A stretch of 14,758 nt of DNA from Nanobdellati archaeon (lineage in GTDB: Archaea; EX4484-52; WAPT01): contig WAPT01000009.1 of NCBI GenBank assembly GCA_015520605.1, positions 1-14,758 on the forward strand, given 5' to 3'. Positions 1 to 14,758 of this stretch are shown in pieces. The notes beneath the pieces are model-generated. The model was not told the origin of the DNA. It ran no database searches and saw only the letters and a program-made list of their open reading frames with translations. The translations under genes and the position numbers were made by a program. How positions within the stretch are numbered: the stretch's first letter is position 1; each line of letters begins with the position of its first letter.

Positions 1-161
1 ACTGTTTGTGCGTTAATTTCAGGAAAGTCATGTTAAAGTTGGATGGAAATTACCGGTTTAAGCGTGATTTGTATTTGCTTTCTTTGTGGTGCAAGTATAT
101 GCTGTTCTACTGGAATGTTATAAGGAAGTGACGCTTATCCGGACGGTCTCTCTCCCTATGA

Positions 162-177
162 CCGAAACATTTAAATA
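162..177 (+). promoter_or_regulatory. Putative archaeal BRE + TATA box for the 228-1220 gene
   Basis: CCGAAACA followed by TTTAAATA (170-177), about 50 nt upstream of ATG 228. A GGTGA SD lies at 219-223. Confidence 0.55.
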
Positions 178-227
178 TTTTTGCTGTTATAATTTTCACT
201 AAAAAGTGGTGTAGGGGTGGTGACGAG

Positions 228-1220
228 ATGGGGAGTCTTGATGTTGGTCCGTATATAGATGATAACTTAAAGAATAAGGATGGTGCAAATCTATTTAAGT
301 ACACACAAGGGGGACAGTCCGAGGAACAGCCTGAGGGGACCAAGGCACCCAGAGAAAGTTTTTGGGATCGATTGAAGAAGAAACTTTTCGGTGGAGGAAA
401 AGAAGAACCAGAAAAACCACCAGAAGAGGAACTAAAAAAGGAGAAACTATCAAAACTAAAATCAGACATAGAGCATCTGGCAAAGGAACTTCTCGGTAAG
501 GATCTTAAAGACATTAAAGGAGTTATCTATGACCCATATAACATTCAAAATGCGGAGAAATACGTATATAGGTGTAATGAATTTTTCAAATTTGCTGGGA
601 GGAAATATAGGGAACTACTGGAAGAAGTGAAAACAAAGATAAAAGGTGTGGACGAACATGACCTCTACGAAGAGTTGGTAAACCTATACAGAGTGATTGA
701 TGGGTTGAAGAATCTCCAGAGAGATATCACAACTTCAAACCAGAGATACGAGGATTACGTCGGAAGGAAACTTGATTCGCTCCTTGATAAGCTAAACATT
801 AATGAAATATATAAACAGATAAAAACAAACGACATAGATGGATTATTCAAGAATTGTGAGGAGAAGTTGAAGAAGAATGCAGAAGTATTATGTAAGATTT
901 ATAAGGCTATAGTGGAGAAGACACCGTGGCTGGGCGGAGAGATACAACACTATAAAGGTAAGAGGGAGGAGGAGGGTAATCTTCTCAAAGCAGAGGAAGA
1001 AAGACTAAATGAAAAGGAAACGGCAAAATCAGAATACGAAGAAATTTTGACTAAATATGTAGCCCCAACAGTTGAAATATATATCGATGTATTAAAGAGA
1101 GTACAGACATACGGCAAGATTATAAGAGAATTAAAGAACTTCGATATTGAAAATTACTGCAAGGAGCTCGAAAATACACCATACTTCAGTAACCTCAACT
1201 TAGAGCGATACACACAATAA
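228..1220 (+). CDS. Hypothetical charged, alpha-helical/coiled-coil protein (330 aa)
   Basis: Long open frame with a GGTGA SD and upstream TATA box, followed by a T-tract. It is K/E/Y-rich with no TM segment and no family motif I recognise. It has an amphipathic-looking segment SFWDRLKKKLFGG near the N-terminus. Confidence 0.85.
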   Translation: MGSLDVGPYIDDNLKNKDGANLFKYTQGGQSEEQPEGTKAPRESFWDRLKKKLFGGGKEEPEKPPEEELKKEKLSKLKSDIEHLAKELLGKDLKDIKGVIYDPYNIQNAEKYVYRCNEFFKFAGRKYRELLEEVKTKIKGVDEHDLYEELVNLYRVIDGLKNLQRDITTSNQRYEDYVGRKLDSLLDKLNINEIYKQIKTNDIDGLFKNCEEKLKKNAEVLCKIYKAIVEKTPWLGGEIQHYKGKREEEGNLLKAEEERLNEKETAKSEYEEILTKYVAPTVEIYIDVLKRVQTYGKIIRELKNFDIENYCKELENTPYFSNLNLERYTQ

Positions 1221-1230
1221 AACCGAAATC

Positions 1231-1249
1231 TTTCTCTTTTTTATTTTTT
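1231..1249 (+). terminator. Oligo-T archaeal-type terminator
   Basis: TTTCTCTTTTTTATTTTTT begins 10 nt after the TAA at 1220. Confidence 0.55.
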
Positions 1250-1691
1250 GTTAGATCCTCAACGGTCTCTCTTAACGAATATTTCGATATTCTGTTGAAA
1301 AATTTAGGGTAGTGTGTGAGAAGCAAGTTTGAGGAGGTAACAAGGAGATAATGGCGAAGAAAATGTTATGAAGTTTGCGATAAGGTTTTGCTGAAATATG
1401 TTTTGGGTTGAAATAACCCACACTCTAAACTAAATGTGGACTTGAAAAATATCGCAAAAACTTGTTCTGGTTGCTATACAAAGATCTTGAATATTCATCG
1501 CTATTCCGAATACTGTAGGTTTTAAACGTCCAACATTACAAGTGCCTGTAAATCAAGGATTTTGAACTATCACTTAGTAAAATCCAGAGAAATGAAACGG
1601 ATTGATAAGGATGGGGCTCACCGAAAAACAATGGAAAATTTTGCAATAGAGACAAACTTATTAGAACGGTTTTCCCTCTTCTGTAGGAACC

Positions 1692-1699
1692 TTTATAAA
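1692..1699 (+). promoter_or_regulatory. TATA box for a probably leaderless transcript of membrane paralog 1
   Basis: TTTATAAA, preceded by GGAACC, with its 3' end 23 nt before ATG 1723. This is typical leaderless geometry. Confidence 0.55.
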
Positions 1700-1722
1700 A
1701 ATTGGAATACGTCAGGTATTTC

Positions 1723-2217
1723 ATGCTCTCCCCTTATTTCATGTCACAAGATCCATTCATCCAGTTTGCCGGAGCCTTTCTTCTCATCTTTGCCGTGGTG
1801 TTTGGAACCGTAAAGCTGACCAATGTTGGCAGAGATAAATCAGCAGCGGCTCTTGTTTCCGTTGCGATAGCTCTTTTTGCATCTCTCAACCAAGCTGTCG
1901 TGAGCTTTATATGGCAGATAATGCCGTATGCGGCCATAATCATCGTTTTTCTTTTTCTTCTGATCCTCGTGAAGAATAACCTCTTTGGCGGAGAGTCACC
2001 GCAGGGAAGATCCACAAGAAGCAGCGGAGAGACCGTAATAATTCTGTTCCTTCTGCTTGTTGTCTTTGCGGTCCTTTATCAGCTCGGGGTTTTCTATTTC
2101 ATCCCCCCGGATATCGAGGAGAACCTGGTTTGGGGACTCGCAATCTTGGTTGTCATCTTTATTCTTTATTATGGAATAAAATCTTCAGGAAACGAAGAAC
2201 GACACCTTAACCAATAA
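1723..2217 (+). CDS. Small polytopic membrane protein (~5 TM), divergent paralog 1 of the tandem array
   Basis: About five hydrophobic segments. FLLIFAVVFG..AAALVSVAIALF aligns with the paralog 2-4 motif. The ORF-track start is TTG 1702, only 2 nt from the TATA box, so ATG 1723 is preferred (ATG 1741 is also possible). Confidence 0.8.
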   Translation: MLSPYFMSQDPFIQFAGAFLLIFAVVFGTVKLTNVGRDKSAAALVSVAIALFASLNQAVVSFIWQIMPYAAIIIVFLFLLILVKNNLFGGESPQGRSTRSSGETVIILFLLLVVFAVLYQLGVFYFIPPDIEENLVWGLAILVVIFILYYGIKSSGNEERHLNQ

Positions 2218-2218
2218 C

Positions 2219-2226
2219 TTTATATA
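2219..2226 (+). promoter_or_regulatory. TATA box upstream of membrane paralog 2
   Basis: TTTATATA directly after the paralog 1 stop codon. A GGTGA SD at 2270-2274 precedes ATG 2281. Confidence 0.5.
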
Positions 2227-2280
2227 TTCCCTCAAATACTTACTAAAATTAACATCATATCCTAAAAGTGGTGACTGTCC

Positions 2281-2802
2281 ATGAACTTCCTAGACGTGGT
2301 GAGCACGCTCAATCAGGTTGGATTTTACGATGTGGTGGTGCCCTGGCTCCTGTTCTTTGGTATCGTCTTCGGTCTGTTACAGAATAAGCAAATAATCACC
2401 GATGAGAGAGGCATAAATGCCCTCATAGCGACAGCCATAGCGTTTTTTATAGTCGCTTTCACTCCAGCGGGAACCACAATAGCAAACTTCTTTTCCACAC
2501 TATTCGGAGGAGCGGGGATGATAATCGGTGCTTTGCTTGTGCTCATGCTCTTTGCCGCCATAATGGGTGTGCAGGACGCATTTAAGGAGGGTGGAAACGG
2601 ACAGCCTCCAATCAAATATGCTGTGGTATTCGTGCTCCTCATATTCGCTTATCTCGTTTATGCCAATGCTTTCGGCGGAGCAACATCGGCGATGATATCC
2701 AATGATACGCTGGTAACCCTTCTGACCCTTGTCTTCATCTTGGGTGTGATCTGGATAGCGATGCAGGGCGGCGGAGGTGGAGGAGAAGGTGGAGAGGATT
2801 GA
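2281..2802 (+). CDS. Small polytopic membrane protein (~5 TM), paralog 2 (173 aa)
   Basis: GGTGA SD. Motif LNQVGFYDVVVPWLLFFGIVFGLLQ...GINALIATAIAFF. Gly/acidic C-terminal tail GGGGGGEGGED. Confidence 0.92.
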   Translation: MNFLDVVSTLNQVGFYDVVVPWLLFFGIVFGLLQNKQIITDERGINALIATAIAFFIVAFTPAGTTIANFFSTLFGGAGMIIGALLVLMLFAAIMGVQDAFKEGGNGQPPIKYAVVFVLLIFAYLVYANAFGGATSAMISNDTLVTLLTLVFILGVIWIAMQGGGGGGEGGED

Positions 2803-2857
2803 AATCGTTTAAGTCCTCAACCGCCAACCGACTTGCCAGAAACCGGGTGATGTAAAT

Positions 2858-3346
2858 ATGAACTTTATGGACGTTATCGGGATCCTCAACCAGGTTGGAT
2901 TTTACGACTTCGTGTTACCCTGGTTACTATTCTTCGGTATCATCTTCGGTCTATTACAAAGAACCGAAATTTTCGGAAACGAGAGAGGCATAAACGCCAT
3001 CATCTCCGCAGCCATAGCGTTTTTTGTTGTCAGTTACACGCCGGTGGGAGGTATAGCTGTTTATTACTCGAAACTCTTCGGAGGAGCCGCTATGATTCTT
3101 TCAGCCCTACTCGTGTTTGTGTTGTTTGTTGCGATTATGGGGCTCGAGGTCAGCGGAGAGAATGGTATCTTCCAGGAGAACAAGGTAAAGTACATGGTGA
3201 CGGGGGCTCTAATAATTCTGGCGTATATCGTCTTCAGCAACGCTTACGGCGGAGATTTTTCCCTGTATATTCCACAGGAAACATGGACGGTATTGTTCAC
3301 TTTTGGATTCATTTTGCTGGTGGTCTGGATAGCAGTCAAGGGCTAA
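2858..3346 (+). CDS. Small polytopic membrane protein (~5 TM), paralog 3 (162 aa)
   Basis: GGTGA SD at 2846-2850. Motif LNQVGFYDFVLPWLLFFGIIFGLLQ...GINAIISAAIAFF, colinear with paralog 2. Confidence 0.92.
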   Translation: MNFMDVIGILNQVGFYDFVLPWLLFFGIIFGLLQRTEIFGNERGINAIISAAIAFFVVSYTPVGGIAVYYSKLFGGAAMILSALLVFVLFVAIMGLEVSGENGIFQENKVKYMVTGALIILAYIVFSNAYGGDFSLYIPQETWTVLFTFGFILLVVWIAVKG

Positions 3347-3372
3347 TGCTATAAAAAGGGGGCGATGTTGAG

Positions 3373-3834
3373 ATGTCGCTTATGGGTGTTGTCATCTCCA
3401 ACCTGAACAACATTGGGTTTTACGATTTCTTCATGCCGTTCGTGCTTATTCTTGCTGTTGTTTTCGGAATTCTGCAGGAAAAGAAAACGATAAGTAGTGA
3501 GGTATCTGTAAACGGAGCGATAGCCATAGCCGTGGCGTTCCTCGCAACGTACACCTTACGCGGCGTGTTCTACACGGAGCTCTTTGGAATTGGTGGAATG
3601 ATAATTGCAGCATTAATCATAGTTATTCTGATCCTCGCCATTTTGGGTATAAAACCCGAGGAAATTCTCGGCAGCGGATCAAAACCGATCGTGGGGCTGG
3701 TGGCGATAATAATCGGCATAATGGCTTATCTTGCAGCATCTGGTTACGAAGCGTCCGTAAGCCCAGATACTATCCTCACAATCGTGGTTCTAATTGTGAC
3801 GTTTGGAGTAGTTTATCTTATAGCTAATAGCTAA
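3373..3834 (+). CDS. Small polytopic membrane protein (~5 TM), paralog 4 (153 aa)
   Basis: G-rich SD at 3358-3362. Motif LNNIGFYDFFMPFVLILAVVFGILQ...SVNGAIAIAVAF. Confidence 0.92.
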   Translation: MSLMGVVISNLNNIGFYDFFMPFVLILAVVFGILQEKKTISSEVSVNGAIAIAVAFLATYTLRGVFYTELFGIGGMIIAALIIVILILAILGIKPEEILGSGSKPIVGLVAIIIGIMAYLAASGYEASVSPDTILTIVVLIVTFGVVYLIANS

Positions 3835-3870
3835 AGGTGGTGGGGTAGTTAGAAGACTGCTGAATCTCAT

Positions 3871-4716
3871 TTACTTTCTTTTCATAGCACGTTCTTTCTC
3901 TTCAAACCTCCTTTTTAACTCAACAACCATCTCCTTGGATTCCCTCACACTGTCCACAAGATTGGGCACTATGTCCTTAAAGGCATCCTCAAGGCTCTTT
4001 ACCCTGGGGTCGAGCTTGGAAATACTTTCTTTAAGGTTTTTTATTTCAGTATCAAGTTTTTCGTGAACCTCTTCGAAAGACTTTTTTGTCTCCTCAAACC
4101 TGTTGTTCAGAGCGTTCAGGTTCATCTCAAGACTATCGATCCTAGAAATGAGCGTCTCAATTTTTTCATTGAAAGCATCGAGTTTCTCGTTAACCACATT
4201 CTCAACCATATTGTACATTTCCTCCACCCATTCTGCGTCATCGTAGTAATCACTTTCAGGATTATCGGTTGAGTCGGATTGAGCACTGCTCCCTATTGGC
4301 GTAAGGTCAAAAACGTTGTTCTCTCCGGAAAGCTCATACGAGCTGAAATTGCTTTCCGTGGTTGGTGGTGAAATACTACTGGAAGAATCCGTCACACTCT
4401 GCTTCAAAACTCTGGTCAGTATCCTGTCGGCATCTAAAGGGGTTAATCCCTGAGATATCAAAGCGTTTCTGACCTCTTCCTCCCCGTATCCCTGCGAGAA
4501 AAGAGAAAAAACATAATTGATCCAATGTATTTCATCAAATGGCTGTGTATAATTCCTTGTATATTGCGTCGATGCTCCCGTTTGGGATTGAGATGGAAAA
4601 GGAACACCACCGTATTCCAAAGATGGAACGGAGGATACACCACCGAGTTCAACGGAGGACAATTGTTTCTTTTTATTAGATTTTCCTTTCCCAAAGAGAC
4701 TATCCAGTATACCCAC
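3871..4716 (-). CDS. Hypothetical protein with N-terminal amphipathic helix, small helical domain, Ser/acidic linker and long C-terminal coiled coil (281 aa)
   Basis: Start reassigned to GTG 4716, which has a GGAGGT SD at 4730-4725 and gives the N-terminus MGILDSLFGKGK. Heptad-rich C-terminal half (LDAFNEKIETLISRIDSLEMNLNALNNRF...). Overlaps the upstream gene by 17 nt. Confidence 0.85.
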   Translation of the reverse strand: MGILDSLFGKGKSNKKKQLSSVELGGVSSVPSLEYGGVPFPSQSQTGASTQYTRNYTQPFDEIHWINYVFSLFSQGYGEEEVRNALISQGLTPLDADRILTRVLKQSVTDSSSSISPPTTESNFSSYELSGENNVFDLTPIGSSAQSDSTDNPESDYYDDAEWVEEMYNMVENVVNEKLDAFNEKIETLISRIDSLEMNLNALNNRFEETKKSFEEVHEKLDTEIKNLKESISKLDPRVKSLEDAFKDIVPNLVDSVRESKEMVVELKRRFEEKERAMKRK

Positions 4717-5116
4717 GGCTCTCAACCTCCAGCATATCCTCAAGCATTTCCTTTATCATTTCTTCGACCTCTTTTCTCGTTACGTATTTGGTGGTCACCG
4801 GAGATATCAGCTCTATGTATCTTTTGAGTTCCTCTATATCACTTTGTTTTGCCAGCTTCTTGACGTCTTTTCTAAGCTCTATTATATCCGTCTCAATATT
4901 TATCATTTTATCCTCAAGTATCTTTATTCTGTGCTCGATTTCTCCGCTTTTCTTGTTAACATCCTTCTGAAAGGATATGAGATCTTTCTCAAAGGCGTTT
5001 ATCCTGAACTCTAAGTTCCTTAACCTTTCCTCCAGAATTCTGAGTCTTCTCATGTTGTCATTAACCCTTCTGAAAAGCTCGTTTATGGCAGCGGTAATGT
5101 CGCCTCCCTTAAGCAA
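4700..5116 (-). CDS. Small coiled-coil protein (138 aa)
   Basis: TTG start with a GGTGA SD (5127-5123). Nearly continuous heptads (RLRILEERLRNLEFRINAFEKDL...), then LKRYIELISPVTTKYVTRKEVEEMI. Confidence 0.88.
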   Translation of the reverse strand: MLKGGDITAAINELFRRVNDNMRRLRILEERLRNLEFRINAFEKDLISFQKDVNKKSGEIEHRIKILEDKMINIETDIIELRKDVKKLAKQSDIEELKRYIELISPVTTKYVTRKEVEEMIKEMLEDMLEVESRGYTG

Positions 5117-5215
5117 AACGCTTCACCCTTCACACAACTATATTAATATGTGGTGACGAAACATTAATATATAAGTATTTGGTGATTACTGACCAAAACC
5201 TTCATCACGTTTGAA
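5117..5215. promoter_or_regulatory. Divergent promoter region between the coiled-coil operon and the ATPase operon
   Basis: 99-bp AT-rich gap. It contains CGAAAC plus ATTAATATATAA (BRE/TATA-like, readable on both strands), the palindrome ATATTAATAT at 5140-5149, and TGGTGA twice (5151-5156 and 5180-5185). Confidence 0.55.
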
Positions 5216-7504
5216 GTGGTCGAAATGTCCCAGTTTGAGCTCCCGAAACCATGCAGTTATGAATACGACAGAAAGACACGCACATTGAAGATAAACTGTC
5301 TAGGCTGCATGTACGGTGCAAGCATAGAGGACTTTGAGGAGTGCATGACCAGAGTTATAGACAGACTAACCCAGATAAGGGGTGTTGAGAGGATCATTCT
5401 GTCCCAGACACAGGATTTTGAGTATGATTATGCTCAGACCCTCATGCTTCAGGAAATAGCATCGATAATCAAGCACTATTCAACAGAAAGAAAGCTGATC
5501 TCCATAAGGGCGGTTGCTCCAACTCCGTCCGATCCAGAAGCGCCCGCAAGGCTGGCATTCATCCAGCAACTGCTTGTAAGCAAGCTCAAGCGCGATCCCG
5601 TGGGTGCTTACATGGCCCTTCTCAAAGAAATAAGAAAAGAGACGCTCAGGGCAAAGATGCTTCCCCCTCGCATCCGAACCTCTGTTAATCACTACCTCAA
5701 CAACGCACTCCTCCCGCTGAAGGAAGCTTTGGAAAAAACCCAGCTCATCTCGCTTGTGAGGGGAAGGCTTGATGAATACAGGCCCGGAGACAGAGCGATT
5801 TATCGAGAGATCTTCCATCCCATAACAAGGCCCAACTTCATGTACACACGTTTTATGTTGCTTCCCCCGGCAGACGGGAAGGAAATAGACAGTTATGTGG
5901 TGGGCAAGAACATAAAAGTGCAGATTTACAAGCTCGCCACAAGACCGGAGCATCATTACCACATCATTCCGCCTGAGCTTGACCTGAGTGAGGACGAGTA
6001 CACACTGCTTGACGCTGCAAGACAGTATCTCGCTGCTCACAAGCCGACAAGATCGGAATTCTCTGATCCGGAAAGAGCAAGGGAGGTATTCTTCAACATA
6101 GGAAAGGATCTGCTTCTCGAGCTGGCCGAGCATATGAGAATGGACGTGAAGTCGGACAGAATCAGCGAGCTTGCACAGATACTGGCAAGATATACAGCTG
6201 GATATGGAATACTGGAGGTTTTGATGGCAGATGAGAAAGTGCAGGATCTCCACATAAACGCGCCCGTAGGCACAACGCCAGTTTTTCTGTTTCATGCAGA
6301 TTATGAGGAGTGTGTGACGAACATAATCCCCACGAGGGAGGATGCCGAAGCATGGGCGACGAGGTTCAGGATAGAAAGTGGGAGACCTCTTGACGAATCA
6401 AACCCAGTTCTTGACACGGAGATGATAACTCCATATGCGAGGATTAGAGTGGCGGCCATAACCAGGACACTCAGCCCGGATGGCTATGCCTTTGCACTGA
6501 GGAGACACAGAGACAGGCCGTGGACTCTACCACTATTCATTGACAGGAAGATGATTAACCCCATGGCAGCCGGCTTGCTCTCGTTCATCATTGATGGGGC
6601 CAGAACCATCCTGTACGCGGGGACGAGAAGTGCCGGTAAAACCTCTATGCTCGGATCCACGCTGGTGGAGATCCTCCCAAGGTACAGGATAGTGACGGTG
6701 GAGGATACTCTTGAACTGCCAGTTGAATACCTAAGGAGAATTGGCTACAACATCGTCAGACTGAAATCCAGATCGATCATAACGCATGTGGAGAGCGAGC
6801 TGCCGACCGATGAAGCTCTCAGGGTGTCCCTAAGGCTCGGAGATTCATGTCTGATACTCGGTGAGGTCAGAAGCGTGGAAGCGCGAGCTCTCTATGAAGC
6901 GATGAGAATAGGCGCTCTTGCCAATGTGGTGGCCGGCACGATCCACGGTGATTCTCCTTACGGTGTCTTTGACAGGGTTGTGAACGATTTGCATGTACCT
7001 CCAACAAGCTTCAAGGCCACGGATGTCATTGTAATAGCGAACAGGTTAAGGACCGCTGACGGACTGCATACGTTCAGAAGAGTTGTGGAGATCGTGGAGG
7101 TGAGGAAGGACTGGGAGAGAGATCCCGTTAAGGAAGGCGCTTTCGTTCCTCTCATGGTCTACGATGCAAAGAAGGACACGCTTGTCCCGACGGAAACCCT
7201 GCTCAACGGGGAGAGTGTGATACTCAACGAGATTGCCAAGCGCGTCAGGGAATGGAGAGATAACTGGGAGGAGCTGTGGCAAAATATAGAAGCAAGATCC
7301 AAAATGAAGGAGGAAATTGTTAGGGTGGCAAGAGCGACTGGTAACCTGAACATTATGGAGGCCGATTTTTATGTCAAGGCCAATGTTATGTTTCATGTTA
7401 TCGGAGAGAGGGTGAGGGAGGAACACGGGGAGCTGGACTCGCTGAGAGCTCTAAACTTGTGGAAGAACTGGCTGGACACACAGGTTAGAACATTTCAAAG
7501 GTAG
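5216..7504 (+). CDS. Type II/IV secretion system ATPase (archaeal PilB/FlaI/VirB11/TadA family) with a long N-terminal extension (762 aa)
   Basis: Walker A GTRSAGKTS (6620-6646), Asp box TVEDTLEL, Walker B LILGEVR and His box GTIHG. Also has the family-typical GYGILEVLMADEKVQDLHIN and FALRRH segments. The start may be ATG 5225. Confidence 0.95.
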   Translation: MVEMSQFELPKPCSYEYDRKTRTLKINCLGCMYGASIEDFEECMTRVIDRLTQIRGVERIILSQTQDFEYDYAQTLMLQEIASIIKHYSTERKLISIRAVAPTPSDPEAPARLAFIQQLLVSKLKRDPVGAYMALLKEIRKETLRAKMLPPRIRTSVNHYLNNALLPLKEALEKTQLISLVRGRLDEYRPGDRAIYREIFHPITRPNFMYTRFMLLPPADGKEIDSYVVGKNIKVQIYKLATRPEHHYHIIPPELDLSEDEYTLLDAARQYLAAHKPTRSEFSDPERAREVFFNIGKDLLLELAEHMRMDVKSDRISELAQILARYTAGYGILEVLMADEKVQDLHINAPVGTTPVFLFHADYEECVTNIIPTREDAEAWATRFRIESGRPLDESNPVLDTEMITPYARIRVAAITRTLSPDGYAFALRRHRDRPWTLPLFIDRKMINPMAAGLLSFIIDGARTILYAGTRSAGKTSMLGSTLVEILPRYRIVTVEDTLELPVEYLRRIGYNIVRLKSRSIITHVESELPTDEALRVSLRLGDSCLILGEVRSVEARALYEAMRIGALANVVAGTIHGDSPYGVFDRVVNDLHVPPTSFKATDVIVIANRLRTADGLHTFRRVVEIVEVRKDWERDPVKEGAFVPLMVYDAKKDTLVPTETLLNGESVILNEIAKRVREWRDNWEELWQNIEARSKMKEEIVRVARATGNLNIMEADFYVKANVMFHVIGERVREEHGELDSLRALNLWKNWLDTQVRTFQR

Positions 7505-7510
7505 TCTCTC

Positions 7511-9610
7511 ATGGGAAAAAACGAGGAAAAGGAGAAACTCAGGGAAATTGAGGAAAAGGAGAGGATGATGAAGGAAATAATAAAGAGATATAACATTGTT
7601 TCTCCGGTGGAAAAAAGGGGAGAAGCATCCACAATCTCGCTTGAGTATCGCGTTTTTAAGGAAGAAGAGTTAAGAGCAAAGATGCTCAACTTTTACGAAA
7701 AGCTCTGCAAGTCCGCACCTAATCTTAACATAACCCTATCGGAAGAATTCATGGAAAAGCTGAATACTGCGATAAGATTTACTGGTCTCAAAGTCACACC
7801 GCAGGATGTAATCTCCGCTGGCTTTTTGATGGCAATCATATCCCTTCTTTCCGTGCTCCCAACACTTTTCCTTCCAATCCCACTGTATGTGAAACTCGTG
7901 ATTATACTCTTTCCTGTCATTGTAGCATATGTAATTATGTATTACCCGCTTTATCGGGCTGCATGGATCAGAATAAGAGAGGGTAGATCACTGCTACTCG
8001 CCGTTCTTTACATGATAGTCTACATGAAGACCACTCCGAATTTTGAAGGCGCCGTTAGATTTGCTGCATCCAACCTAGAAGGAAAACTCGCCCAGGACTT
8101 AAAGGAAGTACTCTGGAAAGTTGAGGTTGGGGAATACACAACGATTGAGGATGCTCTGTTCGATTATCTTAAGGTGTGGAGTCAGTACAACAAAGAAGTT
8201 GTTGAAGCCGTCCACATGATAAGGCAGAGTTTACTTGAGCCATCGGCTGAAAGAAGAGACGCGATGCTCTCCAAAGCGATAGATCTCGTGCTTGAGGAGA
8301 TGGACGAGCAGATGAAAAAATATGTAAGGGATCTCGAAACACCAGTCGTGGTACTTCACGGATTGGGCATTCTATTGCCGGTCATGGGTATGATTGTGTT
8401 TCCGCTTGTGAGTGCTTTCATGCAGGAAGTCGGGCCCAACCTCGTGAAGGTTCTGTTTGTGGGATACGACATAATACTGCCTCTGATTGTTTTTATCTTG
8501 CTCAATCAGATTTTCATGAAAAGGCCACCTACCCACACAACCGTTGAGCTTACACAACACCCGGACTACATACCACCAGGAAAGTTTAAGATTGAGATCG
8601 TAGGCAAAAGGATTATAATTCCGGCAATCATCCCGACATTAATTGTTCTTACCATAGGTATGTATCCTGTGCTAAATATTATGCTGATAACAAACTTCTT
8701 CTTCAACGTTTCGGAAAATATGAGAACAAAAAGTATGCTCGTAAGTCTTGTCTTTACCCTTGTTCTTGCAATAAGCACAGCTATGTACTATTATCTGAGC
8801 TGTTTCCAGAAAAGGAAGCTGAGAGAGGAAATAATAGAGATGGAGAAGGAATATGAGGAAGTGCTCTTTGCCCTAGGCAACAGGCTGATGGACGATCTGC
8901 CTATAGAAAAGGCGCTCGTCAAAGCGGAGGAGGATATAAAGGGGATGAAAATAGCGAACTTTTTGAGAATAGTGATCAAAAACATGACTCAGCTAAACAT
9001 GACTTTCAAGGAGGCCATCTTCAACAACCAGTTCGGTGCCCTCAGGTACTATCCCTCAGCCCTCATCTCGGCCATAATGAAATCCATTTCGGACGCGCTA
9101 AATAAGGGTCCGAGAGCCGCAGCACTCGTGCTCCTCACCGTCGGGAGATATATCCGCAACATAAGAACGACACAGGAGAAAATAGAAGATCTTTTATCCA
9201 GCGTGGTTTCAAATCTTAAGTTTCAGGCTTATGTTTTGGTTCCCGTAATAGCGGGTGTAGTGGTTGGTGTTGCGAGGATCATTCTGGCAATCTTGGCCAA
9301 AATGTCTCAGAACATGGCTGCACTCAATCTTGGAAATGTGGAGGGCGTACCCAGCATGACGTTACCAACATTTGGGAGTGGTGCAATACCCTCCGAACTG
9401 TTGCAGATCATCGTGGGTGTTTACGTTCTGGAGGTGCTCGTGATATCTGGAGTTTTCATAGCGAGAATAGAAGCTGGCGATGACAAGATTTACGAACATG
9501 ATACCGTCTGGAAAATATTGCTTGTTGGGGTACTCCTTTACATCCTCATCTATCTGATAGTCATGGCGATCTTTGGCCCGATGGTAGGAACCGTGACTGG
9601 AGCTTCATGA
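7511..9610 (+). CDS. TadC/PilC/FlaJ-type (T2SS-F) membrane platform protein with two cytoplasmic domains (699 aa)
   Basis: Starts 6 nt after the ATPase. About nine TM segments flank two T2SSF-like helical domains (NFEGAVRFAASNLEGKLAQDLKEVLWKVEVG..IEDAL and LGNRLMDDLPIEKAL..FLRIVIKNMTQLNMTFKEAI). Confidence 0.85.
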   Translation: MGKNEEKEKLREIEEKERMMKEIIKRYNIVSPVEKRGEASTISLEYRVFKEEELRAKMLNFYEKLCKSAPNLNITLSEEFMEKLNTAIRFTGLKVTPQDVISAGFLMAIISLLSVLPTLFLPIPLYVKLVIILFPVIVAYVIMYYPLYRAAWIRIREGRSLLLAVLYMIVYMKTTPNFEGAVRFAASNLEGKLAQDLKEVLWKVEVGEYTTIEDALFDYLKVWSQYNKEVVEAVHMIRQSLLEPSAERRDAMLSKAIDLVLEEMDEQMKKYVRDLETPVVVLHGLGILLPVMGMIVFPLVSAFMQEVGPNLVKVLFVGYDIILPLIVFILLNQIFMKRPPTHTTVELTQHPDYIPPGKFKIEIVGKRIIIPAIIPTLIVLTIGMYPVLNIMLITNFFFNVSENMRTKSMLVSLVFTLVLAISTAMYYYLSCFQKRKLREEIIEMEKEYEEVLFALGNRLMDDLPIEKALVKAEEDIKGMKIANFLRIVIKNMTQLNMTFKEAIFNNQFGALRYYPSALISAIMKSISDALNKGPRAAALVLLTVGRYIRNIRTTQEKIEDLLSSVVSNLKFQAYVLVPVIAGVVVGVARIILAILAKMSQNMAALNLGNVEGVPSMTLPTFGSGAIPSELLQIIVGVYVLEVLVISGVFIARIEAGDDKIYEHDTVWKILLVGVLLYILIYLIVMAIFGPMVGTVTGAS

Positions 9611-9662
9611 TTTAAAGATGAAGAACTCCTTGAAGGTTGGGGTTAAGGAAGTAAGAGTTGGG

Positions 9663-10019
9663 TTACTTTTTCTTTCTCTTTATCATCTCAAACTCTATCT
9701 GCGTTATGGGCTCATCACTTTTGAACTCCCCATAGATTTCCTTGAGAGCTTTCTTAAGTTTAGACTTGCTTGAAAAACCGTCCTTTTTCGCGTCTTTGGG
9801 TGTTATCTCCTTAAAGGTCTTGTGTCTCACAGTCTTTATTAGAGCTTCGCCTATCACCTCGTCTCCAGCGACGACCTCAACAACATCCCCTTCCTTGTAC
9901 TTGTTCACATGACCCTTCCTTATTGTGGTTGTTTTCACACCCGATATTATGAGGTGTTTGTAATCCTCCAAGAACTTCATCCTCTTTCTCCCGTGAGGTT
10001 TGGAACTATCTTCTTCCAT
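9663..10019 (-). CDS. ASCH-domain protein, YqfB-like (putative N4-acetylcytidine amidohydrolase or RNA-binding protein)
   Basis: ASCH signature IISGVKTTTIR, then YKEGDVV, ITPKDAKKDGF, LKKALKEIY and ITQIEF, colinear with E. coli YqfB as I recall it. ATG 10019 is preferred (GGAG at 10029-10026). The ORF track gives 10031. Confidence 0.88.
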   Translation of the reverse strand: MEEDSSKPHGRKRMKFLEDYKHLIISGVKTTTIRKGHVNKYKEGDVVEVVAGDEVIGEALIKTVRHKTFKEITPKDAKKDGFSSKSKLKKALKEIYGEFKSDEPITQIEFEMIKRKKK

Positions 10020-10030
10020 GCCTAACTCCA

Positions 10031-10050
10031 TTTAAACTTAATGTTTTAAG
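10031..10050. promoter_or_regulatory. Putative overlapping divergent TATA boxes for tmcA (+) and the ASCH gene (-)
   Basis: TTTAAACT on + starts 28 nt before ATG 10059. TTAAAACA on - starts at 10049, 30 nt before ATG 10019. Confidence 0.4.
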
Positions 10051-10058
10051 ACTTTCTC

Positions 10059-12440
10059 ATGGAGCTGGAAAGACAGCTTGAGATTATCATGGAAAACGCT
10101 ATCGAGCTTAACGAGAGGAGAATGTTTGTTATATCGGGAAAGTTTAGGAGCAAAGTTGTTTGGCTAAGGAGGACGCTTAAATCTTATCTTAAAGTTACGA
10201 GGAAACTTTTGAAGAGAGAGCATGGTGAGTTAGTTTTTCTCTGGATGGGTAAGGACACGGAGGGGGAAATGAGCACAGAGGTTAAAAAAGCGCTTGATAG
10301 GGAGAATATAAGGTACGACTTCGTTAAATTCAAGGAAGCTGACACGGTGCTCGGAACGAACTACGACGGACTCATTCTCGATCTCAACGAGGGCATAGCA
10401 CCGAATGATCTTGGAAAAGTAATCGGGGTTGTGAAGGGCGGCGGCATCATCATTCTTTTAATGCCACACCTTGAAGAGTATAAGAAAATATTTACAAGGT
10501 TCCACAGGATGATCCTCGTACCTCCTTACACAGAAGAACACGTGAGGAGGGTGTTTAACAGATGGTTCGTAAAGAAGCTGCTGGAGCATGAGGGAATAAC
10601 CATAATTGAGAATTGTGTGCCGGTAAAGCTACCAAAGATAGTCAAGAGGAAGAGGAAGAAAAGGAGCAGGGATCTTGAAATTCCCGAAGATGTTGAGGTC
10701 AAGCGAGGAATTCTGAAGCTTTGCGCCACAAGAGATCAGCTGGACGGCTTGCTAAAGCTCTGGAAGTTTTTTAAGGAGGGAGAGGAGAATATATTCATTC
10801 TCACATCCCACAGGGGCAGGGGTAAATCGAGCCTTCTCGGGCTCTTCATAGCAGCGCTTGTGAGCAGGGAAAAGGCAACCGTTGTGATAACCGCCCCTGA
10901 GAGATCGAGTGTGAGGGAGCTTTACAAGTTTCTGGATCTCGGACTTAGGAGAGCCAAGATCAATGCAAGGGTGATGGAGAAGTACGACAACATGGAGGAC
11001 ATAATAATAAAGAGGACGGGCTCCAAGATAAGGTACTTTCCGCCCTACAAGCTGAGAAGGGTGAAGGCAGACCTCCTTATAATTGATGAGGCGGCTTCCA
11101 TTCCGATCTATATTCTCTTCGATGCGATGAAACGCGCCAGAAAAGTAGTACATTCCACTACAGTCCACGGATATGAAGGCTCAGGAAGAAGCTTCAACAT
11201 AATCTTTCTAAGGAGTCTCGAAGAGTCCAAAGTACCCTATGTCAAGCATGAGATGGTTGAGCCTATAAGGTACAGCGAGGACGATCCGATAGAGAACTGG
11301 CTTTTTGATGTGCTTCTGCTTGACGCCGAACCGGCAGAGATAACAAAAAAGGAAATGGAAGAGCTTGAGATCTCCAAACTCAAATACGAAAGGGTGGATA
11401 TGGAAACGCTGCCTTTTAGCGATGAGAGGAAATTAAGACAGCTTTTCGGAATATTTGTGACAGCACACTACCGAAACAACCCCAACGACTTTGGCCTGAT
11501 GTGTGATGCACCCCACCACGAGATAAGAGCGCTTACATACAACAACAAGGTTATCTGTGCTTTGCAGATAGCTAAAGAGGGAGGACTAGAAAAAGAAGCC
11601 TACGATATGTACTATGGAGATATGCCTCCGGGTCATCTCATTCCCGACAGGATGATAAAGCACTATAGGAATGTGGAGTTCGGTAAAATGGAGGGGCTGA
11701 GGGTTGTTAGGATAGCTGTGCATCCTGATTTGATGGGGAAGGGTATAGGCAGCTACATGCTCTCAAAGCTGGAGAAAGAGGCAAGACAGCACGGCGATGA
11801 TTGGGTAGGAGCAAGTTTTGGAGCTACACCGAGGCTTCTGAACTTCTGGAAGAAAAACGGCTTTGTTCCTGTTCACATGGCTCCTGCCCCAAACCCATCA
11901 ACGGGAGAGTTTTCAACCATAGTGGTCAAGCCGATAAGCAAAAAGGCAGGCGACCTTTTCTCCATGGCTAGAGGAGAGTTTATTATAAAGCTTGTGAACT
12001 CTCTGCCCGAACCATTTGATCAGGTGCCGGTTGAGCTGATTCTCGGAGTTCTTGACGATGGCATAAAGGAAAAGAAATATCTACCAAAATTAACGGATGT
12101 GCAGTGGAAAAGGTTAGCTTTTTACGCTCACAGCGTGCTAACCTTTGAAAGCGTGAGGGACTGCATGTTTGAGGTGTGCAAGGCGGTATTTTTAGCTGAT
12201 AAAAAACCGGAACTTTGCGGGGTTCACAAGCGGATTATACTTGCCAAGGTGCTGCAGGGAAAGAGCTGGGAGAAGGTGAAGGACGAGCTTGGAAAGGGAT
12301 CCATCTACTGGATGATAGAGCTGAAGGATGTGGCTAAAAAGCTTCTTACCTTTTATGGATCAAACAAGGTGAGCGAGAGGGAAATAAAGAAATTGGATGA
12401 AGTGTTCGAGAAAATCAGGGAGAAAATGAAGAATAGATGA
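10059..12440 (+). CDS. tmcA: tRNA/rRNA cytidine N4-acetyltransferase TmcA/Nat10 (793 aa)
   Basis: N-terminal LGTNYDGLILDL..PNDLGKVIGVVKGGG. Helicase motifs RGRGKSS, IIDEAA and STTVHGYEGSGRSF, then EPIRYSEDDPIENWL and AHYRNNPNDF. GNAT motifs RVVRIAVHPDLMGKGIGS and GASFG. Confidence 0.97.
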   Translation: MELERQLEIIMENAIELNERRMFVISGKFRSKVVWLRRTLKSYLKVTRKLLKREHGELVFLWMGKDTEGEMSTEVKKALDRENIRYDFVKFKEADTVLGTNYDGLILDLNEGIAPNDLGKVIGVVKGGGIIILLMPHLEEYKKIFTRFHRMILVPPYTEEHVRRVFNRWFVKKLLEHEGITIIENCVPVKLPKIVKRKRKKRSRDLEIPEDVEVKRGILKLCATRDQLDGLLKLWKFFKEGEENIFILTSHRGRGKSSLLGLFIAALVSREKATVVITAPERSSVRELYKFLDLGLRRAKINARVMEKYDNMEDIIIKRTGSKIRYFPPYKLRRVKADLLIIDEAASIPIYILFDAMKRARKVVHSTTVHGYEGSGRSFNIIFLRSLEESKVPYVKHEMVEPIRYSEDDPIENWLFDVLLLDAEPAEITKKEMEELEISKLKYERVDMETLPFSDERKLRQLFGIFVTAHYRNNPNDFGLMCDAPHHEIRALTYNNKVICALQIAKEGGLEKEAYDMYYGDMPPGHLIPDRMIKHYRNVEFGKMEGLRVVRIAVHPDLMGKGIGSYMLSKLEKEARQHGDDWVGASFGATPRLLNFWKKNGFVPVHMAPAPNPSTGEFSTIVVKPISKKAGDLFSMARGEFIIKLVNSLPEPFDQVPVELILGVLDDGIKEKKYLPKLTDVQWKRLAFYAHSVLTFESVRDCMFEVCKAVFLADKKPELCGVHKRIILAKVLQGKSWEKVKDELGKGSIYWMIELKDVAKKLLTFYGSNKVSEREIKKLDEVFEKIREKMKNR

Positions 12441-12688
12441 ATGAGGTACTATTCCCTTAAGGTGGGTGAGATCATCTGAATAGAAAATTAAGTTTCATAA
12501 AATGCAATAAACAAAAATATAAAAAATTTTGTTATTTCAAAAACTAACAATAATATACATGTTTGAAACAATTATTATAACAAAATGACAATATATTTGA
12601 AAAAAATTGGCATTGATCTTTGTGTGTGTTTTCGCATGAAACTGTTTCAAGTTAAAAATAAATAATAAACCAACTACAATTTATGAAT

Positions 12689-12722
12689 AGACTCCGGACT
12701 CCGCCCTAATGTGCGGAGTCTG
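12689..12722 (+). promoter_or_regulatory. GC-rich stem-loop in the presumed 5' UTR of the S-layer gene
   Basis: GACTCCGC (12697-12704) pairs with GCGGAGTC (12713-12720) around an 8-nt loop, extendable by G-U and C-G pairs. A tandem copy of GACTCCG lies at 12690-12696. The AGGTGA SD is at 12734-12739. Confidence 0.65.
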
Positions 12723-12746
12723 AAAAAGAAACAAGGTGAGTGAACT

Positions 12747-14758
12747 ATGCAGCTGATAAAGAAGGTAGGGGCCACACTGGTCGGTTCTTTGATGGCCAGT
12801 TCAGCCATACTGGCTGGAGCTCTGGCTGCAGACTTGAGTAGCTTCCAGAATATGACCACAGCGAACACAGTGGTGGTTGTGGGAGCAAACGCGAAGACAG
12901 CTGACGTAGTCGGGGCAATAAATGTCGCGGCTGCTCTCGCAAGACACGGAGCCGAGGCAACAGTAACGGGAGCTGGCGAGGTGACCAAGGTTACAGGGGG
13001 TATAGCTCTCGAGACTGAGAACACCAAAATATATCTCGGAGATCCTATCAACAAGGCTAAGCAGGCCTTGACAGCGGATGACTTGCCAAACCTGTTGGCG
13101 AGCGGGACAGTGGTGGATAACACAGGAACAGAATACAAATATGACCAGTACCTGTATGTAGGAAACAAGGAAGTCACATTCGGTAAACCCGACGATTTGG
13201 ATAACCCTGTAATTTACATACCTATCGGAACCGATCCGAACGCGCCACTTTACACGCTGAAAGTAGTGTTCAATGATGAGATCAACTTCAACAACACGGA
13301 TGTGCAGGGCAACACAATAAAACTCTTCGGCAAGGAGTTCACGATAGGGCAGGGTTCAACAAACACAAACATAATCCTTTACGAAGCATCTCAGGAAGTT
13401 ACTGTGGGTGCCGGTGAGGAAACAACGGTCTCTATCAATGGTAACGACTACAAAATAGATGTTGTAGGTATCTCCCCTGACGCACAGAGCGCGACAATAG
13501 AGATCAACGGAAAGACCTACACAAAGAGTGAGGGAGAAGATGTAGTTATAGGAGACACAGTCTTCCATGTGAAGGAGATCAATCTTTACGAGGTGCCAGA
13601 GAAAACAGGTAATGTCGTGCTGACAATAGGAAGCAAGAAGATTGTGCTGGCTGACGGAGAACCTGTTAAAATCGGTAAGGATGAAAACCCTGTCGACGGA
13701 ACAATGGTCGACATAACTCTAGGTAGTGACGGTGCAGTTTCAACTATAGAAATAAAGGTCGCGGCACAGGATACGGACAGTGACTTCATGAAAGCGGGAG
13801 GAGAGTTCGTAGATCCGGTCTTCGGATTTAAGGTCAAGCTCAAATCCGTGGATCTGAAGGCGAACAGGGATGTGATAGCTGTAGCAACATCCGGCGACAA
13901 GGTAGCTACAGTGAAGGTAACCGACAAAAAAGGAGACACAAAGACAATTGAGTGGGCTTACGATAATTCAGGCACTTTGAGCCTCGCTGATGGGGACCAG
14001 AACCCGATAGCAGTTTACGAGGGAGAAAAAGTACCTGAGAAGGGCTACTTGATGATAACTCAGGGTGGATTCACGCACCTGCTGAAGGTCACGGACATAT
14101 CTGCTGACGACGACGGTATTCAAGATGATAAAGTAACACTGCAGGACGTGTTCACTGGCACTACCTATGATGTTAAACTGACAGGAGACACCACAGCGGG
14201 CGATGAAACACCATTGACTGGTACAAAAGTAATCGATGGATACACATACAATTTCACAGCTTACGATACAAATGACGATGGTATTTACGATGTTATTTCA
14301 GTTATATGGAACCCCGCAAACGAAACGGTGGTGTACCCAGCAATCGAACTGAAGAACGGTGAGAAGATAGCGTTTGTTAAACCAGCCAAGGATGTCGTTT
14401 CGCTAACAGTGGGTGGAAACGACGAGACGCTAGTGTTGCCGACCGGTGATGCAAAAGTGACTTACACCGACAACGGTACCGCGATCACTGATGTATATGT
14501 GAACGGAAATGAACTTACACTTGGTAGCAGCACTTCGGTAAATGTTGGTGGTGTGTACTACGCATTTACTTGTGGTCCCGCAGGAACAACAGTTACCTGT
14601 GATGTGAATTTAAACAAGTATGAAAACACTACTGCAGCACCTCTTGGCAAACCGGCAATCTTGATGATAGAAGCGAAAGACAACAATGGTAACCAGGGTG
14701 TTATCGCAGTATATGCGGACGATGACAGCGGGAAGATAACCGTAGATAATGTGCTCAT
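12747..14758 (+). CDS. S-layer protein, 5' part (at least 670 aa, runs off the window; absent from the ORF track)
   Basis: Translated by hand with no stop to the window end. AGGTGA SD. Sec signal MQLIKKVGATLVGSLMASSAILAGALA/ADL. VVVGANAKTADVVGAINVAAAL matches the S_layer_N-type motif of Methanococcales/Thermococcales-like S-layer proteins. Rich in T/D/V/G beta-strands, with several N-x-T sequons. Confidence 0.9.
   Translation, partial: MQLIKKVGATLVGSLMASSAILAGALAADLSSFQNMTTANTVVVVGANAKTADVVGAINVAAALARHGAEATVTGAGEVTKVTGGIALETENTKIYLGDPINKAKQALTADDLPNLLASGTVVDNTGTEYKYDQYLYVGNKEVTFGKPDDLDNPVIYIPIGTDPNAPLYTLKVVFNDEINFNNTDVQGNTIKLFGKEFTIGQGSTNTNIILYEASQEVTVGAGEETTVSINGNDYKIDVVGISPDAQSATIEINGKTYTKSEGEDVVIGDTVFHVKEINLYEVPEKTGNVVLTIGSKKIVLADGEPVKIGKDENPVDGTMVDITLGSDGAVSTIEIKVAAQDTDSDFMKAGGEFVDPVFGFKVKLKSVDLKANRDVIAVATSGDKVATVKVTDKKGDTKTIEWAYDNSGTLSLADGDQNPIAVYEGEKVPEKGYLMITQGGFTHLLKVTDISADDDGIQDDKVTLQDVFTGTTYDVKLTGDTTAGDETPLTGTKVIDGYTYNFTAYDTNDDGIYDVISVIWNPANETVVYPAIELKNGEKIAFVKPAKDVVSLTVGGNDETLVLPTGDAKVTYTDNGTAITDVYVNGNELTLGSSTSVNVGGVYYAFTCGPAGTTVTCDVNLNKYENTTAAPLGKPAILMIEAKDNNGNQGVIAVYADDDSGKITVDNVL

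Follow-up and report, generated by a model that had tools for sequence, protein, structure and literature searches.

The window, as we call the whole analysed stretch of 14,758 nt, contains a locus of eight genes (Table 1). Four tandem paralogous genes for membrane proteins (tm5 p1 to p4) run towards two coupled coiled-coil genes (cc290 and cc138), and these are separated by a short divergent region from the genes for a secretion ATPase and a TadC-like platform protein. The earlier note, made from the sequence without database searches, had read this layout, and each part of it was borne out by the analyses below. The listed reading frames of cc290 and cc138 share 44 nt, which falls to 17 nt if cc290 begins at the GTG at 4716, and 36 bp lie between the convergent ends of p4 and cc290. 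TATA-like runs were read within the divergent region, which probably holds promoters for both directions, and a further TATA-like sequence, TTTATAAAAA, is located at 1692-1701, a short distance 5′ of the p1 ATG. Judged by gene layout, the tm5 array, being convergent to the coiled-coil pair, is not co-transcribed with the motor genes. An upstream open reading frame (228-1220) was considered as a further part of the module but had no matches in related loci and was not counted.

Table 1. Features of the locus in the 14,758-nt window.
Feature	Position	Strand	Description
tm5 p1	1723..2217	+	164 aa from ATG 1723; ORF listed from TTG 1702
tm5 p2	2281..2802	+	173 aa; N-terminal amphipathic helix, then 5 TM helices
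tm5 p3	2858..3346	+	162 aa; 57% identity to p2
tm5 p4	3373..3834	+	153 aa; 37% identity to p2
cc290	3871..4743	-	coiled-coil gene; probable start GTG 4716
cc138	4700..5116	-	138-aa coiled-coil protein
Divergent intergenic region	5117..5215	.	99 bp, AT-rich, between cc138 and the ATPase gene
Secretion ATPase, FlaI/GspE/CpaF superfamily	5216..7504	+	762 aa
TadC/FlaJ/PilC-type platform protein	7511..9610	+	699 aa

The ATPase matched PF00437 with 45.4 bits (cut-off, 24.9), and its relatives in the PDB are the afGspE-type 2OAP, CpaF and FlaI (E values from 3e-24 to 5e-15). The stretches GTRSAGKTS, LILGEVR and AGTIHG are readable in the protein, and we take them to be the Walker A, Walker B and His box motifs, respectively. 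The ATPase also carries a conserved N-terminal extension of approximately 300 aa and a C-terminal extension. The N-terminal region was modelled with a pLDDT of 84.9; Foldseek returned no PDB fold match for residues 1-330 (best E value, 0.17), and as this model has several domains, a search with the whole model may miss likeness of a single domain. The four N-terminal cysteines are conserved at 47-81%, which is too low for a zinc-binding Cys4 module, and that assignment was dropped. Orthologues, with scores of at least 549 bits against at most 117 bits for paralogues, were found in 41 of the 42 genomes of the same phylum, the 42nd carrying an N-terminal fragment at a contig end. In a second DPANN phylum, 149 of 151 genomes carry orthologues that are 44-57% identical along their whole length. 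Some orthologues contain inteins. The platform protein stayed below the cut-off with Pfam alone (15.3 vs 25.2 bits), and its alignment by hhalign to the halves of the canonical TadC of the same genome gave probabilities of 96.9% for residues 135-327 and 87.7% for residues 407-577. It thus has two T2SSF-like repeats, with about nine TM helices by hydropathy, and orthologues occur in 39 of the 42 genomes of the phylum.

All four tm5 products match one family profile (E values from 3e-46 to 7e-73). The weakest match is that of p1 (3.1e-46), the most divergent copy with 23% identity to p2. Hydropathy shows five hydrophobic helices, which are also seen when p2 is modelled with AlphaFold2 (pLDDT 81.5). 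A Foldseek search with this model gave no significant PDB fold match (best E value, 4.4), and no Pfam or NCBIfam family was found for tm5, any single Pfam model matching at most 3 of 134 members. The longer members have charged tails only, without extra domains. The possibility that tm5 is a diverged TadC was ruled out by hhalign (probability 0.2-1.7%). The family is large, with 2083 representative clusters at 50% identity; the nearest clusters in the ESM Atlas are archaeal, with the labels Methanobacteriota, Aenigmatarchaeota and Nanobdellota, and serve as leads only. Array positions are orthologous between genomes (diagonals 164/250, 201/270 and 145/225), as expected if the paralogues are distinct subunits. 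Judged from this correspondence, the paralogues are ancient and their order is conserved. Nearly every genome has tm5: 40 of the 42 in the same phylum and 150 of the 151 in the second.

The coiled-coil gene cc138 gave a single match per genome in 39 of the 42 genomes of the phylum. Its product has conserved motifs at the N-terminus (ELVxRxN..RRxRxLEQ) and at the C-terminus (NPxxSxFVT.EEVE). The cc290 product is built from a small helical N-terminal domain, a low-complexity proline-rich linker and a C-terminal coiled coil. Pfam searches with both proteins and their family members returned generic coiled-coil matches only, all below the cut-offs. Neither a TM segment nor a signal peptide nor a class III motif was detected in cc138 or cc290 by hydropathy and a signal-peptide scan, and both are therefore predicted to be cytoplasmic. 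A complex prediction for the full ATPase with cc138, both entered as alignments, gave a score of 0.00 and, having been run without controls, counts neither for nor against binding.

The coiled-coil proteins (CCPs) of the T4P-like loci described in PMC11291902 (Nat Commun 2024) are predicted to resemble viral sigma-1 in structure, were detected in a proteome and are proposed there to act in attachment. If cc138 and cc290 were likewise exported attachment fibres instead of cytoplasmic scaffolds, their long coiled coils would be able to form such fibres. Unlike what that role would lead one to expect, cc138 and cc290 lack any of the export signals searched for, and the helical domain and proline-rich linker of cc290 appear typical of cytoplasmic adaptors. 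Thus, we regard export as very improbable for this pair.

To describe the neighbourhood of the ATPase in other genomes, 60 loci were sampled blind to the neighbouring genes, the sole criterion being a distance of 9 kb or more between the contig start and the ATPase gene. Among these, cc138 was present in 52, cc290 in 50, TadC in 49 and tm5 in 44, and all five families occurred together in 36. The cc290 orthologue adjoins cc138 in 50 of the 60 loci, and wherever tm5 is in the locus it is accompanied by a coiled-coil gene (44/44). The order tm5 array, cc290, cc138 and, divergently, ATPase and TadC recurs across the two DPANN phyla. A reciprocal search that started from tm5 in metagenome contigs (26 loci of at least 10 kb) found cc290 in 22, cc138 in 18, the ATPase, counted at 300 bits or more, in 18, and TadC in 15. 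These results indicate that the ATPase, TadC, cc138, cc290 and tm5 form one conserved gene module. The earlier note had proposed a single machine of eight genes, to be given up if the 5-TM and coiled-coil families showed no conserved linkage with this ATPase clade; the linkage is conserved. Its suggestion that similar genes recur in DPANN genomes also proved right, the ATPase being present in 191 and tm5 in 190 of the 193 genomes of the two phyla.

The linkage is not obligatory. The tm5 genes are missing from 16 of the 60 loci, and coiled-coil and tm5 genes are both missing from 8; in eight genomes whose locus lacks both, tm5 arrays stand alone. In ten of the 42 genomes of the phylum, all three pairwise links are missing, many of these assemblies being fragmented. 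In several loci, the other neighbour of tm5 is a ribosomal-protein-like gene, presumably L15e-like, as judged from its sequence. These features, together with the convergent strand of the array, would suit a reading in which tm5 is a housekeeping membrane family of DPANN archaea with a function of its own, located beside a pilus locus by inherited gene order. Each of the five families occurs in almost every sampled genome, so that co-occurrence by presence and absence cannot discriminate here. Against an independent tm5, the coiled-coil genes stay with it even where the block is split: in nine genomes of the phylum (G001-G008 and G017), cc138 and the tm5 array lie on a different contig from the ATPase and TadC. 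The constant company of coiled-coil genes within the locus points the same way, as does the linkage in both phyla and in the metagenome contigs retrieved with tm5 itself. Moreover, linkage kept at 44-57% ATPase identity exceeds what drift usually preserves. We therefore consider a separate housekeeping role of tm5 unlikely.

Two scans detected no class III signal-peptide candidates on the contig of the window, and the single A24 peptidase of the genome (C10:31108-31470; 36.6 bits, cut-off 26.5) lies elsewhere, so the window does lack both pilin and prepilin peptidase genes, as the earlier note had stated. Its further suggestion of a machine without pilin, with the 5-TM proteins as the extruded subunit, fared differently. 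The genome does have pilin candidates, on contigs C15, C18, C19, C24 and C27, with Pilin_N matches on C18 and C27. A family of small class III pilins of 92-136 aa (counted at E values of 1e-5 or below) was present in 15 of the 60 orthologous loci in one to four copies, and in 8 loci these genes sit between the ATPase and TadC genes. Class III-like candidates are denser in the 60 loci (6.25 per 100 kb) than in the genome of the window (1.85 per 100 kb). Three class III-like genes lie 5′ of cc138 in G001, G004 and G006, the three genomes in which these flanks were examined. In the second phylum, 146 of 151 genomes carry an A24 peptidase. One genome of uncertain completeness, G155, retains the peptidase although it has no strong T2SSE match other than this ATPase. 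The occurrence of class III pilins in orthologous loci together with the A24 peptidase does not support the pilin-less idea. The operon-encoded pilin family has only one relative in the genome of the window, a weak match (E value, 4.7e-4) on contig C19 that is unlinked to the locus. Canonical ATPase/TadC loci are found twice more in this genome, on C1 and C7, and could serve its pilins instead of the machine in the window. Archaellin (PF01917) gave no match in this genome, which is 90.7% complete.

A device for secretion, uptake or exchange that derives from a type IV filament (T4F) system but makes no pilus, with ATPase and TadC as its motor and tm5 as a ring, pore or moved subunit, was weighed against these data. 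It would accord with a highly conserved, single-copy ATPase in reduced genomes, with the inteins in some of its orthologues, and with a membrane family of no known fold or family whose paralogues are ancient and ordered. The small pilin family is also missing from 45 of the 60 loci, and a pilin-less system that pairs an ATPase with a 4-5-TM protein, subclade 4D, has been described (PMC4858521). However, class III pilin genes lie inside orthologous operons, the peptidase is near-universal, the TadC has both repeats, unlike the partner in 4D, and the tm5 array, in its convergent position, is not transcribed with the motor genes. A pilus-free device thus seems rather unlikely.

We favour, at somewhat better than even chances, the reading that the window encodes the core of a T4F (pilus-type) assembly machine with an undescribed accessory set. 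The core parts would be a hexamer-type ATPase of the FlaI/GspE family, whose N-terminal extension of some 300 residues is specific to the lineage, and a fused two-repeat TadC. The accessory set would consist of the two cytoplasmic coiled-coil proteins, whose genes diverge from that of the ATPase, and a hetero-set of 5-TM paralogues. The single A24 peptidase would process small class III pilins encoded elsewhere, and the ATPase would power the TadC platform to polymerise the processed pilins into a surface filament, plausibly for contact with a host or a surface. By analogy with FlaX or ArlCDE, the coiled-coil pair may serve in the cytoplasm as a scaffold or regulator for the ATPase, and the tm5 paralogues, with a putative N-out/C-in topology, may make up a collar or an anchor in the membrane next to TadC. 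The filament may serve host contact. Such a putative machine core occurs in almost all sampled DPANN archaea.

DPANN archaea depend on contact with host cells, and the molecular apparatus of this contact is largely unknown. In a bolder version, which we hold to be distinctly improbable, the tm5 proteins would form an ordered hetero-oligomer, a membrane conduit or anchoring collar, which, with the coiled-coil pair, the ATPase and TadC, would make up a host-exchange machine of the DPANN core, with a short pilus as piston or grapple. If true, lipids, metabolites or DNA would be exchanged, beyond adhesion alone, and this would explain the single, highly conserved copy in reduced genomes. For the favoured assembly machine, the present data define a module of five families (the ATPase, TadC, two coiled-coil proteins and the tm5 paralogues), give it a probable substrate in the small class III pilins that related lineages encode in the operon, and turn a large unannotated membrane family into a candidate machine component. 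The module also names the genes to target by proteomics, cryo-ET and genetics in those few DPANN systems that are in culture, and its profiles could improve automated T4F detection in DPANN lineages.

The archaellum motor combines a FlaI-family ATPase, a FlaJ-type platform and the cytoplasmic accessory proteins FlaX or ArlCDE. The locus resembles it, by analogy, in having an ATPase, a platform and cytoplasmic coiled-coil accessories. It was rejected as an archaellum locus, as the ATPase scored 125.9 bits with the FlaI equivalog NF058587 (cut-off, 550) and no archaellin was found in the genome. Of the general parts of a T4F system, the ATPase, the TadC platform and, in the genome outside the window, the A24 peptidase are present; according to a 2026 census, T4F loci in these lineages are scattered and hard to classify (PMC13705601). 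With Epd/Tad-type pili (system 1) the locus shares the ATPase, the platform and, in orthologous loci, class III pilins that are short (about 100 residues). According to PMC13705601, system 1 possesses two platform genes; this layout is found in the C1 and C7 loci of the same genome and not in the window. System 1 has no described coiled-coil or tm5 partners, both of which are present here.

Subclade 4D, as described in PMC4858521 and also treated in PMC13705601, is pilin-less and pairs its ATPase with a 4-5-TM protein. The window is similar in that a T4P-type ATPase lies beside 4-5-TM proteins without known family and no pilin gene is in the locus. Unlike 4D, it has a genuine two-repeat TadC and pilins in orthologous loci, and tm5 is unrelated to TadC profiles; membership in 4D was rejected on these grounds. 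The separation of tm5 from the 4D proteins is by description, arCOG05557 and arCOG13890 lying outside the sequence comparison. System 4F is described as having an ATPase with an extra cysteine-containing N-terminal domain and an intracellular coiled-coil partner (PMC4858521, PMC13705601). The locus may resemble it in both, a likeness that is again one of description, the N-terminal cysteines being conserved at only 47-81%. In a check for the 4F partner (arCOG07564-type), DUF7310 gave sub-threshold matches to 6 of 12 cc290 members and also matched 14 of 14 control genomes, and PilB3_N had no match on the contig of the window. Being non-specific and absent, respectively, the two were discarded as links to haloarchaeal systems.

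A close counterpart has been described for cluster 2 DPANN and for Undinarchaeota, whose conserved T4P-like loci include CCPs (PMC11291902). Those loci also have a CpaF/FlaI-type ATPase and TadC beside one or two coiled-coil proteins, DPANN-wide and including Aenigmarchaeota, and the locus in the window fits them in architecture and conservation, the match being by description and not by sequence. The word "transmembrane" is absent from the main text of PMC11291902, which mentions no 5-TM family; here, tm5 is present. A link of the tm5 family to a pilus-type locus was not found in print, in a search whose scope left out the supplementary tables of PMC11291902, PMC4858521 and PMC13705601. The earlier note had called the machine undescribed. 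This does not hold for T4P-like loci with coiled-coil proteins in DPANN, which were already published (PMC11291902); it does stand, within the literature covered, for the link to the tm5 family.

The gene layout proposed in the earlier note was borne out by the gene positions read in the window, which is the complete contig C8 (14,758 bp) in the 863-kb, 27-contig assembly of a DPANN archaeon (G000; 90.7% complete, 0% contaminated). TadC is followed by an ASCH-domain gene, the tRNA(Met) cytidine acetyltransferase gene TmcA and a gene for a secreted protein, and the first two occur in the same order after TadC in the two closest relatives (L016, L030). The secreted protein, rich in Thr, Gly, Val and Asp and with a signal-like segment at its N-terminus, had no match in Pfam and is possibly an S-layer protein or adhesin; no homologue was seen by blastp 3′ of TmcA in L030. 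The Lys/Glu-rich ORF at the other end of the window encodes 330 aa without a TM segment; neither Pfam nor NCBIfam matched it, and none of 16 related loci contained a relative. No tRNA or Rfam family was found in the window.

Features of the window and their positions
Feature	Position	Strand	Remark
Lys/Glu-rich ORF	228-1220	+	
tm5 paralogue p1	1723-2217	+	
tm5 paralogue p2	2281-2802	+	
tm5 paralogue p3	2858-3346	+	
tm5 paralogue p4	3373-3834	+	
cc290, coiled-coil gene	3871-4743	-	junction overlap with cc138
cc138, coiled-coil gene	4700-5116	-	junction overlap with cc290
Divergent gap	5117-5215		99 bp, AT-rich
Secretion ATPase	5216-7504		762 aa
TadC-type membrane protein	7511-9610		699 aa
ASCH-domain gene and TmcA	9663-12440		
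Secreted protein	12747-14756	+	open at contig end

The ATPase passed the PF00437 cut-off and scored under the FlaI and TadA equivalog cut-offs. Its nearest solved relatives in PDB, with residues 298-698 aligned, were an archaeal GspE-type ATPase (2OAP), CpaF and FlaI. The first ~300 residues form an extension that is well conserved across orthologues, and the confident model of this extension (pLDDT 84.9) had no fold match in PDB. Some orthologues carry an intein immediately C-terminal to the P-loop, at about position 500 in the window ATPase (L029:9989-13849, also L028 and L031; Intein_splicing 95.7 bits plus LAGLIDADG_3); ~20 second-phylum genomes, with ATPase open frames of 1250-1800 aa, belong here too. 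The 699-aa protein scored under the Pfam T2SSF cut-off; a profile of 49 of its orthologues gave two alignments to the canonical TadC halves of G000 (96.9% and 87.7% probability), which makes it a fused two-repeat platform protein. One genus has the ATPase between two TadC-like genes (G006:C23:28498-35249; same layout in G001-G005, G007 and G008), the second being a paralogue 31-34% identical to the window TadC.

The four paralogues p1-p4 form one family, tm5, which matched no Pfam or NCBIfam model and showed no relation to TadC profiles, so that kinship with TadC was rejected. The predicted structure of p2 (pLDDT 81.5) has an amphipathic N-terminal helix and five TM helices and had no fold match in PDB. 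By their Lys/Arg content, the C-terminal tail and loops 1 and 3 are cytoplasmic, so the topology is probably N-out/C-in. The start of TM1 is marked by a motif (G14 in 121/134 sequences, P21 in 129/134); in p2 it occupies positions 10-21 (window 2308-2343), where Phe-[Tyr/Phe]-[Asp/Glu] comes after a near-invariant Gly, with Pro seven residues on. This motif loosely resembles the Gly/Phe/acidic start of bacterial prepilins, but the segment before it is not basic. The family is large even so: a profile search matched 2083 representative clusters at the E≤1e-3 level, 478 of them at E≤1e-10, and almost all have a length of 150-200 aa. Members of three-gene arrays had their best match at the same array position in other genomes in 164/250, 201/270 and 145/225 cases, and the median identity between members of one array was 33%; the paralogues are thus old and ordered, as expected of distinct subunits. 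The cc138 and cc290 products lack TM segments and signal peptides, and their only matches in Pfam were generic coiled-coil ones; cc290 begins with a small, conserved domain of helices, continues in a linker rich in proline and ends in a coiled coil.

Within the phylum-level group of the window (42 genomes, all of one order), tm5 was present in 40 genomes, mostly as tandem arrays, cc138 in 39 (a single match per genome) and TadC in 39. The ATPase orthologue (at least 549 bits, against at most 117 bits for paralogues) was found in 41, with a fragment in the remaining one. By coordinates, the ATPase has cc138 less than 10 kb away in 21 genomes and tm5 in 16, and cc138 and tm5 are equally close to each other in 23; ten genomes, many of them fragmented assemblies, had none of these links. 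Nine genomes (G001-G008, G017) carry the coiled-coil genes and tm5 array on another contig than ATPase and TadC, and in the three with flanks examined (G001, G004, G006), three class III-like genes lead into cc138. In one genus (L100:5239-7964 (-), L102, L103) the cc138-cc290 pair has three same-strand genes upstream instead of facing the ATPase; none of the three belongs to a Pfam family, and two (446 and 170 aa) have class III-like N-termini.

A second and larger DPANN phylum was sampled with 151 genomes, of which 150 carry tm5 and 149 an ATPase orthologue that is 44-57% identical across the whole protein. We took ~8.8 kb either side of the ATPase in the first 60 listed genomes with the ATPase start at least 9 kb into the contig; the set is blind to neighbours because list order and this distance were the sole grounds of choice. 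Profile annotation found TadC in 49 loci, cc138 in 52, cc290 in 50, tm5 in 44 and all five families in 36. The reverse search, from tm5 in metagenome contigs (80 loci), recovered the partners: the 26 loci of at least 10 kb, near-duplicates among them, contained cc290 in 22, cc138 in 18, an orthologue-level ATPase in 18 and TadC in 15. The conserved linkage of the module genes thus stands. Eight of the 60 loci had neither coiled-coil gene nor tm5, and tm5 arrays stand alone in those genomes. At the 60 loci tm5 never occurred without a coiled-coil gene, and the 44 linked genomes have essentially all their tm5 copies at the locus (114 ORFs vs 111 genome-wide matches, from two different models). 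That tm5 is an unrelated housekeeping family held nearby by inherited gene order is unlikely.

The claim that the machine lacks pilins did not hold. A family of small class III pilins (92-136 aa, with cysteines) was present in 15/60 orthologous loci (E≤1e-5), and 8/60 have between one and three of its genes in the gap that separates ATPase from TadC. Class III-like candidates were ~3 times denser in the 60 loci than across G000, although some of them are starts inside the frames of TadC or tm5. An A24 peptidase was found in 146/151 second-phylum genomes and in G000, which has several pilin candidates on contigs other than that of the window. One, encoded by a stand-alone gene at C19:35407-35742 (-) (L104), measures ~104 aa, starts in class III-like fashion and ends in a tail rich in cysteine. 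It is weakly related (E 4.7e-4) to the small pilins that other lineages encode between ATPase and TadC, which makes it a candidate cognate pilin. G000 also has two canonical T4P cores, C1:13042-16989 (ATPase of 670 aa) and C7:11552-15071 (ATPase of 530 aa), with two half-size TadC genes after each ATPase; no archaellin was found in this genome. A second protein, of ~620 aa and matching T2SSE at a borderline 25-36 bits, occurred in every genome looked at (G000, G155, G104, G049, G110, G124; match at C10:46862-47236 in a 613-aa frame in G000, 610-630 aa in the others).

Given these pilin genes, a device for exchange that builds no pilus and has tm5 for its working part seems improbable. Exported fibres made of the coiled-coil proteins, which lack signal peptides, are very improbable. 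The best-supported reading, which we somewhat favour, is a type IV filament machine whose pilins would be encoded remotely in G000 and whose system-specific accessory parts would be cc138/cc290 and tm5. Family membership, linkage and pilin genes within orthologous operons were all observed; scaffold or collar roles for the accessory parts and a function in host contact may be envisaged. The locus is a real conserved system, less exotic than the envelope machine with tm5 as ring, pore or extruded subunit first proposed, and a sizeable unannotated protein family is gained as a candidate component of a filament machine.

A 2026 census of T4F reports scattered T4F genes to be typical of Nanobdellati (PMC13705601). 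PMC4858521 describes subclade 4F, which has an N-terminal domain bearing cysteines and a coiled-coil partner and includes nanoarchaeal ATPases without identified pilins, and 4D, in which an ATPase is paired with a 4-5-TM protein and pilins are lacking. The portions available of PMC5898192 and PMC6393860 held nothing bearing on tm5, and in the literature, supplementary tables aside, no description was found of the family or its link to the locus. From across cluster 2 DPANN and Undinarchaeota, PMC11291902 reports a pair of conserved T4P-like loci that include coiled-coil proteins, with detection by proteomics; a polytopic membrane family goes unmentioned in its main text.

Follow-up and report, generated by a model that had tools for sequence, protein, structure and literature searches.

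The ASCH protein encoded beside tmcA in the window, which is the whole 14,758-nt stretch of archaeal DNA analyzed here, is probably an amidohydrolase of the YqfB type. It would hydrolyze the N4-acetyl group of the N4-acetylcytidine (ac4C) made by the neighboring TmcA to yield cytidine and acetate. An ac4C deacetylase had been proposed in the initial annotation, and the YqfB-type residues, the predicted fold and a link to tmcA in two gene layouts all spoke for this proposal, the enzymatic chemistry of which is taken from the literature only.

The ASCH gene is on the reverse strand at 9663..10019 and encodes 118 amino acid residues from Met5; the maximal ORF (9663..10031) encodes 122. Its product scored 62.5 bits against Pfam PF04266, above the cut-off of 21.2 bits, and residues 18–117 aligned with profile positions 1–102 of 103. 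The best NCBIfam model was that of the N4-acetylcytidine amidohydrolase equivalog NF003443, but the score of 38.4 bits was far below the cut-off of 93 bits, which counts against the assigned function. Because this score was under the equivalog level, the protein was assigned to the YqfB clade but not regarded as an ortholog of YqfB. In the phmmer alignment to 1te7_A, the octapeptide GVKTTTIR (codons of G31-V-K33-T-T-T36-I-R38 at 9918..9941, reverse strand) aligned with GRKTITIR of YqfB, in which K33, T36 and R38 corresponded to K21, T24 and R26, respectively. Moreover, KEIY aligned with ADIY of YqfB, which placed Y100 (codon at 9732..9734, reverse strand) at the position of Y89, and D84 (codon at 9780..9782, reverse strand) aligned with E74. 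These correspondences are the ones that had been anticipated from the sequence before any search.

In YqfB, Tyr89 contacts the substrate and Glu74 is the general acid, whose replacement in E74A lowers kcat ~1000-fold. The change of Glu74 to Asp is a further point against amidohydrolase activity of the ASCH protein. However, Asp was found at this position in at least 90% of the 30 ASCH family sequences compared (35–89% identity), with Glu in one member, and K33, T36, R38 and Y100 were invariant among them. Judged from this alignment, Asp in place of Glu is typical of the family and conserved in it, and is no mark of decay. The protein also differs from YqfB at H70 (D80) and D27 (K39), and these differences likewise weigh against the assigned function. 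According to the available text of the YqfB study, His70 and Asp27 are 100% conserved among bacterial YqfB-like proteins, and the H70A replacement costs YqfB ~tenfold, whereas the K21A, T24A and R26A variants are inactive; the kcat/Km of YqfB for ac4C hydrolysis is up to 2.8e6 (PMC6972931).

The AlphaFold model of the ASCH protein (pLDDT 84) was a PUA-like beta-barrel with flanking helices. Its top Foldseek matches in the PDB were the YqfB structures 9kyf/9kyh (E 1e-7, target TM 0.85, rmsd 1.9 Å), and the next ASCH protein after YqfB followed at E 3e-5. There were 18 PDB matches at E ≤ 0.001 and, among the matches listed, all were ASCH proteins. The retained Lys, Thr and Arg of the octapeptide together with YqfB as the top structural match support membership of the protein in the YqfB-type branch of ASCH, which is marked by G-x-K-x-x-T-x-R. 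It is highly improbable that the ASCH protein is a non-catalytic partner, i.e., an ac4C reader or an adaptor that presents RNA to TmcA, as THUMPD1/Tan1 does for Nat10/Kre33. The PUA-like fold is an RNA-binding fold, and PUA and pseudouridine-synthase chains were found among the weak Foldseek matches; the protein is very basic, and the overlapping reading frames found in other lineages (see below) would be compatible with a fixed stoichiometry. However, pure binding would not require the catalytic Lys, Thr, Arg, acidic residue and Tyr to be (nearly) invariant, and the reader alternative raised in the initial annotation is therefore disfavored. In addition, relatives with the same octapeptide are reported to be active enzymes (10.64898/2026.02.27.708502).

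The complete tmcA gene, which is on the forward strand at 10059..12440, encodes an RNA cytidine N4-acetyltransferase of the TmcA/Nat10 family with 793 amino acid residues. Its Pfam domains were, in order, TmcA_N, NAT10/TmcA helicase, GNAT_acetyltr_2 and tRNA_bind_2, with E-values of 2.3e-39, 9.5e-53, 4.3e-42 and 1.1e-5, respectively, and the NCBIfam TmcA model matched with 487 bits. The helicase/ATPase domain (10797..11324, forward strand) contained a GRGKS P-loop whose residues R252-S257 were invariant in 16 TmcAs, and the GNAT acetyltransferase domain (11439..11867, forward strand) was matched by GNAT_acetyltr_2 at residues 461–573 and by Acetyltransf_7 at residues 547–603. Homologs at E ≤ 1e-20 numbered 602, of which the nearest (P0157–P0165) were 43–54% identical to TmcA of the window. 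The nearest ASCH proteins included P0005 and P0006. The longest contig listed has 105,634 bases for both P0005 and the TmcA P0157, which hints that the two are on one contig. The host genome had three matches to ASCH and a single genuine TmcA. Prediction of a complex between TmcA and the ASCH protein gave a score of 0.00, which is below the mark and is evidence neither for nor against such a complex.

The initial annotation had framed the locus with the Thermococcales, which did not hold. The host is an archaeon with a genome of 0.86 Mb from a small phylum, of which 42 genomes were covered, its TmcA was 38% identical to a Thermococcus TmcA, and its best named RpoB matches were from Aenigmatarchaeota/DPANN, which provides a rough placement. 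Domain IV of EF-2 was not found in the host genome.

The adjacency of tmcA and the ASCH gene is not unique to the genome of the window. The neighborhood survey, in which genome contigs were queried with a TmcA alignment and metagenome contigs with an alignment of five ASCH sequences, and from which Thermococcales, Archaeoglobales and Methanococcales were left out, showed that the pair recurs in other archaeal lineages. In the host genus, the divergent pair was present in all three genomes. Among 80 TmcA loci from genome contigs, nine had an ASCH gene of the window's type alongside. At eight of the nine (L013, L014, L019, L023, L051, L064, L077, and L086), the titles of which name Thermoplasmata, DHVE2, Aciduliprofundum or Methanobacteriota archaeon, the ASCH gene was directly downstream of tmcA on the same strand with overlapping reading frames, and their ASCH proteins scored 113–130 bits against the family HMM. 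In a sample of 251 Thermoplasmatota genomes, all 13 strong stand-alone ASCH matches abutted the 3' end of tmcA, and of the 17 genomes that contained TmcA, 13 had the pair. Three of 10 metagenome loci also had a co-directional ASCH gene downstream of tmcA. Moreover, the linked gene was the sole ASCH gene in four of the five genomes of this kind that were checked. All linked cases examined outside the host genus were co-directional, whereas those of the host genus were divergent. The pairing of tmcA with ASCH genes is thus not chance.

The remaining 71 TmcA loci were without an ASCH match, including 70 Thermoproteota loci in the TmcA tree that had no ASCH gene nearby. In this tree, all ASCH-linked TmcAs were on one side of a split with 97% SH-aLRT support, and the 73 rows on the opposite side were the 70 Thermoproteota loci and three database proteins of unplaced gene context. 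The linked TmcAs of the Thermoplasmata/DHVE2 type adjoined the clade of the window in a group of 18 rows (96% SH-aLRT), with L077 just outside. The ASCH tree was poorly resolved, with eight of 47 branches starred, and a single origin of the linkage was neither shown nor excluded by it. In the host phylum, tmcA and the ASCH gene occurred together in one genus only, and neither gene was found in the 39 genomes outside this genus.

These distributions also bear on whether the substrate of the ASCH protein is a different modified base or some N4-acylated cytosine compound other than ac4C, so that its position near tmcA would reflect shared ancestry of a gene block and not function. The reported ability of YqfB to use structurally diverse N4-acyl cytosines and cytidines (PMC6972931), the replacement of H70 and D27, the Thermoproteota loci without an ASCH gene nearby and the chance that the linked genomes of the Thermoplasmatota sample are one clade, and hence few independent events, would fit such a protein. 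However, the link has persisted through the change between divergent and co-directional layouts and through divergence of TmcA to ~40% identity, and in the host phylum both genes are present in one genus, while neither was found in the 39 other genomes. We consider another substrate to be very improbable.

For the favored ac4C amidohydrolase, we infer that the main task may be to clear and recycle the ac4C that arises from RNA turnover, as free nucleoside, as nucleotide or as exposed residues, because acetylation blocks deamination and reuse of cytidine; the chances that this is the main task are about even. The inhibitory effect of acetylation on cytidine deaminase is described in a 2026 preprint, as far as its available text goes (10.64898/2026.08.01.741249). 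The host genome encodes CTP synthase, OMP decarboxylase and a protein with a cytidine/dCMP-deaminase fold, while members of the uridine-kinase family were not found in it (90.7% complete). As OMP decarboxylase and CTP synthase are present, the host has no obvious need for pyrimidine salvage, and these two genes count against activity toward the free nucleoside. Salvage dependence, which had been considered as an argument, was rejected given all three genes.

The charge of the protein is a second point against a role confined to free nucleosides. As described in the initial annotation, the ASCH protein is rich in Lys, with 24 of 122 residues (19.7%), compared with a median of 7.7% among the 543 long ORFs of the genome, for which the 95th percentile was 12.1%. 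Its pI is 9.6 and its net charge +9, of which ~+6 is in the Lys/Arg tails at the N-terminus, residues 5–17, and at the C-terminus, residues 117–122. These basic tails were retained in the close clade P0003–P0006. P0010 and P0015, two representatives resembling the operon-linked ASCH type, had no tails and pIs of 5.6–5.8. By its charge and tails, the protein looks like a nucleic-acid-binding protein. In addition, all 19 ASCH proteins assayed are reported to deacetylate tRNA in vitro (10.64898/2026.02.27.708502).

An RNA-level eraser under antagonistic control has to be considered, in which the Lys-rich tails would bind RNA, ac4C would be removed from tRNA or rRNA, and the cell would transcribe either the writer or the eraser. 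The tails and the tRNA activity of other ASCH proteins favor it. However, elevated pI did not predict tRNA binding among the ASCH proteins of the same preprint (10.64898/2026.02.27.708502), RNA ac4C is reported to be unchanged in E. coli without yqfB (10.64898/2026.02.27.708502, 10.64898/2026.08.01.741249), and the narrow pocket of YqfB is described as requiring base flipping (10.64898/2026.08.01.741249). Moreover, in most lineages the genes are co-transcribed with overlapping frames, which would create a futile cycle if the ASCH protein were an RNA eraser. Genuine erasure of ac4C from folded tRNA or rRNA by the ASCH protein is, in our view, unlikely.

The antagonistic control in this alternative would derive from the spacer between the two genes. 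The head-to-head arrangement was confirmed, with 27 bp (10032–10058) between the first ATGs and 39 bp when the ASCH gene is started at Met5 (10019), which agrees with the range of 27–39 bp given previously. From the sequences compared, Met5 is better supported as the start than Met1: the ortholog in genome G001 has the ATG equivalent to Met1 out of frame and, from its own start, a gap of 40 bp, and P0003, the closest database ortholog, starts at the equivalent of Met5. Met1 was rejected on the basis of G001, and Met18 was also rejected, as position 18 is Leu in four of four orthologs. At least 17 of the 108 divergent gene pairs in the host genome had gaps of 11–54 bp. As this compact genome has many such closely spaced divergent genes, the short gap is by itself little evidence.

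The 39-bp divergent spacer between the Met5 ATG and the tmcA ATG (10020..10058; DNA alignment A2) contains a 22-nt core (10029–10050) that was identical in all three genomes of the genus. It also contains two interleaved TATA-like boxes ~12 bp apart, each of which is properly spaced for the opposite gene. TTTAAA (10031..10036, forward strand) starts 28 nt upstream of the tmcA ATG and TTAAAA (10044..10049, reverse strand) 30 nt upstream of the Met5 ATG, and the same geometry was found for the ASCH gene of G001 at -31 by hand count in alignment A2. In archaeal leaderless promoters, the TATA box is centered ~26–27 nt before the start codon. TATA-like hexamers peaked genome-wide at -33 to -28 (151 of 745 ORFs), and both boxes of the spacer fall inside this peak. 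The tmcA and ASCH mRNAs would thus probably be leaderless, transcribed from promoters that lie within the spacer. A scan for sigma-70 promoters and terminators gave signal at the level of shuffled sequences and is of no relevance in an archaeon. Among sequencing runs, no RNA run was found to contain the stretch, and the one run with every sampled sequence word was labeled hydrothermal vent metagenome and may be its source.

If the interleaved promoters cannot both be occupied, the cell would transcribe either the writer or the eraser, and the correct spacing of the boxes and their identical core accord with the antagonistic control proposed above. However, other divergent pairs of the host genome also had short spacers with a TATA box on either side, and the conserved core comes from three related genomes only. 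As regards the co-regulation suggested in the initial annotation, competing initiation at the two promoters would fit the geometry just as well. Taken as a whole, an RNA eraser that is controlled in this manner is doubtful. It is improbable that an ancestral writer-hydrolase operon became a switch in this lineage, through inversion of the ASCH gene, mutually exclusive leaderless promoters within 39 bp and the gain of tails for work on RNA. If it did, transcription of either the writer or an RNA eraser would make ac4C reversible and dependent on conditions.

To the extent covered by the available text of two 2026 preprints, operons of YqfB-clade and TmcA genes are already described, as are archaeal ASCH proteins that remove ac4C, and the locus of this study is one more well-supported instance of a known module. 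As both the concept and the pairing of the genes are in these preprints, the gain is incremental. New are the head-to-head layout, the interleaved TATA-like boxes at distances suited to leaderless starts, and the Lys-rich tails that are absent from P0010 and P0015. For a possible reversal of ac4C in RNA, ASCH proteins are the current removal candidates, and comparison with the locus further supports that the ac4C writer is accompanied by a YqfB-type hydrolase. The Lys-tailed, separately promoted form of the host and the acidic, co-transcribed form of Thermoplasmata provide a natural contrast, with which clearance of free nucleoside and erasure from RNA could be told apart.

Similar to E. coli YqfB (1TE7, 9KYF, and 9KYH), the ASCH protein of the window is a stand-alone ASCH domain of ~100 residues with the G-x-K-x-x-T-x-R octapeptide and identical Lys, Thr, Arg and Tyr residues. 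Different from YqfB, to which it is 25% identical, it is archaeal, is encoded next to tmcA, has Asp in place of Glu74 and His70 and Lys in place of Asp27, and possesses basic tails and a pI of 9.6; for YqfB, by contrast, nucleic acids are reported not to be bound. It shares an archaeal, thermophile-associated origin and the threonine-type octapeptide with the GKTR-type ASCH proteins that are reported to hydrolyze both the ac4C nucleoside and ac4C within tRNA (10.64898/2026.02.27.708502). Among those assayed, Afu2ASCH is stand-alone and grouped with proteins of pI ~9 or above, and Afu3, Pku2 and Pku4 have an HTH; the available text of that preprint does not mention gene neighborhoods, and its sole mention of an operon concerns RudS (10.64898/2026.02.27.708502). 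Conserved operons of YqfB-clade and TmcA/Nat10 genes are described in the text on Fig. S1a of the second preprint (10.64898/2026.08.01.741249). As in these operons, the two families are linked in the window and the ASCH protein would act on the ac4C of the acetyltransferase; however, the genes of the window are divergent with separate, interleaved predicted promoters and are not on the same strand. The Thermoplasmata/DHVE2-type pairs encode the same ASCH subfamily, but both of their genes are on one strand, the 3' end of tmcA overlaps the start of the ASCH gene, and the two representatives resembling their ASCH proteins are acidic and without tails, whereas the ASCH protein of the window is basic and tailed. 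Finally, human EOLA1 of the TRIP4-like clade is also a stand-alone ASCH protein, which is reported to serve salvage by deacetylating free ac4C (10.64898/2026.08.01.741249), but it has a glutamate-type octapeptide, belongs to a different clade and was a weak structural match (5y7d, E 0.024).

The ASCH gene (maximal ORF at 9663..10031, minus strand, 122 aa) and tmcA (10059..12440, plus strand, 793 aa) were divergent ORFs that each encoded the expected family domains, confirming the head-to-head pair proposed in the initial annotation. The 793-aa protein possessed the complete TmcA/Nat10 domain order by Pfam, with matches to TmcA_N (E 2.3e-39), NAT10/TmcA helicase (E 9.5e-53), GNAT_acetyltr_2 (E 4.3e-42) and tRNA_bind_2 (E 1.1e-5). 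Its P-loop (R252-S257) did not vary across 16 aligned TmcAs. The 122-aa protein matched PF04266 (ASCH) with 62.5 bits (cut-off, 21.2). Its top NCBIfam model was NF003443, the N4-acetylcytidine (ac4C) amidohydrolase equivalog, against which it scored only 38.4 bits (cut-off, 93).

YqfB is an ac4C/N4-acylcytosine amidohydrolase (PMC6972931). In a phmmer alignment to YqfB chain 1te7_A (E 0.009), K21, T24 and R26 of YqfB corresponded to K33, T36 and R38 of the ASCH protein, Y89 to Y100, and the position of E74 was occupied by D84; the residue matches first noted by eye, including Asp at the Glu74 position, were therefore borne out on this alignment. Different from YqfB, the ASCH protein had D80 in place of H70 and K39 in place of D27, two residues described as 100% conserved among bacterial YqfB-like proteins (PMC6972931). 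According to the same paper, the K21A, T24A and R26A variants of YqfB are inactive, whereas E74A processes ac4C ~1000-fold more slowly and H70A shows a ~tenfold loss of rate. A profile search of 1.84 billion representatives found 811 relatives at E ≤ 0.001 and only one at E ≤ 1e-30, so the close ASCH clade is small. Among 30 aligned relatives (35–89% identical to the query), K33, T36, R38, G85, L92 and Y100 were invariant. D84 was nearly invariant in this alignment, which identifies Asp at the Glu74 position as a family trait. Given that the catalytic positions are invariant, a non-catalytic reader or adaptor is unlikely. In the proposed structural comparison with YqfB, the predicted model (pLDDT 84) best matched the YqfB crystal structures 9kyf/9kyh (E 1e-7, target TM 0.85, rmsd 1.9 Å over 101 columns), and the next ASCH entry followed at E 3e-5.

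The genome also carried a second ASCH gene (C20:13118-13417, locus L010:1243-1803, minus strand, 186–187 aa), whose domain at residues 5–99 was followed by an ~85-residue extension without a Pfam match. This gene was not adjacent to tmcA, was part of another divergent pair with a 47-bp gap and grouped with 190-aa paralogues of Thermoplasmatota genomes. Such paralogues are probably of the ASCH-plus-HTH type of a recent preprint (10.64898/2026.02.27.708502).

In the sister genome G001 of the same genus, the ATG matching Met1 was out of frame and the ASCH start lay at the place of Met5, with a 40-bp gap; Met5 (10019) was thus taken as the ASCH start, leaving a spacer of 39 bp to tmcA. Met18 was ruled out as a start, as the four closest orthologues kept the N-terminal basic extension and had Leu at position 18. 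Twenty-two nucleotides of the spacer (10029-10050) were identical across all three genomes of the genus, despite only 73–76% identity of the G001 ASCH and TmcA proteins. Within the spacer, a TATA-like TTTAAA on the plus strand (10031-10036) began 28 nt before the tmcA ATG, and a TTAAAA on the minus strand (10049-10044) began 30 nt before the ASCH Met5 ATG. By manual counting on the DNA alignment, G001 retained this geometry, with boxes at -28 and -31. Genome-wide, TATA-like hexamers were concentrated between positions -33 and -28 upstream of the first ATG, with counts of 14, 22, 31, 37, 42 and 31 at these positions and mostly 2–8 elsewhere (532 ORFs, each ≥200 aa); among the 745 ORFs with ≥150 aa, 151 had one in this interval. 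Judged by position, the peak is a signature of leaderless transcripts that both tmcA and the ASCH gene would fit. Each box may serve the gene on its far side, and the two initiation complexes could then clash. At least 17 of the 108 divergent pairs in the genome had gaps of 11–54 bp, some with boxes on both sides, so the 39-bp gap alone is not special. Many leaderless mRNAs are indicated in this genome, as the hexamer peak covers ~20% of long ORFs; Shine-Dalgarno-like motifs preceded 133 of 532 ORFs, compared with 27 in a control window.

Within the host phylum, a real TmcA (>180 bits) and this type of ASCH protein were found only in the three genomes of the genus, where the two genes were adjoining and divergent in every case. 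The other 38 phylum genomes searched for TmcA gave weak helicase matches alone (≤30 bits), and two further genomes had weak ASCH matches without TmcA. The neighborhood survey suggested earlier revealed that the pairing recurs beyond this genome. Among 80 TmcA loci retrieved from named genomes with up to 5 kb of flank per side, some shorter, nine matched the ASCH-family HMM; a broader ASCH HMM added one marginal match (L033, E 0.0038). One of the nine was the divergent locus of G001. The other eight, titled Thermoplasmata, DHVE2 group, Aciduliprofundum or Methanobacteriota archaeon, all had the ASCH frame directly downstream on the same strand, overlapping the end of the tmcA frame. By the family HMM, no ASCH gene was found in the remaining 71 loci, all from Thermoproteota. 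In 251 genomes sampled from the phylum of one linked named genome, a set whose counts are not additive as it shares at least two genomes with the eight named loci, 17 genomes had 20 ASCH matches at E ≤ 1e-8. The TmcA C-terminus was immediately upstream in 13 of the 20, which were all the strong stand-alone ones; the other seven were three ~190-aa paralogues and four weak matches. TmcA occurred in 17 of the 251 genomes, comprising the 13 paired ones and four without such an ASCH match. The linked gene was the sole ASCH gene in four of five paired genomes checked. Moreover, three of ten metagenome loci (43–46% identity) had the co-directional layout. In one genome of the Thermoplasmatota sample (G144), tmcA was split over two contigs (C82:76-612 and C139, locus L104), one with the helicase part and the other with the TmcA C-terminal part and the ASCH gene, most simply an assembly break. 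As related genomes are not independent observations, the pairing is perhaps present in three to five separate lineages, with one clear layout change.

In a TmcA tree of 95 rows, from which L073 was excluded for its short match, all 12 ASCH-linked TmcAs were on one side of a split with 97% support, a side that also includes 10 database proteins without known gene context. The opposite side had 73 rows, 70 from Thermoproteota loci and three database proteins of unknown context. The TmcA of the window was in an 11-row group adjoining a 7-row group of Thermoplasmata-titled loci, both within an 18-row clade (96%), and the ASCH-linked TmcA of L077, titled Methanobacteriota archaeon, branched just outside it. 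The ASCH tree was too weakly supported to be informative. The simplest reading is a single origin of the link on this side of the TmcA family, with an inversion of the small gene giving the divergent layout of the genus. On this reading, the genus would either have acquired the pair or have kept it while the remaining members of the phylum lost it.

On sequence grounds, the initial interpretation of a YqfB-like ac4C hydrolase linked to tmcA appears largely right, except for its Thermococcales framing and for co-regulation of the two genes, which is only a proposal. The host falls outside Thermococcales. The best named matches of its RpoB were Aenigmatarchaeota and DPANN-group MAGs (56–62% identity), and the TmcA of the window was 38% identical to a Thermococcus TmcA. 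The genome comprised 863,228 bases in 27 contigs (90.7% complete, 44% GC), and its phylum in the collection had only 42 genomes of one order, 0.5–2.2 Mb in size. TmcA was found in only three of these 42 (G001-G040, G295 and the host), and these three belong to a single genus; an ac4C writer is apparently absent from most of this lineage of small genomes. The host RpoB (C3:2243-6334, L129) was a single long frame of 1098 aa, and its best database matches were mostly split B' subunits of ~597 aa. Elsewhere in the window, three tandem paralogous genes (2281-3834, plus strand; 173, 162 and 153 aa) had a common N-terminus, MNF[LM]DV..LNQVGFYD, several hydrophobic stretches and no Pfam match. A fourth membrane-like ORF was nearby (1702-2217). 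The region 5216-9610 (plus strand), possibly a locus for a type IV filament or for secretion, contained a 762-aa FlaI/TadA-like ATPase (T2SSE, 45 bits; 126 bits against the archaellum FlaI model, far below its cut-off) and, 6 bp after it, a 699-aa ORF without a family match. Coiled-coil proteins were encoded upstream (3871-5116, minus strand).

We consider it probable that the ASCH protein is an ac4C amidohydrolase, which would work on the product of TmcA. Nineteen ASCH proteins, including the archaeal threonine-type Afu2, Afu3, Pku2 and Pku4, strip ac4C from tRNA in vitro, and most also hydrolyze nucleoside ac4C (10.64898/2026.02.27.708502). The ASCH protein was strongly lysine-rich, as originally remarked (19.7%, compared with a median of 7.7% in the long ORFs of the genome), with a pI of 9.6 and a net charge of +9. 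Of the net charge of +8 or +9 on the whole protein, only +3 lay within residues 18–117, which places most of the excess in the two tails. These lysine-rich tails and the high pI, both missing from two database proteins resembling operon-type ones (P0010 and P0015, pI 5.6–5.8), lean toward action on RNA in this clade in particular, as does the putative separate promoter of the ASCH gene. However, the RNA ac4C level was unchanged in E. coli without yqfB, and an RNA eraser co-transcribed with the writer, as in most lineages, would mean a futile cycle. For these reasons, and because of the kinetics and narrow pocket of YqfB, we lean toward clearance of free or exposed ac4C, giving it about an even chance, and regard true erasure from RNA as less likely. 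Genes of the YqfB clade are described in conserved operons with TmcA/Nat10, acetylation blocks cytidine deaminase, and free ac4C is argued to be the physiological substrate of EOLA1 (10.64898/2026.08.01.741249). The host genome encodes OMP decarboxylase, CTP synthase and a cytidine/dCMP-deaminase-fold gene.

The tmcA-ASCH pair adds one more case to a module that preprints have already reported (10.64898/2026.02.27.708502; 10.64898/2026.08.01.741249), the former of which makes no mention of gene neighborhoods. Compared with the described writer-ASCH module, the differences here are modest. The two genes are arranged head to head, their putative leaderless promoters interleave, the ASCH protein has basic tails, and the pair is distributed patchily within a phylum of small genomes.
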